Positions 1 through 64,000 are shown, counted from the stretch's first letter. The stretch: 64,000 bases of DNA from Pseudobacteriovorax antillogorgiicola (GCA_945865565.1 CAMBEK010000005.1:54056-118055); one strand, 5' to 3'. Numbers and translations are program-made. The notes: generated by a model not told the origin, from the letters alone.

Positions 1-570
1 CTTCAAACCAAGCCGATCACATGCAGAGACAAAATCCTGCAGGTAAGGACGTCCCGGATCGGTGATCGTCGCCCGGGTTGCCCCGGCGGTAAAGGCTTCG
101 GCTAAAAATCCAGCGACCGCCTCGGCCTGACCCCGGTCGTAAAGAACATCGCTGGCCAGGATCCATTGGGGGCGCTCTGCCAGAACTTCGGCGGATCGAG
201 TGCGCCAGTCCAAAGAGCGATAGGAAAATGCCGGGTGTCCGGACAAATTATTGGCAGAGAAATTTCTTTCCAGAAATCCCGGGACATCGGGATGCAAGTC
301 TGTCGCAATGACTTTCCCTGCGCCCAGTTTCAATAAAGTCATGGACGGGATCGCGAGGCCGCAGCCGATCTCCAAAAATGACTTGTCCGAGATGGCTGCC
401 TGGGGCTCGGCCAACAGCTGGGCCGAAAGAGCCCGGGCAGAATCCCAAACGGTCCCGAAATAGGGGCAAAGGTCCGTCAGCAAATCCTGCTCGCCCCGGG
501 ACTGCAACTCTGCAAACATGTCGTCGATGGCCCGGTTGAAATCAGCAATGACCTCAATCTGGAATTCCAT
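1..570 (-). CDS. Class I SAM-dependent methyltransferase (lysine-methyltransferase/Methyltransf_16-like); 3' end runs off the window
   Basis: This is not in the ORF track because it has no stop inside the window. My own reverse translation from the ATG at 570-568 gives an uninterrupted 190-codon frame: MEFQIEVIADFNRAIDDMFAEL...SFLEIGCGLAIPSMTLLKLGAGKVIATD...WILASDVLYD. It carries the Gly-rich SAM motif I (EIGCG) and a DVLYD motif. Confidence 0.7.
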   Translation of the reverse strand, partial: MEFQIEVIADFNRAIDDMFAELQSRGEQDLLTDLCPYFGTVWDSARALSAQLLAEPQAAISDKSFLEIGCGLAIPSMTLLKLGAGKVIATDLHPDVPGFLERNFSANNLSGHPAFSYRSLDWRTRSAEVLAERPQWILASDVLYDRGQAEAVAGFLAEAFTAGATRATITDPGRPYLQDFVSACDRLGLK

Positions 571-582
571 GGCTCCTGAGCC

Positions 583-1503
583 GTGGCCAATTACAACGTT
601 TTCGATTTTGGTGTCATAACGCATATGGACTCCACCCAGACTCAAATATCAGCCAGCAGCTGGTCTCGTCCACTGATCCGCATCGCAAAAGACATGACCA
701 TTGATTCAGGACTTGTCTGCGCCCTGCTTGCAGCCGGAATTTTGGCCGGGAAAATTCCGGCCGGGCGGCGCCTATCCAATCTGATGCGGCGCCTCGGCAA
801 AATCGCTGGTTGGGCAGGACTGGGCCTGTTGATTGGTTTCAGTTCTCCCCTGACCTCAAACTTGCTGCGGGCACCGCTCCTGACTATGGGAGAACAGCTG
901 CGAGACGCCGGGGGCGGATGCCCCATGCACCCCGGGCCAGTTGTGGTCTTGGGGGGAGGGGCAACGCCAGAAGGGCTGCCCGGCATTGAGAGCCTGGAGC
1001 GTATCCATGCGGCAAGCCTCTGGATTGCACAAAATCACCCCGCTTCTGCCGAAAATCCATTGACGGTCCTTCTGAGTGGCGGCCCGGCGAGCCTGGATCG
1101 GCCCGACGCCCCCAGCGAGGCTGCCGTGATGACCCGGTTTTTAAAGTTGCTCAACGGTGTGGACGGGAAAAACATCGAGTACCTGACGGAAAACCGTAGC
1201 CTGAACACCCACGACAACGCCGTTTTCAGCCGCGAGATGCTGACAGCGCGCCTGCCCGCAGGGGACAGAAATTTGCCAATAAAAATAGTTCTCGTGACCT
1301 CTCAGGTACACATGGCCCGTTCAGCGGCCACTTTTGCGAAATCCAACTTTGAAATCTGCGCCGTGATTGCCCCCGAGCCGGCACCGGTTTTTGGTCTGGT
1401 CACCGAAGCCGGATGGCTGAATTTCCCAACCGCACGGAAAACCAGCGCGACCCTCAACGAATGGTTCGGAATGCTCGGTTACCGGGTGCGCGGCTGGATC
1501 TGA
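583..1503 (+). CDS. DUF218 (YdcF/ElyC/SanA-type) membrane-anchored protein
   Basis: 306-aa ORF with two N-terminal hydrophobic helices. The DUF218-like core contains VVVLGGGATPEG, LLSGGPAS, ENRSLNTHDNAVFS and IVLVTSQVHMARS. The start is uncertain: GTG at 583, or in-frame ATG at 625 or 697. Confidence 0.65.
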   Translation: MANYNVFDFGVITHMDSTQTQISASSWSRPLIRIAKDMTIDSGLVCALLAAGILAGKIPAGRRLSNLMRRLGKIAGWAGLGLLIGFSSPLTSNLLRAPLLTMGEQLRDAGGGCPMHPGPVVVLGGGATPEGLPGIESLERIHAASLWIAQNHPASAENPLTVLLSGGPASLDRPDAPSEAAVMTRFLKLLNGVDGKNIEYLTENRSLNTHDNAVFSREMLTARLPAGDRNLPIKIVLVTSQVHMARSAATFAKSNFEICAVIAPEPAPVFGLVTEAGWLNFPTARKTSATLNEWFGMLGYRVRGWI

Positions 1504-1606
1504 TCGACACTCTGAAACCCGCTTGTCACAAGCCCCAGAAACGACTAATCCTTTCAAAAATAAATCTACGTCAAGAATTTGTCTTAATTCCTGGAGCCAG
1601 GACCTC

Positions 1607-3523
1607 ATGAGAATCCAGCAATTGACCCCGGAACAAGTCCATTCCATGACCCTTCGCGAAAAGGACGAATGGTGGCTCAAAAACGTATACCAGGGCGACA
1701 TGCCGCAATTGACCCTGCGCTCGGCCTTGACGGGCATGATTTTGGGGTCGGTCCTTAGCCTCACAAATCTTTACGTCGGAATCAAAACTGGTTGGACTTT
1801 GGGGATCGGCATCACGTCTGTGATCCTTGCCTTCTCGTTTTTCAAATTGATGTCGAGTTTAAACATGGGCAAAGAACTGACCATCCTTGAAAACAATGCG
1901 ATGCAATCCATCGCGACCTCTGCCGGCTACATGACCGGCCCGCTGGTATCGTCCATCAGCGCCTACATGATGATCACGAACAAGATGATCCCGATGTGGG
2001 ACACGATGCTGTGGATCACGTTGCTGTCTTTACTCGGCGTGCTGTTCGCGTTTCCATTGAAAAAACGCTTTATCAACGATGAGCAACTGCCATTCCCCGA
2101 AGGGCGGGCTGCAGGCGTTGTCATGGCCAATTTGCATACGGGTGACGGGCAGGACGGCATCTTTAAAGCCAAAATCCTGGGGATCGGTGCGCTTCTTTCC
2201 GCAGGAATGGAAACCTTGCGAAACCACACCATCATGAAGTGGCTACACGCAGAATTCCTTGCGATTCCCGAGCATTGGGATGATCTGATTTATAACATGA
2301 GCAGCCAAATCCAGCTCAAGATCATGGGAACACCCATCAAAGACCTGACGATTCGTTGGGAGACCTCGATCGTCATGCTGGCAACCGGCGGACTTATGGG
2401 GATTAAAACCGGCGCCTCGATATTGATTGGCGGATTCCTCAACTACTTCATTCTGGTGCCGTATCTGTTGGACCAGGACATCATCATGTCACCAAAATTC
2501 AAGGACATCACGATGTGGGCCTTGTGGCCGGGCGTCGCCATGATGACAACGTCTTCGCTGTTTGCCTTTTTCTCGAAACCAAAAATGCTGCTGAGCGCCT
2601 TTGCAGTGCTCCTCCCAAACAAGAACGGAAAGAAAAAAGACGAAGATATTTTAAAGGACATTGAGCTGCCAATGTGGGTTTTCGCCGCGGGCATTCCCAT
2701 CCTTGGCCTGCTGACCGTCATCGTCGGACATGACTTGTTTGGCATCGAATACTGGCTTGGGGTAATTGCCATACCGATGGTTTTCATCTTCACGCTGATT
2801 GCCGTCAATTCGACTGGATTGACCAGCATCACGCCGACGGGTGCCCTTGGGAAACTAACCCAGCTCAGTTTCAGCGTCTTGGCGCCGGGTAACATGCAAA
2901 CCAACATCATGACCGCCGGCATCACGGGTGAGGTCGCAGGAAATGCCAGCAATCTTCTGATGGACATCAAGCCAGGCTACATGCTGGGCGGAAAGCCACG
3001 CCATCAAGCAATTGGACACGTTCTTGGAATTTTTGCCGGAGCCCTGGCGTCAGTTCCGGTTTTTTACATGATTTTGCAGAATGACCTCTCGAAGATCACA
3101 TCAGAAGCCATGCCAATGCCTGGCGCACAAATATGGAAGGCCGTGGCGGAAGTCCTGACCAGGGGACTGTCGTCACTGCATCCAACGGCACAAGTTGCAG
3201 CTCTGATTGGCGGCGCACTTGGTATTCTGATCGAATTCATGAATATCAGGATGAAGGGCAAGTTCCCGATTTCCGCCATGGGCTTGGGCCTGGCCTGCGT
3301 GCTTCGATTCAGCGACTGTTGGGCGATGGCCTTCGGTGCATTCTTGTTCTGGGCACTTCACAAAAAATTTGAAGTCGTAGAGGTCAACGGTGTGGGCGGC
3401 GGCTTTGCAAAGACGATGCGCAAGATATTCGTCGACAATCAAGAAACCGTTTGCGCAGGGATCATTGCCGGCGGCTCTATTATCGGAATCATCCTGACCA
3501 TCATCGAAAATGTCTTTCTGTAA
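1607..3523 (+). CDS. OPT-family oligopeptide transporter
   Basis: The track ORF is 1523..3523, and I prefer the ATG at 1607 (MRIQQLTPEQV). The N-terminus LREKDEWWLKNVYQGD...LTLRSALTGMILGSVLSLTNLYVGIKTGWT is typical of bacterial OPT transporters. The protein is polytopic throughout. Confidence 0.85.
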   Translation: MRIQQLTPEQVHSMTLREKDEWWLKNVYQGDMPQLTLRSALTGMILGSVLSLTNLYVGIKTGWTLGIGITSVILAFSFFKLMSSLNMGKELTILENNAMQSIATSAGYMTGPLVSSISAYMMITNKMIPMWDTMLWITLLSLLGVLFAFPLKKRFINDEQLPFPEGRAAGVVMANLHTGDGQDGIFKAKILGIGALLSAGMETLRNHTIMKWLHAEFLAIPEHWDDLIYNMSSQIQLKIMGTPIKDLTIRWETSIVMLATGGLMGIKTGASILIGGFLNYFILVPYLLDQDIIMSPKFKDITMWALWPGVAMMTTSSLFAFFSKPKMLLSAFAVLLPNKNGKKKDEDILKDIELPMWVFAAGIPILGLLTVIVGHDLFGIEYWLGVIAIPMVFIFTLIAVNSTGLTSITPTGALGKLTQLSFSVLAPGNMQTNIMTAGITGEVAGNASNLLMDIKPGYMLGGKPRHQAIGHVLGIFAGALASVPVFYMILQNDLSKITSEAMPMPGAQIWKAVAEVLTRGLSSLHPTAQVAALIGGALGILIEFMNIRMKGKFPISAMGLGLACVLRFSDCWAMAFGAFLFWALHKKFEVVEVNGVGGGFAKTMRKIFVDNQETVCAGIIAGGSIIGIILTIIENVFL

Positions 3524-3526
3524 CGG

Positions 3527-5488
3527 ATGCACATGGGCCGCCACAGCATCAACTACGTTCTGAGCAGCGGGCGATATTTGGTCCGGACGTTTGCCTATTG
3601 GATTGCTGTCTTTGCGGCCTTTCGCCTTATTTTTCTTCTGGTTAATTTCAGCGCCTTTTCTAACTTGAAATTGCCTGCGCAAGGAATGTTTGAAGCCTTG
3701 CCGTTGGATTTTTCGATGGCAGCCTGGTTTTGCCTGCTGTCATGGATGCTTCTTTTGGCAGGCACACTGCTTCCACTCAGCATGCTCGCTTTGCACCGGA
3801 TCCTGATCACTGGTCTGACCTTGCTCTATGGTTTGATTGCAGTGGGCGAGGCCGCTGCCTATTCCGAGTGGAAATCGAAATTAAATTTCAAAGTGCTGTC
3901 GGTTCTGACGCACCCTTCCGAACTCCTCGCGATTGCGCCTTTATCAGACGTGATTTTGATGTCGTTGCTGTGGCTTCTTCCAGTTGCTGCAGCCACAGCC
4001 TTCTTCTACCCACGCATGGTCGAACCCGCCTTCACCAACCCTTGGATAAAAGGTAGACGACAACTCGGCCAACAAGTCGCCGCATTTGCGCTGACACTGA
4101 CCCTGTTTGTACCGCTTGCCGGACTTGCAAGGGGCAGCGTTGGCAGCATTCCAATCAGCATGAGCCGTGTCTATTTCACCAGCCATCAGGCGGCAAACGA
4201 TCTGGCCGTAAATGCCGGCTGGAATATGTTCTTTCAGATCGTGAATTTCTCGAGCGTCTTTGCCAAAGGCAATCCATTTGAATTCATGCCACTTGCTGAC
4301 GCCCAGCAGATCGTCCGACAGATGTACGGAAATGTCGCATTACGGGATCGCGAGCCGCCGCAGAAAATCATCGACCATCCGAAGCCAAACATCGTCCTCC
4401 TGATCCTTGAAAGCTGGTCGGGCGACATGATTTCCAGCATCCAGAAAAGTTCAGAGGAGTTTACCCCTGAATTCCATGAGCTGGAAAAATCGGGAGTGTT
4501 GTTTACCGCGTTTCAGGCCAACGGAAACAGGTCTCAACAGGGAATCACTTCCATACTGACCGGGTTTCCTGCGCTTGGGCTTATCGCTGCTGCGGATGAC
4601 CTTGGATTTATCTCACGCCTTCCCGGGCTGGGACATCGTCTGACCAAGTCTGGATATTCTTCGGCCTTTGTTTACGGCGGGCAATTGGAATACGGGAATA
4701 TCAAGGCTGTCGTCGGCAGCGGTGGTTTTCAGCGGATTCATTCTGGTGAGTCAAACTTCCCGGGCCACCTGCGCCGCGGAGCCATGGGGGTCCATGATGG
4801 CGAGATCATCGACGACGTGATCTCAGAAGGAGACCGGCTTCAAGAACCATTTTTTCTGACGCAATTTACTTTGAGTTCACATTCCCCGTACGACTTCCCG
4901 GGGGCGGAAAAAATCACGAAGACACACCGTAGGGAAGAGCCATATTCGAATTCAATCCGGTATACGGACGATGCCCTCGGGAAATTTTTTGCACGCGCGC
5001 GAACCCGTCCCTGGTTTAAAAATACTTTGTTTGTCTTGGTCTCTGACCACGGTCACAACACCTGGCGAGACCTTCCGATCTGGCATCCTGAATACCGCAG
5101 GATTCCACTGCTGCTTACAGGCCCTGTGATTAAAAATGAATTTCGTGGATCACGCCGCAGTACGATCGGATCTCAAATCGATATTCCAGCAACGCTACTT
5201 GGGCAACTCGATGAGCCCAGAGATGACTTTGAATGGTCCAATGACCTGTTTAGCAAAAACCAAAACCGGTTTGCCCACTATGAATTGAACTATGGTTTTG
5301 GCTTTATCACGACTGACGGAGCCGTCGTGTACGACAAGGCGGCTGACAAAACCATTTTCGCAACCCTTCCGGACAAGAAAGTTGCTGATGCCATTTTGAC
5401 GGGCAAGGCCTACACCCAGTGCAGCATGCAGACCTTTATTGACGGCACCTGGTGCGGCGTTAAAAATACACTTGGGGCCAACAATTGA
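3527..5488 (+). CDS. LTA-synthase/sulfatase-family membrane phosphotransferase (alkaline-phosphatase superfamily)
   Basis: 653 aa. The N-terminus has about 5 transmembrane helices. The C-terminal domain carries PNIVLLILESWSGDM, SQQGITSILTG, SSHSPY and LVSDHGH, the metal and nucleophile motifs of the LtaS/OpgB/sulfatase fold. Confidence 0.7.
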   Translation: MHMGRHSINYVLSSGRYLVRTFAYWIAVFAAFRLIFLLVNFSAFSNLKLPAQGMFEALPLDFSMAAWFCLLSWMLLLAGTLLPLSMLALHRILITGLTLLYGLIAVGEAAAYSEWKSKLNFKVLSVLTHPSELLAIAPLSDVILMSLLWLLPVAAATAFFYPRMVEPAFTNPWIKGRRQLGQQVAAFALTLTLFVPLAGLARGSVGSIPISMSRVYFTSHQAANDLAVNAGWNMFFQIVNFSSVFAKGNPFEFMPLADAQQIVRQMYGNVALRDREPPQKIIDHPKPNIVLLILESWSGDMISSIQKSSEEFTPEFHELEKSGVLFTAFQANGNRSQQGITSILTGFPALGLIAAADDLGFISRLPGLGHRLTKSGYSSAFVYGGQLEYGNIKAVVGSGGFQRIHSGESNFPGHLRRGAMGVHDGEIIDDVISEGDRLQEPFFLTQFTLSSHSPYDFPGAEKITKTHRREEPYSNSIRYTDDALGKFFARARTRPWFKNTLFVLVSDHGHNTWRDLPIWHPEYRRIPLLLTGPVIKNEFRGSRRSTIGSQIDIPATLLGQLDEPRDDFEWSNDLFSKNQNRFAHYELNYGFGFITTDGAVVYDKAADKTIFATLPDKKVADAILTGKAYTQCSMQTFIDGTWCGVKNTLGANN

Positions 5489-5496
5489 TCGTTCCT

Positions 5497-5706
5497 CGTC
5501 ATCCTGGGCTACCCCGTCATTCTGAGGCCGCACCCCGTCATTCTGAGGCCGAAGGCCGAAGAATCCTTTCCTCAACGCGGAAGAAAGGATCCTTCGCTCC
5601 GCTCAGGATGACGAAATAAGAAAAGATCCTTCGCTCCACTCAGGATGACGAAATAAGAAAGGATCCTTCGCTCCACTCAGGATGACGGAGCGGCTCAGGA
5701 TGACGA
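5497..5706. repeat. Composite palindromic array of ~35-bp dispersed repeat units (family shared with 48741-49071)
   Basis: Forward units CGTCATCCTGGG and CCGTCATTCTGAGGCCG (x2) ...GAAGGCCGAAGAATCCTTTCC are followed by 3-4 inverted units GAAGAAAGGATCCTTCGCTCCGCTCAGGATGACG. The array lies between the convergent stops at 5488 and 5729. Confidence 0.85.
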
Positions 5707-5728
5707 GAAAGAGAGAAACAAGGAGGCT

Positions 5729-7537
5729 TTAGCCTTCCTTGTTTCCAAAGAGGGCTTTGAACATTTTCTTGACCAAACCAACCACCGACGCCTCTTGTTG
5801 CGGCTTGGCGACAACAGCTGGACGAGCGTTCAGGTTGCGGTCCTGACGCTGCGGCTGCCGATCGGGTCCCCGACCTTGACGGTCGTGAATCGGGCGCTGA
5901 CGATCTGGTCCACGACTATGACCTTCATGACGCGGGCCTTGGCCACTGCCTGGCCGGCGAGGTCCACGGTCGGACTGGGTTTGACGTGGGTGCTGATTTT
6001 GTTGGCCACTGCGATCCTGATGCCGTGGGCCATCTGAACGAGGACCATCGCGCCTTGGACCATCCGGACGAGGGCCATCGCGCCGAGGACCATCGAAACG
6101 GGATCCGCCGGGACGCGGCCCGCGGTCTCCTGGGCGCGGCGAACTGGAGCGCCCACCCGAGAAACGGGACGCCTTTGCTTCCTTCCACGCCTTGATGCGT
6201 TCTTCGAAAGGATTGCCCGAAGCATCCACGATGCTATCAAAAGCCAGGTCATACCACTTGGCCTTGACTGGGAACTGCTCGCCCAAGAGTTCTTTGATCC
6301 CGGCCAGGTTCTCGCCGTAGTCATCACAAACCAACGAAAACGAACTTCCCTTGGCACCCGCGCGAGCGGTCCGACCAATCCGGTGCACGTAGTTGGCGGG
6401 TTCTTGAGGCAAATCGAAGTTGTAAACGTGCGTGATGCGCGAAATATGCAATCCGCGACTCGCGACATCCGTCGCGATGAGTGCCTTGACCTTGCCGTCC
6501 TTGATCTTGTGGATCAACTGGATGCGCTTGCTCTGGGGCAAGTCGCCTGTGATCAAGTCCACATCGATACCGTTGCGGGAAAGTTTGAAATGCAACCATT
6601 CCGCGGTCAGTTTCGTGTTGGTAAAAATGATGCAACATTCAGGATTATGCTCACGAAGCATGCCGAGCATGACCCTCAACTTGTTCGGGGCATCAACAAT
6701 GACTGCATGCTGCTCAATATTTTCAGGCGTCAGTGTTTCCGGATTGACCGAAATGTAGGCCGGCTTGTCGAGGTACTCAAAAGCGAGTTCCTTGACTTCA
6801 GCATTGGTCGTCGCGGAAAACAACAATTTCTGTACGTCTTCCGGGAGTTTGCTTAGGAAAAACTCGACGTCATCAATGAAACCCATGTCGAACATGCGAT
6901 CGGCTTCGTCGCAAACGAAAATCTTGCACTGGTCGAGGCGGATCAGCTTCTTCTCGAAGTAGTCTTTGAGACGGCCCGGGGTTGCGATGATGACATCAAC
7001 GCCTTCCCGAAGGCGTTTGGCCTGCTTGTCGTAATCAATTCCACCAAAAACAGCGATCGAACTAATGCCCAGGCGACCGAATACGGTCTGCGCGTCCTGC
7101 TCAATCTGCATGGCCAGTTCACGCGTCGGCGCCAGAACCAAGGCCAAAGGACGCGCGGCACTGCCGGAATCGTCCGCCACCGCTGCCGTCGATGCCCGAT
7201 GCTCGAGAATCCTCTGGGCAGCTGTGATTAAGAAGACACCGGTCTTGCCGGTGCCAGTTTGGGCAAATCCGGCAACGTCCCGACCCACAAGGGTCAAAGG
7301 CAAGCACATGCCCTGGACGGGGGTTGGCTGATTCCAGCCTAAATCAGCAATCGCCTGACGAAGTGCCTCCGAAAGTGGGGCATCCGCGAAGGACGTCAAA
7401 TTTTCTGACGCACCTTCGTCGGCAGCGACCAGTCTAGATTCGTCTTCGAAATCGTCTCCAGGCCGGACAATCTCCGGTTTTTCTTCAGGAATATGGTCTT
7501 CGCGGGGTTTCAGGTCTTCTTGCAGATTTTCCGTCAT
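5729..7537 (-). CDS. DEAD-box ATP-dependent RNA helicase with a long Arg/Gly/Pro/Gln-rich C-terminal tail
   Basis: The helicase core shows the Q-motif region PTPVQ, motif I AQTGTGKT, motif II VCDEADRM, SAT, and HRIGRTARAG. The C-terminal ~170 aa are low complexity and include FDGPRRDGPRPDGPRRDGPRSDGPR. Confidence 0.9.
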   Translation of the reverse strand: MTENLQEDLKPREDHIPEEKPEIVRPGDDFEDESRLVAADEGASENLTSFADAPLSEALRQAIADLGWNQPTPVQGMCLPLTLVGRDVAGFAQTGTGKTGVFLITAAQRILEHRASTAAVADDSGSAARPLALVLAPTRELAMQIEQDAQTVFGRLGISSIAVFGGIDYDKQAKRLREGVDVIIATPGRLKDYFEKKLIRLDQCKIFVCDEADRMFDMGFIDDVEFFLSKLPEDVQKLLFSATTNAEVKELAFEYLDKPAYISVNPETLTPENIEQHAVIVDAPNKLRVMLGMLREHNPECCIIFTNTKLTAEWLHFKLSRNGIDVDLITGDLPQSKRIQLIHKIKDGKVKALIATDVASRGLHISRITHVYNFDLPQEPANYVHRIGRTARAGAKGSSFSLVCDDYGENLAGIKELLGEQFPVKAKWYDLAFDSIVDASGNPFEERIKAWKEAKASRFSGGRSSSPRPGDRGPRPGGSRFDGPRRDGPRPDGPRRDGPRSDGPRHQDRSGQQNQHPRQTQSDRGPRRPGSGQGPRHEGHSRGPDRQRPIHDRQGRGPDRQPQRQDRNLNARPAVVAKPQQEASVVGLVKKMFKALFGNKEG

Positions 7538-7697
7538 TTTTATTTACTTTTCTCTTTGCTTTCAGTTACTTACGTCGATTTCGACGAAGCATTTGATGGG
7601 GTCTTGATTGCCCCGGCCTTCAGCTTATTCAGCAGCCTGCCGATTTTACCTGTCGTAGCGCTGTATTTTTTGAACACAAGCCTGAGGCACATTTGTC

Positions 7698-8045
7698 ATG
7701 GCCGACGAAGCCAAAACCCCGTCAGCAGAAACTTCAGCAACTCTGGCTGCTGATCCCACTCAAACCCAGCCGGCGCCAGATAGTCCGAATGCCCCACACC
7801 ATACAGAAGGAACCCCTGCGGCGCAAGGCACGGAGGCAGTTTCAAAGGCCCAGAGAGATTTTTTAGCGCTGCTTAATGCCCGCATGACCACAGTCGAAGG
7901 CCTTGCCCTGCTTGCCCTGGATTTCCCAGCCTCCAAAGCCGCAGCCACTCAGTCCTACAGCCGCAAGTGGCAACAGGACGCCCGGCGCTGCTTTACCGTG
8001 GTCGCCCGCCTCAAACGCCGCATGCCTCCATTGCCGACAACCTGA
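7698..8045 (+). CDS. Hypothetical protein (115 aa, Pro/Thr/Ala-rich N-terminus)
   Basis: This is the only sizeable ORF in the 600-bp gap between the helicase and the ybgF-like gene, with a weak GAGG upstream. I recognise no motif, and an antisense ORF of 62 aa overlaps it. Confidence 0.35.
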   Translation: MADEAKTPSAETSATLAADPTQTQPAPDSPNAPHHTEGTPAAQGTEAVSKAQRDFLALLNARMTTVEGLALLALDFPASKAAATQSYSRKWQQDARRCFTVVARLKRRMPPLPTT

Positions 8046-8136
8046 TCCTTGTGGTTAAAATAGGTAAGCGCCGAATCCGACTGGATTTAGCTTTGCCGTT
8101 TTCCCACGCCCTGAACGCTTCCAAGGGAGTTCGTCG

Positions 8137-9141
8137 ATGACGCCTGGATCTACCATCACCAATTCATGCCTTCGCTTTGCATCGCGGACTTTCATTCCGC
8201 TGCTGTTGATCTCGGGATGCTTTACACCCGCTAAAGAACGTCAGTTGCGTGACGAAATTTTCGGACTGCAAACCCGCGTCATGCAACTTGAAGGCGCGCT
8301 CATGGATGAAAATACTCCCGCTGGCGAGGCCGCCAAGCGACGCCTCGCATCAACCGCGGCCGATATCGAAAAAATATCCAATGAAATGAGCCGCATCAAA
8401 GGTGAACTTGATGCATTAAAACTGGGTGTTTCGACTGGGTTCATGCCAGGCGTCGAAGGTGACCAGAGTAACTCGCTTGGGGGTAAGATCCGCTCCTTGA
8501 GCGAAAGGATGGCCAATCTGGAAGCCACGCAAGGTGACGTGGTGGCTTCATTGGAAAAGCAGGGGGTTAACCTCAAATCCCCTGAAAGAATGGGCGATAA
8601 ATCTGCTGATAAATCGAAGACTTCCCGCGCAGGTGAGCGGACCTCCGACCTTTCCGGGGAGCGCTCCCAAGACAAACAATCGGACAAGTTTTCTGAAAAG
8701 GGCGACAACGAAAAGCCCGCCAGTGCGGAGGAGCCGCACAGGTCGGATAAATCCCTGGGCACTCTGAAGCAGTTTCGGGATGCTTACGGGAAACGTCAGT
8801 TCAAGCGGGTCATTGAAGATGCTCCAGCCGCAATCAAACTGCTCACGAAGGCAAAAGATCGCGAAGAAGTCGCTTTTCTCCATGCAGAGGCCCTTTATAA
8901 ACTTGGCCAAATGCGCGAGGCCGCCCTGCAATTTAACGAGTTCATCGACAGCAAACCCGCGGCAAAATACCTGCCCCAAGCCCGCCTGCGCATGGGCGAT
9001 GCCTTCCGCAATCTGGGCGACCCGGCAACCGCAAAAATTTATTATCAAGAGTTGATCACCAAGCATCCGAAGAGCCCGGAGGCAATCAAGGCTAAAGACC
9101 GGTTGAAAGAGCTTGGCAAATCGGCCCGGGCAGGCCATTAA
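8137..9141 (+). CDS. YbgF/CpoB-like Tol-Pal-associated TPR lipoprotein
   Basis: Lipobox LLISGC, then an N-terminal coiled coil (LQTRVMQLEGAL...). The C-terminal TPR block EALYKLGQMREAALQFNEFIDSKPAAKYLPQARLRMGDAFRNLGDPATAKIYYQELITKHPKSPEA matches the YbgF pattern. An acidic, Ser-rich linker joins the two parts. Confidence 0.6.
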   Translation: MTPGSTITNSCLRFASRTFIPLLLISGCFTPAKERQLRDEIFGLQTRVMQLEGALMDENTPAGEAAKRRLASTAADIEKISNEMSRIKGELDALKLGVSTGFMPGVEGDQSNSLGGKIRSLSERMANLEATQGDVVASLEKQGVNLKSPERMGDKSADKSKTSRAGERTSDLSGERSQDKQSDKFSEKGDNEKPASAEEPHRSDKSLGTLKQFRDAYGKRQFKRVIEDAPAAIKLLTKAKDREEVAFLHAEALYKLGQMREAALQFNEFIDSKPAAKYLPQARLRMGDAFRNLGDPATAKIYYQELITKHPKSPEAIKAKDRLKELGKSARAGH

Positions 9142-9149
9142 CCGTATCG

Positions 9150-10217
9150 ATGCTGATCATCGGTATTGAATCCAGTTGTGACGAAACCGCGATCGCCGTC
9201 CTCAGGGACGGACGCCAGGTTCTTGCGTCCAAAATTTCATCCCAAATCGCCCGGCACGCACCTTTCGGTGGGGTTGTCCCTGAAATTGCAGCCCGCGAGC
9301 ATCTGAATTCCATTCAACCTCTTTTCGACGCGGCAATGAAAGAAGCTGGTGCCGGTTACCCCGGAATCACTTTGTCTGACATTGATGCCGTCGCTGTAAC
9401 TCAGGGCCCAGGATTGGTCGGCGCCTTGTTGGTTGGAGTTTCCTTTGCCAAAGGCCTCGCCTTGGCGAACAACAAGCCACTGATTCCAGTTGATCATGTT
9501 CATGCCCACATCCACGGGGCCCTTCTGGGACTTTCTGACAAAGTCGCTGAAGCCGCCCTGCCCTGCCTGGCACTGGTCGTATCGGGCGGCCATACCAATC
9601 TTTATCTTGTTGAAAATCCACTGGACTTCAAATTGATCGCCCATACCGTCGATGATGCCTGCGGCGAGTGTTTGGACAAGGTTGGAAAACTGCTCGGCCT
9701 GCCTTATCCAGGCGGACCTTGGATTGAACGAAACGCGGCCAAGGGCAATCCCGACAAAATTGCGATGCCGCGTACGGTGGAAAAAAAATCACAGATGGAA
9801 TTCAGCTACTCAGGCTTGAAGACCCACATGGCTCAAATGATATCGCGACTGCCGCAACCAATTCCCGAGGATCAAGTCGCGGACATGTGCGCAGCCTTCC
9901 AACGAGAAGCCTTTCAGCAACTCATTCGCAAACTTGAAATCGCACGGGGAAAATTCCCCCACGTGCGAAGCATCGTTGTCGCCGGCGGAGTGGCTGCCAA
10001 CAAGACCTTCCGCAGCATGGCGGAGGGGTCGTTCAAAATTCCGTGTCATTTTCCGGAACCAGAATACTGCTCGGACAACGCTGCCATGATCGCGGCCCTT
10101 GGCTGGCACATGCTTAATGATCGGGGCCCAGATGCCTTCAAGGCGACCGACTGGGATGTGTATCCGCGATACCCATTTGAAAATTACAAGTTCGACAGCA
10201 CCGGGGCCCATTCGTGA
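9150..10217 (+). CDS. tsaD: tRNA N6-adenosine threonylcarbamoyltransferase TsaD
   Basis: MLIIGIESSCDETAIAVL..., HAPFGGVVPEIAAREH, and VSGGHTNLY. These are the characteristic Kae1/TsaD motifs. Confidence 0.92.
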   Translation: MLIIGIESSCDETAIAVLRDGRQVLASKISSQIARHAPFGGVVPEIAAREHLNSIQPLFDAAMKEAGAGYPGITLSDIDAVAVTQGPGLVGALLVGVSFAKGLALANNKPLIPVDHVHAHIHGALLGLSDKVAEAALPCLALVVSGGHTNLYLVENPLDFKLIAHTVDDACGECLDKVGKLLGLPYPGGPWIERNAAKGNPDKIAMPRTVEKKSQMEFSYSGLKTHMAQMISRLPQPIPEDQVADMCAAFQREAFQQLIRKLEIARGKFPHVRSIVVAGGVAANKTFRSMAEGSFKIPCHFPEPEYCSDNAAMIAALGWHMLNDRGPDAFKATDWDVYPRYPFENYKFDSTGAHS

Positions 10218-11044
10218 AGTACAACCACAAAAAAAGCGATCCGAATCAACACCAGAGAAACAGTGGCCAACCGAGGCAGAAAAAGTCGATGGGCCAGGTT
10301 TTTCTGCATGACGAGTGGCCCGTGCGCCGCGTCGTGGAAATTGCACAAGACTGGCTGGCCGTTGAAGTCATCGAAATCGGCCCGGGTGGGGCAATCCTGA
10401 CCAAGGCCCTGTCCAACGCAGGCATCCAAACCACGGCCATTGAAAAAGACGATCGCTTTGCCGAACGCTTGATTGAATCCGCCCTTCCAGGGGTCGACGT
10501 GGTGAACCAAGACATACTTGAATTTGACCTGGGCGCCTGGATTGATCGTGTTGAAAAATCAGGGAAAAAAGCAGCGGTGCTGGGAAACATTCCCTACAAC
10601 ATCTCGTCTCCAATCGTGATGTGGGTGCTGCCACATCTGCATCGCCTGGCCGGCGCAACTTTTTTAGTGCAACTGGAATTCGCCAAGCGCCTTGCGGCAA
10701 AGCCAAACACAAAGGACTACGGCAGCCTGACGGTTTTTACGCAGATGAGGGCCGACGTACGTATGGACTGCGAAGTCGGACGGGAATTTTTCACCCCCGT
10801 ACCAAAAGTCGACAGTGCCATTGTCGTTATGGAAGCCCGCAAGGAGCCCTTGCCACAAGAGGTCATGAAAAAAATCGAAACCATCGCGCGCCAGGCATTT
10901 CATCAGAGGCGAAAAAAACTACGCAACGCAGTCAAACCATTTCTTGCGGGCCGTAGCGAATCCGACTGCCCCGTCGACTTGAACCGCCGCCCGGAAAACC
11001 TCACCCTCGAGGAATTTGCCCAGCTGGCGGCGTTTTTGACCTAG
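10214..11044 (+). CDS. rsmA: 16S rRNA (adenine1518/1519-N6)-dimethyltransferase RsmA/KsgA
   Basis: GQVFLHD, VIEIGPGGAILTKAL and GNIPYNISSPIV. The start has a 4-nt overlap with the tsaD stop. Confidence 0.9.
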   Translation: MKYNHKKSDPNQHQRNSGQPRQKKSMGQVFLHDEWPVRRVVEIAQDWLAVEVIEIGPGGAILTKALSNAGIQTTAIEKDDRFAERLIESALPGVDVVNQDILEFDLGAWIDRVEKSGKKAAVLGNIPYNISSPIVMWVLPHLHRLAGATFLVQLEFAKRLAAKPNTKDYGSLTVFTQMRADVRMDCEVGREFFTPVPKVDSAIVVMEARKEPLPQEVMKKIETIARQAFHQRRKKLRNAVKPFLAGRSESDCPVDLNRRPENLTLEEFAQLAAFLT

Positions 11045-11050
11045 AAAACT

Positions 11051-12799
11051 CTAAGGAATCCAGACGCTGCCCGATCCGGGCGATGTCACACCGAGCGATT
11101 TTTTTGCGCCAGGAAAAATATCCTGAATTAACCGAGTATCGGATTCTTCACCCAACGACTTCAAAATCAATCGCCCGCGCAACGGTAACGACAAATCCAG
11201 AAATGGCTCATTCTGGATCAAATCTGGTCCCCAATAAATTTTCGACGAATCAACGAAACAAATCTGCGTCTGTTCTTCAGGCAGACAAGGCAGCAGGGCA
11301 AGGCGCTCCGCAACAAAGCCGGAAATCTGACCAATGCGAAGGGGCAATAAAAGCGCCAACGACAAAGATGCCGAAACCATCAACCACGTCACTACCCGCG
11401 ATGATGGCCCCTCTCGCACCACACGGGAAAGGCCCAAGATAAGAATAAATCCAAGCGCCGGATGCAGGTATCGATAACCCCAACCATGACCCTGGTTCAG
11501 AGGAAACATAAAATAAAATCCAACCGCCCCAGCCAACACAAGGGTAGAAAGTTGAAGGGCAGAAAGTTGGATGACACGGACTTCATTTTCTGCCGGCGCA
11601 TCCGCTTCTGATTGATCTTGATGGTGCCTATTTTTGGACACAATGGACAGAAGCCCCAAACCTGCAAGACCAATGAGTCCAGGAACTGCCCACAACGCAA
11701 AACGCAGCAGGCTCATACTATCCTGAAGAAACTGCCGAAAGGTCGGCCACTTCAAGTGCTCACCGAGCCAAGCCAACTCTGTCGCCGCCGCACCCAGACC
11801 AGATGCAGCCTCCTGACGATGAACGTGGGACACATCCTGAACCAATCCCGTCCAACCAAACGAAAGGGCAGCAATGAATGGCAAGTAGGGCAAGGCCAAA
11901 CAGGCCGCATCACGAAATCTGCGGACCCGAATCAAAAGAAAAAAAGCCGGCAGTGCGACAAGCAATTGCGGGATTTGATTGCCCGTGTGCAGGGCAATGC
12001 CACCAGCAATACCGGCGGCCACCATCGACCAAGGGGTTCCGCGAATAAAAAAGAACAAAAACAACAGATGAAGAAGCAGTAAAAAATTTGTGGCAAACGA
12101 TCCCATCCCGAAGCCCGCCACGGAAACACAACTAGCCATGAGCAACACAGAAAGCCCAGCGAGCCAAGCCTGTCGCCAGAGCCGCCATGCTGAAAAACCG
12201 GCAAGCAGTACAATTCCTGCGGCGATAAGGGGATTTACTAAAAATCGAAGTCCAGCACGTTCGAAAGGTGCTGCGAAAAAAGCAAATGCCGGTTGATAGC
12301 TGGTAATGATCCGACCGCTGCCATCGTCAGCGACGAGAATCCTGTTGGCAAGTTCGGCTGGTGCCATCCGGGTGGCTAACGCCGGAGGCCAGATGCCAAA
12401 AAAAGTTCCGCGCGAAAACACCTTTGTTTGAATCACGTTGGCATATTCATCGCCAGAAATCGCGGCCATGCGGTAAACATTCAGGCTGCCAATGGTACAC
12501 ACTAGAAATACAGCACCGGCAACCAGCCAACGCCTGGACCATAAGGCCTCGAGCGCGCCCTGCTGTTCATCAATCGCAACCCGACGCGCAAAGTAAAACG
12601 CGACAATGGCGATGATCCCGGCCATCAACGCAGCCACCGGCTCCTGAGAAACGAATTGCAAATCAAAAATATCGAGTAACAACGGGGACGGGACCTGGGA
12701 CTCGCGCCAAAGGGCAATCCCGGCAGACACACCAGAAATTGCGAGCACCGTCCCGGTCAACCACCACAGGGTTTTTGACACTGAATCAGACATCTTCAA
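11051..12799 (-). CDS. Polytopic membrane protein, possible GT-C-fold glycosyltransferase
   Basis: 582 aa with at least 10 hydrophobic helices. The first loop contains SGDEYANVIQTKVF, which resembles the DExxY motif of ArnT/PMT-type GT-C enzymes. A soluble C-terminal domain of ~130 aa follows. The function is an inference. Confidence 0.4.
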   Translation of the reverse strand: MKMSDSVSKTLWWLTGTVLAISGVSAGIALWRESQVPSPLLLDIFDLQFVSQEPVAALMAGIIAIVAFYFARRVAIDEQQGALEALWSRRWLVAGAVFLVCTIGSLNVYRMAAISGDEYANVIQTKVFSRGTFFGIWPPALATRMAPAELANRILVADDGSGRIITSYQPAFAFFAAPFERAGLRFLVNPLIAAGIVLLAGFSAWRLWRQAWLAGLSVLLMASCVSVAGFGMGSFATNFLLLLHLLFLFFFIRGTPWSMVAAGIAGGIALHTGNQIPQLLVALPAFFLLIRVRRFRDAACLALPYLPFIAALSFGWTGLVQDVSHVHRQEAASGLGAAATELAWLGEHLKWPTFRQFLQDSMSLLRFALWAVPGLIGLAGLGLLSIVSKNRHHQDQSEADAPAENEVRVIQLSALQLSTLVLAGAVGFYFMFPLNQGHGWGYRYLHPALGFILILGLSRVVREGPSSRVVTWLMVSASLSLALLLPLRIGQISGFVAERLALLPCLPEEQTQICFVDSSKIYWGPDLIQNEPFLDLSLPLRGRLILKSLGEESDTRLIQDIFPGAKKSLGVTSPGSGSVWIP

Positions 12800-13139
12800 A
12801 ATCGATATTATTGGCTGGATCGTAAGAGTCTTGAAAATCTAGATCGATCGCTACCTGGCCATCAACGATTCTGGTTCTGCAAGACATTCGAACCGATCCA
12901 TCGACGGGAAGCTTTAGACGCTGCAACATTGCAAGCTCGTCTGGGGCCGCTTCACTCAATTTACCACTTGATGCGTCAACTTTTACACCACAGGTGCCAC
13001 ATCTCAGAGAGGCGCACATAAAGCGGATAGGAACACCACCCTGACGCGCAGCAACCAGGATCTTGGTTCCGGAATCAACTTCAACCCGCGTCCCGGTTGG
13101 CATAAAAATCACCACAGGCTTTTTTGACTGAGGGTTCAT
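12786..13139 (-). CDS. 2Fe-2S ferredoxin-like protein
   Basis: Only the last 118 codons of track ORF 12786..13556 are credible: MNPQSKKPVVIFMPTGTRVEVDSGTKILVAARQGGVPIRFMCASLRCGTCGV...MSC. This is a beta-grasp ferredoxin pattern with a C-x4-C-x2-C...C arrangement. The ATG at 13139 overlaps the dapD stop by 4 nt. Confidence 0.6.
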   Translation of the reverse strand: MNPQSKKPVVIFMPTGTRVEVDSGTKILVAARQGGVPIRFMCASLRCGTCGVKVDASSGKLSEAAPDELAMLQRLKLPVDGSVRMSCRTRIVDGQVAIDLDFQDSYDPANNIDFEDV

Positions 13140-14008
13140 ACAGAAAGAGCAAACTCGCGAAGGGTGTCGTTTAGCGATGTCTTCAGGTCGGTAGAGGGCT
13201 TTCGCTCGCCGATGATGTAGGCGCAGGACGTGTAAATCTTGCCGCCCGGCATTTCTTTTTCCTTGGTGCCCGGCACGACGACACAACGCGCTGGAACATA
13301 GCCTTTTATCTCCGGCATGCCAGGCTTGCGAGTATCGATGATCGGAGTCGAAGCTGTCAGGGTAGTGTTGGCGGCGAGCACTGCCTCGCGTCCGATCCTG
13401 ACCCCTTCGACAACAATGCAGCGGGAGCCTAAAAATGCGCCGTCTTCCACAATCACAGGTGTGGCCGATGGTGGCTCGAGAACGCCACCAATACCCACCC
13501 CGCCGGACAAATGAACATTTGCACCAATCTGGGCGCATGAACCAACGGTTGCCCATGTATCAACCATGGTACCCGCGCCGATCCAAGCCCCGATATTTAC
13601 ATACGAAGGCATCAAGATAACCCCAGGCTCCATAAATGAGCCGTAGCGGGCAACAGCAGGTGGAACCACCCGGACTTTCAGTTCCCGGTAATTGCTCTTG
13701 AGGGGAATCTTGTCGTGATAGACAAACGGACCAACATCAATCTGCGCCATCGGGGAATATTTGAAATAAAGCAGGATAGCCTGTTTGATCCATGCGTGAG
13801 TCGTCCAAGATCCCTTGGGATCACCTGCAGTGCCATCAACATCGTGGCCAGCAACGGGAGACGCCACCCGCAGCTCGCCGCGATCAAGGCGGCCAATCAC
13901 AGATTCCACCGCCGCGCGCAATCTAATGTCGGCGTCTGAGCCTGGATTCGGCGGTGACTTTGCACCAGCCTCAATGGCGTCGCGCAGTTGATTCAACGGT
14001 TCATTCAT
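13136..14008 (-). CDS. dapD: 2,3,4,5-tetrahydropyridine-2,6-dicarboxylate N-succinyltransferase DapD
   Basis: WTTHAWIKQAILLYF, hexapeptide repeats (NIGAWIGAGTMVDTWATVGSCAQIGANVHLSGGVGIGGVLEP), and EDGAFLGSR. The start is taken at MNEPLNQL (14008), giving an ATGA overlap with the upstream gene. Confidence 0.88.
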   Translation of the reverse strand: MNEPLNQLRDAIEAGAKSPPNPGSDADIRLRAAVESVIGRLDRGELRVASPVAGHDVDGTAGDPKGSWTTHAWIKQAILLYFKYSPMAQIDVGPFVYHDKIPLKSNYRELKVRVVPPAVARYGSFMEPGVILMPSYVNIGAWIGAGTMVDTWATVGSCAQIGANVHLSGGVGIGGVLEPPSATPVIVEDGAFLGSRCIVVEGVRIGREAVLAANTTLTASTPIIDTRKPGMPEIKGYVPARCVVVPGTKEKEMPGGKIYTSCAYIIGERKPSTDLKTSLNDTLREFALSV

Positions 14009-15231
14009 TTCAGATACTCCCGCAGAAGGTTCATTGCCTGCTGCATCGCCGCTTCTTCCGGGACCAGAGCAAAGCGAACGTGTCCGCGAATGCCCTCGCT
14101 GAGCCACTGGGATGGCGATGCAATCACGCCGATCCGAGCCAGGTTCAACACAAAGGCAACATCGTCATCGCCGAATTTTTCTGGAATCTTCGCCCACAAG
14201 TAAAATGTGGTTGATGGAATTTTGTCGATCATCCCGAGATTTTGCAGAAGCAGCCCGAAGGTCGCCAGACGTTTGGTAAAGATCCGGCGTCGTTCAATGA
14301 CGTGCGCATCATCACCCCACGCCACGGCAGCAGCATGCTGGATAAAGTCGGGTGAGCCGACTCCAAAATTTGCGCGCGCATTCAAAAACGGTTTTACAAT
14401 GCGAGGATCCCCAGCCACGAGCCCTGCACGATATCCCGTCAATCCAGAGCGCTTCGACAAACTCATGAAAGACAAGACTCGATCGGTAGAAAGCTGGAGC
14501 GGATTGACTGGACGAGGATCCACGTCGACCGAAGGCAACGCGCCGGTGGGCACGAGGGCATCAATAGCGGAATCAAAAATATCGACATAGCAGTCATCAG
14601 AAAGCAGGATCGTATCGGTTTTGTGGCACCAGTCGATGACACGCCGCCAATATTCCAAAGGCGCCGTTGCACCAGTCGGGTTATGGGGATGGTTGATCCA
14701 AATTGCAGCCGCATTTTTTTGCACTTCTGCAGGCAGATTCCACGGCTCCAAAAGGTAACCGTTCTGTCCAGTGACGCGGACTGGATACGGAATTCCGCCC
14801 GCATACAATGTGGAACTGCGGTAAACGGGATAACCCGGATCGGGGTAGATGATGTGTTTTTTCCCGCCAGCACGACCCACCAGGCAGAGAGCAATGTTGA
14901 AGATGGCCTCTTTGCTGCCCTGGCTTGGAATCACAGCGAGGTCATTGCCCACCTGCAAGCCAAAGCGACGCTTCAAGTAACCGGCCTGTTCCGCTGCCAA
15001 GCGCTCAACACCTTTGACGCTCGGGTATTGGCTGATTTCAGGGAGGGCCTTGATCAAGGCTTCACGAACTGGCGGCCATGTCGCAATCCGTGGATCACCT
15101 GTCCCGAAATCGAACACGGCCTTGCCCTCTTTGACGAGGCCAGCCTTGATCCGGCTCAACTCTTCCATCGGATAGGGTTTGAGCCCTGCCGTCACTTCAT
15201 TGACAAAGGAATTAACGGATAAAAGTGTCAT
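14005..15231 (-). CDS. dapC: Class I aminotransferase, succinyldiaminopimelate transaminase (DapC)-like
   Basis: The PLP-lysine motif SLSKRSGLTGYRAG and NHPHNPTG are present. The gene is translationally coupled to dapD. Confidence 0.75.
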   Translation of the reverse strand: MTLLSVNSFVNEVTAGLKPYPMEELSRIKAGLVKEGKAVFDFGTGDPRIATWPPVREALIKALPEISQYPSVKGVERLAAEQAGYLKRRFGLQVGNDLAVIPSQGSKEAIFNIALCLVGRAGGKKHIIYPDPGYPVYRSSTLYAGGIPYPVRVTGQNGYLLEPWNLPAEVQKNAAAIWINHPHNPTGATAPLEYWRRVIDWCHKTDTILLSDDCYVDIFDSAIDALVPTGALPSVDVDPRPVNPLQLSTDRVLSFMSLSKRSGLTGYRAGLVAGDPRIVKPFLNARANFGVGSPDFIQHAAAVAWGDDAHVIERRRIFTKRLATFGLLLQNLGMIDKIPSTTFYLWAKIPEKFGDDDVAFVLNLARIGVIASPSQWLSEGIRGHVRFALVPEEAAMQQAMNLLREYLK

Positions 15232-15234
15232 GAA

Positions 15235-16113
15235 TCAGCCCCAATCAGAGGAGCCAAGATCGCTTCTCAGCTGCCATAATTCTGGAAAGAATCGTTTTGA
15301 AAGTGTTTTGGTCAAATACTCAACGCCACTGGATCCTCCAGTTCCGCGTTTAAAGCCAATCATGCGCTCGACCATGGCGACGTGACGATAACGCCACAGC
15401 ATGAATGACTCATCAAGATCCATCAATGCTTCAAGGGCGTGATACAGATCGAGGTGCGAATCCGGATCGCGGTAAACTGCAAGAAACAAATTCTTTACGC
15501 CCTCATCCGGCTCCCAAGGCTTTGCCGGATCGCGCTCAAGGACGTGCTTTGGCACTGAAAATCCTTTGCGCGAAAGAAAATGCAGAAACACCTCATAAAG
15601 CGACGGACGCTCCATGGCATCCTTCAACTGCTGCATGTGTGCTGGCGTTGAACGAAAAAACTTGAGATAGCCTGCGTCTTTTAGACCAATCCGGAATTCA
15701 ACGATGCGAAATTGGTGCGACTGAAATCCACTAGCCGGATTGATGCGATTGCGGAACCGGTTGAATTCGGTTGGAGTCATCGTTTCCAGAACGGCAACCT
15801 GGTCCACCAGAATCTTCTGGATCGCATGAACGCGTTTTAATGTCCTGAGAAGCTCGGTCAGTGAGTCAGCTTTCAAAGCGCGTTCGGCTTTATCCAACTC
15901 ATGCAAGACCTGCTTGAACCACAGTTCGTAAACCTGATGGATGATGATGAACAGGGTTTCGTCGTGTTCCGGCGGATCAGACTGAGTCACCTGCAGTGCC
16001 AGCAGGTCATCCACATGGAGGTAACGGTCGTACGTCAGGGACGTCCCCGTTGGTTCAATTAGTGTACCGGGAAGATTTCCAGATTTGTTTTGCTTGTCAC
16101 GACTGTCGTCCAC
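15235..16113 (-). CDS. kynA: Tryptophan 2,3-dioxygenase
   Basis: LTYDRYLHVDDLLALQ and HDETLFIIIHQVYELWFKQVLHEL are the typical bacterial TDO signature. Confidence 0.88.
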   Translation of the reverse strand: MDDSRDKQNKSGNLPGTLIEPTGTSLTYDRYLHVDDLLALQVTQSDPPEHDETLFIIIHQVYELWFKQVLHELDKAERALKADSLTELLRTLKRVHAIQKILVDQVAVLETMTPTEFNRFRNRINPASGFQSHQFRIVEFRIGLKDAGYLKFFRSTPAHMQQLKDAMERPSLYEVFLHFLSRKGFSVPKHVLERDPAKPWEPDEGVKNLFLAVYRDPDSHLDLYHALEALMDLDESFMLWRYRHVAMVERMIGFKRGTGGSSGVEYLTKTLSKRFFPELWQLRSDLGSSDWG

Positions 16114-16125
16114 ACACCACCCCCG

Positions 16126-17388
16126 TTACGAGGTCATTACCGCCAACCACTCAAGATTGTCAGTATGCGCGAACATGTCGAAGGCTTCAACTTGTCTCAA
16201 GCGGAAACCTGCCTTGCGCAGAACGGCAAGGTCACGGGCGAGGGTCTCGACCTCGCAGGAAACGTAAATAAACCGGGTTTCCGGATTCTGACGAAGGACG
16301 TGGGCAAGGTGGGTCCGGGCCGTTTCATGCAGGCCACGACGGGACGGATTGACCACAATAACTTCAGGCTTCTGGGCCCATGCTGGAAGGGCGGTTTCCG
16401 AATCCTCGACCCGCGCCGCCAGAAATTCAGCCTTGGTCTCAAGCTCGTTGCGTTTGGCATTGAGGGCCGCATCGGCCACTGCCGCGGCGTTCTCCTCGAT
16501 TCCAAAAACGCGATAACCTTGGCGGGCCATAATCAGGGACATTTGCCCAATACCACAATAAAAGTCCCAGGCAACACCGCCGGGAGCAGCACGTCCCGCA
16601 AGCTGTTCAACCCGACGATACATGACAGATGCTTGCCAGGGATTGACTTGAAAAAAAGCGGTCGGCCCGATCTCAAAATTAAGATCACAAATCCGCTCGC
16701 GCAAACGATCGTTACCAGTCAAACGAACCGTTTCCGCGCCAAAAATTGCGTTGCCGGTTTCGCTGTTGATATTCATCTGGGTTGAAGCCAACTTGTGGTC
16801 TTCGCGTTTCAATCGCGAAATGATCCGCTGCAAATGAACTTTGGCAGCCGGATCACGCACGACAAACGTCAGCATGAGTTCGTTGGTCACATGGGATGAT
16901 CTTGCGACCAGGTAACGAAGGTCGCCGGATCCAGTCGACTCATCCCATGGTTGGAGTGGCGATTCATTGAGGGCGGGGCGCATATCGCGAAGCAGGGCCC
17001 GCAAAGCTGGCGCGTGGATCGGGCAGTGCTCCACTTCATCCATGACGGAGTGGGTTCCCGGTTCAAACAGACCGATCGCGAACCGGTCCTTTGCAGAAAT
17101 CTCCCCGCGGTACAATTTCGGGCGGACTGCAAGTTTTATGAGGGTCCGGTAACCAAGGCGACGGGGCGCTTCATTTACGCCCAAAACTTGAGCCGTATCC
17201 AGCAACTTGGCTGCCTCAAGAAACTTCAGTCCCTTGTGAAACTTTGCCTGCAAGGAAGGCTCGTAGGACGTGTTGACAAGAACGCAGGAACCGCAACCGC
17301 CGCCCCTTACACGGCATGCACCGTCCGTCTCAGGCAACGGGCGGGGACGCTTTTTTTCTTGTGTTTTGATCGGGGGCATAAAGGTCAC
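16126..17388 (-). CDS. RNA (uracil-C5)-methyltransferase, RlmD/RumA/TrmA family
   Basis: N-terminal Cys cluster (CRVRGGGCGSCVL), FFQVNPWQA, DFYCGIGQMSL and YVSCE. The substrate cannot be assigned from sequence. Confidence 0.8.
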   Translation of the reverse strand: MTFMPPIKTQEKKRPRPLPETDGACRVRGGGCGSCVLVNTSYEPSLQAKFHKGLKFLEAAKLLDTAQVLGVNEAPRRLGYRTLIKLAVRPKLYRGEISAKDRFAIGLFEPGTHSVMDEVEHCPIHAPALRALLRDMRPALNESPLQPWDESTGSGDLRYLVARSSHVTNELMLTFVVRDPAAKVHLQRIISRLKREDHKLASTQMNINSETGNAIFGAETVRLTGNDRLRERICDLNFEIGPTAFFQVNPWQASVMYRRVEQLAGRAAPGGVAWDFYCGIGQMSLIMARQGYRVFGIEENAAAVADAALNAKRNELETKAEFLAARVEDSETALPAWAQKPEVIVVNPSRRGLHETARTHLAHVLRQNPETRFIYVSCEVETLARDLAVLRKAGFRLRQVEAFDMFAHTDNLEWLAVMTS

Positions 17389-17433
17389 TTGGCCAAAAAA
17401 GGCACAGCAAATGTGGGCTCATTAAGCATGGGC

Positions 17434-18684
17434 TCAATACATCCAATCGTCTAACGACTTAGGAGGTCGGCTTGTAGCACTCTTGAGGGGTTTACGGAAG
17501 ACTTTTGCCCCCAGGGTTCCCCCGCCGGCCGCGACATGCTTTTCCCACGCCCTCCATTCTGATCGCAACGTACCGACAAGATAAGGTGAATTCGGGCTTT
17601 TGGACCCCTTCGAATAGACAAAATCATTGAACATAAATGTCGTAGCATGCTTGATCCAGCGGTAAGAAATATCCTGATCAGACGGGGTCTTGCCTGAGGC
17701 TGGCAGCTGGAAAAAGACTATCATGTCGCCAAACTTAAGGGGCGATCTGGCCGGATCAATTTCGTAGAACGAGCTTTGCAAAACCCGCCACAATTCATCG
17801 TTATTGATCATGACATCATGATGATCTTGCTCGGTGCGGATGTTCACAAGCTGGCTGCGAACCATTTTTGGATACTGGAAGGCCAACGCCGTCATGAAGC
17901 AGTTTGGGCCACGATAAAGTTCAAAGGTTTTAACCGCACGCCGGGCCCCCACAGGCAACAGATCCTCGTCAAGCTCGAGGGGTACCGCCTGTCGCATCTT
18001 TTCCGCGACCTTACGCAGCTCCATGGCACCCGAAAACGGCGCCAATTGAATCAGCAACTCTGTCCTCAACTCCGGTCTGTCAAGTAGATCAGATGAATCA
18101 ATGCTGACATGCAGATGCGTTCGCTGCAATTTTGATGTCACCGCATCTGGCGCCATCAGACGAAGCAATTCCGGACGCACCCGAACCCTTACTTGCTTGA
18201 CGCGATCGTCACCGGCAACCGGATTTACAGCGTTGTTTTGATTTCCGGTGACCACTGACTGGAGCGCCGGGACCGCAGCCGGCACCGCGGCGGAGTCGAC
18301 CGTTCCCTCGGGTTTGGTGATTTCCTGATCCAACCTGGCCATCAATTGGCGGTAGTTTTTTGGACGCGCAAGTTTCAAAGCAAATGCGGCCCGTTCATCG
18401 TCATCTTTTGGAACCGAAAGGTAGAGTGGTTCAACCCGGGGATCCAACTCTGCTGCCTGAACACGACGTTGAATATGTGAAAAATTCGGGGCAATCAACT
18501 CGTCGCGGACTTTCACCGGTAATTCAATCGCTGGTTTGAGTGCAGCAAGGCGCACGGTAAACGGACGCGCAAAGGCAGGAACACTACAGATCCACATGCT
18601 AACGGGAAGAGCAACGGCCCACCGAACCACGCCGGTGGCGCGAAAAAAACCTCGCATCATTGGATTGGCATAATTTTGTCGCAT
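17434..18684 (-). CDS. Secreted hypothetical protein with a possible papain-like (C39-like) Cys/His domain at the C-terminus
   Basis: The track ORF runs to 18960, and I prefer the ATG at 18684 (or 18660) ahead of the signal-like WAVALPVSMWICSVPAFA. The C-terminus has RGPNCFMTALAFQY, which resembles the xxCGPTxLAM catalytic-Cys motif, and a later GDMIVF...IKHATTF. The domain call is tentative. Confidence 0.5.
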   Translation of the reverse strand: MRQNYANPMMRGFFRATGVVRWAVALPVSMWICSVPAFARPFTVRLAALKPAIELPVKVRDELIAPNFSHIQRRVQAAELDPRVEPLYLSVPKDDDERAAFALKLARPKNYRQLMARLDQEITKPEGTVDSAAVPAAVPALQSVVTGNQNNAVNPVAGDDRVKQVRVRVRPELLRLMAPDAVTSKLQRTHLHVSIDSSDLLDRPELRTELLIQLAPFSGAMELRKVAEKMRQAVPLELDEDLLPVGARRAVKTFELYRGPNCFMTALAFQYPKMVRSQLVNIRTEQDHHDVMINNDELWRVLQSSFYEIDPARSPLKFGDMIVFFQLPASGKTPSDQDISYRWIKHATTFMFNDFVYSKGSKSPNSPYLVGTLRSEWRAWEKHVAAGGGTLGAKVFRKPLKSATSRPPKSLDDWMY

Positions 18685-18923
18685 TACCCAAAAAACCAAA
18701 GGGTTGAAGCACCGAGGACGGTCGTTGTTCGACGTCCCAAGGTATGGATCGGCAGGCAGAGGATTCTCTTGACGGGCGAAAGCTGGGATAATGGTGAATG
18801 ACGGGATTTTTGTGGCGAATTTATGTGAAATTCGACCAGACCCGGCCAGACAAGACACTGGAATCAGCCACCTTGGGCGGATGTCTTGCTGGATGCACCA
18901 AACCGTGAACGGAGGTCGCCTGC

Positions 18924-19673
18924 ATGAGTACGGTGCTAATTGTTGACCCAAGCAAGCCAAGCCTGGTGATGAGTTCAGAAGTATTCAAGGACAAGATTCC
19001 AGGAATCACAGTCCTTGTTGCGAGCACCGGCCAACAGGCCCTGGATATTCTGGAGCAAAGGTCATCCGCAGGATCCGCAGCCCCGGACTTGTGCGTGGTC
19101 GACTTCGACCTGCCAGACACCGACGGCATCACGTTAATTCATATGCTCCGCAAAAACTTCCGCGGGCCAATTATGTTGACCGCCTATCCTGATAATGTCG
19201 TAAAAAATGCCGTCGCAGAAGAGCTGTTTGCCTATGACGATGCCGGCATGTGGATTCGCAAACCAATTCGCGCAGAAGATCTGAATGAGAAAATAGATCG
19301 TTTTCTTGTCGGCAAATTCCGTGTCCAGCGGCGCTTCGATTTCACTCCAAAGACGCGCCTTCTCGGAAAGAGTGCTGGACGCGGAAAGAGAACTCCCAAG
19401 TTTCCAGGCCAAATTGTGAATATCAGTGTCGGAGGCGCCTGCGTCCAACTGTCAGGAGCTGTAAAGCTCAAAATCGGTGATGAGGTGTCGATCGAATTGC
19501 CAATACCAAAGGTCGAAAAAAAGGGCGCTGAGACGGCGCAGATCAAAAGCCAGGTGGTATGGCGGACCAATGACGGCAAACGGATTGGCATCACCTTCGA
19601 TAAGTTGAGCGATCCGGGGCGGAAGGGACTTGAACGACTTCTAAAACAAATCAACAACAGCATCGATGCGTGA
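18924..19673 (+). CDS. Response-regulator receiver domain fused to a PilZ (c-di-GMP-binding) domain
   Basis: The REC domain shows VLIVDPS...DLCVVDFDLPDTDGITLI...PIMLTAY. The PilZ motifs are RVQRRFDF (RxxxR) and NISVGG (D/NxSxxG). A GGAGG lies 8 nt upstream of the ATG. Confidence 0.8.
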   Translation: MSTVLIVDPSKPSLVMSSEVFKDKIPGITVLVASTGQQALDILEQRSSAGSAAPDLCVVDFDLPDTDGITLIHMLRKNFRGPIMLTAYPDNVVKNAVAEELFAYDDAGMWIRKPIRAEDLNEKIDRFLVGKFRVQRRFDFTPKTRLLGKSAGRGKRTPKFPGQIVNISVGGACVQLSGAVKLKIGDEVSIELPIPKVEKKGAETAQIKSQVVWRTNDGKRIGITFDKLSDPGRKGLERLLKQINNSIDA

Positions 19674-20373
19674 AGATTGGTTGAAGTACGTGGCGGCCAT
19701 CACGAAGGTTTTCGTGGTGGCCGTTTTGCTTGGAGAATCCTTCGCGGCGGCAGACCATCTATTGGCCAAAGCAGGCCTTGCATCCGGCAACTTTGCATTC
19801 ATTGCGGGCCCCGCCCTTGTCCATCTTTTGATCGTAATCGCTGCCCTGATTCTTGTGGGGCAACCAAAACTAAACCTCCCGAAAAAAAACGCCGTGCGCT
19901 GGCTGATGCTCGCTGGCCCAGCCTGGCTCGCCTTGGCTGCCTCCGGGGCTGGCCTGACATCTACTTTTTTTCCTGGACCTGACTCGATACCGGGAGTCAC
20001 TCCAAACATCCCCTGGTGGATTGCCAGCATTTTACTGGCGCCGGTCCTTGAGGAGCTCGTGTACCGTGGACTACTTTCTCCAGTTTTCCGCCGGAGTTGC
20101 GGCAATTTGATGGGGAGCTATTTTGCGGCAATCCTGTTTGCCTGGGTTCATTCCAGGCCAACCTTGGCAGGAATTTTTGCTGGGCACGCCGGCGGGATCC
20201 CACCCGGCCCATTTCTGCTTGCCCTTGCTGCGGACTGGTTTTGCCTCAAAAGCGGCAGCATTTGGGTCGCCGTGGCGTTCCATGCCGCCTGCAACATCAC
20301 CCCCGCGCTGTTTAATGCGATCGATCCCCGCTGGCTGAGTTGGTTGGGAATGTTATACCAATGGGGTACTTGA
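19666..20373 (+). CDS. CPBP-family (CAAX/Abi) intramembrane glutamic endopeptidase
   Basis: APVLEELVYRG (EExxxR motif), FAWVH and AFHAACN. The protein is polytopic and overlaps the REC-PilZ gene by 8 nt. Confidence 0.8.
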   Translation: MREDWLKYVAAITKVFVVAVLLGESFAAADHLLAKAGLASGNFAFIAGPALVHLLIVIAALILVGQPKLNLPKKNAVRWLMLAGPAWLALAASGAGLTSTFFPGPDSIPGVTPNIPWWIASILLAPVLEELVYRGLLSPVFRRSCGNLMGSYFAAILFAWVHSRPTLAGIFAGHAGGIPPGPFLLALAADWFCLKSGSIWVAVAFHAACNITPALFNAIDPRWLSWLGMLYQWGT

Positions 20374-20414
20374 ACCGCGGAGATTGAATCTTCGCGAATG
20401 GTGGTGGACTCAAA

Positions 20415-20693
20415 ATGAGCGACGATCAGACAACTGCAGACGAAAAAATCAAACGAATCAAGCGCCTTGCAATGGTTGTCTGTATTTGCAAGGGCATACC
20501 GCTGGGCAAAGTTCTGCCCGCAATAAAAGCCTGTGACAATGTCGCTGATGTGAACCGGATGGCTGGAACAGGGACTGGCGGATGCAAGGGACAACGGTGC
20601 GGGCCGCGCATCAAAATGCTACTGCGCAAAAAACACGAACTTCAGTCTGATGATTCCAAAACCACGGAAACAGCATCTGACAGCGACGAATAA
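20415..20693 (+). CDS. BFD-like [2Fe-2S]-binding domain protein
   Basis: VVCICKGIPLGKVLPAIKA...AGTGTGGCKGQRCGPRI matches the CxC...CxxC BFD-like pattern. Confidence 0.7.
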   Translation: MSDDQTTADEKIKRIKRLAMVVCICKGIPLGKVLPAIKACDNVADVNRMAGTGTGGCKGQRCGPRIKMLLRKKHELQSDDSKTTETASDSDE

Positions 20694-21268
20694 ACTGCGA
20701 TATCCCCGGTTTCCAAAGACGTTGCAACGGTAATGTCCCTGCCCCTCTGGCTTTTCGCTTTGCTCAGGCGAACGTCGTCAGGCAAATCATAAGACAGGCT
20801 CTGAACATTTTGCACCAACATGGGCCTGGCACCGGCACGATGACCGCACAGGATGTCGGTCCATTTGTCGCCAATCATAAAACTTCTCTTTGAATCGATA
20901 TCCAAGGCCGAGCAGGCATCCGAAATCAATCCAATTGCCGGTTTTCTGCAGGCACAGTCAACATTGTAGGGAGCAACATGACCCTCCGGATGGTGCGGGC
21001 ATGTCTTGAACAGGTCAAGCACTGGGCCGCCGAGTCGCTGAATTTCTTTCTGCAAGGCGCTGTGAAATGCCTCGACCTCAGCCATGGAAAACTTGCCCCG
21101 CGCAATCCCGCTTTGATTGGTGATTACGACAAGTTTAAAACCTTTTGACTTCAGGCGCCCCAAGGCCTGTGGGACGCCTTCTGGAACAACCAAGTCTGCA
21201 ATCTGGAAGGTGTATCCGCGATCGACATTAAGGATGCCATCCCGGTCCAGAAAGACCGCGCGGTTCAT
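20642..21268 (-). CDS. gmhB: D-glycero-D-manno-heptose 1,7-bisphosphate phosphatase (HAD-IIIA, GmhB-like)
   Basis: AVFLDRDGILN, VVITNQSGIARG, the Zn site CPHHPEG...CACRKP, and MIGDKWTDI. The start is taken at MNRAVF (21268), giving an ATGA overlap with the upstream ORF. The 3' end overlaps the convergent BFD gene by ~50 nt. Confidence 0.8.
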   Translation of the reverse strand: MNRAVFLDRDGILNVDRGYTFQIADLVVPEGVPQALGRLKSKGFKLVVITNQSGIARGKFSMAEVEAFHSALQKEIQRLGGPVLDLFKTCPHHPEGHVAPYNVDCACRKPAIGLISDACSALDIDSKRSFMIGDKWTDILCGHRAGARPMLVQNVQSLSYDLPDDVRLSKAKSQRGRDITVATSLETGDIAVYSSLSDAVSVVLESSD

Positions 21269-21546
21269 TCGCTGGAACCAGCATTTGTCGAGAGCCACAG
21301 CCGGTCCTTTTCGGAAACGGCATAGGGGATCACTAATCTCATGATCTTTTTGTTGAGATCATCGAGAACCGTGCTGTCATCGCCAGAGGATGCCTTGAGG
21401 TCGTACTGCTTGAGTTGATCTTCAATTTGCCAATAGATGTCCACCGGCATGAGAAGTTCAATCAGAGGTCCGGTGGTTTTGATCGAATCCCGCTGCGTTG
21501 ATGCCAGCGAGATCCGATTGGCAATGACGAGGTACTTGCGAATCAT
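21265..21546 (-). CDS. Hypothetical 93-aa protein, translationally coupled on both sides
   Basis: The start overlaps the stop of the H1-like gene (TAATG) and the stop overlaps the gmhB start (ATGA). I recognise no motif. Confidence 0.5.
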   Translation of the reverse strand: MIRKYLVIANRISLASTQRDSIKTTGPLIELLMPVDIYWQIEDQLKQYDLKASSGDDSTVLDDLNKKIMRLVIPYAVSEKDRLWLSTNAGSSE

Positions 21547-22226
21547 TAGCGTTTTTTGGCTGGCTTCGCGGCCGGCTTGGCGGCTGGCTTTGCTTTGCCT
21601 GGCTTGGCGCTGGCTTTTGCCGGTGCCTTTACTGCTTTGGCCGGAGCGGCTTTCTTGGCTGGAGCAGGAGCCGCTTTTTTCGCTGGCGCAGGAGCAGCTT
21701 TCTTCACCGGAGCAGGAGCCGCTTTTTTCGCTGGCGCCGCCTTCGCAGCAGGCGCGGCAGCCGCTTTCTCTGGTTTTTTCGGAGCCGCTTTCACGGGGGC
21801 AGCTTCTTTTTTTGGTGCCGCCTTAACATCTGGTTTAACAACCGGCTTTGCATCTTGTTTTGCTGGCTTTGACTTGGGAGCGATCACGGGATCGATGACC
21901 TGTCCTTCGGCCTTCAAAGCAACTTTTTTGCCTTTAACATGAGGAACGTCAGCCTTCGCGTCATCGTCTTCAGCAGCAACCAGCTCCATCTCATGAACCA
22001 TCTTGAACAGACGTTGCCACAGTGTGTCATCCTTTCGGAGCCACGACTGAAATAGTTTACGGGCCGGTCGATTCACCAGCGCATCGTCCGTAAAGTAGGT
22101 TGAAAAATCACGGGGTGATTTGCGTTGCTTCAGTTCCGTTACATGCTGCGCAAGAATCAGAAGTTCAGAACCACGAGCGCGCAAAACCAACGAATCTTGA
22201 ATCGGCATAATTTCAACTGGCTGCAA
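21546..22226 (-). CDS. Histone-H1/AlgP-like Lys/Ala/Pro-repeat protein with an unassigned N-terminal domain
   Basis: The C-terminal ~110 aa are AKKAAPAPAKK-type repeats, visible in the DNA as a 24-bp periodicity at ~21560-21800. The N-terminal ~100 aa are non-repetitive. A TTG start at 22226 has GGGAG 6 nt upstream; the alternative is ATG at 22208. Confidence 0.65.
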   Translation of the reverse strand: MQPVEIMPIQDSLVLRARGSELLILAQHVTELKQRKSPRDFSTYFTDDALVNRPARKLFQSWLRKDDTLWQRLFKMVHEMELVAAEDDDAKADVPHVKGKKVALKAEGQVIDPVIAPKSKPAKQDAKPVVKPDVKAAPKKEAAPVKAAPKKPEKAAAAPAAKAAPAKKAAPAPVKKAAPAPAKKAAPAPAKKAAPAKAVKAPAKASAKPGKAKPAAKPAAKPAKKR

Positions 22227-22244
22227 GGTTCACTCCCATGAAAA

Positions 22245-23210
22245 TTAAGGCGACGGAACATCTACGTTTACTGCTTGTAGTGTTTTCTTTCTAGCCGAAA
22301 CACCAAGGACAGGCAAGGCAACCCCGCAAACAAGGACCAAACCTGCGCCAGCCAAGGCAGAAAGGTCTGGGTGGCGACCGAAAGCGAACACCGACCAACC
22401 AAGGTTGAGGACAGGCGTCACATAGCTCACGGCCGCATTTAACGCTGCTGGGGCGCTCTGATAGGCCGCGGTCAGAAAATATTGAGCCACACTGGCCATG
22501 ATTCCCGCCCCAACCAAAAATCCGTAGGTCTGGGAACTTTGCGGCCAGAGGATTTTAAAGCCGCTATTCCCAAAGAACTCTGCAGCGAAAACCATGATGT
22601 GCATCGCCAGGCCGATGACACAAAGGTAAAAAATCACTGTGTTTGAAGAATTACTGCGTCCTGCCCGCGCAATCATCAAATAGGCAAAAGCGGCCCAAAC
22701 TCCCGACAAGAGAGCGACAATGCGCCCCACCGGACTGTAATCCTCAAATCTTGGCTGGGCCAAAAAATAAAGGCCCACGGTCGCTCCCGCAATTGCAAGC
22801 CAAGTCAGCGCTGAATTTCGTTGCCGCAGCACAAGGGGCCCCAGCGCGGCGATCACAATGCTGTTGCTGGCATGCAAAAAGGATGTCTCCCCCACACCAA
22901 TGGCATGGATGCCGTACATTACAAAAATCAGGGAAAGGGCTCCAAAAAACCCGCGAAGCCAAAGAGAGGGCCTGCGATCGCCAGGAAGTTGCGACAAACT
23001 CCCGGCAAACCAGGCGGCACTTGCGACAATCAAGACATTGACCAGCAGACGTACAAAACTGGCGACCAGGGGCGACCCTTCAGGTTCAAGCAATTGAGCC
23101 TGATTGATCATTGCCCCCATAAAGGAAAAGAAAACGGATGCCATGACCATGCACAAAAGACCTTTGCGGGCACCTGCCTCAAGGGATTTTTCTTCAGGCT
23201 TTAGGTTCAA
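22245..23210 (-). CDS. DMT-superfamily (EamA-type) transporter
   Basis: 321 aa with ten hydrophobic helices in a two-fold repeat layout typical of EamA proteins. Confidence 0.7.
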   Translation of the reverse strand: MNLKPEEKSLEAGARKGLLCMVMASVFFSFMGAMINQAQLLEPEGSPLVASFVRLLVNVLIVASAAWFAGSLSQLPGDRRPSLWLRGFFGALSLIFVMYGIHAIGVGETSFLHASNSIVIAALGPLVLRQRNSALTWLAIAGATVGLYFLAQPRFEDYSPVGRIVALLSGVWAAFAYLMIARAGRSNSSNTVIFYLCVIGLAMHIMVFAAEFFGNSGFKILWPQSSQTYGFLVGAGIMASVAQYFLTAAYQSAPAALNAAVSYVTPVLNLGWSVFAFGRHPDLSALAGAGLVLVCGVALPVLGVSARKKTLQAVNVDVPSP

Positions 23211-23736
23211 CCGTCACAGTCGCTTTCTTGATGGTGACGTCCTCAACGGGGCGATCGCGATCATCGGTTTCCACTCCACCAATCGCCTTGACCACGGCCA
23301 GGCTGGCCTCGTCGGCCGTGTTGCCGAACGCCGTGTACTGCCTGTCCAAGAAGGCTGCCTTACCCAAGCAAAGAAAAAATTGCGAGCCACCAGAATCTGG
23401 ATCCTGAGACCGCGCCATCGACAACACACCGGCCACATGCGGCGTTTCATTGAACTCTGCCTTGACCCGGTAGCCTGGGCCGCCCGTGCCAACGCCCTCT
23501 GGGCAACCCGCCTGGATCACAAACCCTGGCACGATGCGGTGGAAGATGATTCCATCGTAAAACCCGCTGCGCGCGAGGCCAATGATGTTCTTGCAATGCG
23601 CGGGGGCCACTTCAGGCAGGAGATCAAGGGAGATCGTCCCGGCAGTGGTGTCCAAATGAACCTGGTAGCGGTTCGCAGAGAAATCGATGTCTTTCTGGGC
23701 AATCTCAACGTCAGACTTGAAATTCTTCTCAAACAT
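23194..23736 (-). CDS. Cyclophilin-type peptidyl-prolyl cis-trans isomerase
   Basis: FHRIVPGFVIQAGCPEGVGTGGPGY, SMARSQDPDSGGSQFFL and TAFG. Confidence 0.9.
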   Translation of the reverse strand: MFEKNFKSDVEIAQKDIDFSANRYQVHLDTTAGTISLDLLPEVAPAHCKNIIGLARSGFYDGIIFHRIVPGFVIQAGCPEGVGTGGPGYRVKAEFNETPHVAGVLSMARSQDPDSGGSQFFLCLGKAAFLDRQYTAFGNTADEASLAVVKAIGGVETDDRDRPVEDVTIKKATVTVEPKA

Positions 23737-23872
23737 TCTGGTACCTTTCTCTTGGCTGGCAGCCCTGATTTTTCATCGGGAAAGGGCCTCCGTCTGGTCA
23801 AACTCCCGCGGGGATCATATACTAGACTGAACTCTTCTCAAGTTGAAAACTCAGTCCTGAAAGGACCTCATC

Positions 23873-25267
23873 TTGGACGTAAAATTGGACCTGAAAAGGG
23901 CTCTCCGGCATCAGGGAACCGCCATTTTTACCTTTACCGCAGCCTGTTTGGCTCCCACTGCCTCTGCAAACATCATTGGCAACGACACCCAAAACTTCAA
24001 TCCGACCACAAACGGGCTTGATTTCGTAACCGTCCAGTCATCCGAAACCCTTGACCCAGGCATTATTAACTTCGGTCTTTTTTTGAATCATGCCCGCAAC
24101 ACCTTGCCACGCCTACGTGACCGGGACACCAACGAATTCCCGGCAAAAAGCGGCGACCAGCTCCTCGGGATGGACCTCAACATCGGCGCAGGAATCCTGC
24201 CGAACCTGGACCTTGGACTCTCACTGCCACAGATTTTGGACCAAAAGGTCGACGACACTGATTCCGCGCGGGGCCAATTTTCCCAAAGGGGTAACACCGA
24301 GGTCCGGGTCAATGCCAAGTATCGTCTGACCGGAACCGATACCGGCGGCTTTGCAATGGCAGGTTCAATCAACTTCAACCGCCTCAAAAACAATCCTTAT
24401 GCGGGAAAAAACAGCAGCCCGACCCTGAACATCGAGGCTCTGGCCGATACAACCTGGAAAGAATTCGCCCTGGCACTTAACGTCGGCTACCGGTGGCGCG
24501 ATAAAGGCGATGAAATTTATGCCGGAAGCCCCATCGATCCGTTGGGCAATCAATGGCTCGCCTCGACGGCAGCAAGCTACCGTTTTGACCAATATGACAC
24601 CAAGGCCATCGCGGAAATTTTCACCAGCTGGCCTGTGGTCAAATCCGGCGACAACACCAACCGGGCCAGTTCTGCCGCGGAACTTCTGATCGGCGCCAAG
24701 CACGATGTCAGCCACAACCTTGCAATCCACGCTGGACTGGGCCGCGAATTATCCCAAGGAATCAGTTCGCCGGACCTTCGGATTTACGCAGGCCTTAACT
24801 GGACCATGGGACCCGAGTTCCAGCGCCACAATGAACCGACAACACCAGATGAAGCGCAACCGAAGAAAATGCCGAAGCCGGCCACAGACCCGTTCGCGCT
24901 GCCGCCCAAGGCCGAAGAAAAAATTATCGTCAATGACCTCTTGTTCGCTTTTGACAGCGACAAAGAAATCGTCAATGACCCGCATTCCATCTTGGCCAGG
25001 CTCGTTGTGCATCTGAAAAAAGGTCCAGGCTGGAAAAAGTTGATCATCGATGGCTACACCGACAGCCTTGGCAATGATCAATACAATTTAACCCTGAGCT
25101 ACCGTCGCGCCAGCAACATTCGCAAGCGCCTGATCGAAGAATTCAAACTCGAGCCGAACAAGATCATGGCCGTTGGCCACGGCGAGGAAAACCCCATTGC
25201 CAAAAACAACAATTTCCAAGGACGTCGCTTGAACCGTCGGGTTGAGCTGCGCATTTTCCGCAAGTAA
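23873..25267 (+). CDS. OmpA-family outer-membrane protein (N-terminal barrel plus C-terminal OmpA peptidoglycan-binding domain)
   Basis: The C-terminus carries FAFDSDKEI, GYTDSLGNDQYNLTLSYRRASNIRKRL and NRRVELRI, and there is a signal-like N-terminus. The non-ATG start at 23873 is uncertain. Confidence 0.8.
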   Translation: MDVKLDLKRALRHQGTAIFTFTAACLAPTASANIIGNDTQNFNPTTNGLDFVTVQSSETLDPGIINFGLFLNHARNTLPRLRDRDTNEFPAKSGDQLLGMDLNIGAGILPNLDLGLSLPQILDQKVDDTDSARGQFSQRGNTEVRVNAKYRLTGTDTGGFAMAGSINFNRLKNNPYAGKNSSPTLNIEALADTTWKEFALALNVGYRWRDKGDEIYAGSPIDPLGNQWLASTAASYRFDQYDTKAIAEIFTSWPVVKSGDNTNRASSAAELLIGAKHDVSHNLAIHAGLGRELSQGISSPDLRIYAGLNWTMGPEFQRHNEPTTPDEAQPKKMPKPATDPFALPPKAEEKIIVNDLLFAFDSDKEIVNDPHSILARLVVHLKKGPGWKKLIIDGYTDSLGNDQYNLTLSYRRASNIRKRLIEEFKLEPNKIMAVGHGEENPIAKNNNFQGRRLNRRVELRIFRK

Positions 25268-25283
25268 CGGAGGCATTGACGCC

Positions 25284-26159
25284 ATGAAAAAAATCCCCAA
25301 GGCCACGGCGCTGACAAATTCAGTCATGATGCCAGTGATCTTCACGTTCATCACAGCCATCTCGGGATGCCGCGCTGCAGGATACGAGATCATTGACCCC
25401 GTGAAAAATCGGGAACGTCCTGCTGGTCCGACCGATGCCACGGCAAGCCTGCTGCCATCCGCCAGGCTCGAGATCGTTCAGGCGGGCAAGATGATTGGCG
25501 TGACCAGAACCAACCAGGGGGTTGTTTTTCGCCCATCAGCAGACACGGTGGATCCGGATTATGTTGGCAAGAGCCCATGTGCCAATCCCGGCATCAACTC
25601 GGCTGAATACCAGATCAGCATCGACGGCCAGCGCGTGGCGAGCACAAGGCAACGCGGCTGCGAGCCCCTTGAGGTTCCCTATGCTTTCGCCAAAATCGGG
25701 GCGCAAAACGTTACCCTGAAGGTCGTCAGCGCCGATGGCGAAACCGCCACGGCATCGCAAACCGTCCGCGTCGTGGACAATGACCCCTGCTGCGCTGTTC
25801 CCGCGCCGGCTGTTTTTGTGACCGCGGCACCATTGGTTGCCTACCCGGCGGAGCAGGTCAGTGTGCAGGCAAAGTGCCTTGCCACCGAGGCGGGTACGAT
25901 CACCTGGACTTTCGGCGACGGAGCCACTTCCCTGGGCGGAATTTCCACCCACGCCTTTGACAAAGTCGGGCAGTACCTGATTACAGCCACTTGCACCCTT
26001 GGAAATGGCCAAAAAGCCAAAGCCACAGTGACCGTTTCAGTGATACCTTCCGGCCGGCCGCGCCCAGCCGGCGGAACACCAACCTTGCCCAGCGTGATTG
26101 AGCTCGGAATGCCACCGTCGCAGGTTCCGCCCAACCAGTCGGACCCAAGTCAAAATTGA
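25284..26159 (+). CDS. Lipoprotein with PKD-like Ig domains
   Basis: The start is taken at MKKIPKATAL with GGAGG 10 nt upstream, and the lipobox is ITAISGC. There is a PKD-like ITWTFGDGATSLGGISTHAFDKVGQYLITATC. Confidence 0.55.
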   Translation: MKKIPKATALTNSVMMPVIFTFITAISGCRAAGYEIIDPVKNRERPAGPTDATASLLPSARLEIVQAGKMIGVTRTNQGVVFRPSADTVDPDYVGKSPCANPGINSAEYQISIDGQRVASTRQRGCEPLEVPYAFAKIGAQNVTLKVVSADGETATASQTVRVVDNDPCCAVPAPAVFVTAAPLVAYPAEQVSVQAKCLATEAGTITWTFGDGATSLGGISTHAFDKVGQYLITATCTLGNGQKAKATVTVSVIPSGRPRPAGGTPTLPSVIELGMPPSQVPPNQSDPSQN

Positions 26160-26177
26160 AAGTCACTTGAAAGCCCC

Positions 26178-27437
26178 ATGACAAAAAACCCTGAATCGAA
26201 CGCCGCATCGAACCCTGACTCAATCCAAGCCATCGTCACTTGCCCCGACGAAACCAAGGAAGTTCTAGCGGCCGAACTCCGGGCTTTGGGCGTCACCGAC
26301 ATCGATGTCCGCTACCGTGCCGTGGCCTGCACCGTTCCGGACCTTGAAACTTTTTATGAATTGCATCTGAAACTGCGGACCGCCAGCCGGATCTTCCGCG
26401 TTGTCAAGGAATTTGCTGCCCATACAGAACAGATGCTGGGCGATCAGGCCAAACGCATCCGTTGGGCCGATTGGTTTTTACCGGAGCGAACCTTCCTGGT
26501 TGAAGGCGTTCCAGCAGACCGCGGGCCGGGCGTGATGGGATCGAATGCCATCAGCAAGACGATCCGCGAAAGTCTGCAGGCTGCTTTTGCCCAACACACG
26601 GGAAAAGTCCCAAAGGTTGACCTCAAAGACCCGAAGGTCATTGTCGTTGCCTTCATCCAAAAAGGCCGCTGCACGCTCAGTTTGGATACGACAGGAAAAA
26701 CCCTGCACAAACGCGGCTACCGCACGGAAGGCCATCCGGCCCCAATCAAAGAGACCTTGGCCTGTGCCATTTTGGATTTGGCAGGTTATGACGGAACCCA
26801 GGCGCTCCTCGATCCGATGTGCGGCAGCGGCACCATTGCCATCGAAGCCGCCTACCGGGGGCTGCACAAGGCCGCACACATTCACCGCAAAAAGGGCGAG
26901 TTTGGTTTTGAGTGGTTGAAAGATTTCGACAACGACATCTGGCGGAAAGTCTCGGACCGCGTTCGTGGCGAGCGCCTGGAATCGCTGCCGGCACCGATTG
27001 TCGCCTCAGACATCAGCGAAAAGTATGTCGAGATGGCTCGCGAGAACGCACTGCGTGCCCGAGTGGAACGAGACATCCAATTCCAGGCTGGAAGGATTGA
27101 GGACGCCCGCCCCCATGCCGAGACGGGATTACTTGTCGCAAACTTGCCTTACGGCGCGCGCCTGGGCAAAGGCGATGATGAAGCCTTGAGTCAACTCTAC
27201 GAAGAGATTGGCGACAATCTGAAAAAGAACTTCAAGGGTTGGCGTGCTGCATTACTGGTGGCCGAAGAATCGCCTTGGAAATTCATTGGCCTCAAGCCCA
27301 CACGGCGCATCCCTCTCATGAACGGCAGCATCAAAGCCAAACTTTTGATCTACGACATGTACGCCGGTACGAAAAGAAGGCCGAAGGACGAAGAAACCCA
27401 GAATGACGAGGCCAACTCAGGGCATGCGGCTGACTGA
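26178..27437 (+). CDS. THUMP-domain class I SAM-dependent RNA methyltransferase (RlmL/RlmK N-terminal-module-like)
   Basis: An N-terminal THUMP-like region (IVTCPDETKEVLAAELRALG) is followed by DPMCGSGTIAIEA and the catalytic LVANLPYGARLG. Confidence 0.75.
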   Translation: MTKNPESNAASNPDSIQAIVTCPDETKEVLAAELRALGVTDIDVRYRAVACTVPDLETFYELHLKLRTASRIFRVVKEFAAHTEQMLGDQAKRIRWADWFLPERTFLVEGVPADRGPGVMGSNAISKTIRESLQAAFAQHTGKVPKVDLKDPKVIVVAFIQKGRCTLSLDTTGKTLHKRGYRTEGHPAPIKETLACAILDLAGYDGTQALLDPMCGSGTIAIEAAYRGLHKAAHIHRKKGEFGFEWLKDFDNDIWRKVSDRVRGERLESLPAPIVASDISEKYVEMARENALRARVERDIQFQAGRIEDARPHAETGLLVANLPYGARLGKGDDEALSQLYEEIGDNLKKNFKGWRAALLVAEESPWKFIGLKPTRRIPLMNGSIKAKLLIYDMYAGTKRRPKDEETQNDEANSGHAAD

Positions 27438-27714
27438 CCACGAAATTGATTCCATCAAGACGGCGGTTCATCATTTTGATCCCGAGGCCCAGATTTTTAT
27501 TTTTGGATCCCGCGCCCATGACAGCGCCGCAGGTGGCGACATCGATTTATTGATTGAATCAAAAACGATTCAATTCGATAATCGTATTTCGATATTGGCG
27601 GCCATCAAGAAGATGATTGGCGAACAGAAAATTGATTTGTTGGTATCGAAAGGGATCGACAACGATATTGATCCCTTTATTCAGTCGATCAGAAAAGAAA
27701 TGAAACAACTTTGA
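27424..27714 (+). CDS. Minimal nucleotidyltransferase (MNT/MntA-like antitoxin)
   Basis: IFIFGSRAHDSAAGGDIDLLI matches the GS-x9-10-DxD pol-beta NTase motif. The start may be 27424 or 27403. The local sequence is about 30-40% GC, against ~55% in the flanks. Confidence 0.75.
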   Translation: MRLTDHEIDSIKTAVHHFDPEAQIFIFGSRAHDSAAGGDIDLLIESKTIQFDNRISILAAIKKMIGEQKIDLLVSKGIDNDIDPFIQSIRKEMKQL

Positions 27715-28160
27715 CTAAAAAACCTTCACAGCTACTTTTGGAAAAATACTCGCAGCAGGCGGATAAAGCAGCGCATTGGTTAAGACGGTCACTACAAAAA
27801 TCCACCTCATTTCAAATTTCAGACAAACTGACAGAATCAGAATTTGATGTTTTAGAAAATTTGACATCACGTTTTGCAAGGCTATGTGACATTTTGTTTC
27901 AAAAAGTGTTCCGGGCCATCGATTCAACAGAACTGGAATCGCCCGGTACGATTATCGATGTTTTGAATCGGGCCGCAAAACGCGGAATCGTCGCCAACGA
28001 CCATCTGGCCAGGGAATTGCGTGAATTACGCAACACCATCGCGCACGAATACACGGAAGAGCAGTTAGTAGAGTTGTTTAAAAAAATACGCAAGGTCAGC
28101 CCAGACCTTCTTGAGATTCACGAAAATACAAAAAAATACCTGGCTGCGCACCAAGCCTGA
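27711..28160 (+). CDS. HEPN-domain protein (HepT/DUF86-like toxin partner of the MNT)
   Basis: ELRELRNTIAHEY contains the R-x4-H HEPN motif. The TTG start overlaps the MNT stop (TTGA). Confidence 0.65.
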   Translation: MTKKPSQLLLEKYSQQADKAAHWLRRSLQKSTSFQISDKLTESEFDVLENLTSRFARLCDILFQKVFRAIDSTELESPGTIIDVLNRAAKRGIVANDHLARELRELRNTIAHEYTEEQLVELFKKIRKVSPDLLEIHENTKKYLAAHQA

Positions 28161-28232
28161 GCATCCAGTCGTAGCCTCAAAACCAGGAATTCACCTCCGT
28201 TCGTACCCCTTACATTAGAGGGCTTTCCGGGG

Positions 28233-28290
28233 TATTATATTTTGTCAGGACGATGTGACATTTTTGTCAGATCGACATGACAAAATAATA
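28233..28290. promoter_or_regulatory. Operator-like nested inverted/direct repeats upstream of the DUF4143 ATPase gene
   Basis: TATTATATTTTGTCA (28233-28247) is nearly complementary to TGACAAAATAATA (28278-28290), and TTTTGTCAG is repeated directly at 28240 and 28262. The feature ends 17 nt before the start at 28307. Confidence 0.35.
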
Positions 28291-28306
28291 AAAACAGGAT
28301 AAATGC

Positions 28307-29464
28307 TTGATAAGATTGAAGTTATCGGAACTCATCGAGTCCCGCCTCCAGGGCGAAGCAAACCTCATTCAGGTCATTATTGGACCACGGCAGGTAGGTA
28401 AAACCACCGCCGTTCAGCAGGCTCTAGCCGCTCTGCCCACGACGACTCCGCGCCATTACGCCACAGCCGACGCCGTCTTCAGAAGCGACTGGAGTTGGAT
28501 TGAGCGTCAATGGCACGAAGCAATTCAACTTGGATCAAACGCTGTTTTAGTTTTGGACGAAATTCAAAAAATCGATGCCTGGTCCGAGCTGATTAAAAAA
28601 CTGTGGGACGAAAATCGCCGCAAGGATGTCCAGCTCCGTGTTGTGCTTCTAGGCTCAAGTTCACTGGCTCTCCAATCTGGTCTATCGGAGAGTATGACCG
28701 GACGGTTTGAGCTGATTCGAGCCTATCATTGGAATTTTCTGGAGACCAAGGCCGCCTTTGGCAACGGCTTAGATGATTACCTGATTTTTGGCGGATATCC
28801 TGGGGCAGAGGCTCTCAAAGATGATGAGTTTCGTTGGTTTTCATTCCTGAAAAATTCCATCGTTGAAACGGTCATCGATAAAGACATCCTTCAACTTCGC
28901 AAAGTTGAACGACCCGCATTATTCAAACAAGTTTTTGAGCTGGCCTGCGGTTATCCGGCACAGGAAATCAGCCTCCGGAAGCTCGTCGGACAGTTGCAGG
29001 ATCCTGGCAGTGTCGAGACCGTAAAACACTACCTCGAACTACTGGAGGGTGCCTTTCTGATCAAGACTCTGCAAAAGTACAGCACAAACCTGATTCAGAA
29101 AAAGTCCTCCAGCCCCAAGATCCTTCCGATGTGCCCAGCGCTATGCACCTTCTCCCGCGGGGAGGCACAGTTAAGCAGCGAAGATCGCGGCCGGATATTT
29201 GAGTTGGTGGTTGGACTTGATTTGATGAGACTTCAAGGCACGCTATATTATTGGCGGGACGGTAATGACGAAGTGGATTTCGTCTATCGGATTGGCAAAA
29301 AAGTTTACGCGATCGAGGTAAAATCAGGGCGCAAAAAATCAGTCAACGGACTGGCCCGATTTCGCGAGGAATTCCAAGGCTCATGCGGGATCGTGATCAC
29401 TCCCGACAATTATCTTGATTTCGCCACGAATCCGGCCGATTTCTTGTCCAGGTTTTCCTCGTAA
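28307..29464 (+). CDS. AAA-type ATPase with C-terminal DUF4143/PD-(D/E)xK-like domain (COG1373-type)
   Basis: Walker A GPRQVGKTT and Walker B VLVLDEIQ. The C-terminus EVDFVYRIGKKVYAIEVKSGRKK fits a D...ExK nuclease-fold motif. The TTG start is uncertain. Confidence 0.75.
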   Translation: MIRLKLSELIESRLQGEANLIQVIIGPRQVGKTTAVQQALAALPTTTPRHYATADAVFRSDWSWIERQWHEAIQLGSNAVLVLDEIQKIDAWSELIKKLWDENRRKDVQLRVVLLGSSSLALQSGLSESMTGRFELIRAYHWNFLETKAAFGNGLDDYLIFGGYPGAEALKDDEFRWFSFLKNSIVETVIDKDILQLRKVERPALFKQVFELACGYPAQEISLRKLVGQLQDPGSVETVKHYLELLEGAFLIKTLQKYSTNLIQKKSSSPKILPMCPALCTFSRGEAQLSSEDRGRIFELVVGLDLMRLQGTLYYWRDGNDEVDFVYRIGKKVYAIEVKSGRKKSVNGLARFREEFQGSCGIVITPDNYLDFATNPADFLSRFSS

Positions 29465-29592
29465 TCATGACCGGTTGTCGAAGAGTGAAGGCAGACTCAT
29501 CGACCCAATCTTTCTGACATCGCTAAGCCGCGATCCATTGAGGACATCGTGAAGTGTGATTGAATTTCGTACAATCCTGCTGATGTTCTTGT

Positions 29593-30966
29593 TCAGACGA
29601 TTTCGCTAAGCAACCGATGCAATTGACCAGTCATATACAAAGGTAGTGATAGGAGCTTTAGTGAGTAGGTTCCGACTCCTTTTGCAGTCACCACGGACGG
29701 CTGACTCTGAGTCAATTGCGGAGGTTGCCCGCAAAGTTTGATAGCAAGTGGTGTTTGATTATGGGCCATCATGAATTGATGCAACGACCTGAGAGACCCT
29801 GTTGTTCCTGCTTTGACCTCGATGGGGACAAGCCAGCGGTCGTGTTGGACCAGAAAATCAATTTCGGCGCTAGACTGCCTTTGTTCTCGCTTCCAGTAGT
29901 AGAGCTCCGGAGGACGCTCGGCACCAGCTATCGTAGCGATATGCTGCGCCACAAATTGCTCCGCAAGGGGCCCTTCCCAGATGGTAACATCATCAAAGAG
30001 AGTAGAGCGTGGCAAAACTCCGAGTCCATGGCACGCTAATCCAACGTCGACAAAATATAGTTTTGCGGACGACTGATCTGCGGTCGCCCCAATGGGTAGT
30101 CCTTGCCCATCCGTGTGGAATGCCTTCCGGATTACACGCGCATAGTGGAAGAGTGCAAGAATATCGCGAGTTACGCTGCTTCGCTCTCCCGGAGCGATCT
30201 CTGCATATTTTATTTTGCGCCCAACAAAGCCGGGTGTCCGCGTAAAAATCTCATGCATCAACATAATTTTTGCGCGCTTACCATATTTATGAAAATCTTC
30301 GCGGTATGTTTGGAGGATCGATTGTTGGGTGGACGACCATTGGGGTGAGTTCGGGTTAGCCACAAACGCCTCGACAACCTCCGGCATCCCGCCAACCATC
30401 AAATACTCTCTGAGCCGCTTCATCAGCTGTTTATGAAGCTGATCTGGCCATAAGTCGCCCACGTGAAACGCTTGAAGGCGCTCAACCAAAAAATCCTCGC
30501 CTGCCGCTTGCAAATATTCTTCGAAACTCATGGGTTCAACGTGTAAAAACTCGATCCGCCCCACCGGCATGGAAAACTTTGCTTCGCTCAACGCAAATTC
30601 AAGCAAAGATCCTGCGGCGATCACCGGGATGTCCGGGTTCTGTTCATAAAAATAACGCAGGGCCGCCAAACAATGGGGAGTCGCCTGAATTTCATCGAGG
30701 AATAGCAAGCTTCCTTCGCGTCCAACGGGGCGGTGAAAGAAACTGCTAAGTTCTGCTATGATCAAAGGCATGTCTAATGTCTTAAAAACCGCGTCAAATG
30801 AAACCTGTTGTTCCAGGTTAATCTCGTCGAGCTCTAACCCCATTTCCCTTGCAAAAAGACGTACTAAACTCGACTTACCGACTTGCCGGGCACCCCGAAG
30901 CACAAGCGGTTTTCTTTTTTTACTGTTAAACCAGTTGGTTAGGTTTGTTTGAAGGATTCGTCTCAT
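29593..30966 (-). CDS. AAA-type ATPase with C-terminal DUF4143/PD-(D/E)xK-like domain (longer paralogue type)
   Basis: Walker A GARQVGKSSL and Walker B LLFLDEIQ. The C-terminus AEIDFLVQHDRWLVPIEVKAGTTGS has the same E-[IV]-D-F...IEVK pattern as the neighbouring gene. Confidence 0.75.
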   Translation of the reverse strand: MRRILQTNLTNWFNSKKRKPLVLRGARQVGKSSLVRLFAREMGLELDEINLEQQVSFDAVFKTLDMPLIIAELSSFFHRPVGREGSLLFLDEIQATPHCLAALRYFYEQNPDIPVIAAGSLLEFALSEAKFSMPVGRIEFLHVEPMSFEEYLQAAGEDFLVERLQAFHVGDLWPDQLHKQLMKRLREYLMVGGMPEVVEAFVANPNSPQWSSTQQSILQTYREDFHKYGKRAKIMLMHEIFTRTPGFVGRKIKYAEIAPGERSSVTRDILALFHYARVIRKAFHTDGQGLPIGATADQSSAKLYFVDVGLACHGLGVLPRSTLFDDVTIWEGPLAEQFVAQHIATIAGAERPPELYYWKREQRQSSAEIDFLVQHDRWLVPIEVKAGTTGSLRSLHQFMMAHNQTPLAIKLCGQPPQLTQSQPSVVTAKGVGTYSLKLLSLPLYMTGQLHRLLSEIV

Positions 30967-30973
30967 GGGCTAT

Positions 30974-31016
30974 ATACCCTATAATAAATCACAAAAAGTG
31001 ATATTTGTAAGGGTAT
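30974..31016. promoter_or_regulatory. Nested palindrome immediately upstream of the minus-strand DUF4143 ATPase gene
   Basis: The outer pair is ATACCCT (30974-30980) with AGGGTAT (31010-31016). The inner pair is TCAC-aaaaa-GTGA (30989-31001). The feature begins 8 nt from the ATG at 30966. Confidence 0.35.
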
Positions 31017-31063
31017 TTTAGAGCGCTAAAACGTCAAATGTCAATGTATTTACTGAGGACACC

Positions 31064-32002
31064 ATGCAGTTAACTTCGATCTTGACCCTAATCGCCCTGG
31101 CACTTCTGACAAATTGCGCCACAGCCGCAAGCCCGGCAAAAAATAAAACCAATTCACCTTTGCCGGTTTCTGACGCGACGCCGGTGCGAGACTTGGTTTT
31201 TGCGCAGCGCACGAAAGTTTTACTAAAAGCCGACTGGCATCCGGTAAACGGTTCGCCCCTCGCCCGTAACGGGAAAAATCCAGCGTGCATCGTGATTCAT
31301 GGCGGCGGCTGGTACAAGGGCGACAAGACGGACATGGAATCGATCTCCAGGCGGCTGGCACGCCGCGGAATCCCCTCCTTGAATATCAACTACCGCCTCG
31401 CCCCTGAATTTCGTTTCCCGTCGCCTGTTCTCGACACAAAGGATGCGATCCGATGGGTCAAAGCCAACTCCCAGGCCCTTGGGGTCGACCCCGCACGGAT
31501 TTGCATGTTTGGATACTCGGCGGGTGCCCATCTGGCCCTCATGAGCGGTTTTACCCGGCCGAAGGACGGGCTGGATGACACCACTCCCCCGACCGCACGG
31601 ATTTTTCGATTTGGTAGTCAGAGTGAGTTAATTCGCAAAATGCCCGCTGATCTGGGCGTAAAGGTGCTGGTCTCGGGTGGAACCCCAAGTGACCTCACGG
31701 AGGGCAATTACAACGAATATTACGAGAAGTTTTTTGGGCGCCCGCCGTCTGAGATTCCGGACACCTACCGGAAGGCCTCCCCCGTGACGTACGTACGCCG
31801 TGGACTGCCACCCGTGTTTCTTTATCACGGCAATCAGGACTGGATTGTTGACGTCGAGCAGTCCCGGCGGCTTGCCGTGAACCTTAAAAAACAGGACGTT
31901 GATACGGAGTATCTCGAGGTGACTTTAGGACACGTCGCGACGTTCCTGTTCGACGACAAGGAAGTCAACGCAGCCATGAACTTCCTGGAATCCCGGATCT
32001 AG
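31064..32002 (+). CDS. Secreted alpha/beta-hydrolase (esterase/lipase, HGGG type)
   Basis: Signal peptide, oxyanion motif VIHGGGW, nucleophile elbow GYSAGAH, and a C-terminal H in LGHV. Confidence 0.75.
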   Translation: MQLTSILTLIALALLTNCATAASPAKNKTNSPLPVSDATPVRDLVFAQRTKVLLKADWHPVNGSPLARNGKNPACIVIHGGGWYKGDKTDMESISRRLARRGIPSLNINYRLAPEFRFPSPVLDTKDAIRWVKANSQALGVDPARICMFGYSAGAHLALMSGFTRPKDGLDDTTPPTARIFRFGSQSELIRKMPADLGVKVLVSGGTPSDLTEGNYNEYYEKFFGRPPSEIPDTYRKASPVTYVRRGLPPVFLYHGNQDWIVDVEQSRRLAVNLKKQDVDTEYLEVTLGHVATFLFDDKEVNAAMNFLESRI

Positions 32003-32033
32003 GGCTGGGTGGCCCCAGATCCTGCCTTGGCCA

Positions 32034-33074
32034 TCAGAAATACTTTTTCAAATTAACAGCGAATAGTGAGTTCTCAGAAGATAATTTCGTCGTCCCGCTT
32101 TCATCCGTCTCAGATTTAGTCGACTTTAATTGGACCTGGTACGCTAGATCCGCCTGCATCGAATTACCAAACCGGGCTTTATACTTCGCGCCGACATTGG
32201 TGCCACCGATGCTGCCGGAATCAAAACCAGCAACCGATTTATAATATTTGGGCTGATATTCCGCGACGAAGGCGAACTGCTGCCGGTCGGTAACTTTGCC
32301 CTCCATTCCAACGACAAAACTCGCCTTGTCATCGTATTCTTTGTAGATCGCATTGTAGGCGTGCAAACCAATGCCGGCCGAAAGGTTGAAACGCTCGCGC
32401 ATCAGAGTCGCCCCAAGCGAGACGGCAGGCTCCTCGTTCGACTCAAGGTAACCTTCCCTTACATTCGCACCAGGCGTATAGGAAAACACATATTCAATGC
32501 CCGCCTTGCGCATTGCCGCACTAAACTCGAATAGGTTGTACAAAATGCTCTCATCCGAAGCATCGATGTCAGGCACACTAAATCGATATTGCTCGTTGAT
32601 TGAACTTATTTTTGCACCCACAGCTAGGTTGTCATTCGCAAGAAAAGACACCAGTATACTGGTCGACTCCGCCTCGAACTTTTGCGATGCCTTGGCCGCC
32701 TCATCTGACCCACTCAAAGGAATCTTGAACGCTGATTTCACCCCTAGCGACGTCCGTTCAAGCCCCAGCCTCATCGTTCCTTTATCCAAAGGCTCCGTCA
32801 TTCCGGCAAAGGTGTGCCCGGTACCAATTGACCGGGCTTTTATATTACCGACGGTACCGTCTGCGCCGCCAGAAAGTAAACCAAGGCTGAGGAACGGCAA
32901 CTTCTCAAATGCATAGCCAGCCGGCACGAACAGGGCCGATGTATCCGATGGGTAAAGCAGCGTTTCTTTCCCCGTCTCTTGCCCCGCATCTTGCCCGGCC
33001 TCTAGATCCGCGTATGCAGTGGATGCTGCAACGCCGAAAGAAAATGCAAAGATGGTCTTCAGAACGTTTCTCAT
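32034..33074 (-). CDS. Outer-membrane beta-barrel protein (unassigned family)
   Basis: The start is taken at MRNVLKTIFAFSFGVAASTAYA (33074, with GAGG upstream). The sequence shows alternating amphipathic strands and ends in the aromatic terminus ...NLKKYF. The 5' extension in the track ORF is not credible. Confidence 0.55.
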   Translation of the reverse strand: MRNVLKTIFAFSFGVAASTAYADLEAGQDAGQETGKETLLYPSDTSALFVPAGYAFEKLPFLSLGLLSGGADGTVGNIKARSIGTGHTFAGMTEPLDKGTMRLGLERTSLGVKSAFKIPLSGSDEAAKASQKFEAESTSILVSFLANDNLAVGAKISSINEQYRFSVPDIDASDESILYNLFEFSAAMRKAGIEYVFSYTPGANVREGYLESNEEPAVSLGATLMRERFNLSAGIGLHAYNAIYKEYDDKASFVVGMEGKVTDRQQFAFVAEYQPKYYKSVAGFDSGSIGGTNVGAKYKARFGNSMQADLAYQVQLKSTKSETDESGTTKLSSENSLFAVNLKKYF

Positions 33075-33106
33075 ACCTGACACCTCAAAAAAAATGAGAC
33101 AAATTG

Positions 33107-33568
33107 CTACGGATAAAACTTGAACAGCCGCGCCGTGAAGTAGGCTGGGCCAACCAAAGCCTGCAAAAGATTCGTGAAAAATGACGGGTGCTGCTTTTCC
33201 CAGATGTAATGTCCGCTGAACTGGATCAACCATCCCACGACCGCAAGGGCGATCACCACGCCAGCTGGCGTGTGCCAGCCCAATACGAGGCAAGCCAGCA
33301 TGTAAACCGTCAGGATGGCGCCAAGGCGCAAGTCGTTGCGGAGGTACCACGACCCTGCGATCACGATTGCCAGAGTTCCACCGGAAAGGCGCAGCCCGTC
33401 GCCGTTTGCCGTTGCCATGGCAAACACGGGCCCAAAGTGGATCCAGTCCAGCATGGCGATAATATGAAAAAGGATGACTGGAATCGCGACCTTATGGGTC
33501 AGCTGATTGGTCGGATGGCGGTGGCCACTTTCGTATTCTCTGAATAGCTCGATCAGCCTGGGGGTCAT
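33107..33568 (-). CDS. DUF962/Mpo1-like membrane protein
   Basis: The start is at MTPRLIELF with GGGAGAAAAC upstream. YESGHRHPTNQLTHKVAIPVILF matches the Y-x3-H-x4-N-x3-H signature of the Mpo1-like family. There are four hydrophobic helices. Confidence 0.65.
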   Translation of the reverse strand: MTPRLIELFREYESGHRHPTNQLTHKVAIPVILFHIIAMLDWIHFGPVFAMATANGDGLRLSGGTLAIVIAGSWYLRNDLRLGAILTVYMLACLVLGWHTPAGVVIALAVVGWLIQFSGHYIWEKQHPSFFTNLLQALVGPAYFTARLFKFYP

Positions 33569-33646
33569 GTTTTCTCCCGATAACGTCGTCAAAATCTGGC
33601 GCATTGGAGTTGCTTGAATTTTCGTGCTAATCCAATCTTACATTGA

Positions 33647-35770
33647 ATGGGTGGTCTTGTGGAAATCAGGGCGTTTGCGGAACAGGTCCTGTTCGGCTCA
33701 AACATCGCAGATAAAACTTCGGCTCCCGTCGGCATCCGCCCATTTACCGACGAGGTGCCTGGCCCGGCTTTGGACGCGCCGCCGACTTTGCCCGGCCGCC
33801 CTCCTGAACTCGCCTTTGACCGCCGCCTGCCCCACGCCGCACAGTTTCCTGGTGCCGGGAAATTATCCGACCCGCGCGGCCGGGGCATGGTCCTGCACTA
33901 CTTTGCCAACCACGAACTTTTGGCCCTTGAGGTCATGGCCCTTGCTTTGCTGCGCTTTCCCGATGCGCCGAAATCTTTTCGAGCAGGCATTGCACGCACG
34001 ATGGTTGAAGAGCAATCCCACCTGAAACTTTACATTGAACGAATGGCAGAACTTGGCGTGACGTTCGGCACGATGCCAGTGAACAGTTTCTTCTGGCGCA
34101 CGATGAAAGACATCGCCACACCACTGGAATATTCTGCAGCGATGTCACTGACGTTTGAGCAGGCGAATTTAGATTTTGCCGAGCACTATGAAAAATCCTT
34201 CCGGGAATTAGGCGACGAGAAAACGGCTGACATTTTGCGTCAGATTCACGACGACGAGATCCGCCACGTTGAACATGGTGTGATCTGGCTGAAAAGATTT
34301 GAGTCCGAAAAAACACTTTGGGATGCCTACCGCGAGCACCTGCGATTTCCGCTGACCCCGAGCCGGGCCAAGGGCCCTGTCTTTGACGAGGCGGGGCGGG
34401 CGCGGGCTGGTTTGGATGCGGAGTTCATTTCTCAACTTAAAGTATTCAGCTCTTCGAAGGGACGTCCTGCAGATTTATGGATGTTCAATCCAGGTTGTGA
34501 GCGTGAACTTGCAGCCGGAACAAAAACGCCTTTTTTCCAGGGCAATGCATCGTTCATTGAACGTGACTTGGCGCCGCTATTGATGTTTCTTGCGGCGACT
34601 GACGACGTGGTTATGGTGAGTCAAAAGCCGTCCCTGCCCTTCCTGTCACAGATGAAGTCCGCGGGGTTTTCTCTTCCCGAGTTTATCGAAACCGGCGACG
34701 TTCCTGATGCCACTACTATTTTAAAATCCCTGGGCAGCCGTAAATTAGGTGTGCTGCATCCATGGGGAGAAACTCCTGCTGCGATGGCATGGGCCAAGCC
34801 TCTGGCAACCATCCTTCGTGGAATGCCGGATCCATGGCCCACGGGATTCACCTCGTTTTTCAGCAAGGATTTTGCCGCGCGCATTGCGCCCGATGCCTAT
34901 TCTGGCCGTCGCTGCGAAAACATGGCGGAGGTTCAAGTCGTCGCCAACGACGTGCAACGCGCCGGGCACACACACCTTGCCGTGAAACCAGTGCTTGGTG
35001 CTTCGGGACTGGGCCTTCGCCGCATCGCCCTTGAAAATCGCAGTCCCGACGGAATCCAAATCACGGAAAAAATAAAATTTCCCTGCATCGCGGAACCTTG
35101 GCTGGATAAAATTTGTGACCTCAGCGTCCTGTTTAAAGTTGAATCGACCGGTCCCGTCCGCGTTCGCGTCCTCGGCATCACGCGGCCTTTGATTGACCGA
35201 ACCGGAAAATATTGTGGCCACGCCCTGGGCCGCCCGTTCAGTTTTCCCGATGCCAATGGCAAAGCCTTTGATCAGGATTTTTTCGGCAAGCTTTATCCGG
35301 GGTGGATGGACCAACTGCGCGAGGCTGCACTGCAGTGCGGCGAACAAATGCACGCCGCTGGCTTTTCAGGACCCGCAGGGATTGACGCGATGGTTTTTCG
35401 CGAGCCCGGACCGCAACCAGTGCAGAGCCGGCCTTTAAGGCTGCGCCCGGTCGTTGAAATTAATCCGCGTTATTCCATGGGACGGGTTGCTGCTGCTTTG
35501 GAACACGGTTTGGCCCGAGGGCATACGGCGATCTGGCTGCACATTCACAACAAGCTCCTGCAGCGAAGCGGCTGCGACACTTTCGCCGCCTTTGCCAAAG
35601 AAATGACACGGCGGTTTCCCCTTGAAACTGTTACCACTGCAGGTGCAGTAAATGTGAAGAGTGGTTTTCTTCCAACCACAGATCCAGAAATTGCAAACGG
35701 CATCCTGACCGCGCTCTTCGCTGGCCAGGATGCCGCAACCTTTGCCTGGAATCTGCTTTACGCCGAGTGA
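33647..35770 (+). CDS. Fusion protein: N-terminal DUF455 (ferritin-like di-iron fold) plus C-terminal ATP-grasp ligase-like module
   Basis: N-terminal half: HYFANHELLALEVMALALLRFPDAP, EEQSHLKLY, LTFEQANLDF and DDEIRHVEHG, which are DUF455-type helices with E/H ligands. C-terminal half: HLAVKPVLGASGLGLRRI and GPAGIDAMVF...RPVVEINPRYSMG, which are ATP-grasp P-loop-like and Mg-binding motifs. Confidence 0.65.
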   Translation: MGGLVEIRAFAEQVLFGSNIADKTSAPVGIRPFTDEVPGPALDAPPTLPGRPPELAFDRRLPHAAQFPGAGKLSDPRGRGMVLHYFANHELLALEVMALALLRFPDAPKSFRAGIARTMVEEQSHLKLYIERMAELGVTFGTMPVNSFFWRTMKDIATPLEYSAAMSLTFEQANLDFAEHYEKSFRELGDEKTADILRQIHDDEIRHVEHGVIWLKRFESEKTLWDAYREHLRFPLTPSRAKGPVFDEAGRARAGLDAEFISQLKVFSSSKGRPADLWMFNPGCERELAAGTKTPFFQGNASFIERDLAPLLMFLAATDDVVMVSQKPSLPFLSQMKSAGFSLPEFIETGDVPDATTILKSLGSRKLGVLHPWGETPAAMAWAKPLATILRGMPDPWPTGFTSFFSKDFAARIAPDAYSGRRCENMAEVQVVANDVQRAGHTHLAVKPVLGASGLGLRRIALENRSPDGIQITEKIKFPCIAEPWLDKICDLSVLFKVESTGPVRVRVLGITRPLIDRTGKYCGHALGRPFSFPDANGKAFDQDFFGKLYPGWMDQLREAALQCGEQMHAAGFSGPAGIDAMVFREPGPQPVQSRPLRLRPVVEINPRYSMGRVAAALEHGLARGHTAIWLHIHNKLLQRSGCDTFAAFAKEMTRRFPLETVTTAGAVNVKSGFLPTTDPEIANGILTALFAGQDAATFAWNLLYAE
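35665..35770 (+). repeat. Direct repeat copy A (functional 3' end of the DUF455/ATP-grasp gene)
   Basis: 35688-35770 matches 36406-36488 at 82 of 83 nt by my alignment (G at 35729, A at 36447). Weaker similarity extends back to ~35665. Confidence 0.85.
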
Positions 35771-35846
35771 CTAATATCCCAGAAAAGGCCCGGGTGCGGG
35801 AATTGGCCTGGTATGTTATATTTTTTTGAAGTTTGAGGGAGGTCCA

Positions 35847-36110
35847 GTGGCCAAGCCAATCGTAAATAAATGGGCCTTCTCGCCACACGCGGCGACTCGT
35901 ATGATGGAACGCAATATCTCGGTTGAGACAATTCAACAATTGATTGAGACACCAGATCTTGTCCTTGCGCAGGGACCGAAATGGTTGTTCGCGAAGTCAT
36001 TTGACGTACGTCACGACAATTTGGTTGCAGCAGTTCTGTTGGAAAGAAAGGACAGGGAATTATGGATCGTACTCACGGTCATGGTAAATTTTCAAGCCAG
36101 GGTAAAGTAA
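35847..36110 (+). CDS. DUF4258-like small toxin candidate
   Basis: FSPHAATRMMERNISVETIQQLI matches the HAxxRMxERxI motif of DUF4258. The GTG at 35847 has GAGGGAGG 4-5 nt upstream; the track start at 35826 is in the same frame. Confidence 0.6.
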   Translation: MAKPIVNKWAFSPHAATRMMERNISVETIQQLIETPDLVLAQGPKWLFAKSFDVRHDNLVAAVLLERKDRELWIVLTVMVNFQARVK

Positions 36111-36349
36111 AGGCAAAAGACAAGAAAACGACTCGAACATCGAACAAGGACCAGTTTCCGTTCGTGTCCATCGATAAAGATTCGGATTTTGCTGCGATCA
36201 AACTTGCGGCCGGAATCGAGGCCAAAAGCTACCTCAAGGACGGCGTCTTGTTTTCCGAGGACGCAAAGGGTCGCGTGATCGAACTTCAAATTTTGAACGT
36301 AAGTCTCACAACCAAATCATACCCAAAAAAGCCTGGTAAAGCGGGTTAA
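36062..36349 (+). CDS. DUF2283-like small protein (antitoxin candidate)
   Basis: SIDKDSDFAAIKL...DAKGRVIELQILNVS resembles the DUF2283 pattern (YDxxxDxLYIxL...GxIxGIEIL). The true start may be the in-frame GTG at 36164, which would remove the overlap with the upstream gene. Confidence 0.55.
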   Translation: MDRTHGHGKFSSQGKVKAKDKKTTRTSNKDQFPFVSIDKDSDFAAIKLAAGIEAKSYLKDGVLFSEDAKGRVIELQILNVSLTTKSYPKKPGKAG

Positions 36350-36370
36350 TGCAGACCTTCAAAAAAAGAT

Positions 36371-36488
36371 TTTTCTTCCAACCATAGATCGTGACAGATG
36401 GTGGGAAATTGCAAACGGCATCCTGACCGCGCTCTTCGCTGGCCAGAATGCCGCAACCTTTGCCTGGAATCTGCTTTACGCCGAGTGA
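36371..36488 (+). repeat. Direct repeat copy B (decayed duplicate of the 3' end at 35665-35770)
   Basis: See copy A. In the frame equivalent to copy A, this copy reads ...FQP-TAG and so is non-coding. Confidence 0.85.
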
Positions 36489-36814
36489 CGAGCGCCGCGA
36501 CCGGCAACACCTTTTTTCGCATGTCCCGCAACGTGACTCATACACTGGGCAACGATGCCCTTTGAATGCGCAGCCTTGTAGCTGGACGGAGCGCCATGCT
36601 TCCATGCGTCCTCGGAATCAAAGCGGCGAGCAACCTTGGACAAGCGGGCCATCGTCCATTCTGGTTTTTTGGCCTTGTCTTCCAAGCTGTCATTGCTTTT
36701 CTTGGCTGGCTTCTTTTTTTCCTTCGCGGCGCCTTCGGCCGGCTTTGCACCTTTTTCCTCGGCTTTGGCTTCGTGACCGTGAGCGCCTGCCGCTGCGGCT
36801 GTATCTTTAACCAT
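36476..36814 (-). CDS. Hypothetical basic protein (112 aa; Lys/Ala/Glu-rich N-terminus)
   Basis: GGAGG lies 5 nt upstream of the ATG at 36814. Four ORFs overlap here in different frames, and this one has the only good RBS. The stop abuts repeat copy B. Confidence 0.45.
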   Translation of the reverse strand: MVKDTAAAAGAHGHEAKAEEKGAKPAEGAAKEKKKPAKKSNDSLEDKAKKPEWTMARLSKVARRFDSEDAWKHGAPSSYKAAHSKGIVAQCMSHVAGHAKKGVAGRGARHSA

Positions 36815-37017
36815 GGGACCTCCCTGAAGGGTTCAGCAGGCAATAATCGCCTGCCCTCTACAGGGGTTTCGGATTGCAATCGCCGTGCTTGATGAGTGGG
36901 TTCATTTTTATTGGACGGAATGGGCTAGCCAGACTAAAGCAAGGCCCCGTTAACAAAACGAAAAACAAATCATTTTGCCATCTCGCCAACACAACCAACT
37001 CATGCCAAACTGGCCCT

Positions 37018-38496
37018 ATGTCAATGCGCCTCATGATCTCGCTCATTATTTCAGCCTTAACCTTGGCCGGCCTCTTCATTGCACTAGTCTGGGTGCCGGC
37101 TGAAGCAGCCTACACTTCATACTGCCTCAACAATTACGACCTCGGGATATACGGCCAGGCCCTTTTTCAACTGTCCCTGAAAAATCCAAATCCATGGCTG
37201 AGTGTCCGTGAAATAAATATCTTCAACGATCATTTCGATCCCATTTTATTTTTTTTGGCCCCATTCAAGTTCCTGGCCCATCCAGCTACACTCTTGATTC
37301 GTTTTGAGATGTCGATCGCCCTCGCCACCGCCGCAACATTTTTGATGATGGCGCAACAGCGTGCGATTACTTTTGCCGCCGCAATGTTCATGGCTGCCTT
37401 CGTCTTGTTCAACCCCGCCAGTCTGGGATCTTTCACGTTTCCCGCACATCCGGGCACATGGGCCATACTGCCGCTGACTTGGACGTGTTGGTTTCTCTGG
37501 CGTGAAAAATGGCGTGCCGCACTTTTCACGTTTTTTTTCTGCCTGCTCTGCAAGGAAGAATATCCCGTTGTTGGAATTGCGGTGGGACTCACCATGATCG
37601 CCGTCAGCAACATGATCACCTTGAACGCCTCTGGACGTCGAAGGTCGGGCGCAGAATTCCTGGGCTTGTCGTTGCTGTGGGCGTTTCTTGCCTTTGCACT
37701 TCGCCCCGCTCTCCTTGGTCACGCGGGGCAGTACACAGGTACAGTGAAACAAGCGTCGGGTCTCAGAGAACTTCTGCAATGGGATTCGTTCCGTGAGATT
37801 GCCATTTGGTCCATGCGATGGACTTTGCCCCTGATCGCTATTTTAATCCCCGCGTTGTGGACCATCGTCAGGTCTGACCGAAAATTTCCACCACAGGCCT
37901 CTCTGGCGAAAATCGCGCCTGTGATCGCAATTTTTCTTGCGTTGCTCGCCATACGCGCGACGGGCGGTTGGTGGTTTTCCCATCGCAGCATCCCCTTGGC
38001 CACGACAGCTGCTTTTTTGACCATGCAACTTGTGTCGTTTTATCAGTGGCGGGGGCGTGGCTGGAATTTCACATGGGCCATTGCAGGAATATTTTTAGTC
38101 CTGACGGCCCATCAAAGCCTTCGTCCTGCCCTGCGTTATTGGCAGGGCAAGGACATGGCATCCCATTGCCCGTCACAGCCATCACGCGTCGCAAGCCTGG
38201 ATCAGGCAGTCGCCATGCTTCTGGCGCGCCCAGATGGAAAGGCTCTGGTCCAAGGCAACATCCTGCCACATCTGGTTGAACGAAATGCAGTCCATCATTT
38301 GGGCGCGACTGCAGAGGCCCCCGAGTCATTTCAATGGCTGCTCGTTGAAAAAAACAAACTTGGGGCAACCTGGCCTGCGGCCCCCGGTGTTGTTGCCACC
38401 ACCGTCAACACCTGGCTGGCCCTGCCCGGAGTAAAACCCATCATCGATGACGAAAACGTTCTTATGCTCGAACGACCTGACCTGCGATCACTCTGA
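37018..38496 (+). CDS. Polytopic membrane protein, DUF2079-like (predicted GT-C-type)
   Basis: The start is taken at MSMRLMISLIISAL. NNYDLGIYGQALFQL...FNDHFDPILFFLAPF resembles the DLGxxxQ...HFxP signature of DUF2079. There are at least 10 helices. Confidence 0.45.
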   Translation: MSMRLMISLIISALTLAGLFIALVWVPAEAAYTSYCLNNYDLGIYGQALFQLSLKNPNPWLSVREINIFNDHFDPILFFLAPFKFLAHPATLLIRFEMSIALATAATFLMMAQQRAITFAAAMFMAAFVLFNPASLGSFTFPAHPGTWAILPLTWTCWFLWREKWRAALFTFFFCLLCKEEYPVVGIAVGLTMIAVSNMITLNASGRRRSGAEFLGLSLLWAFLAFALRPALLGHAGQYTGTVKQASGLRELLQWDSFREIAIWSMRWTLPLIAILIPALWTIVRSDRKFPPQASLAKIAPVIAIFLALLAIRATGGWWFSHRSIPLATTAAFLTMQLVSFYQWRGRGWNFTWAIAGIFLVLTAHQSLRPALRYWQGKDMASHCPSQPSRVASLDQAVAMLLARPDGKALVQGNILPHLVERNAVHHLGATAEAPESFQWLLVEKNKLGATWPAAPGVVATTVNTWLALPGVKPIIDDENVLMLERPDLRSL

Positions 38497-39559
38497 GGTC
38501 TGCCCCTTTTTTTGGCGCAGCCGGATCAATCTGAACGAGTTCGCCACGGGCAAATTCAGGCGGCTCGCCGTGGCGATGCTGCCACGATAAAAATTCCCTC
38601 TCCGTGCCCTTGCAAACCATTTGGCGGGTCTGCCCTTTTAGGTTTTGTTGGTCTCCCGTCAAGCGTGCGGCCGAAATCATTTTCGCAGGAGGAGCCAATT
38701 TCTTTCGCGCCAAGAGGTAAGAAAAAACCAGCGTCCGGTGCTTCATTGGCAGGTGTTGTTCAATTGCGCTGTATAAATCGGGCTGCTGCCACTGGATCCG
38801 GTCGTGGCACCAATCGGTTTTGCTGTGGGTCAATAGAGGACACGCCCCTTGATGGGTGCACGGAGCCCAGACTTTATAACCCTGGCGGATTAGATTTTCT
38901 CGAATTGCCAGCAAACGACGCCCATCCTGATTGGTGCCAGGCTCGATGATGGCCAAAGCCTCACAGTCCAGAACCCAATCCGGCAGGCCATCGAGTTCCG
39001 TCAGTGAGTAAGAAAACACGGCCATGGTTTTGTCGGGATTGCCCACCGTCATAAACTCACGAAGTTTTCTGTCGTCGATGGTCAGGGGATGCTTTTCCGT
39101 CACAGCGTCGGCTGCAAAAATACGGCGCAGGGCCCTTTGAACATCCAATGCTTGCGTCGAACGATCAAATGCCAGGCTGCTGCCGAGAACTTCGGGTGCG
39201 ACATCTTGCAGGGCCAGCCACGCTGCCCCCATTCCGCTGCCCCAGTCGATCGCGCGATGGATCCCTTCGAAAAACCCAAGATTTTTGGCTTCGCGGAATA
39301 CGGCCAGGGTACGAACATGGTTTAGCAGGGTATAATAAAGAAGGTAAGCAGCGGGCGCACCCGGCAACTCGTAGGGAGTTTTTCCGGATGGTTTGGAGAT
39401 GTAAAAATCAGAGATTCGCTGGACGGCATGAGCTAGCTTTGCCGGGGTAAACTTGTCGTCTCTTGCGGCAATTGCTTCAGCCTGATACCCAAAGACCGTT
39501 CGCGCGACATCCGCAAAAGCCCGGAGCAGATCAGGATTAATGACAAATTCAGGCCTCAC
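38462..39559 (-). CDS. Rsm22-family-like SAM-dependent methyltransferase
   Basis: AIDWGSGMGAAWLAL is a SAM motif I variant, and the cysteine cluster CTHQGACPL...DWCHD resembles the bacterial Rsm22 CxHxxxCP...WCH motif. The start is GTG. Confidence 0.5.
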   Translation of the reverse strand: MRPEFVINPDLLRAFADVARTVFGYQAEAIAARDDKFTPAKLAHAVQRISDFYISKPSGKTPYELPGAPAAYLLYYTLLNHVRTLAVFREAKNLGFFEGIHRAIDWGSGMGAAWLALQDVAPEVLGSSLAFDRSTQALDVQRALRRIFAADAVTEKHPLTIDDRKLREFMTVGNPDKTMAVFSYSLTELDGLPDWVLDCEALAIIEPGTNQDGRRLLAIRENLIRQGYKVWAPCTHQGACPLLTHSKTDWCHDRIQWQQPDLYSAIEQHLPMKHRTLVFSYLLARKKLAPPAKMISAARLTGDQQNLKGQTRQMVCKGTEREFLSWQHRHGEPPEFARGELVQIDPAAPKKGADLRVIAGQVVRA

Positions 39560-40526
39560 AAAAAAACCCCATCAGAATTCTGCAGAATATCATTGGACTG
39601 CGGAACGGGTCGCTAAAATCACGTCGGGACGAAAATACGAAATCGTGCCCCCGGGAGACGCGCCGTTCATGCGAGCCATTGGCCTGCTTGGCAACGATCA
39701 CTCCATGCCAGCCGATGCCGTCCGCAAGTATGTCCAAATCAACCATATGCTGGAACTTCTCAAGGCTCCATTGATTGATTTGCGAGGGCGGCACAAGCAC
39801 CTCGCCATCCTTGACGCCGGATGCGGAAGTTCCTACCTCACTTTCCTGCTGGCCTGGTACTTGAAACATAAATTGCCGGGCGATTTCCCCGGGGGTTTTT
39901 TAATCGCTGGAATCGACACCAACAAAGCCCTCATTGAAAAATCCCGATCCATGGCCAGCATCTTGGGCCTGGAAAGTCACATGCATTTTGAGGTCGCCTC
40001 GACCAGTGACTTCAAGTGGGACGAATTGCTCGCCAGGCGCCCAGTGCTGGCGGACTTCAAACGCCCCCACATGGTGGTTGGACTTCATGCCTGCGACACG
40101 GCGACCGACGAAGCCATGGGCTTGGGACTTGCCGCAGGAGCCGAGGTCCTGGCCGCCTCGCCGTGCTGCCAGGCCGAACTGGCAGGCAAGTGGCGCGAGT
40201 TGTCCCAGTCGCCAGAAGGACGCACTCACCCAATGGCTCCCGCGTTTCAATCCCCAGAACTGCGCCGGACCATCGCTGCGGAAATGACCGACATGATGCG
40301 AGTCCTGCTGCTCCGGGCCAGCGGATATGAAACGACCGCAACCGAGTTTGTCGAGTCACGACACTCGCCCAAAAATCGTCTTATTCTTGCTTTCAAAAGG
40401 GGAAGATTTTCAAAAGATGCCGCAGAGGCTTACGTAAAATTAAAAGATCATCTTGGCGGTTCTAGCATTCGTCTAGAGTTCCTGGTGTCGGATGAAGTCC
40501 GGGAACTCACAGCAGGCAACCGTTAG
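39540..40526 (+). CDS. Class I SAM-dependent methyltransferase (Methyltransf_32-like)
   Basis: ILDAGCGSSYLTFLLA, IAGIDTN and GLHACDTATDEA. The 5' end overlaps the divergent Rsm22-like gene by 20 nt if both annotated starts are correct. Confidence 0.6.
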   Translation: MTNSGLTKKPHQNSAEYHWTAERVAKITSGRKYEIVPPGDAPFMRAIGLLGNDHSMPADAVRKYVQINHMLELLKAPLIDLRGRHKHLAILDAGCGSSYLTFLLAWYLKHKLPGDFPGGFLIAGIDTNKALIEKSRSMASILGLESHMHFEVASTSDFKWDELLARRPVLADFKRPHMVVGLHACDTATDEAMGLGLAAGAEVLAASPCCQAELAGKWRELSQSPEGRTHPMAPAFQSPELRRTIAAEMTDMMRVLLLRASGYETTATEFVESRHSPKNRLILAFKRGRFSKDAAEAYVKLKDHLGGSSIRLEFLVSDEVRELTAGNR

Positions 40527-40872
40527 CGGCAAAAATCGACTCCAGATTATCCGCACGATCCACAAGTTCCAGACCACAAATAAAGTGACCGACCCGGGTC
40601 AAGTGTGGATAGGTGTGAATCACCTTCAAATTTAGATTTTTGCCAGACATCACCATGGTTAACATTTGGCCTGGCTGCAGAATCTTATCGACCAGAATTC
40701 CCAAACCGTTTCGACTCACGTCCGTCGCAAAAGCACGGATGGATTCGTGTCGTTCAAAATCGACCAGTTTGCCGGGAAGTGTGCCATTGACGCGCAGGTT
40801 TCTCGCGTAGGACCTTTGCTCCAAGACAAGTGGAGGTGCGTCCACTTGCAGCTTTCTGACAGGCTGCCCCAT
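40507..40872 (-). CDS. Stand-alone PilZ-domain protein
   Basis: RSYAR (RxxxR) followed by DVSRNG (DxSxxG). Confidence 0.7.
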   Translation of the reverse strand: MGQPVRKLQVDAPPLVLEQRSYARNLRVNGTLPGKLVDFERHESIRAFATDVSRNGLGILVDKILQPGQMLTMVMSGKNLNLKVIHTYPHLTRVGHFICGLELVDRADNLESIFAANGCLL

Positions 40873-40992
40873 AAGAATCTCCCCATAAAAATCACATATT
40901 AACTTGGGCGGGATTTCCCCGAAAAACTTGACACCCTAATAAAAACCACCGAATAATCATTATATAAATCAATTATTTCAGCGGGTTAAAAG

Positions 40993-41238
40993 TTGATAAA
41001 TTCATCTGAATTCGCCCTTTTTGTGACGGGCTTTGACTGGCAAGTGCCGGAAAGTGAGCTGCTTCGGCTGTTTCAGCAAGTCGGGGATGTGATCGGGTTG
41101 AAGGTCACAAAACAGGCGGACGGCAGTCCAGCGGCAATCATTACGATGGCCAGCATGCAAGACGCGGAAGACGCAATCTTGAAGTATGACGGAACGCATT
41201 ACAGAAGTGTGATCCTGCGGGTCCGGAAAGCGGCTTAA
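40993..41238 (+). CDS. RRM-type RNA-binding protein
   Basis: LFVTGFDWQV is RNP2-like and AIITMAS is RNP1-like. The 81-aa size is right. The start is non-ATG (TTG). Confidence 0.65.
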   Translation: MINSSEFALFVTGFDWQVPESELLRLFQQVGDVIGLKVTKQADGSPAAIITMASMQDAEDAILKYDGTHYRSVILRVRKAA

Positions 41239-41657
41239 TCGACGGGAACAACATCGACGATCTGGTCTTCGCCGAATTCATCCTGAAGTTGCGAACGCAC
41301 GCCGTTCAGTAATGTGATCAACGAACTCGGGCATCCCTGGCAGCCGCCCCCAAGGCGAATATGAGCCACTCCGGCTTCAAAGGCTTCCAGACGAGCAAAG
41401 CCCGAATGAAACTTGAGCATTTCCGAAACAGGCCCTTCGAGGAATCGCGCAACATCACGCCCAAGTCCAGCAAACCGGTCACTGGTCCCGGGTTCGGTGA
41501 AGGCTCCCTCATCGTCCATGCCTAAAAGTTCACGCATCGCATCGCGGGCCGATTCCATGCTTGCACCAGTGGTCTTCTTGCCCGAAGGCGTGTGAAGGGC
41601 CACAAAGGAACCGTCGGGTTCCTTGCTGATGATGACTGAATCTAGGTCGCCACTCAT
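41235..41657 (-). CDS. NifU C-terminal-domain (Nfu-type) Fe-S assembly protein
   Basis: The C-terminus carries LGGGCQGCPSS...TLLNGVRSQL. The start at 41657 makes an ATGA overlap with the PhoU-like stop. The longer track ORF (to 41771) is rejected. Confidence 0.7.
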   Translation of the reverse strand: MSGDLDSVIISKEPDGSFVALHTPSGKKTTGASMESARDAMRELLGMDDEGAFTEPGTSDRFAGLGRDVARFLEGPVSEMLKFHSGFARLEAFEAGVAHIRLGGGCQGCPSSLITLLNGVRSQLQDEFGEDQIVDVVPVD

Positions 41658-42388
41658 GATTTTGACCCGTCCTCTTCTTTGTTTTCCCCTGCCTTCGACA
41701 GAACCGGGGCCTGGCCATGCCTGATCCGACGTCCTTGTACGATGTACACCACCGTTTCCGCAATGTGACATGCAATGTCGGCAATGCTTTCAAACTTGTT
41801 GGCACATGCCACAACAAGGAGTCCGGTTTCAGGATCCAGATTGCCGGAGACCCCACGCAGGCTTTTCAAAACCATGTCGTGAGCCTGATCCTGCAAGGCA
41901 TCGACCACATTGTCCAGGGGCGGGATGCTTTCCGCAGCCTTGACGTCCCCCGACAACAGCGCAGCCACCGCCTTCTCTAAAATGAGGTTCGACTTTTCAG
42001 AAAGATCTTTGAGGACACCCCAAATCAAAGGCATCTCATCTGACATCACCCCGATATCAATCATATTTCTCGCTATGCTGCGCACGCAGTCGCCGACCCT
42101 TTCCAGGCCCGCAGCAACATCAATCGCACCGATCGCGTAACGCAAATCCCGCCCCAATGGAGCCCTGTAGTTCATAAAAGCAACGGTCAAGTCATCAAGG
42201 CTTAACTCCAGGGAATCAACCTCCGCATCCTTTGCAATGATGCGGGCCAGGACTTCAAGCCTCTTGCCATCACTCGCTCCGAAGGTCGAACGCAGCGTGC
42301 GAGACTGCTCCAACACGGCCGAAGCAAGTTCTTCGAGGCGCTTGCGCACCGCAGCAAATTCCTGACTGCTTGTTGCCCCAGATCCCAT
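41654..42388 (-). CDS. PhoU-family protein
   Basis: There are two PhoU-like repeats, including DLRYAIGAIDVAAGLERVGDCVRSIARN and FESIADIACHIAE. The start is at MGSGATS (42388) with GGGAG upstream. Confidence 0.65.
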   Translation of the reverse strand: MGSGATSSQEFAAVRKRLEELASAVLEQSRTLRSTFGASDGKRLEVLARIIAKDAEVDSLELSLDDLTVAFMNYRAPLGRDLRYAIGAIDVAAGLERVGDCVRSIARNMIDIGVMSDEMPLIWGVLKDLSEKSNLILEKAVAALLSGDVKAAESIPPLDNVVDALQDQAHDMVLKSLRGVSGNLDPETGLLVVACANKFESIADIACHIAETVVYIVQGRRIRHGQAPVLSKAGENKEEDGSKS

Positions 42389-42414
42389 GTCAAACTCCCG
42401 GACAGATATCCATA

Positions 42415-45400
42415 TTACGACTTCGCTGCAAAACGCGCCTTCATCCATGCCGCGCTCCATACGCGGAACCGGTCAATGAATCCGTAAGCAGCAGGCACTA
42501 CCACCAGGGACAAAACCGTCGAGCTGATCAGGCCACCAATGATGGCAACCCCCATGCTCGTCCTTTGGCGCGAGGCCTCATTCAAGCCTATGGCAATTGG
42601 CAGCATTCCCGCAATAAGAGCCATCGTTGTCATCAAAATTGGCCGAAGTCGCGCGCGCCCGGCATCTAAAATGGCCTGAGCACGGTCAGCGCCTTCCTTG
42701 ACCCGCTGATTCGCGTAATCGACCAACAAGATTGAGTTTTTGGATGCGATCCCCATGAGCAGAATGCACCCGATCATGGAATTCAAATCCAATGCCTTGC
42801 CCGTGACAAAAAGAGCAAGAAACGCACCAGCGACCGCAAGGGGTAAAACCAGCATGATGGCAAACGGTGTGACGAACGACTCATAGAGGCTCGCCAAAAC
42901 GAAATAAATGAAGAGAACCGCGAGCGTCAGCGCCAGCACCATGTTCTCAATCAGCTCTTTGAAGCTCTCCGCCTGTCCCACAAAGTTATAACGCATTCCC
43001 TCGGGCAACTTCATTTCTTCCGTCAGCAAGCGATTGATATCGCCGATCACCGCGTTCATTCCCGGACCATCTGCTGCGATGTCCCCTCCGATATTGATGT
43101 ATCGACCGCGATCCTGACGGCTGATCGTGGCAGGACCCTCTGTTTTCACCATTTGAGCGACATCAGAAAGGCGCAGGAGCGACATGTTGATGTTGGGAAC
43201 ATAAGTCTTTTCAAAAACCAGAGGCAAATTCCGTTCGCTCTCTGCGAGGCGCACCCGGATGTCGTATTCCTGTGCATTCTCGCGGAAAACGGCCGGAGTT
43301 GCCCCCTCGACCAGGGTCCGTAATTCAAAGCCAACAAGATTGGTGGAGACGCCCAGACGCTCGGCCTTCTGACGATCCAAGACAAATTGCACTTCGGGTT
43401 TTCCTGGGCGGAAACTAATGTCGACGTCCTTGAGCCCAGGATTGACTTTCAATTTCTCGAAAAGCTTTTGAGACACCTGCTCCAATTGCTTCAAGTCGGG
43501 TCCGATGATGGACACATTAAAGGGGCGCTGTCCGCCGGCGACGATATCCAGATCCTTCACGAGTGGATTGGCAAAAGTGAATGGCTTCAGGTCGCCCCGC
43601 ATCAACTCCTTGAACTGGGTCGTATTCACCTTGCGCTGACGCGATGGCACAAGATTCACGAAAATCTCAGCCACGTTTGCCTGTCCGTCCCTGCCGCCGA
43701 TGCTCATGGAAGTCAACGCCACTTCCGGTTTGCTTCGCACCAACGCCTCGACTTCACCGGCAACGCGAGCCATTTCATCAAGGGACGTACCGGGCGGCAG
43801 ATCAAGTCCGACAACGAACTCTCCGAAATCCTGCGGCGAGAGGAACGTCTTTGGGACAAACTTGACGAGAATCACGATACTGCCGAAAAAAATCCCAAAC
43901 GCGACGATCAACGAAAAGATCGAATTGCCGCGGGTCCGCAAAATCACTTTCAGGAGACCCTCGTACAAATCATCGAACCAATCCTGCAACCGGCCAAAAC
44001 CGCGCACGACAGGACCGAATGTGTAGCGATAGAATAATGATTCAGGTCCGCCTGAATGAGCTTTCCCGGCAAAATAGGCTGAAAGCATCGGCGCCATGGT
44101 CAATGCGTCAAACAGCGAAATTGCCATTGCAAAACAAATCGTCAGACCGAATTCTCGAAAGAATTGACCCACAATTCCCTTTAAAAATCCGACGGGGCCA
44201 AAGACGGCAATCACAACCAAAGTGGTCGCTACGACTGCCATCGTCACTTCTTTTGTGCCGTTCAACGCGGCGTCTTTCGGACTGTCGCCCGCCTCGATGT
44301 GGCGGAAAATGTTTTCCCGGACCACAATCGCGTCATCCACGAGAAGGCCAACGGCCAAAGACAGTGCGAGCAACGTCATCACATTGATCGTGAATCCAGC
44401 GAGGGCCATCAGGATAAACGCCCCCAACAGTGAATTGGGCAGCGCCAACCCGGTGATCACCGTCGACCTGAAGTTCCCCAAAAACAAATAAACCACGAGA
44501 ATGGTCAGGATGATTCCCAGAAAAATGGACTCCTTCACATCCTGAAGGTTCGCGCGAATTGGCTTTGCACCATCACGTACCATGGTCAACTTGGCCTTGT
44601 CGCCAGCGGCAGTCATTTCGTCGTTGATCTTGTCAATGGCCTTCTTGATCGCATCGGCAACATTGACCGTATTCGCCCCGGACTGTTTGAAAACATAAAT
44701 CGAAAGGCCTTGCTTGCCGTCCAAAAAATATCTGGTCTTCTCGTCCTGCAGCCCATCATAAACTCGACCGACCTGGGCAACCGTCACCGGCACGTCGTTG
44801 CCAAGGAAATTCACAATCGACTGTTCGATATCCTTGAGCGACTTGAACTCACCCACCGTGCGATAAACGCTCTCCTTGATTCCCTCACTAAATTTCCCGA
44901 CAGGGACATTCGCGCCAGAGGCGCCGATGCGATTGGCGACCATCGTGGCCGACAATTCATAACTCTTCAGCTTTTTCTGATCCAGGTCGATCCGGACTTC
45001 CCTCTTGCGTCCACCGACAATGTCGACGAGGCCGACCTGAGTGACCTGCTCGAGCTTTGGTTTGATCCGGGTGTCTGCAAGTTCGTAGACCTGATCGGGA
45101 CGCAGCCCGGGCGCCTCAAGGGCAATGATGATGACAGGCTGGTCCGCAGGATCGATCCTGCGAACCACTGGTTCTTTCACGTCGACCGGAAGTTTTCTTT
45201 TAGCTGATGCCACCCGGTCCTTGATTTGCTGCTCGGCATACCTGATGTCGGTCTCCAGGACAAACTCAGCAACGACGATGCTGACGCCTTCTTTGCTGTC
45301 GGACTTCAGGCGTTTGATCCCTGGGACGGTGCTGATTTCTTCCTCGAGTACCTTTGAAACCAGAGTCTCCATTTCAGAAGGCCCTGCACCCGGATACGGT

Positions 45401-45546
45401 GTCGTCACCGTCACCACCGGAAAAGTAATGTTGGGGAATAAATCGACACTGAGTCCCCGCATACACAGCAAACCAACCGCCAGCGTGAGCATGACGATAC
45501 AGGTCAGAAAGACCGGGCGTTTAATAGAAAGATCGGCAAGACTCAT
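42415..45546 (-). CDS. RND efflux transporter permease (AcrB/HAE-type)
   Basis: 1043 aa. The N-terminus SIKRPVFLTCIVMLTLAVGLL...FPNITFPVVTVTTPYPGAGPSEME is canonical, with 12-TM architecture and two large loops. Confidence 0.9.
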   Translation of the reverse strand: MSLADLSIKRPVFLTCIVMLTLAVGLLCMRGLSVDLFPNITFPVVTVTTPYPGAGPSEMETLVSKVLEEEISTVPGIKRLKSDSKEGVSIVVAEFVLETDIRYAEQQIKDRVASAKRKLPVDVKEPVVRRIDPADQPVIIIALEAPGLRPDQVYELADTRIKPKLEQVTQVGLVDIVGGRKREVRIDLDQKKLKSYELSATMVANRIGASGANVPVGKFSEGIKESVYRTVGEFKSLKDIEQSIVNFLGNDVPVTVAQVGRVYDGLQDEKTRYFLDGKQGLSIYVFKQSGANTVNVADAIKKAIDKINDEMTAAGDKAKLTMVRDGAKPIRANLQDVKESIFLGIILTILVVYLFLGNFRSTVITGLALPNSLLGAFILMALAGFTINVMTLLALSLAVGLLVDDAIVVRENIFRHIEAGDSPKDAALNGTKEVTMAVVATTLVVIAVFGPVGFLKGIVGQFFREFGLTICFAMAISLFDALTMAPMLSAYFAGKAHSGGPESLFYRYTFGPVVRGFGRLQDWFDDLYEGLLKVILRTRGNSIFSLIVAFGIFFGSIVILVKFVPKTFLSPQDFGEFVVGLDLPPGTSLDEMARVAGEVEALVRSKPEVALTSMSIGGRDGQANVAEIFVNLVPSRQRKVNTTQFKELMRGDLKPFTFANPLVKDLDIVAGGQRPFNVSIIGPDLKQLEQVSQKLFEKLKVNPGLKDVDISFRPGKPEVQFVLDRQKAERLGVSTNLVGFELRTLVEGATPAVFRENAQEYDIRVRLAESERNLPLVFEKTYVPNINMSLLRLSDVAQMVKTEGPATISRQDRGRYINIGGDIAADGPGMNAVIGDINRLLTEEMKLPEGMRYNFVGQAESFKELIENMVLALTLAVLFIYFVLASLYESFVTPFAIMLVLPLAVAGAFLALFVTGKALDLNSMIGCILLMGIASKNSILLVDYANQRVKEGADRAQAILDAGRARLRPILMTTMALIAGMLPIAIGLNEASRQRTSMGVAIIGGLISSTVLSLVVVPAAYGFIDRFRVWSAAWMKARFAAKS

Positions 45547-45549
45547 GGT

Positions 45550-46968
45550 TCAGTTGCCTCCGAAGGTTTTCATTTGAGCGACGATTCGCATGTAATCTGC
45601 CTTCATGCGAATCCGGTTGAGTTGTGCCTGGGCGTAATCCTGTTCAAACATCAAAACCTGAAAAAGAGTCGAGCGGCCTTTGGACTGGCGGGCTTTTTCA
45701 TATTCGTACTTCTCTTTTTGGACGACTTCCATGTTGGTGGCTAAATCCAGGCGCCTTCTGGAATCGCCCAAAGAATCCTTGAGCCCTTCCCATTCGCGTT
45801 CTTCGTCGAACTCTTTGCGCTCGCGCGTGAGTTCACTGGCCCTGGCTTCCATGTCGGCACCGCGCTGCTGGTCCATCACAGCAGGCACACCCAGTGGAAT
45901 ATTGAGTTTGACGCCGTACACACGCGTTGGATTCTTGATCGCCAGAGCATCTTTACTGGATTGGCCTGCGGTCGCATCTCGTCCGTTGCCGGCATAGGTC
46001 GCAAAAAGATCAACTTGAGGCGCGTACTTTTCCCGCGCCAATTTTGCAGCAGCCTTAGAGAGAACCTCAACCTGCCGTGCAACGAGAACATCTTCACGCG
46101 GCCCAGCCCGATCGGGATCGGGAATTTTCCCGATCGCATCGACGGTCAATTTGTTCAGGCTTTCGGAAACCTTTTCACTCGCGATTCCACGCAGTGAATT
46201 GAATTGGCGTGCAGCGGCCTGCTCCTCGTCTGTCGCAATTTGAAGTTCAAGTTCACGCCCCTTCACAGCAGCATCCGACTGCAAAAAATCAGCCCGGTCT
46301 GCGAGAGATAATTTGACGCGACCCGCGCTCCATTCACGCATCTTGACGGCACGATTATAAGATTCACGCTGCGCGGAAAGTGCCTCGCGGGCCAAGGCCA
46401 GGCGCCAATAGGTTCCCTCGGCCTCGGCCATCAGAAATTTTTCTTTCAACTTTTCGGAATGCTTTGCCAATAAAGCTTGGCCTTCCACGATATCCAACTG
46501 GGCTCGCGTTTCGCGGCCGAATCCGTTTTTCCAAAGGGACTGGGAAATTTCCAACTGGGGCCGCGTCTCGTAGTAGTCGGCCAATGGCAAAAATTGTGAA
46601 CTCGCCCCGTCAATCACGACGTGATTGGTGGTGACTCCCAGTTTTCCTGCCAAGCCAAACGGAGTCAGTTGGGAAATGCCGTAGGACATGCTGTCCACAT
46701 CGGTGGCTGATCCCATCATCGTGGGATTGCTCGTCGGCTTGTGGTCGCGCGAAACGGAGTAGTTCACAAAAAGACTGGGGGACAAGATCACGCTGCGTTC
46801 TGCCGCCTTGAGTCCACCGGCTTCCGACAGGCCGGCTGCGGCTTGGGCCGCCTTGTTGCCGCCGCGGACTTGCCCCAGATAGGAGTCCAAAGTCAGGTTG
46901 TCCAATCCGGCCGCAAATCCTGTCGCCGTCATTCCCATAAACATCAGCAAACAAATCCAAAGCCGCAT
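45550..46968 (-). CDS. TolC-family outer-membrane efflux protein
   Basis: Signal peptide MRLWICLLMFMGMTATGFA and two coiled-coil/barrel repeats. A strong GGAGGAGG RBS precedes the ATG at 46968. Confidence 0.8.
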   Translation of the reverse strand: MRLWICLLMFMGMTATGFAAGLDNLTLDSYLGQVRGGNKAAQAAAGLSEAGGLKAAERSVILSPSLFVNYSVSRDHKPTSNPTMMGSATDVDSMSYGISQLTPFGLAGKLGVTTNHVVIDGASSQFLPLADYYETRPQLEISQSLWKNGFGRETRAQLDIVEGQALLAKHSEKLKEKFLMAEAEGTYWRLALAREALSAQRESYNRAVKMREWSAGRVKLSLADRADFLQSDAAVKGRELELQIATDEEQAAARQFNSLRGIASEKVSESLNKLTVDAIGKIPDPDRAGPREDVLVARQVEVLSKAAAKLAREKYAPQVDLFATYAGNGRDATAGQSSKDALAIKNPTRVYGVKLNIPLGVPAVMDQQRGADMEARASELTRERKEFDEEREWEGLKDSLGDSRRRLDLATNMEVVQKEKYEYEKARQSKGRSTLFQVLMFEQDYAQAQLNRIRMKADYMRIVAQMKTFGGN

Positions 46969-46995
46969 AGTTTCCTCCTCCAAGCTCACCTTTTG

Positions 46996-47012
46996 GATTG
47001 TGGATCACAATC
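46996..47012. promoter_or_regulatory. Perfect 7-3-7 palindrome GATTGTG-GAT-CACAATC upstream of the TolC-RND operon
   Basis: Read directly from the sequence. It lies 28 nt upstream of the preferred TolC start, in the divergent region shared with prfC. Its function is unknown. Confidence 0.3.
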
Positions 47013-47126
47013 TATAAAAAAGTCAATCATGCCGGATAGATATGTCTATTCAATCGGCACCGGGTTTGCCTCGACAAACCCAAGATTTGATTGCAAGTCC
47101 GCGGGGTTTCCTGTTTAACGTGGGGC

Positions 47127-48740
47127 ATGTCTGCTACCGCCACTGGCGTTCTAAATAAAGAGATCCTCAAACGTCGCACTTTTGCGATCATCTCGCACCC
47201 CGATGCGGGCAAGACGACCATTACCGAAAAACTGCTGCTTTACGGCGGAGCCATCCAAATGGCAGGGACCGTCAAGGCAAAGCGCGGCAAGAAATTTGCG
47301 ACTTCCGACTGGATGGAACTTGAAAAGCAGCGCGGAATTTCTGTGACGTCGTCCGTTATGAAGTTTCCCTACGAAGGCCACGAAATCAACCTGATCGACA
47401 CACCCGGTCACCAGGATTTTTCGGAAGATACCTACCGCACGCTGACTGCGGTCGACAGCGCGCTGATGCTGATCGACGGAGCCAACGGGGTTGAGGCTCA
47501 AACCAAAAAATTATTTGAAGTCTGCAGCCTGCGTCAGACGCCGGTCATGGCGTTCATCAACAAGATGGACCGAGAGGCTCGCGACCCATTCGATCTGATG
47601 GATGAAATTGAAAAGGTCCTTGGCATTGCCTGCTACCCGGTTACCTGGCCGATAGGTATGGGAATCCGGTTTCGCGGTGTTTATGATCGACAACGCGAGC
47701 AGCTTCTTCTTTTTGAAAAAGACGCGGAGCGTTCGCGTCCGGTGGCATTGACTGAGCTTGGCTTGGACTCACCGGAAGTCGACGCGGAATTGGGCGCAGA
47801 GGTTGCAGCCGAACTGCGCAGCCAGGTGGAAATTCTGAGTGCCGGCGAAACTTTTGACCGTGAACGTTATTTGCGCGGCGAACTGGCACCTGTTTTCTTC
47901 GGTAGCGCCCTAAATAATTTTGGCGTTCAGACTTTGCTCGATGCCCTCGTTGAAATTTCACCGGCACCCCTGCCGCGACCGGCGGTCAGCCGCACGGTCG
48001 AGCCAACCGAGGGAAAATTTTCCGCCTTCATTTTCAAGATTCAGGCAAACATGGATCCGTCGCACCGGGATCGTGTCGCTTTTATGCGAATCGTCTCCGG
48101 TAAATTCGAGCGGGGCATGAAAGCCTGGCATGTGCGCCTGAAACGCGAATCACGCCTGGGCCGTCCAACCCAATTCATGGCCCAAGACCGAAGCCTCGTC
48201 GACGAAGCCTATGCGGGCGACATCGTGGGTATCCATGACCCGGGGATTTTTAAAATCGGCGATACCCTGAGCGAAGGCGAGGACTTGATCTACTCGGGCA
48301 TTCCAGTTTTCTCGCCCGAGCATTTTGTTCGCGTGCAGCTTAAAGACCCGCTGAAGTCCAAACAGCTCAACAAGGCACTGGATCAGCTCTCGGAAGAGGG
48401 TGCCGTTCAGGTGCTGCGTCCTATCACCTCCAACGACCACTACCTTGGAGTCGTTGGTGCCCTGCAGTTTGACGTGGTGAAATACCGGATTGAATTCGAA
48501 TATAGCGTCAAAGTCCAACTGCATGCTCTGCCTTACACAGCCGCCCGCTGGATCCGCAGCAGCGATGCCAATGCGATTGAAGCCATCCTGAAAGATCAGG
48601 CGCACATCATCACCCGGGACCAGCACGACAATCCCGTCATTCTGTTGGATCAGGTCTGGCGCCTAAAACTCCTGAACGAACGCCATCCCAAGATCACATT
48701 CGCGACGACCTCGGAAAATCTGCAGGACCGCATTTCGTAG
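47127..48740 (+). CDS. prfC: Peptide chain release factor 3
   Basis: RRTFAIISHPDAGKTTITEKLLLYGGAIQMAGTVK and DTPGHQDF, with the overall RF3 layout. The start is at MSATATG (47127). Confidence 0.92.
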   Translation: MSATATGVLNKEILKRRTFAIISHPDAGKTTITEKLLLYGGAIQMAGTVKAKRGKKFATSDWMELEKQRGISVTSSVMKFPYEGHEINLIDTPGHQDFSEDTYRTLTAVDSALMLIDGANGVEAQTKKLFEVCSLRQTPVMAFINKMDREARDPFDLMDEIEKVLGIACYPVTWPIGMGIRFRGVYDRQREQLLLFEKDAERSRPVALTELGLDSPEVDAELGAEVAAELRSQVEILSAGETFDRERYLRGELAPVFFGSALNNFGVQTLLDALVEISPAPLPRPAVSRTVEPTEGKFSAFIFKIQANMDPSHRDRVAFMRIVSGKFERGMKAWHVRLKRESRLGRPTQFMAQDRSLVDEAYAGDIVGIHDPGIFKIGDTLSEGEDLIYSGIPVFSPEHFVRVQLKDPLKSKQLNKALDQLSEEGAVQVLRPITSNDHYLGVVGALQFDVVKYRIEFEYSVKVQLHALPYTAARWIRSSDANAIEAILKDQAHIITRDQHDNPVILLDQVWRLKLLNERHPKITFATTSENLQDRIS

Positions 48741-49071
48741 TCCTGAGCATTGCCCGTCATCGTGGGTGTTGCCCGTCATCCTGAGCGCCAGCGAAGGATC
48801 CTTTCTTAACCCGTCATTCTGAGGCCAAAGGCCGAAGAATCCTTTCTTCTCCGCCTCAGTAGGCGGATTCTCGACTTTCCGCGGAAAGTCCCGTTATCTG
48901 CGGCCTACTGCAATACGATTTCTTTCATAAAAAATATGGCAGTCGTGTTTTTAAAAAAATTTGAAGAAAGGATCCTTCACTACGTTCAGGATGACGAGTT
49001 AAGAAAGGATCCTTCACTACGCTCAGGATGACGAGTTAAGAAAGGATCCTTCGCTGGCGCTCAGGATGACG
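48741..49071. repeat. MITE-like palindromic array of the dispersed ~35-bp repeat family, with perfect 34-bp terminal inverted repeats
   Basis: 48774-48807 (CGTCATCCTGAGCGCCAGCGAAGGATCCTTTCTT) is the exact reverse complement of 49038-49071. Three inverted 37-bp tandem units lie at 48964-49071. A type-2 unit CCGTCATTCTGAGGCCAAAGGCCGAAGAATCCTTTCTT sits at ~48811-48848. Confidence 0.85.
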
Positions 49072-49103
49072 AAACGAAACCCCGCCACTCGAAAGTGACG
49101 GGG
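49071..49103 (-). terminator. Rho-independent terminator of slyD
   Basis: A 10-bp stem with one mismatch, CCCCGCCACT-cgaa-AGTGACGGGG (49080-49103), is followed on the minus strand by TTTCGTTTC. Confidence 0.6.
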
Positions 49104-49147
49104 TCTGATCGTGATAACTCACGCGACAAATTCTTCGGACTTTTAAA

Positions 49148-49624
49148 CTAGTGGTGATGACCACCAGCACCATGAGCATGACCATGGTCCAGCTCATCTT
49201 TGGTCGCAGGGCGCATTTCTGCGATCTCGACTTTGAATACGAGATCCTTGCCAGCCAACGGATGGTTCGCATCAAGGGTCACATGGCTTTCATTGACCGA
49301 TGTCACAACCATGATTGGATCATCCTCATCTGGGCCGCCGCGGAACATGTCGCCAATTTTAACTTCAGAGGTTGGCAACTGATCCACAGGAACGTTTGCA
49401 ACGAGGGTTTCATCGCGGTCGCCGTAGGCGTCTTCGGCCTTCACGTGAACTTCACGTTTGTCGCCCTTTGACATGGTCAGAAGAACGCTCTCCAGACCAG
49501 GAATGATCTGACCCGAACCTTCCAGAAATGCGAGCGGCTCGCCGGCTTCTGACTGGTCGATCATTTCGCCCTTCATGTCGTGAAGAACGTAGTGGAATTC
49601 TATGACGCGCGGGTTGTTGGACAT
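49148..49624 (-). CDS. slyD: FKBP-type peptidyl-prolyl isomerase SlyD with His-rich tail
   Basis: VIEFHYVLHD...GEPLAFLEGSGQIIPGLESVL and an IF-domain insertion. The C-terminus is HGHAHGAGGHHH. The start is at MSNNPRV (49624). Confidence 0.85.
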   Translation of the reverse strand: MSNNPRVIEFHYVLHDMKGEMIDQSEAGEPLAFLEGSGQIIPGLESVLLTMSKGDKREVHVKAEDAYGDRDETLVANVPVDQLPTSEVKIGDMFRGGPDEDDPIMVVTSVNESHVTLDANHPLAGKDLVFKVEIAEMRPATKDELDHGHAHGAGGHHH

Positions 49625-49718
49625 GGGGGCCTCTTTTCTGTCTTTAGGGCTCAAAGAGCTACTCTGAAGCGGTGGCTTATCACCCACCCGTCCAAAAAAA
49701 CAACCCTAAAGGAACGCC

Positions 49719-50774
49719 TCAGTGCAGCGAAGAAATCACGCCTGACGCATCAGCCGTCTGCTGCTGCCAGCGCATCAAACGCTGAAGGGCCTTCTCGTCA
49801 TTGTCAGGGCGGACAGAACCGGTCGCCCGGGCCAGGCACAGGTAAAGCACAAGTCCTCTTAGATGCTGGGGGGTTAGAGTGTATTCGATGACCCGCCAAT
49901 AGCGCTGCAGATCGACCATTTCCACCCCGGATCCAAGAGGTGAATCCATCAAAGCCGCCCGGTAATCCGCCGACGAAACACGCATCTTGGCTTGGGCAAA
50001 TTCGGCACTTTCTTTGATGGCATTCATCAAAGGGCGCAGGCCGGCAGCCTCAACCGCATCTGTGTTAGATCCCAGCTGCCAAACGGCAAAAACAAAGGGC
50101 AGGCCAGTGATCCGGTTCCACACCTCCCCAAGATCCAAAATTTGAGGAAATTCGGAGCGCCGCTTCAGGGCTTCATCACCAATCAACAGTTCCACAGAAT
50201 CACTTTCACCGGAGGGCTGAACGCTTTCACCGGTCCGTGGCTCCACCCCACGGGCATCAGGTCCAAACAGCAACCTGTGCAGAGTTTTTGTCATGGCCGC
50301 ACTGGCGGCTGAAACCGGTGTCAGCTTGATCTGACCAGAGGCATTGAGTAAACCCGGCGTGGCTTTTTCAGTCACGGCGGCAAAAAGGTCGCGGGCAATC
50401 TGGCGGGGATCAAAAGGCCGCAGAGCCGTGACGCGGGCGTAGGTTTCCTTCAGTTCGGCAATGCGTTCCTGCCAAACATCAAACGTATGATTCTGCGCGG
50501 CAGGAAAGCCCAGGTACACACTCATGACGGGTCCGGTGGAGGCAACACCCACAGGCAGGGCAACATTGAGTTGATTGTGTTTGAGCAGGCAGATGCTGGA
50601 CGCAGGCGCCATCTGTACGCTGCCCTCAACCAGCCAGCGGTTCACTTGGGAAGGATGCCCGTCGCGAAATTCGACTCGTCCGGCAAGGGCCCTGCGCAAC
50701 TCCAGCCGCAAAGGCCAAAGGTTCCAATAGTTGATCCACCCAAAACTTGCGCTTGGTGCAGGGTTGCCAGCCAT
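49719..50774 (-). CDS. mqnA: MqnA-family chorismate dehydratase (futalosine menaquinone pathway)
   Basis: FGWINYWNLWPL and LLIGDEAL...ILDLGEVWNRITGLPFVFAVW match the MqnA/MqnD family pattern as I remember it. Confidence 0.6.
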   Translation of the reverse strand: MAGNPAPSASFGWINYWNLWPLRLELRRALAGRVEFRDGHPSQVNRWLVEGSVQMAPASSICLLKHNQLNVALPVGVASTGPVMSVYLGFPAAQNHTFDVWQERIAELKETYARVTALRPFDPRQIARDLFAAVTEKATPGLLNASGQIKLTPVSAASAAMTKTLHRLLFGPDARGVEPRTGESVQPSGESDSVELLIGDEALKRRSEFPQILDLGEVWNRITGLPFVFAVWQLGSNTDAVEAAGLRPLMNAIKESAEFAQAKMRVSSADYRAALMDSPLGSGVEMVDLQRYWRVIEYTLTPQHLRGLVLYLCLARATGSVRPDNDEKALQRLMRWQQQTADASGVISSLH

Positions 50775-52115
50775 TCAGCGGCCCGCCTGCGTGTTTGGAC
50801 TTTCGGCAATGACGCGGAACGCCCTGCGTGCCGCATCCAGAGTCGCATCAATGTCAGACTCAGAGTGGGCCAACGAAAGAAAACCAGCCTCAAATGCAGA
50901 CGGCGCCAGATAGATTCCATCATCGAGCATCAATTGAAAGAATTTTTTAAAATTGTCCAGATTTGCACGCTTTGCGTCTTCAAAGTTACGGACGGAATCT
51001 TTCGCAAAGAAAAAGCCAAACATTCCGCCTTCAAAATCGACCGTGAATGGAATTCCAAATCCTTCGGCGGCAGACTTCAATCCACTGACAAGGCGCTCAC
51101 TGCGTGCGGCAAGAGTGTCGTATGCACCAGGACGCGAAAGGATTTCCAAGGTTTTAATCCCGCTGGCAACCGCCACAGGATTTCCTGAAAGGGTCCCAGC
51201 CTGGTAAACGGGGCCCGAAGGCGCCACCATGCTCATGATATCGCGGCGTCCGCCGTAAGCCCCCACGGGCATTCCACCGCCGATGACTTTGCCCAGGACC
51301 GTCATGTCGGGTTTGATTCCGCACAAGCTTTGATATCCACCGTGAGCCACCCGAAAACCGGTCATCACTTCATCAAAGATCAAAACGGTGCCGTGTTCCT
51401 CACAAAGCCCCTTCAAGACATCATAGTATCCGGGCAAAGGCCGGATGAACCCGGCGTTGCCAATAATCGGCTCCACAATCACAGCGGCTATATCGCGCCG
51501 GTTCGCTGAAAAAATTTCCCTCAACTGATCCACGTCATTGAAGTGAGCGGTCAGCGTATGCTGGGCCGTGGATTCAGGAACACCGGGACTACCTGAAAGG
51601 CCGAGGGTCGCGGCCCCCGAACCCGCCTTCACGAGCAACATGTCGGCATGCCCGTGATAGCACCCCTCAAACTTCAAAATCTTGGTCCGGCCGGTGAAAG
51701 CACGCGCAACGCGCAGGGCGGACATGCAGGCCTCAGTTCCACTGGAAACCAGACGCAGCATCTCGATGGCCGGCATCGCCTTGATGATCTTGTGGGCAAG
51801 GATACTTTCCCCCGCCGTCGGCGTGCCAAACGACAGCCCGCCCGCAGCAGCCTCATTAATTGCCGCAAGGACTTCCGGGTGGGCATGTCCGACGATGGCC
51901 GGGCCCCAGCTCGTGATGTAATCGATGTAGCGGTTGCCGTCCTCATCCCACAAGTAGGCACCATTGGCCCGCTTCATGAATACCGGCGTCCCGCCGACGG
52001 ATGCGAAAGCGCGAACGGGCGAATTGACGCCCCCAGGCATCAGGCCAACGGCTTCTTCAAACAAGGCTTTGGAACGGGGACGCAAATTGTTTGGTGATCG
52101 GGAATCGTGGGACAT
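50775..52115 (-). CDS. hemL: Glutamate-1-semialdehyde 2,1-aminomutase
   Basis: [33 protein letters not shown] and [15 protein letters not shown]. Confidence 0.93.
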
Positions 52116-52349
52116 GCCAGCGCCACCGTCATGGGGCCCGAAATAGGGCCAGAGTCTCGTCTCATATCAGAAATTTAAGGCCTGTCCGACGTAATTGTGC
52201 ATCCCATCCCCCCCAAAAAAACCGGGTACATGGGGTGCTTCTTACGCACCACGTCCTTGACATCCTCAATTTGGAACACATGTTGAGTGTAGAGCCCTGC
52301 TGGCCCCGTTTTAAAAGTTCCACCACGCGGCATTGCGGAAGGATTCGAC

Positions 52350-54965
52350 ATGGATATCAACAAGCTGACCCAGAAATCACAAGAGGCCCTGCAAGAAGCC
52401 CAGAAGATGGCCATCGAGTTTGGCCACAACGAAGTGGATGTCGATCACCTCCTCATCAGCCTGCTCCGGCAAAGTGGCGGCCTGATTCCGAAGCTGGTGG
52501 CCAGCGCGGGTGCCAACACCGAGGCCCTCATCAACCGCCTTGAAACCGGACTCGGCAAAAAACCGCGTACTTCGGGATCGGGATATGACCCGACCAAGAT
52601 TTTTTTGAGTGGCCGCTTGTCACGTCTTTTTGTCTCGGCAGAAAAAGAAGCACAACGCCTTAAAGACGAATATGTCTCGGTCGAACACTTGTTCATCGAG
52701 GCGATCAAACTCGACGACAAATCTGATGCGAGCAAAGCGCTGAAGGATCTTGGACCGAAGCTGGCCGATTTCATGAAAGCACTGACCGCTCTGCGCGGAA
52801 ACCAGCGAGTTCAAAGCAACACGCCCGAAGACACCTACGAGGCCCTTGAAAAATACGGCCGGGACCTGGTCAAAGCCGCCAGAGATAACAAACTTGATCC
52901 CGTCATCGGACGAGACGAGGAAATCCGTCGTGTCATCCGCATCCTGAGCCGCAAAACCAAAAATAATCCGGTCCTTATTGGCGAGCCAGGAGTCGGAAAA
53001 ACCGCGATCGCCGAAGGCCTGGCCCACCGGATCGTACGCGGTGACGTCCCCGAAGGACTCAAGGACCGGTCACTGTTCGCCCTTGATATGGGTTCGCTCA
53101 TCGCCGGCGCTAAATTTCGCGGAGAGTTTGAAGAACGCCTCAAGGCCGTTCTGAATGAAATCAAAAAGAGCGAAGGCCGCATCATCCTGTTCATCGACGA
53201 ATTGCACACGATTGTCGGCGCAGGAAAAGCCGAAGGTGCCATGGATGCCGGCAACATGCTGAAACCGATGCTGGCTCGCGGCGAATTGCACTGCATTGGA
53301 GCCACAACACTCGACGAATATCGCCAGTACATTGAAAAAGATCCGGCCCTGGAACGTCGCTTCCAGCCAGTCATGGTGGATCAGCCAAATGTGGAAGACA
53401 CGGTGTCAATCCTGCGCGGATTGCGAGAGCGCTTCGAGGTTCATCACGGCGTAAAGATCATGGACAATGCCCTCGTGGCTGCCGCGACACTGTCAAATCG
53501 TTACATCACCGACCGTTTTCTGCCGGACAAGGCCATCGATTTGGTGGACGAAGCCTGCGCCATGATTCGCACTGAAATCGATTCCATGCCGTCAGATCTG
53601 GACTCGGCCCAGCGCAAGGTCATGCGACTTGAGATCGAAGAGGCAGCCCTCAAAAAAGAAAAAGATGATTCGAGCCGGAAACGCCTGGAGTCACTTCAAA
53701 AAGAATTGGCCGATGCGAAAACGGCGCGGGATTCCCTGCGCGCACAATACGAGTCGGAAAAACAATCCCTGCAAAAAGTCACGGTCGTACGCGCAGAAAT
53801 CGAAGACACCAAACGCGCCATCGAACGTGCCGAAAGGGAATACAACCTGGACAAGGCTGCGGAGTTGCGTCACGGAAAAATGCCCGGACTTCTGGAAAAG
53901 CTGCACCAGGTTGAGGGTGCGGCATCTGCCGCGGGAGAATCAGGTGCATTGCGCCTTCTGCGCGAGGAGGTTACGGAATCCGAAATCAGCCAGATCGTCA
54001 GCCGCTGGACTGGGATACCTGTGACACGCCTGGTCGAAGGCGAACGGGAAAAACTTTTAAAACTCGACCAAATTTTACATGAACGGGTCGTTGGTCAGGA
54101 CGAGGCGGTTCAACTGGTGAGTGATGCTGTGATCCGCGCACGCGCCGGGATCAAAGACCCACGCCGGCCCATCGGTTCCTTTATTTTCCTCGGGCCAACC
54201 GGCGTTGGAAAAACGGAACTGGCCAAGGCCCTTGCCTCTTCGCTCTTTGACAGCGAGGACAACATTGTCCGGATCGACATGTCCGAATACATGGAAAAAC
54301 ATGCCGTCTCGCGTTTGATCGGCGCGCCTCCGGGTTATGTTGGATACGAAGAAGGCGGACAATTGACCGAGGCCGTGCGCCGGAAACCATATTCGGTGGT
54401 CTTGTTCGATGAAATTGAAAAGGCCCACCCGGAAGTTTTCAACACACTGCTGCAACTTCTTGACGATGGCCGCCTTACCGACTCCCAGGGCCGGACCGTA
54501 GATTTTCGCAACACGGTCGTGATCATGACGAGCAACATCGGTTCGCATCATCTTTTGGATGGGGGCATCGGCAGCGACGGTGAACTCACAGCAGGATCCC
54601 GCAGCGCAGTGATGTCTGATCTACGCGCCCATTTTCGTCCAGAGTTTCTGAACCGGGTAGATGAAATCGTGATGTTCAAGCCCCTTCAGATGGAAGAGAT
54701 AAAAAAGATCATCAAGATCCTTGCGAAAGGTTTTGCCGACCGGTTGGCCGACCGTGGGATTGGATTTGAACTGGGAGATGATGCTGCAGCGCTGATCGCC
54801 GAACAGTCCTATGACCCTCAATTTGGAGCTCGCCCGATCAAACGATACCTGCAACGCGAGATGGAGACCCAGATTGCCCGGCAGTTGATCGCGGGGCAGA
54901 TTAAAGATGGCGACAAGGTGTTGGTCAGTGTTTCTGATAACAAAATTATCGCTAAAAAATCATGA
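52350..54965 (+). CDS. clpB: ATP-dependent chaperone/disaggregase ClpB
   Basis: 871 aa with a Clp N domain and two AAA modules ([22 protein letters not shown]). A long coiled-coil middle domain is present, which distinguishes ClpB from ClpA. Confidence 0.95.
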
Positions 54966-55049
54966 TATTACTGGGGAAAATATAGCAAATCGAAAATCAC
55001 CTCAACCCGGGCACAAGCCAAGCCGATGTTCCCTCTAGAGGTGGGCCGA

Positions 55050-55652
55050 ATGCGAGTGTTTTTAATTATCTTTTATTTGGCAGCGGTTGTTGGCTGTAAC
55101 GCCTCCGTCAATAAAACTCAATTGGCTTCGGGAGTTCAGAATTCCGATGCCGCAGGCACGGGCGCAATCAAAAACGAAAATGATGTGGATCGGCTACCGC
55201 CCGTCATCACAGATCCACAGAAAATCAAACGCCTCGCAACCGGACTTGCAGAACGCGGCGTGCCAGAGGATCTCATCCAGGATGTCATCAGAGAGTTGAC
55301 GTCTGAACGGGTTTCGCGCAAGAAATTCGCAAGTAAAATCGTTGATGTCACCTTTCCGAATCCCTCGGGATCGCCAGCTGCCGTGTTGGTAACTGGCGCG
55401 CCAGTTATTCCTAGTTATTCGCAATCACCCCCACGGGACACTCTCACCGGGATTTCAAACCCGAACCCCTCATCAACCGGATATCTCAACGACGGGCTCG
55501 AGAGACCCCTAGGTCCATTTGACGACAGTCCTCAACCGAGTCAGGCAAGTTCGGAACAGAGGACGGCATGGGATTTTTTGTCCTCTAGTCTTAAAGAACT
55601 GCTTTCACCCTATGGCATCGTCCGTGGTGTTTTTAACGCGCTATGCGCTTAA
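55050..55652 (+). CDS. Hypothetical lipoprotein
   Basis: MRVFLIIFYLAAVVGCNAS contains a lipobox. The C-terminal half is Pro/Ser-rich. I recognise no domain. Confidence 0.5.
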   Translation: MRVFLIIFYLAAVVGCNASVNKTQLASGVQNSDAAGTGAIKNENDVDRLPPVITDPQKIKRLATGLAERGVPEDLIQDVIRELTSERVSRKKFASKIVDVTFPNPSGSPAAVLVTGAPVIPSYSQSPPRDTLTGISNPNPSSTGYLNDGLERPLGPFDDSPQPSQASSEQRTAWDFLSSSLKELLSPYGIVRGVFNALCA

Positions 55653-55687
55653 GGAGCGTTTCTGTGACGGACTCCAATCCATTTTCA

Positions 55688-56521
55688 ATGCGTCACCGCC
55701 GCCCGTCCAAAAATCGTTGGGTGGTGATGACAGCTTTGATGCTGCCTTGTCTGCTGGCGGTTTCGTCCTGCGGTGGATCTAGTTTCAAAGGCTCCGGCGG
55801 CGTCCGAAAGGCATCCGTAGGCCGCACTGGACTTGATGCAAGTTCTCAATCCCTGCCAGGCACGCAGATACCCCCAAGTTTTTCCGATGGGGGACGCGCA
55901 ACCCTGGCCAACCGCTTCAATGATTTTCTATTCGCCGGAAGCGGACCGGGCAGCTGCGGCCTGCCAGTCAAAAATAATCCCTGTCGCCCGCAAAATCCCC
56001 CCTCGGTTACAATCCCTCTAAGGTGCCCAAAAGAGTATGCCGAAATTGGATCAGTCGGTGACTGCTTTATGCTGCCTCAGGCCGACGCACTCGAATACAA
56101 GATCCCGATGCAATGCAACGGCAACCGCCCGCTCTGCCAAAAGACGGGCCAGGAAGATCCGAACGTGGTGATCGAAGTCCGGATGACCAACGGCTCAGCA
56201 TGCCCCGACGGGTTCAATGTTGATGCCAGTGGCAGCAACGTCCTGGGTGTCGTTTCTTCACCGGGCGCATGCACTAATTATTCAACCAGCGCATTCTGCA
56301 AGAAGACGGTTCCCCTGACATCCTTGCCGCCAGGAAGCGCCATTGTCTCAGCCATCGCGATAACGGGAACAAACGACCACTTAGCTTCACCCCCGGGATG
56401 TCCGTACCCTTTCGAAGACGTTGGGACCGCGCCGGACTGCTCAAACTACAACAAAAACAAAAGCTTCGAGTGCTGCAGTGGAAGGATTCGTTTTTGCCAA
56501 AAGAAGGACGTCGTCAAGTAG
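55688..56521 (+). CDS. Hypothetical cysteine-rich lipoprotein
   Basis: The start is taken at MRHRRPSKNRWVVMTALMLPCLLAVSSCGG (lipobox). The mature part has many Cys residues. I recognise no domain. Confidence 0.5.
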   Translation: MRHRRPSKNRWVVMTALMLPCLLAVSSCGGSSFKGSGGVRKASVGRTGLDASSQSLPGTQIPPSFSDGGRATLANRFNDFLFAGSGPGSCGLPVKNNPCRPQNPPSVTIPLRCPKEYAEIGSVGDCFMLPQADALEYKIPMQCNGNRPLCQKTGQEDPNVVIEVRMTNGSACPDGFNVDASGSNVLGVVSSPGACTNYSTSAFCKKTVPLTSLPPGSAIVSAIAITGTNDHLASPPGCPYPFEDVGTAPDCSNYNKNKSFECCSGRIRFCQKKDVVK

Positions 56522-57116
56522 GCTTCGTGATTTCCGTCACACCTTCTTCGGTCAACACGGCATGCACTGCGACATCGTAGGATTCCACCGGAATGTTTTC
56601 CGGCAAAACAAAACGTTGCCAGCAAACTCCCATCAACGTCACTCGAGATAGATCGGGCAGCGTTCTCAAAAAGCGGTCATAATATCCTGCACCTGAACCA
56701 AGGCGGTTGCCGCGGCGATCGATCGCAACGCTGGGCAAAAGGATCAGGACATCACGCGACTGAAAATCAAGCCTCTGGCCATCGGCTGGTTCTTTGATGC
56801 CGAACTTGCCTTTGCGGAGTGGCTCGTAGGAACGCCACGCGACAAATTCCATCATCTTTTCGGGAAGCACCCGCGGAAAATACCAGCGACGGTCGTGGTT
56901 TTGGTCCTGCTCCATCGCGGGATGAATGACGGCTTCGTTACGAACGGCCAGATAGGCAGCCACTGCACCAAATTGTTTTCCGCCAAGCCACCCCATCAAA
57001 TGATTTTGAATTTTCTGGGAAGAGGCCTCAACCTCGGCGGAGAGCATGCTTTTTCGTTCTGCACGAATCGCATCTCGCAGCACTGATTTGGCATCCTTTG
57101 GCGGGGCAACAGGCAT
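56514..57116 (-). CDS. 5-formyltetrahydrofolate cyclo-ligase
   Basis: LLPSVAIDRRGNRLGSGAGYYDRFL is the family signature. Confidence 0.85.
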   Translation of the reverse strand: MPVAPPKDAKSVLRDAIRAERKSMLSAEVEASSQKIQNHLMGWLGGKQFGAVAAYLAVRNEAVIHPAMEQDQNHDRRWYFPRVLPEKMMEFVAWRSYEPLRKGKFGIKEPADGQRLDFQSRDVLILLPSVAIDRRGNRLGSGAGYYDRFLRTLPDLSRVTLMGVCWQRFVLPENIPVESYDVAVHAVLTEEGVTEITKPT

Positions 57117-57169
57117 AAATGAAATGTCTCCTCATCCTCATCGTCGTCGTCATCTTCATCTTTATTAAA

Positions 57170-57211
57170 CATCATAAAACAAATTCGCCCAGCGGGGCTA
57201 CGCTGGGCGAA
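57170..57211 (-). terminator. Rho-independent terminator after the 57236-58270 gene
   Basis: A perfect 11-bp stem, TTCGCCCAGCG-gggcta-CGCTGGGCGAA (57184-57211), is followed on the minus strand by TTTGTTTTAT. Confidence 0.7.
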
Positions 57212-57235
57212 CGATCAACCTTGGGGTTTCACGAA

Positions 57236-58270
57236 TTACTGGATCGTGACATCCACAGGAGTCGAATACTCCCATCGTCCTGCGATTTCAGAAAAGGCTC
57301 CGACGCGCATTTTATAGGCACCAGGAGTGACCCCCTGGAGCGTCGCCGTGGACCCTGCCGTTGCAAACTTGTAAGCCGGGTTTGCCCAGTCGGGCGCATT
57401 GTTCAACTCGACCCGATAGTAGGTGACCTTGGAGTCGCCCTGCCAGCTCACTTGACCGCTGCTGCCAGCCAGGATTGCGCCCGGAGCAGGTGCCGTCACC
57501 ATCAACTTGCGGCGCACTGGTGCGTCCACAGAGAAGGATCGTATTTCAGAACTTCCGGTCGCGCTCTTGATGCGCCAGTACCACGTCCCAGGAGACGGCT
57601 GGTGCAGGGAATAGGCGCCTTTCTTGACCGGGATACTCATCTCGACCGGCTTCATTGACGCTTTACGGGAAAGCTCAAGCCGGCCTGGACCGCCAGTCCA
57701 TGAGAAGCGGGCTGGGCCCACCGTCTCATCGTAAGCAATCGCTGCTTCGTTTTCAGGAAAATTGATCGATATTGGTCCAGCCGATCCTTCAGCTGCGGCA
57801 GAAGCCGTCTCGGCAACAGGAGCCGTCTCGGCTACCGGAGCGGTCGATGCCACTGGCGCTGTCGATGCGACCGGCGCATTAGCGGCGACAGGGGCCTCTG
57901 CCTTCGGAGCGACCTCCGTCACTGCTGGAGCTTCTGGTGGCGGAAACTCATTCACGTCGTCGCCAGAGGTTTCCAGATAAAGGTATCCTACCGCCGCCAC
58001 TGCGACGAGCAGGACTGCCAGAAGGATGTAACGCGAACGATTGCTGTTCGCATAAGACCCTTCCTTGAATATTTGGGACATCGCATTGGTGTTCGTCCCA
58101 AAGTTACTTGCAAACTCGCCTTTCAAGTCCGCGGTAAACGGATTTGACTGCGAGGCGGGTTGTGACGGAAGGCCCCCGCCGCCCCCTTGCCCTGTCGGGT
58201 TATTCGTTGTCTGGTTCATAACGCTCAAATCTCCCAAGGTTGAGTGACACGGTAAGCCCGTAATGGTCAT
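57236..58270 (-). CDS. Membrane-anchored protein with Ala/Pro/Val hexapeptide repeats and Ig/FN3-like C-terminal region
   Basis: One TM helix (YILLAVLLVAVAAVGYLYL), then tandem APVAST/APVAET repeats (18-bp DNA period at ~57800-57900), then a beta-rich C-terminus with WYWRI and YYRVEL. An alternative start at 58219 (MNQTTN) has GGGAGA upstream. Confidence 0.55.
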   Translation of the reverse strand: MTITGLPCHSTLGDLSVMNQTTNNPTGQGGGGGLPSQPASQSNPFTADLKGEFASNFGTNTNAMSQIFKEGSYANSNRSRYILLAVLLVAVAAVGYLYLETSGDDVNEFPPPEAPAVTEVAPKAEAPVAANAPVASTAPVASTAPVAETAPVAETASAAAEGSAGPISINFPENEAAIAYDETVGPARFSWTGGPGRLELSRKASMKPVEMSIPVKKGAYSLHQPSPGTWYWRIKSATGSSEIRSFSVDAPVRRKLMVTAPAPGAILAGSSGQVSWQGDSKVTYYRVELNNAPDWANPAYKFATAGSTATLQGVTPGAYKMRVGAFSEIAGRWEYSTPVDVTIQ

Positions 58271-58425
58271 TCATGAGGGTGGATCGGGCGTGATCGAAAT
58301 CACTTTAGCCGTGGGAAGCCTTGAGCCAACTGGGAACCTGCAAATTGTCTAGGGGTGCACTAAAAAAAACAGGCATAAACATTAGGGGAAATCCCAATGA
58401 ATTACGAAATCGCCAAACGATGGAT

Positions 58426-59451
58426 TCAGAAAAAATCACGGTAAGAAAATTCAACTTTCATCGGCAGGATCCAAACCGGGATGCCAGATGCTTTCATGAT
58501 TTCCGGATCGCGCCAATAATCTTTCGAGGTGGTTACAATTGCATCAGCGCCATTCATTGAGCCTGAAGTGAAATGATCTGCGTGAAAGCGGGCGTGATCC
58601 TTCACTGTGATCACACGCAGGGGCGAAACCCCGGCAGCCGCCAGAGCTTTTAGAAACGATCCCGGACGCGCTATACCGCAAAGCGCAATGGGATGAAGCG
58701 GTAACTTCTGCCCGCGGCCTGCAGTCGAACCGGTCGCAACCACCGGCTGGATCGCGCCATAAATGATGCGGCCCTGGCTCTCCCGAACGCCACCTGGCAA
58801 CGCCATCGACTTGGCGGGCTGAACACTGTCCCGGCCGCTCAAGCGAACGACCGCATCCGCACGCCGAAGGGCACTGACCGGCTCCCGCAAATTTCCGGCA
58901 GGCAGCAGCGCATCGCCCACAAATTCCTGCGACAAAAGTACGATGTCTACGTCACGTTTTATCCGCCAATGTTGAAATCCATCGTCAAGGATCACATGAG
59001 TCGGCAGGTATCTGGCAAGAAAGTCAGAAAAAATTTTAAAGGCGTGTACCCGGTCACGCCCGATAATCACTGGAACGGTTGGGTTATCTGCGGAAACCAT
59101 TCTGGCTTCGTCGGCCATCAAGACCGTCACGTCCTTGAGTGCAGCACCCGAGGGTCCCCGGACTTCAAGCAAATGCGAATCAATAAACAATGCCGCTGCA
59201 TTTCGACCCAGAGCAGAGCCATAACCTCGCCCGAGGATCACAGGACGATGCCCTGCAGCCACAAGTGCAGCAGCAAGCCCGGAGGCAAACGGAGATTTTC
59301 CGGTGCCCCCCACTTCAATATTGCCAACAGAAATGGTCTTTGGCCCCAGATGAAATGATCGAATCAGGCCTAAATGGTAAGCCATCCTGCGAATCAAAAT
59401 GATCACCAGAAAAACAAGAGACAATGGCAAAAGCAGGCGCCGCCACTTCAT
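58426..59451 (-). CDS. lpxK: Tetraacyldisaccharide 4'-kinase
   Basis: SVGNIEVGGTGKSPF is the P-loop signature. The start has an ATGA overlap with the msbA stop. Confidence 0.88.
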   Translation of the reverse strand: MKWRRLLLPLSLVFLVIILIRRMAYHLGLIRSFHLGPKTISVGNIEVGGTGKSPFASGLAAALVAAGHRPVILGRGYGSALGRNAAALFIDSHLLEVRGPSGAALKDVTVLMADEARMVSADNPTVPVIIGRDRVHAFKIFSDFLARYLPTHVILDDGFQHWRIKRDVDIVLLSQEFVGDALLPAGNLREPVSALRRADAVVRLSGRDSVQPAKSMALPGGVRESQGRIIYGAIQPVVATGSTAGRGQKLPLHPIALCGIARPGSFLKALAAAGVSPLRVITVKDHARFHADHFTSGSMNGADAIVTTSKDYWRDPEIMKASGIPVWILPMKVEFSYRDFF

Positions 59452-61211
59452 GACAGGTCGCCTTCTGCAGAATTGCAGAACGAAACAAAACGGGGCGCAG
59501 CAAGCAAGTCCTGATGGGTTCCCTTCAAGACCACGCCGCCATCTTCCACAAACCAGATCTCGTCAAACAAAGGCAACCATTGCAAACGGTGGGTCACAGC
59601 AATGACAGCACTGAGATTTAATTTAGCCGCAGCCGTGATGCGCCTCAAGATCGATCCCTCGGTTGCAACATCAAGCGCCGAAGTCGCCTCATCAAGAAGA
59701 AGAATATATTTCCGGCGCAGCAACGCCCGTGCGATCACCAGCCGTTGAATCTGGCCTCCCGAAAGATTTGCAACGAGAGAAGAAACCGAAGCCGAAAGCC
59801 CGGCCGGCATGGCTTCGACAAATTGCCGTGCATCAATCGAATCCAGTGCGGCCCAGATATCATCGTCGTCGCAATCAGGGACCCCATAGGCGACGTTCTC
59901 ACGAATGGTTGCCGTAAACAAAAACGGTTGCTGCGGAACTAGTGCCGTCAACTCCACCGCCGACTCCCAACTGGAGTCCGCACTCCAGCGATCTGGAGGC
60001 AGAAGTCCTGACAGCACCTTTAAAAAAGTGCTTTTACCGGCACCGCTCGGACCAACAACGGCAACGGATCTTCCCGGAACCAAAGTCAGATTCTGCGCTG
60101 AAAAGGATTTACCAGAACCGGGCCACTTAAATGAAATATCACGCACAACCAGAGGCAGCCCCGCCCCCGGAGCCGCCAAGCGCAAGCCAGACATCAGACC
60201 AGGCGGAAAAAACGGCTCAGGTCCACGGGCATCTGTTGCTCCAGAACGGAGCATCTCAAAACACTTTGAGATCGCCCCATGCGTCTCATGATACCGGGCC
60301 AATTGCTCGCCCATGTCGCGCATGGGCTTCACCATAAAACCAATGGCCACCACGAATTGAAGGAGCAGTTCGCTCCCCTTTTCGCCGTTTGAAGCGAATC
60401 CGATCCAACCCCGGTTGATCGCAAGGATGAATCCCGCAAACACTGCGAAACCAAAAAATTCCAGCGCGGGCGCAAATGCCGAACGAACAAGAATGCTGCG
60501 GGTGATCATTCGAAAGTACGATTCATTTGCGGACTCGTATCTTTGAAAATCAAAGGCCTCACCCTGTTGGGCACGCATGAAATCAAACCGGCCGCGGACC
60601 TCAAAAACAAGATCCGCCATCCGTCGCAATGATTCTTGAACCGCACTTGAAAAGCCGGAAATGCGCTTACCCGTGGCGCCGGTCGAACGGGCCGTCAACG
60701 GCATCACCAACAGCATTACCACCGCAGATGGCCAATGCAAAAAAAACATTGTGGCCAGGCTGGCCAAGACAGCCATCCCGCCCCTCAAAAAACTGGTCAT
60801 GACCTCGGAAAGGCGAGTTTGAACAAAGGCTACGTCATTAACTAAAATGGACATCCATGATCCAGGCGAAACCTGCGCGAGCTCCTGATAGGACTTGCCG
60901 AGGATTGCCGGGAATAACTTGTCACGCAGAGCCGCCCCTGCAAATAGGCTGAACTCTTGCTGCAGCCGGGTATACATGTAGGTTCCCCAAGACTTTGCGA
61001 TGCCAGCAACAAGAACAACAAGAGGAAGATACATCACAAGGGAACCGTGCTTCCCATGCGGGCTGTCAAAAAACGCCACAAGAAAACCTTTGACCAGAAA
61101 GATCACCGTTGCCTGGGAAATCCCAAGCACCAGCAAGGCTACAAACATCCCCGCGACAACCCTGGCATGGCGCCGCGCCGTCCACAAAGCAAGATCGGGG
61201 AGTGATCTCAT
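59448..61211 (-). CDS. msbA: ABC transporter permease/ATPase, lipid A flippase MsbA-like
   Basis: An N-terminal 6-TM domain is followed by GPSGAGKST, LSGGQIQRLVIARALL and ILLLDEATSALD. The MsbA assignment rests on its position between lpxB and lpxK. The start at 61211 gives an ATGA overlap with the lpxB stop; the track start is 61229. Confidence 0.7.
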   Translation of the reverse strand: MRSLPDLALWTARRHARVVAGMFVALLVLGISQATVIFLVKGFLVAFFDSPHGKHGSLVMYLPLVVLVAGIAKSWGTYMYTRLQQEFSLFAGAALRDKLFPAILGKSYQELAQVSPGSWMSILVNDVAFVQTRLSEVMTSFLRGGMAVLASLATMFFLHWPSAVVMLLVMPLTARSTGATGKRISGFSSAVQESLRRMADLVFEVRGRFDFMRAQQGEAFDFQRYESANESYFRMITRSILVRSAFAPALEFFGFAVFAGFILAINRGWIGFASNGEKGSELLLQFVVAIGFMVKPMRDMGEQLARYHETHGAISKCFEMLRSGATDARGPEPFFPPGLMSGLRLAAPGAGLPLVVRDISFKWPGSGKSFSAQNLTLVPGRSVAVVGPSGAGKSTFLKVLSGLLPPDRWSADSSWESAVELTALVPQQPFLFTATIRENVAYGVPDCDDDDIWAALDSIDARQFVEAMPAGLSASVSSLVANLSGGQIQRLVIARALLRRKYILLLDEATSALDVATEGSILRRITAAAKLNLSAVIAVTHRLQWLPLFDEIWFVEDGGVVLKGTHQDLLAAPRFVSFCNSAEGDLS

Positions 61212-62377
61212 GAGACGCCTCCCAGCCACTCCTCGATGGTTTTTGCGGCGGTCAGGGCAGCGCCTCCGGCAAGACTGCTATTGACCAGACGGAGCCCCGC
61301 AATCTGACGACCGCGAACAGACTGGTCTAACAACAGATCTTCGACCTGCCGGGCGACATGAATAGCATCAACATTCTGTACGAACTCAGGAACGACCTCG
61401 GAACCCGCGATCAGGTTCACCAAACTGACATGCTTGATCGAAACCAATTTACTCATCAGGGCATAAGAGATCGCCCCCATTTCATAAACGACCACCATGG
61501 GAAGTTCTGACAAACCACATTCCAAAGTGGCGGTTCCAGAAGCGACGACGGCAACGTCTGCCACTGACATCAGCTCAAGGCTGGATCCATGATGAACGTG
61601 CAAATGACGAAGGCCAGAAAAATGGGCCCGAACGAATTTCAAATCCAGATTGGCCGCAACGGGCAGTGCAAAAGTGATTCCTGGCACAGCCGCCTCGAGT
61701 TGCCGCGCAATGCGAACCATGAGTGGAGCAATCGCTTCAATTTCACCCTTGCGGCTTCCCGGCAGCAACAAAACAACCGGCTGCGTCGCCCGGTCGCGAT
61801 CAAAGCCAAACATCGTCCGGTCCACTTTTACCCGGCGAATTCTGTCGACATGAGGACAACCCACATACCGGTATTTGATGCCACGCCCGTGAAAAAATTC
61901 TGCTTCAAAGGGAAGTATTCCAAGGACGCCGGAAAAATCGCGACGAAGGCGCTCTGCCCTTCCTGCTCCCCACGCCCAAAGTTTCGGGGCCACATATTGA
62001 TAAACTGGAATCCCAAGCATTTTAAGGTGCTCGGCCATGCGAAAGTGAAACCCAGGAAAATCAACGGTGATAACAAAGTCAGGCTGAAGGCGCTCAATCG
62101 CCGCGAAAATCTTCTTCTCGAGCAACGCGAGATCGCCAATTTTTCGAACAACCTCTGCCACTCCCATCACACTCAGCTCTTCAATTCCAGCGATACTCTC
62201 CACGCCGGCCGCATTCATGGCCGGGCCAGTTATCCCGAAAAAAGATGCGGAGTGAAAAACAGAACGCAGGCCCGCAACGAGATCAGCCCCGAGCAGGTCA
62301 CCGGAATATTCGCCGGCAGAGATAAATATTTTTTTAGGTAAAGATGCCAAATTACAACCGGCCCTAGCGGCAAACAC
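61208..62377 (-). CDS. lpxB: Lipid-A-disaccharide synthase
   Basis: KIFISAGEYSGDLLGADL and YVAPKLWAWG, with GT19 family layout. Confidence 0.88.
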   Translation of the reverse strand: MFAARAGCNLASLPKKIFISAGEYSGDLLGADLVAGLRSVFHSASFFGITGPAMNAAGVESIAGIEELSVMGVAEVVRKIGDLALLEKKIFAAIERLQPDFVITVDFPGFHFRMAEHLKMLGIPVYQYVAPKLWAWGAGRAERLRRDFSGVLGILPFEAEFFHGRGIKYRYVGCPHVDRIRRVKVDRTMFGFDRDRATQPVVLLLPGSRKGEIEAIAPLMVRIARQLEAAVPGITFALPVAANLDLKFVRAHFSGLRHLHVHHGSSLELMSVADVAVVASGTATLECGLSELPMVVVYEMGAISYALMSKLVSIKHVSLVNLIAGSEVVPEFVQNVDAIHVARQVEDLLLDQSVRGRQIAGLRLVNSSLAGGAALTAAKTIEEWLGGVS

Positions 62378-63149
62378 CGCGTTTGCTGGCTGCGAGGAAA
62401 TCTAAAAATTTGGTTTTGACACCCTCATCACCAACTTCAGCAGCGATCTTGGCGCGTGCGTCGTCAATGGTGAGGTTCTCACTGTAAATGAATCGATAGG
62501 ATGACTTCACATCAGAGACCTGGGATTGGCTCAATCCAGACCTGCGAAGCCCAACCACATTCAATCCGCTCGGCTGGGCCCGGTTGCCATGAACCATGAC
62601 AAAAGGCGGCACGTCCTGGGTGACGATTGCCCCGGCGGCAACCATCACCATATCCCCGACAAGGCAGAACTGGTGCAATGCGGACAGACCACCGAACACA
62701 ACTTTGTTCCCGATCAAGGAATGCCCTGCGATTGCCACCCCGTTGGCAAAGATGCACTCGTTGCCAATAATGCAGTCGTGGGCAATATGCGTGTAGACCA
62801 TGAACAGATTGCCATTACCAATGACGGTCTTCCCACCGCCGCCAACGGTACCAAGTGACAGGTTGGCATACTCGCGAATCATGTTGTCGGCGCCGATCAA
62901 CAGCTCCGTATCTTCCCCGCGGTATTTCAGATCCTGGGGCATGGATCCGACGCTTGCAAAAGAATGAATCCGCGTGCGGGCACCCACGGTGGTGCGGCCA
63001 TCGACCACGGCATGGGCATCGACAATGACATTATCGGAAAGTTTTACCTTTGAACCGATGATCGCATAGGGCCCAATCTGGACGCCCACGCCCAATTCTG
63101 CACCCGCATGCACAAAAGCAGTCTTGTGAATCTGGTTGTGTTCCGCCAT
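62364..63149 (-). CDS. lpxA: Acyl-ACP--UDP-N-acetylglucosamine O-acyltransferase
   Basis: IHKTAFVHAGAELGVGVQIGPYAIIG and hexapeptide repeats, with a helical C-terminal domain. Confidence 0.9.
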   Translation of the reverse strand: MAEHNQIHKTAFVHAGAELGVGVQIGPYAIIGSKVKLSDNVIVDAHAVVDGRTTVGARTRIHSFASVGSMPQDLKYRGEDTELLIGADNMIREYANLSLGTVGGGGKTVIGNGNLFMVYTHIAHDCIIGNECIFANGVAIAGHSLIGNKVVFGGLSALHQFCLVGDMVMVAAGAIVTQDVPPFVMVHGNRAQPSGLNVVGLRRSGLSQSQVSDVKSSYRFIYSENLTIDDARAKIAAEVGDEGVKTKFLDFLAASKRGVCR

Positions 63150-63173
63150 GACCCCTCTCTGACTACGGGCGCG

Positions 63174-63641
63174 TTAGCGCATCAGGGCTGAAAACTTTGC
63201 CGTCGCGACTGCTTCGCCGTCAACGAGAGCCGTTGCATCGAACCAAAGAAAGTGAGCCCGCTGGCGCACGATCTTGACCTCATAGACTAGTCTATCACCA
63301 GGGCGGACCGGTTTGCGGAAACGGGCCTCGCTGACATCGGAAAGAAGGCAACCCGTGGCCGTCCCGCCGCTAGCCAGATGACCGTAAACGGCAGCCGTCT
63401 GAGCCAGCCCCTCAATGATGAAAACCCCAGGAAGAACCGGATCCCCCGGGAAATGACCCTGAAGGGCTGACTCAGAGATTGAAATATTCCGGTAGGCGAC
63501 AATCTTGTCCCCCGGGACAAGACTTGTCACCCGGTCCACCAGCAAAAATGGATAGCGGTGGGGAATGCACTTTTGGATGGCTTCCGTATCCATTGGCATT
63601 GCGGGAATTTTAATTTCAGCGACCTCAGCAGCGTGCTTCAT
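63174..63641 (-). CDS. fabZ: 3-hydroxyacyl-ACP dehydratase
   Basis: IPHRYPFLLVDRV, GHFPGDPVLPGV and IEGLAQ. Confidence 0.92.
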   Translation of the reverse strand: MKHAAEVAEIKIPAMPMDTEAIQKCIPHRYPFLLVDRVTSLVPGDKIVAYRNISISESALQGHFPGDPVLPGVFIIEGLAQTAAVYGHLASGGTATGCLLSDVSEARFRKPVRPGDRLVYEVKIVRQRAHFLWFDATALVDGEAVATAKFSALMR

Positions 63642-63647
63642 GGTGGC

Positions 63648-64000
63648 TCACTTTTTTGATTTGCCAGAGTTCTTTTTGGCTTCTTTGGCGTAGCGATCGA
63701 CAACTTCCTTGGTCAAATCGACTGGCTCTTGCAAATATAGCAACCCAGCAGAATTAGACTCGAATACGGCCTCGATGCTGCGCTCCTTGGCGATCTTCTC
63801 AACCAACCCGGCAACTTTCACCGCAATCCCCTGGGTTGCCTTTTGTTCCTTGCGCTTGATATTTGCCTGAAACTCCATCTCGGCATTGCGAAGGGCAAGA
63901 AACTTCTCTTGGAAATCCTTTTGCTTGTTCATCCGGGCTTCCTCGGACAAGAGGCTGGCCTTCGACTTCCACTCATCGTTCATTTTATCGAGCTCTTCCT
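63648..64000 (-). CDS. OmpH/Skp-family periplasmic chaperone (5' end outside window)
   Basis: Coiled-coil, Lys/Glu-rich sequence ...FQEKFLALRNAEMEFQANIKRKEQKATQGIAVKVAGLVEKIAKERSIEAVFE. The frame stays open to the window edge. The position upstream of fabZ-lpxA supports the call. Confidence 0.65.
   Translation of the reverse strand, partial: EELDKMNDEWKSKASLLSEEARMNKQKDFQEKFLALRNAEMEFQANIKRKEQKATQGIAVKVAGLVEKIAKERSIEAVFESNSAGLLYLQEPVDLTKEVVDRYAKEAKKNSGKSKK

Follow-up and report, generated by a model that had tools for sequence, protein, structure and literature searches.

[quoted passage not shown] The cassette would have entered between two convergent host genes that overlap by 13 nt at their 3′ ends, and the insertion would have duplicated about 107–119 nt of the target, such that a complete 3′ end was retained by each host gene. 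The features of the locus are collected in Table 1; the window is the whole 64-kb stretch of DNA that was analysed.

Table 1. Features of the filled DUF455 locus, in positions of the window
Feature	Position	Strand	Remarks
Host DUF455-family gene, 707 aa	33647..35770	+	target gene; last 35 codons within copy A
Repeat copy A	35665..35771	+	107 nt; intact DUF455 3′ end including TGA plus 1 nt
Cassette leader	35772..35846	+	foreign DNA, begins 1 nt past the DUF455 stop; missing from empty sites
Predicted toxin gene, 87 aa, GTG start, DUF4258	35847..36110	+	RelE/ParE-superfamily (BECR) candidate
Predicted antitoxin/regulator gene, 95 aa, DUF2283-like	36062..36349	+	49-nt overlap with the toxin gene
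Cassette tail	36350..36370	+	short, from the antitoxin stop to copy B
Repeat copy B, upstream part	36371..36404	+	diverged; 12 extra nt, as in "+4 codon" DUF455-gene alleles
Repeat copy B, 85-nt core	36405..36489	+	last 13 nt are the antisense 3′ end of the convergent gene
Convergent host gene, 112 aa, lysine-rich	36476..36814	-	without family match

The duplicated gene end and the cassette genes

The product of the target gene (without an entry of its own in an exact look-up, though it represents its protein cluster as P0001) matches Pfam DUF455 (E = 6.7e-50) with a weak COQ7 match as the only other Pfam result, which leaves the label "ATP-grasp", attached to the gene in an earlier note on this DNA, without a counterpart. 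Its C-terminal residues GILTALFAG.DAA..AW are invariant in homologues of 62–100% identity. The near-perfect duplication of the gene's 3′ end that had been noticed in the sequence is borne out by alignment as an 85-nt direct repeat (35687–35771 versus 36405–36489) with a single G/A mismatch and 98.8% identity. The weaker upstream similarity also mentioned there corresponds to 20 more nucleotides (35665–35684 versus 36371–36390, one mismatch), where the copy-to-copy spacing changes from 718 to 706 nt, that is, across a 12-nt indel; with the indel included, the copies measure 107 nt (A) and 119 nt (B). Local alignment of 35665–35771 with 36371–36489 scores 87, the maximum for shuffles being 16. 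Each half of the 85-nt repeat occurs exactly twice in the 64-kb window, where shuffles expect no occurrence, and this is the sole long local non-tandem repeat of the window rather than a generic, dispersed sequence.

Copy B had been described as a decaying relic, on the grounds of an in-frame TAG created by a C-to-T change and of the 12-nt indel. Translated in the DUF455 frame (36366–36488), it reads KIFLPTIDRDRWWEIANGILTALFAGQNAATFAWNLLYAE up to the final stop without internal stops; through the C-to-T change a Thr codon (ACA) becomes an Ile codon (ATA), and the TAG falls in a different frame. The position of the indel is that of a 4-codon indel in intact natural alleles (P0123, 711 aa, and the gene of the L030 lineage), and a 124-nt alignment of window copy B with the L030 gene's 3′ end gives 91% identity; the indel need not, by this comparison, reflect decay. 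Copy B also contains, in its last 13 nt, coding sequence of the convergent 112-aa gene (its C-terminus and stop). In empty sites the overlap of this gene with the DUF455 stop region is 13 nt, and, with dN 0.044 and dS 0.424 between the window and L030, the gene is under purifying selection. The description of copy B as a decaying relic is not supported. Across the population, copies A and B differ by 0–2 nt.

Between the copies, two co-directional ORFs occupy the 0.6 kb and nothing else was found, in agreement with the earlier note. [quoted passage not shown] The leader is homologous over about 60–70 nt to the leaders of the L030, L034, L035 and L051 cassettes, and probably provides a promoter/operator TGGTATGTTATAT and a ribosome-binding site GAGGGAGG. 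The first ORF matches DUF4258 (PF14076, E = 1e-8, 35.7 bits, above the curated cut-off of 25), which PMC11980606 includes, without an experimental reference, among the type II toxin families of BECR fold. Its AF2 model (pLDDT 87.8) has a predicted beta-alpha-alpha-beta4 fold, and the best PDB matches obtained with Foldseek are HigB2 (E = 0.011, TM 0.53) and BrnT (TM 0.52–0.57), none reaching E <= 0.001. The second ORF is a marginal DUF2283 match, just below the cut-off (PF10049, E = 9.7e-5, 22.9 bits versus 23), and a DUF2283-like partner accompanies the DUF4258 gene at every locus examined, including those of P0145 and P0142, which were seen as gene maps. In the literature searched, FseA alone among DUF2283 proteins was found to be characterised, and it acts as a transcriptional activator of ICE excision (PMC4755241). 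Sequence searches of both proteins against the PDB gave no match, nor did NCBIfam and PADLOC searches.

The dN/dS ratios are 0.15 for the toxin gene and 0.19 for the partner gene (0.06–0.19 for the cassette genes overall), so both are under purifying selection. With a toxin profile above threshold, a conserved partner and this selection, the cassette fits a predicted type II toxin-antitoxin (TA) module of the RelE/ParE superfamily. Like the toxin-first RelE/ParE modules of the BECR fold, HigBA and BrnTA, it has a small toxin gene, an overlapping partner, its own leader and a putative operator, a patchy distribution among strains, the low GC signature of horizontal acquisition and a predicted fold whose best PDB matches, all with E above 0.001, are HigB2 and BrnT. 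Unlike in these modules, the partner is DUF2283-like and not an HTH or RHH antitoxin, and DUF4258 is without experimentally shown activity or target (PMC11980606).

Empty and filled sites

Single-copy empty sites are present in ten contigs (L001–L010) at 93–96% nucleotide identity, and also in the farther relatives L021, L022 and L023 (91%, 70% and 61% amino acid identity); in L001–L010 and L021, the right flank begins immediately after the one repeat copy. More than ten independent assemblies have a filled site, always at the DUF455 locus, and the insert abuts both repeat copies exactly. Since relatives possess single-copy empty sites, the arrangement is therefore read as an insertion with target duplication. 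The insertion proposed in the earlier note is upheld by this comparison of orthologous loci, in which the duplication is not fixed in all relatives.

The same note had called the insertion recent. A lineage with a DUF455 dS of 0.67, L030, carries the same cassette at the same site within a 94-nt flanking repeat, and the dS of the cassette, 0.56–0.67, is a divergence like that of the host genes, which indicates that the insertion is not recent. The window and L030 cassettes are likely to descend from a single old event, which is not proven because their junctions differ by about 10 nt on the left and 55 nt on the right.

The presence or absence of the cassette segregates in a freshwater Oligoflexales-like population. 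Among filled alleles, the cassette is nearly invariant (0–0.6%) and its immediate flanks are mosaic; between the window and L011, for instance, 0.3% of positions differ in the cassette versus 5.7% over the next 300 nt rightward. Filled haplotypes have a common low diversity that reaches about 600 nt leftward and about 800 nt rightward from the cassette, and population recombination breakpoints are located at or inside the repeats. The empty allele L001 clusters with filled alleles on the left flank, and L006, also empty, clusters with some filled alleles over the first 300 nt rightward. A clean phylogeny of filled versus empty haplotypes is ruled out by these mosaic flanks, and the histories of gain and loss are therefore inseparable.

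Related cassettes and the mode of entry

Two related cassettes at other loci are also flanked by repeats. The L034 cassette, at a different locus adjoining tRNA-Val, has a local flanking duplication of about 190 nt, and the L035 cassette, at a third locus, is bracketed by repeat units of 64–72 nt; these repeats are old (72–83% identity) and overlap in part (a+b, b+c, a+b+c). Among the window, L034 and L035 repeats no common core was detected, pairwise scores being no better than those of shuffles. The cassette ends vary across loci, with leaders of 67–148 nt and tails of 0–70 nt, and the right boundary of the L034 cassette falls about 35 nt inside a second DUF2283 gene, of which L051 has an intact version; only 21–76 nt of non-coding DNA separate the TA genes from the repeats. 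All three repeat-flanked loci are convergent (3′–3′) intergenic sites, and a tendency toward such sites has likewise been noted for restriction-modification (R-M) insertions by Furuta et al. (PMC2853133). The repeat spans the stop of a neighbouring gene in the window (the 112-aa gene) and in L035 (pepQ), and in L034 that of an 89-aa ORF that is without homologues and possibly not a real gene. For L034 and L035 no empty site was found, and the 89-aa neighbour protein of L034 is confined to one contig. Six cassette loci that are more distant showed no flanking repeats; among the contigs compared, such repeats are missing from L051, L052 and the distant homologues L041–L050. The cassette is sometimes arrayed with other TA pairs (L035, L051, L052). 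For the DUF4258/DUF2283 family, sequence comparison thus points to the duplication pattern at one locus that is verified and at two that are candidates, for which no empty site was found.

Mobility genes and structures were sought as well, and the absence of an integrase, a transposase or an attC-like palindrome claimed in the earlier note was confirmed for the cassette, the window and the junction folds. No integrase, transposase or recombinase was matched among the approximately 55 ORFs of the 64-kb window, and no integrase was found in the 5–6 kb flanks of related loci. The junctions gave no significant attC-like hairpin (z = -0.15 and -0.95) and no terminator or plus-strand promoter consensus, and an Rfam search gave no match. 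Phage, plasmid and viral-contig collections held no DNA match and no relatives, and a donor sequence for the cassette was not found. A 14-nt inverted repeat (35818–35831 and 36357–36370) is missing from the L030, L034 and L035 cassettes and has no short duplication beside it, by which a transposon or MITE was rejected. An integron cassette was rejected by the hairpin and Rfam results: like integron TA cassettes, this is a promoter-proximal small TA unit that forms a discrete cassette, at times in arrays, but there is no attC hairpin, Rfam match or IntI in the 64-kb window, and the flanking repeats are local target copies.

Integrative elements that have lost their integrase can leave remnants such as CIMEs at gene 3′ ends, fda of Streptococcus thermophilus being one such site. 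The cassette resembles these remnants in having direct repeats of attL and attR type with a gene 3′ end inside them, in carrying no internal integrase and in being possibly mobilised in trans. It might accordingly be what is left of an element that targeted the DUF455 3′ end with a replacement end in attP: the copies would be attL and attR, all but the addictive TA pair would have been deleted, and the integrase of a related element could still act on what is left in trans. We consider this origin, the main rival reading, unlikely. A duplicated 3′ end with the gene restored is the architecture that such elements leave, but neither the cassette, nor the 64-kb window, nor the 5–6 kb flanks of related loci contain a cognate integrase, and neither such an integrase nor a parent element is present at the DUF455 site in about 30 related contigs. 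The upstream part of copy B belongs to the +12-nt allele type, to which the resident gene does not belong, as would suit an element-borne arm, and population breakpoints lie at or in the repeats; against this, three loci have three unrelated repeats with no common att core, and the cassette ends are not fixed, one of them truncating a gene. While L034 adjoins a tRNA gene and L035 resembles an accretion of two cassettes with repeat units between them, the partial overlap of the L035 units suits nested duplications better than reuse of one att core. TA pairs would be plausible final survivors of decaying elements, yet with just 21–76 nt of non-coding DNA beside the TA genes decay would have had to halt repeatedly at the identical minimal unit. 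The site-specific insertion advanced in the earlier note is not sustained by these comparisons, as the differing repeats and ends are not the expected product of one site-specific recombinase. Mobilisation in trans by a recombinase encoded outside the 64-kb window is nevertheless conceivable.

A different proposal, which we judge improbable, concerns the spread of the cassette and does not account for its first insertion. RecA-dependent recombination between the copies would excise a 718-bp circle (the cassette plus one repeat), which would re-enter the empty sites of conspecifics by a single Campbell-type crossover within the 85–119 nt of homology, with no dedicated enzyme needed. Although 85 nt at 99–100% identity suffice for homologous recombination, no route is known by which a non-replicating circle of 0.7 kb could pass between cells. 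The contrast between an almost invariant cassette (0–0.6%) and mosaic flanks (0.3% versus 5.7% for the window and L011) agrees with entry of a circle, but the low diversity on both sides (about 600 nt left, about 800 nt right) suits the transfer of linear fragments with their flanks. The hybrid state of the locus, with a -12 resident allele in copy A and a +12 relic in copy B, would be expected from a crossover in the 85-nt core; on the other hand, copy-B-specific variants occur in no empty site compared. A comparable life cycle has been proposed by Kobayashi's group for repeat-flanked R-M units (PMC2853133). Finally, short tandem duplications are common and two separate steps are compatible with the junction evidence, but a history in which the gene end underwent ordinary local tandem duplication and unrelated foreign DNA later entered between the copies, with repeat and cassette associated by coincidence, is highly improbable given that the duplication without the cassette is absent from the relatives compared, that the association recurs at L034 and L035 with other repeats and that both copies are abutted exactly.

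[quoted passage not shown] Staggered or offset breaks may have been filled in, or replication may have switched template to the cassette and returned about 110 nt upstream. An AATGC overlap in L030 may be a trace of microhomology at a junction. Inheritance of the filled allele and its exchange through ordinary homologous recombination would then have produced the presence/absence polymorphism, and the near-identity of the last 85 nt may be the outcome of purifying selection on copy A combined with gene conversion between the copies. The cassette would persist despite its deletion-prone repeats because the loss of an addiction module is counter-selected.

Relation to repeat-flanked R-M units and implications

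Insertion with long target duplication was reportedly described for R-M units by Nobusato et al. in 2000 (Gene 259:99). It has been defined for such units by Furuta, Abe and Kobayashi in 2010 (PMC2853133) and in a 2013 review, which reports this mode only for R-M systems (PMC3874152); long target duplication is known for R-M genes and was not found for classical TA pairs in the literature searched. Furuta et al. required repeats of more than 30 bp, a single-copy empty site, an insert of less than 20 kb without a mobility gene and with a repeat that is not multi-copy, and homologues of both R and M genes. At the DUF455 locus the repeat is 85 nt at 98.8% identity, or 107 versus 119 nt, the empty site is present in L001–L010 and L021, and the insert is about 0.6 kb, with no mobility gene in about 55 window ORFs and a repeat that occurs only twice; in place of R and M genes, the cargo is DUF4258 plus DUF2283-like. 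The cassette hence behaves like the long-target-duplication class yet stands outside its original R-M definition. As with R-M units, it is a small selfish or addictive unit without a mobility gene, its direct repeats, tens to hundreds of bp in length, do not recur elsewhere in the genome, here as far as the 64-kb window shows, with one copy at the empty site in relatives, and these repeats span the stop codon so that the target gene remains intact, their length and sequence depending on the site. It differs in that the cargo is a predicted type II TA pair, that the proposed cause, DNA breakage by the restriction enzyme, is not obviously applicable to an RNase-fold toxin, and that the host is an uncultured bacterium encountered in metagenomes only.

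The mechanism of insertion with long target duplication has remained unexplained since 2000, and the mode has been reported for R-M units. The same signature around a 0.6-kb predicted TA cassette, with verified empty sites at the DUF455 locus and apparent recurrences elsewhere for which no empty site was found, would mean that the phenomenon is not bound to DNA-cutting cargo. The case suggests why the cargo consists of addiction modules: cells that lost the module when its repeats recombined would be selected against. It is an example, too, of how convergent genes that overlap can withstand an insertion between them. It also cautions that a duplicated gene 3′ end is not always an att site. We offer as a doubtful conjecture that small addiction cassettes, both TA and R-M, share an integrase-free mode of entry in which about 50–200 bp of target are inherently duplicated. 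On this view, the unit between the repeats would be a minimal mobile element that could loop out and re-enter by recombination through its repeats, and its addictive property would protect an otherwise unstable structure. If such a shared entry is true, the DUF4258/DUF2283 family would be a compact model for the mechanism.

Organisation of the repeat-flanked locus

The 3' end of the DUF455 gene is present twice, on either side of an interval with just two ORFs, which are co-directional and overlap. The direct repeat comprises 85 nt with one G/A difference (35687-35771 versus 36405-36489) and extends upstream, across a 12-nt length difference, for another 20 nt with one mismatch (35665-35684 versus 36371-36390). 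In the window, either half of the repeat is found two times and no more (0 expected from shuffles), so the near-identical duplication described in the earlier note is real and not due to chance; the 85-nt pair is the sole long local non-tandem direct repeat within the 64 kb. An in-frame TAG had also been described in copy B, the right-hand repeat, but the DUF455 frame there gives KIFLPTIDRDRWWEIANGILTALFAGQNAATFAWNLLYAE followed by the stop codon, with no internal stop, and the TAG belongs to another frame. The 12 extra nt of copy B amount to four codons, located exactly where intact natural alleles have four extra codons, namely the 711-aa homologue P0123 (...PTTDPDSGGEMPNG...) and the gene in L030, a contig of another lineage. 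This natural 4-codon length polymorphism lies just upstream of the conserved C-terminal segment (window 35684-35687; L003 ~2725-2740; L030 ~1825-1845), and 707-aa and 711-aa DUF455 alleles co-occur in one species-level population. The C-terminal segment itself is invariant among homologues at 62-100% identity. Depending on the contig, copy B differs from copy A, the left-hand repeat, by 0, 1 or 2 nt, which suggests that gene conversion between the two copies may be continuing.

Features of the DUF455 locus in the window
Feature	Position	Strand	Family
DUF455 gene	33647-35770	+	
Repeat copy A	35665-35771	+	
Leader, 75 nt	35772-35846	+	
Predicted toxin gene	35847-36110	+	Pfam DUF4258
Partner gene	36062-36349	+	DUF2283-like
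Tail, 21 nt	36350-36370	+	
Repeat copy B	36371-36489	+	
Convergent 112-aa gene	36476-36814	-	

At empty sites, the convergent gene and the DUF455 stop region share 13 nt, with which copy B ends in the window. Had DNA simply been inserted between these genes, one of the two would have been cut short; with the duplication, both are complete. Purifying selection acts on the convergent gene (dN 0.044, dS 0.424 versus L030). Its lysine- and alanine-rich product is conserved in all relatives, again with purifying selection, and has no family match in Pfam or NCBIfam.

Empty sites, spread and age of the insertion

The proposed insertion is borne out by relatives in which a single repeat copy is followed directly by the right flank; every sequence compared is a metagenome assembly, and the source genome is represented by 64 kb only. 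Such empty sites are found in ten contigs (L001-L010) with DUF455 proteins 96-98% identical to that of the window (93-96% nt), in the nearest species representative, L021 (91% aa), and in the relatives L022 and L023 at 70% and 61% aa. Filled sites come from more than 10 independent assemblies (ENA, JGI), invariably at the DUF455 locus. [quoted passage not shown]

Among filled contigs, divergence is 0-0.6% in the 633 nt that separate the copies and 1-4.5% in 1.5 kb of flank, or up to 11% there versus empty alleles, and low diversity among filled alleles stretches from ~35100 to ~37300. The flanks are mosaic: the empty allele L001 clusters with filled alleles on the left, the empty allele L006 clusters with a subset of filled alleles over the first 300 nt of the right flank, and the window differs from the filled contig L011 by 0.3% in the cassette and 5.7% just past copy B. 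This mosaic places the recombination breakpoints at or in the repeats, and the data fit a spread of the cassette by homologous recombination. Linear-fragment exchange, repeat-mediated loss and re-entry by single crossover are all compatible with them.

The insertion had been called recent, which it is not: in L030 and L031, contigs of a lineage with a DUF455 gene of 84% nt identity, this site is filled by a homologous cassette flanked by a 94-nt repeat at 91% identity. The cassette is as diverged as the host genes (nt identity to the L030 lineage of 83.9% for the cassette versus 84.1% for DUF455). The dS values versus L030 are 0.56 and 0.67 for the cassette genes and 0.67, 0.58 and 0.42 for DUF455, Rsm22 and the convergent gene, respectively. 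The right junction of L030 has the arrangement of the window but lacks 55 nt. The 5-nt repeat AATGC could account for this deletion, provided that copy B formerly had the sequence GAAATGCC, as the L003-type allele does. Given the equal divergence of cassette and host and this explicable junction, the simplest history is a single old insertion into a "+4 codon" ancestor. Two separate insertion events at the same site are a less probable alternative, compatible with a leader whose first 10 nt are completely different between the window and L030 lineages. With a single old insertion, the empty sites of L021 (dS 0.42) and L003 (dS 0.25), both nearer to the window than L030, would imply later losses or allelic replacement of the cassette.

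The stretch between the rlmL-like and esterase genes (window 28307-30966) is strain-variable, with two AAA_14/DUF4143 ATPase genes in the window, where 29490-31047 is extra versus L008, and a Cas9-like gene (weak HNH_4/RuvC_III matches) instead in L001, L006 and L007 (1-2100). L030 and L031 have an AAA_14/DUF4143 gene (L030 3258-4493) inserted between the convergent small gene and a DUF2079 gene, with a 32-nt tandem repeat, at the same time a 29-nt inverted repeat, ahead of it (L030 3186-3255). A dispersed short tandem repeat family is represented by a 37-nt unit (AAGAAAGGATCCTTC.C....CTCAGGATGACG...), with three tandem copies at window 5581-5691 and two at 48964-49037, 43 kb apart. Imperfect copies of a 48-nt unit, starting 24 nt apart so that each half-overlaps the next, lie at 21625-21786 inside the ORF 21546-22226 (-), which is without a Pfam match.

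The cassette genes and related cassettes

Of the two family assignments made earlier, DUF4258 holds for the predicted toxin (E = 1e-8, above the cut-off), whereas the partner falls just short of DUF2283 (E = 9.7e-5, 22.9 bits, cut-off 23). In a listing of type II toxin families with the BECR fold (RelE/ParE superfamily), DUF4258 has an unknown target and no experimental reference (PMC11980606). The AF2 model of the DUF4258 protein is confident (pLDDT 87.8); in the PDB it comes closest to HigB2 and BrnT, all with E > 0.001. Within the searchable library, no paper names DUF2283 as an antitoxin, and FseA, which activates transcription and is encoded on an ICE, is the characterised member of DUF2283 that was found (PMC4755241). 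The DUF4258/DUF2283 pairing is kept at all loci seen and both genes have dN/dS of 0.06-0.19. Toxin-antitoxin (TA) function is thus well supported, as a prediction and no more.

Other loci hold homologues of the toxin with 76-79% aa identity. In L034, the cassette has tRNA-Val on one side and a minus-strand ORF, an ORFan, on the other, and is bracketed by a direct repeat of ~190 nt (5658-5852 versus 6570-6760; score 122 versus a shuffle maximum of 17), the right copy of which spans the last 21 codons and stop of this ORF and the left copy of which is a relic of this sequence with a frameshift. The L035 locus has a DUF4258/DUF2283 pair and an adjoining MNT/HEPN pair flanked by three units that overlap in part (a+b, b+c, a+b+c) and include the pepQ stop as well as a strong hairpin (z = -6.2 and -4.2); such a pattern would be expected from two nested insertions, each with target duplication. 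All three repeat-flanked sites (window, L034, L035) are convergent intergenic regions, and their repeats have no shared core beyond chance. Cassette homology begins 60-150 nt before the toxin gene and stops 0-70 nt past the partner gene; in L034, the tail consists of the initial ~35 nt of another DUF2283 gene, of which L051 has an intact version. More distant cassette homologues lack flanking repeats, and one adjoins hipBA. Neither a donor context for the cassette nor empty sites for the L034 and L035 loci were found.

DUF4258/DUF2283 cassettes tend to adjoin other TA-like genes, forming small TA clusters, for instance with MNT/HEPN in L035 (6647-7368), hipBA in L052 (4071-5640) and extra DUF2283 or DUF4258 genes in L051 (2197-2439) and the P0145 contig. 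In the HEPN-gene region, L036 (1361-1570) has, versus L035, a perfect 55-nt direct repeat with 155-nt spacing, which could be strain variation or an assembly artefact. The window holds a second TA pair at 27399-28236 (MNT nucleotidyltransferase, 27403-27714; HepT-like, 27711-28160), an insertion versus L008, which has 27 nt instead; the final codons of the rlmL-like gene (26178-27437) are replaced by it, and it has no flanking duplication.

Relation to known modes of insertion

As the earlier note had stated for the cassette, no mobility functions were found: ~55 ORFs across the window match housekeeping families and no integrase, transposase or recombinase, there is no Rfam match, and the junctions have no significant structure on folding. 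A 14-nt inverted repeat at the cassette edges was considered as element termini and rejected, as it is not conserved in related cassettes. No cassette relatives were found in viral contigs, phage records or plasmid records. The main rival explanation, a decayed integrative element resembling a CIME (an integrase-less remnant), is weakened by repeats that are unrelated between loci, by variable cassette ends and by the missing integrase among the window ORFs.

"Insertion with long target duplication" is defined by repeats >30 bp, a one-copy empty site, an insert <20 kb, no mobility gene and a unique repeat (PMC2853133), all of which apply to the DUF455 locus; only the cargo type differs. A start or stop codon is often included in repeats of this kind, sparing the target gene, and DNA breakage by the restriction enzyme has been proposed as the common cause, the mechanism being stated as unproven (PMC2853133). 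For the window, the step that would have generated the duplication is inferred only. A 2013 review reported this mode for R-M systems only (PMC3874152), and a full-text literature search, within the limits of the library, returned no report for a classical TA pair. The window cassette is therefore filed under insertion with long target duplication, the new element being a predicted TA cargo instead of R-M.
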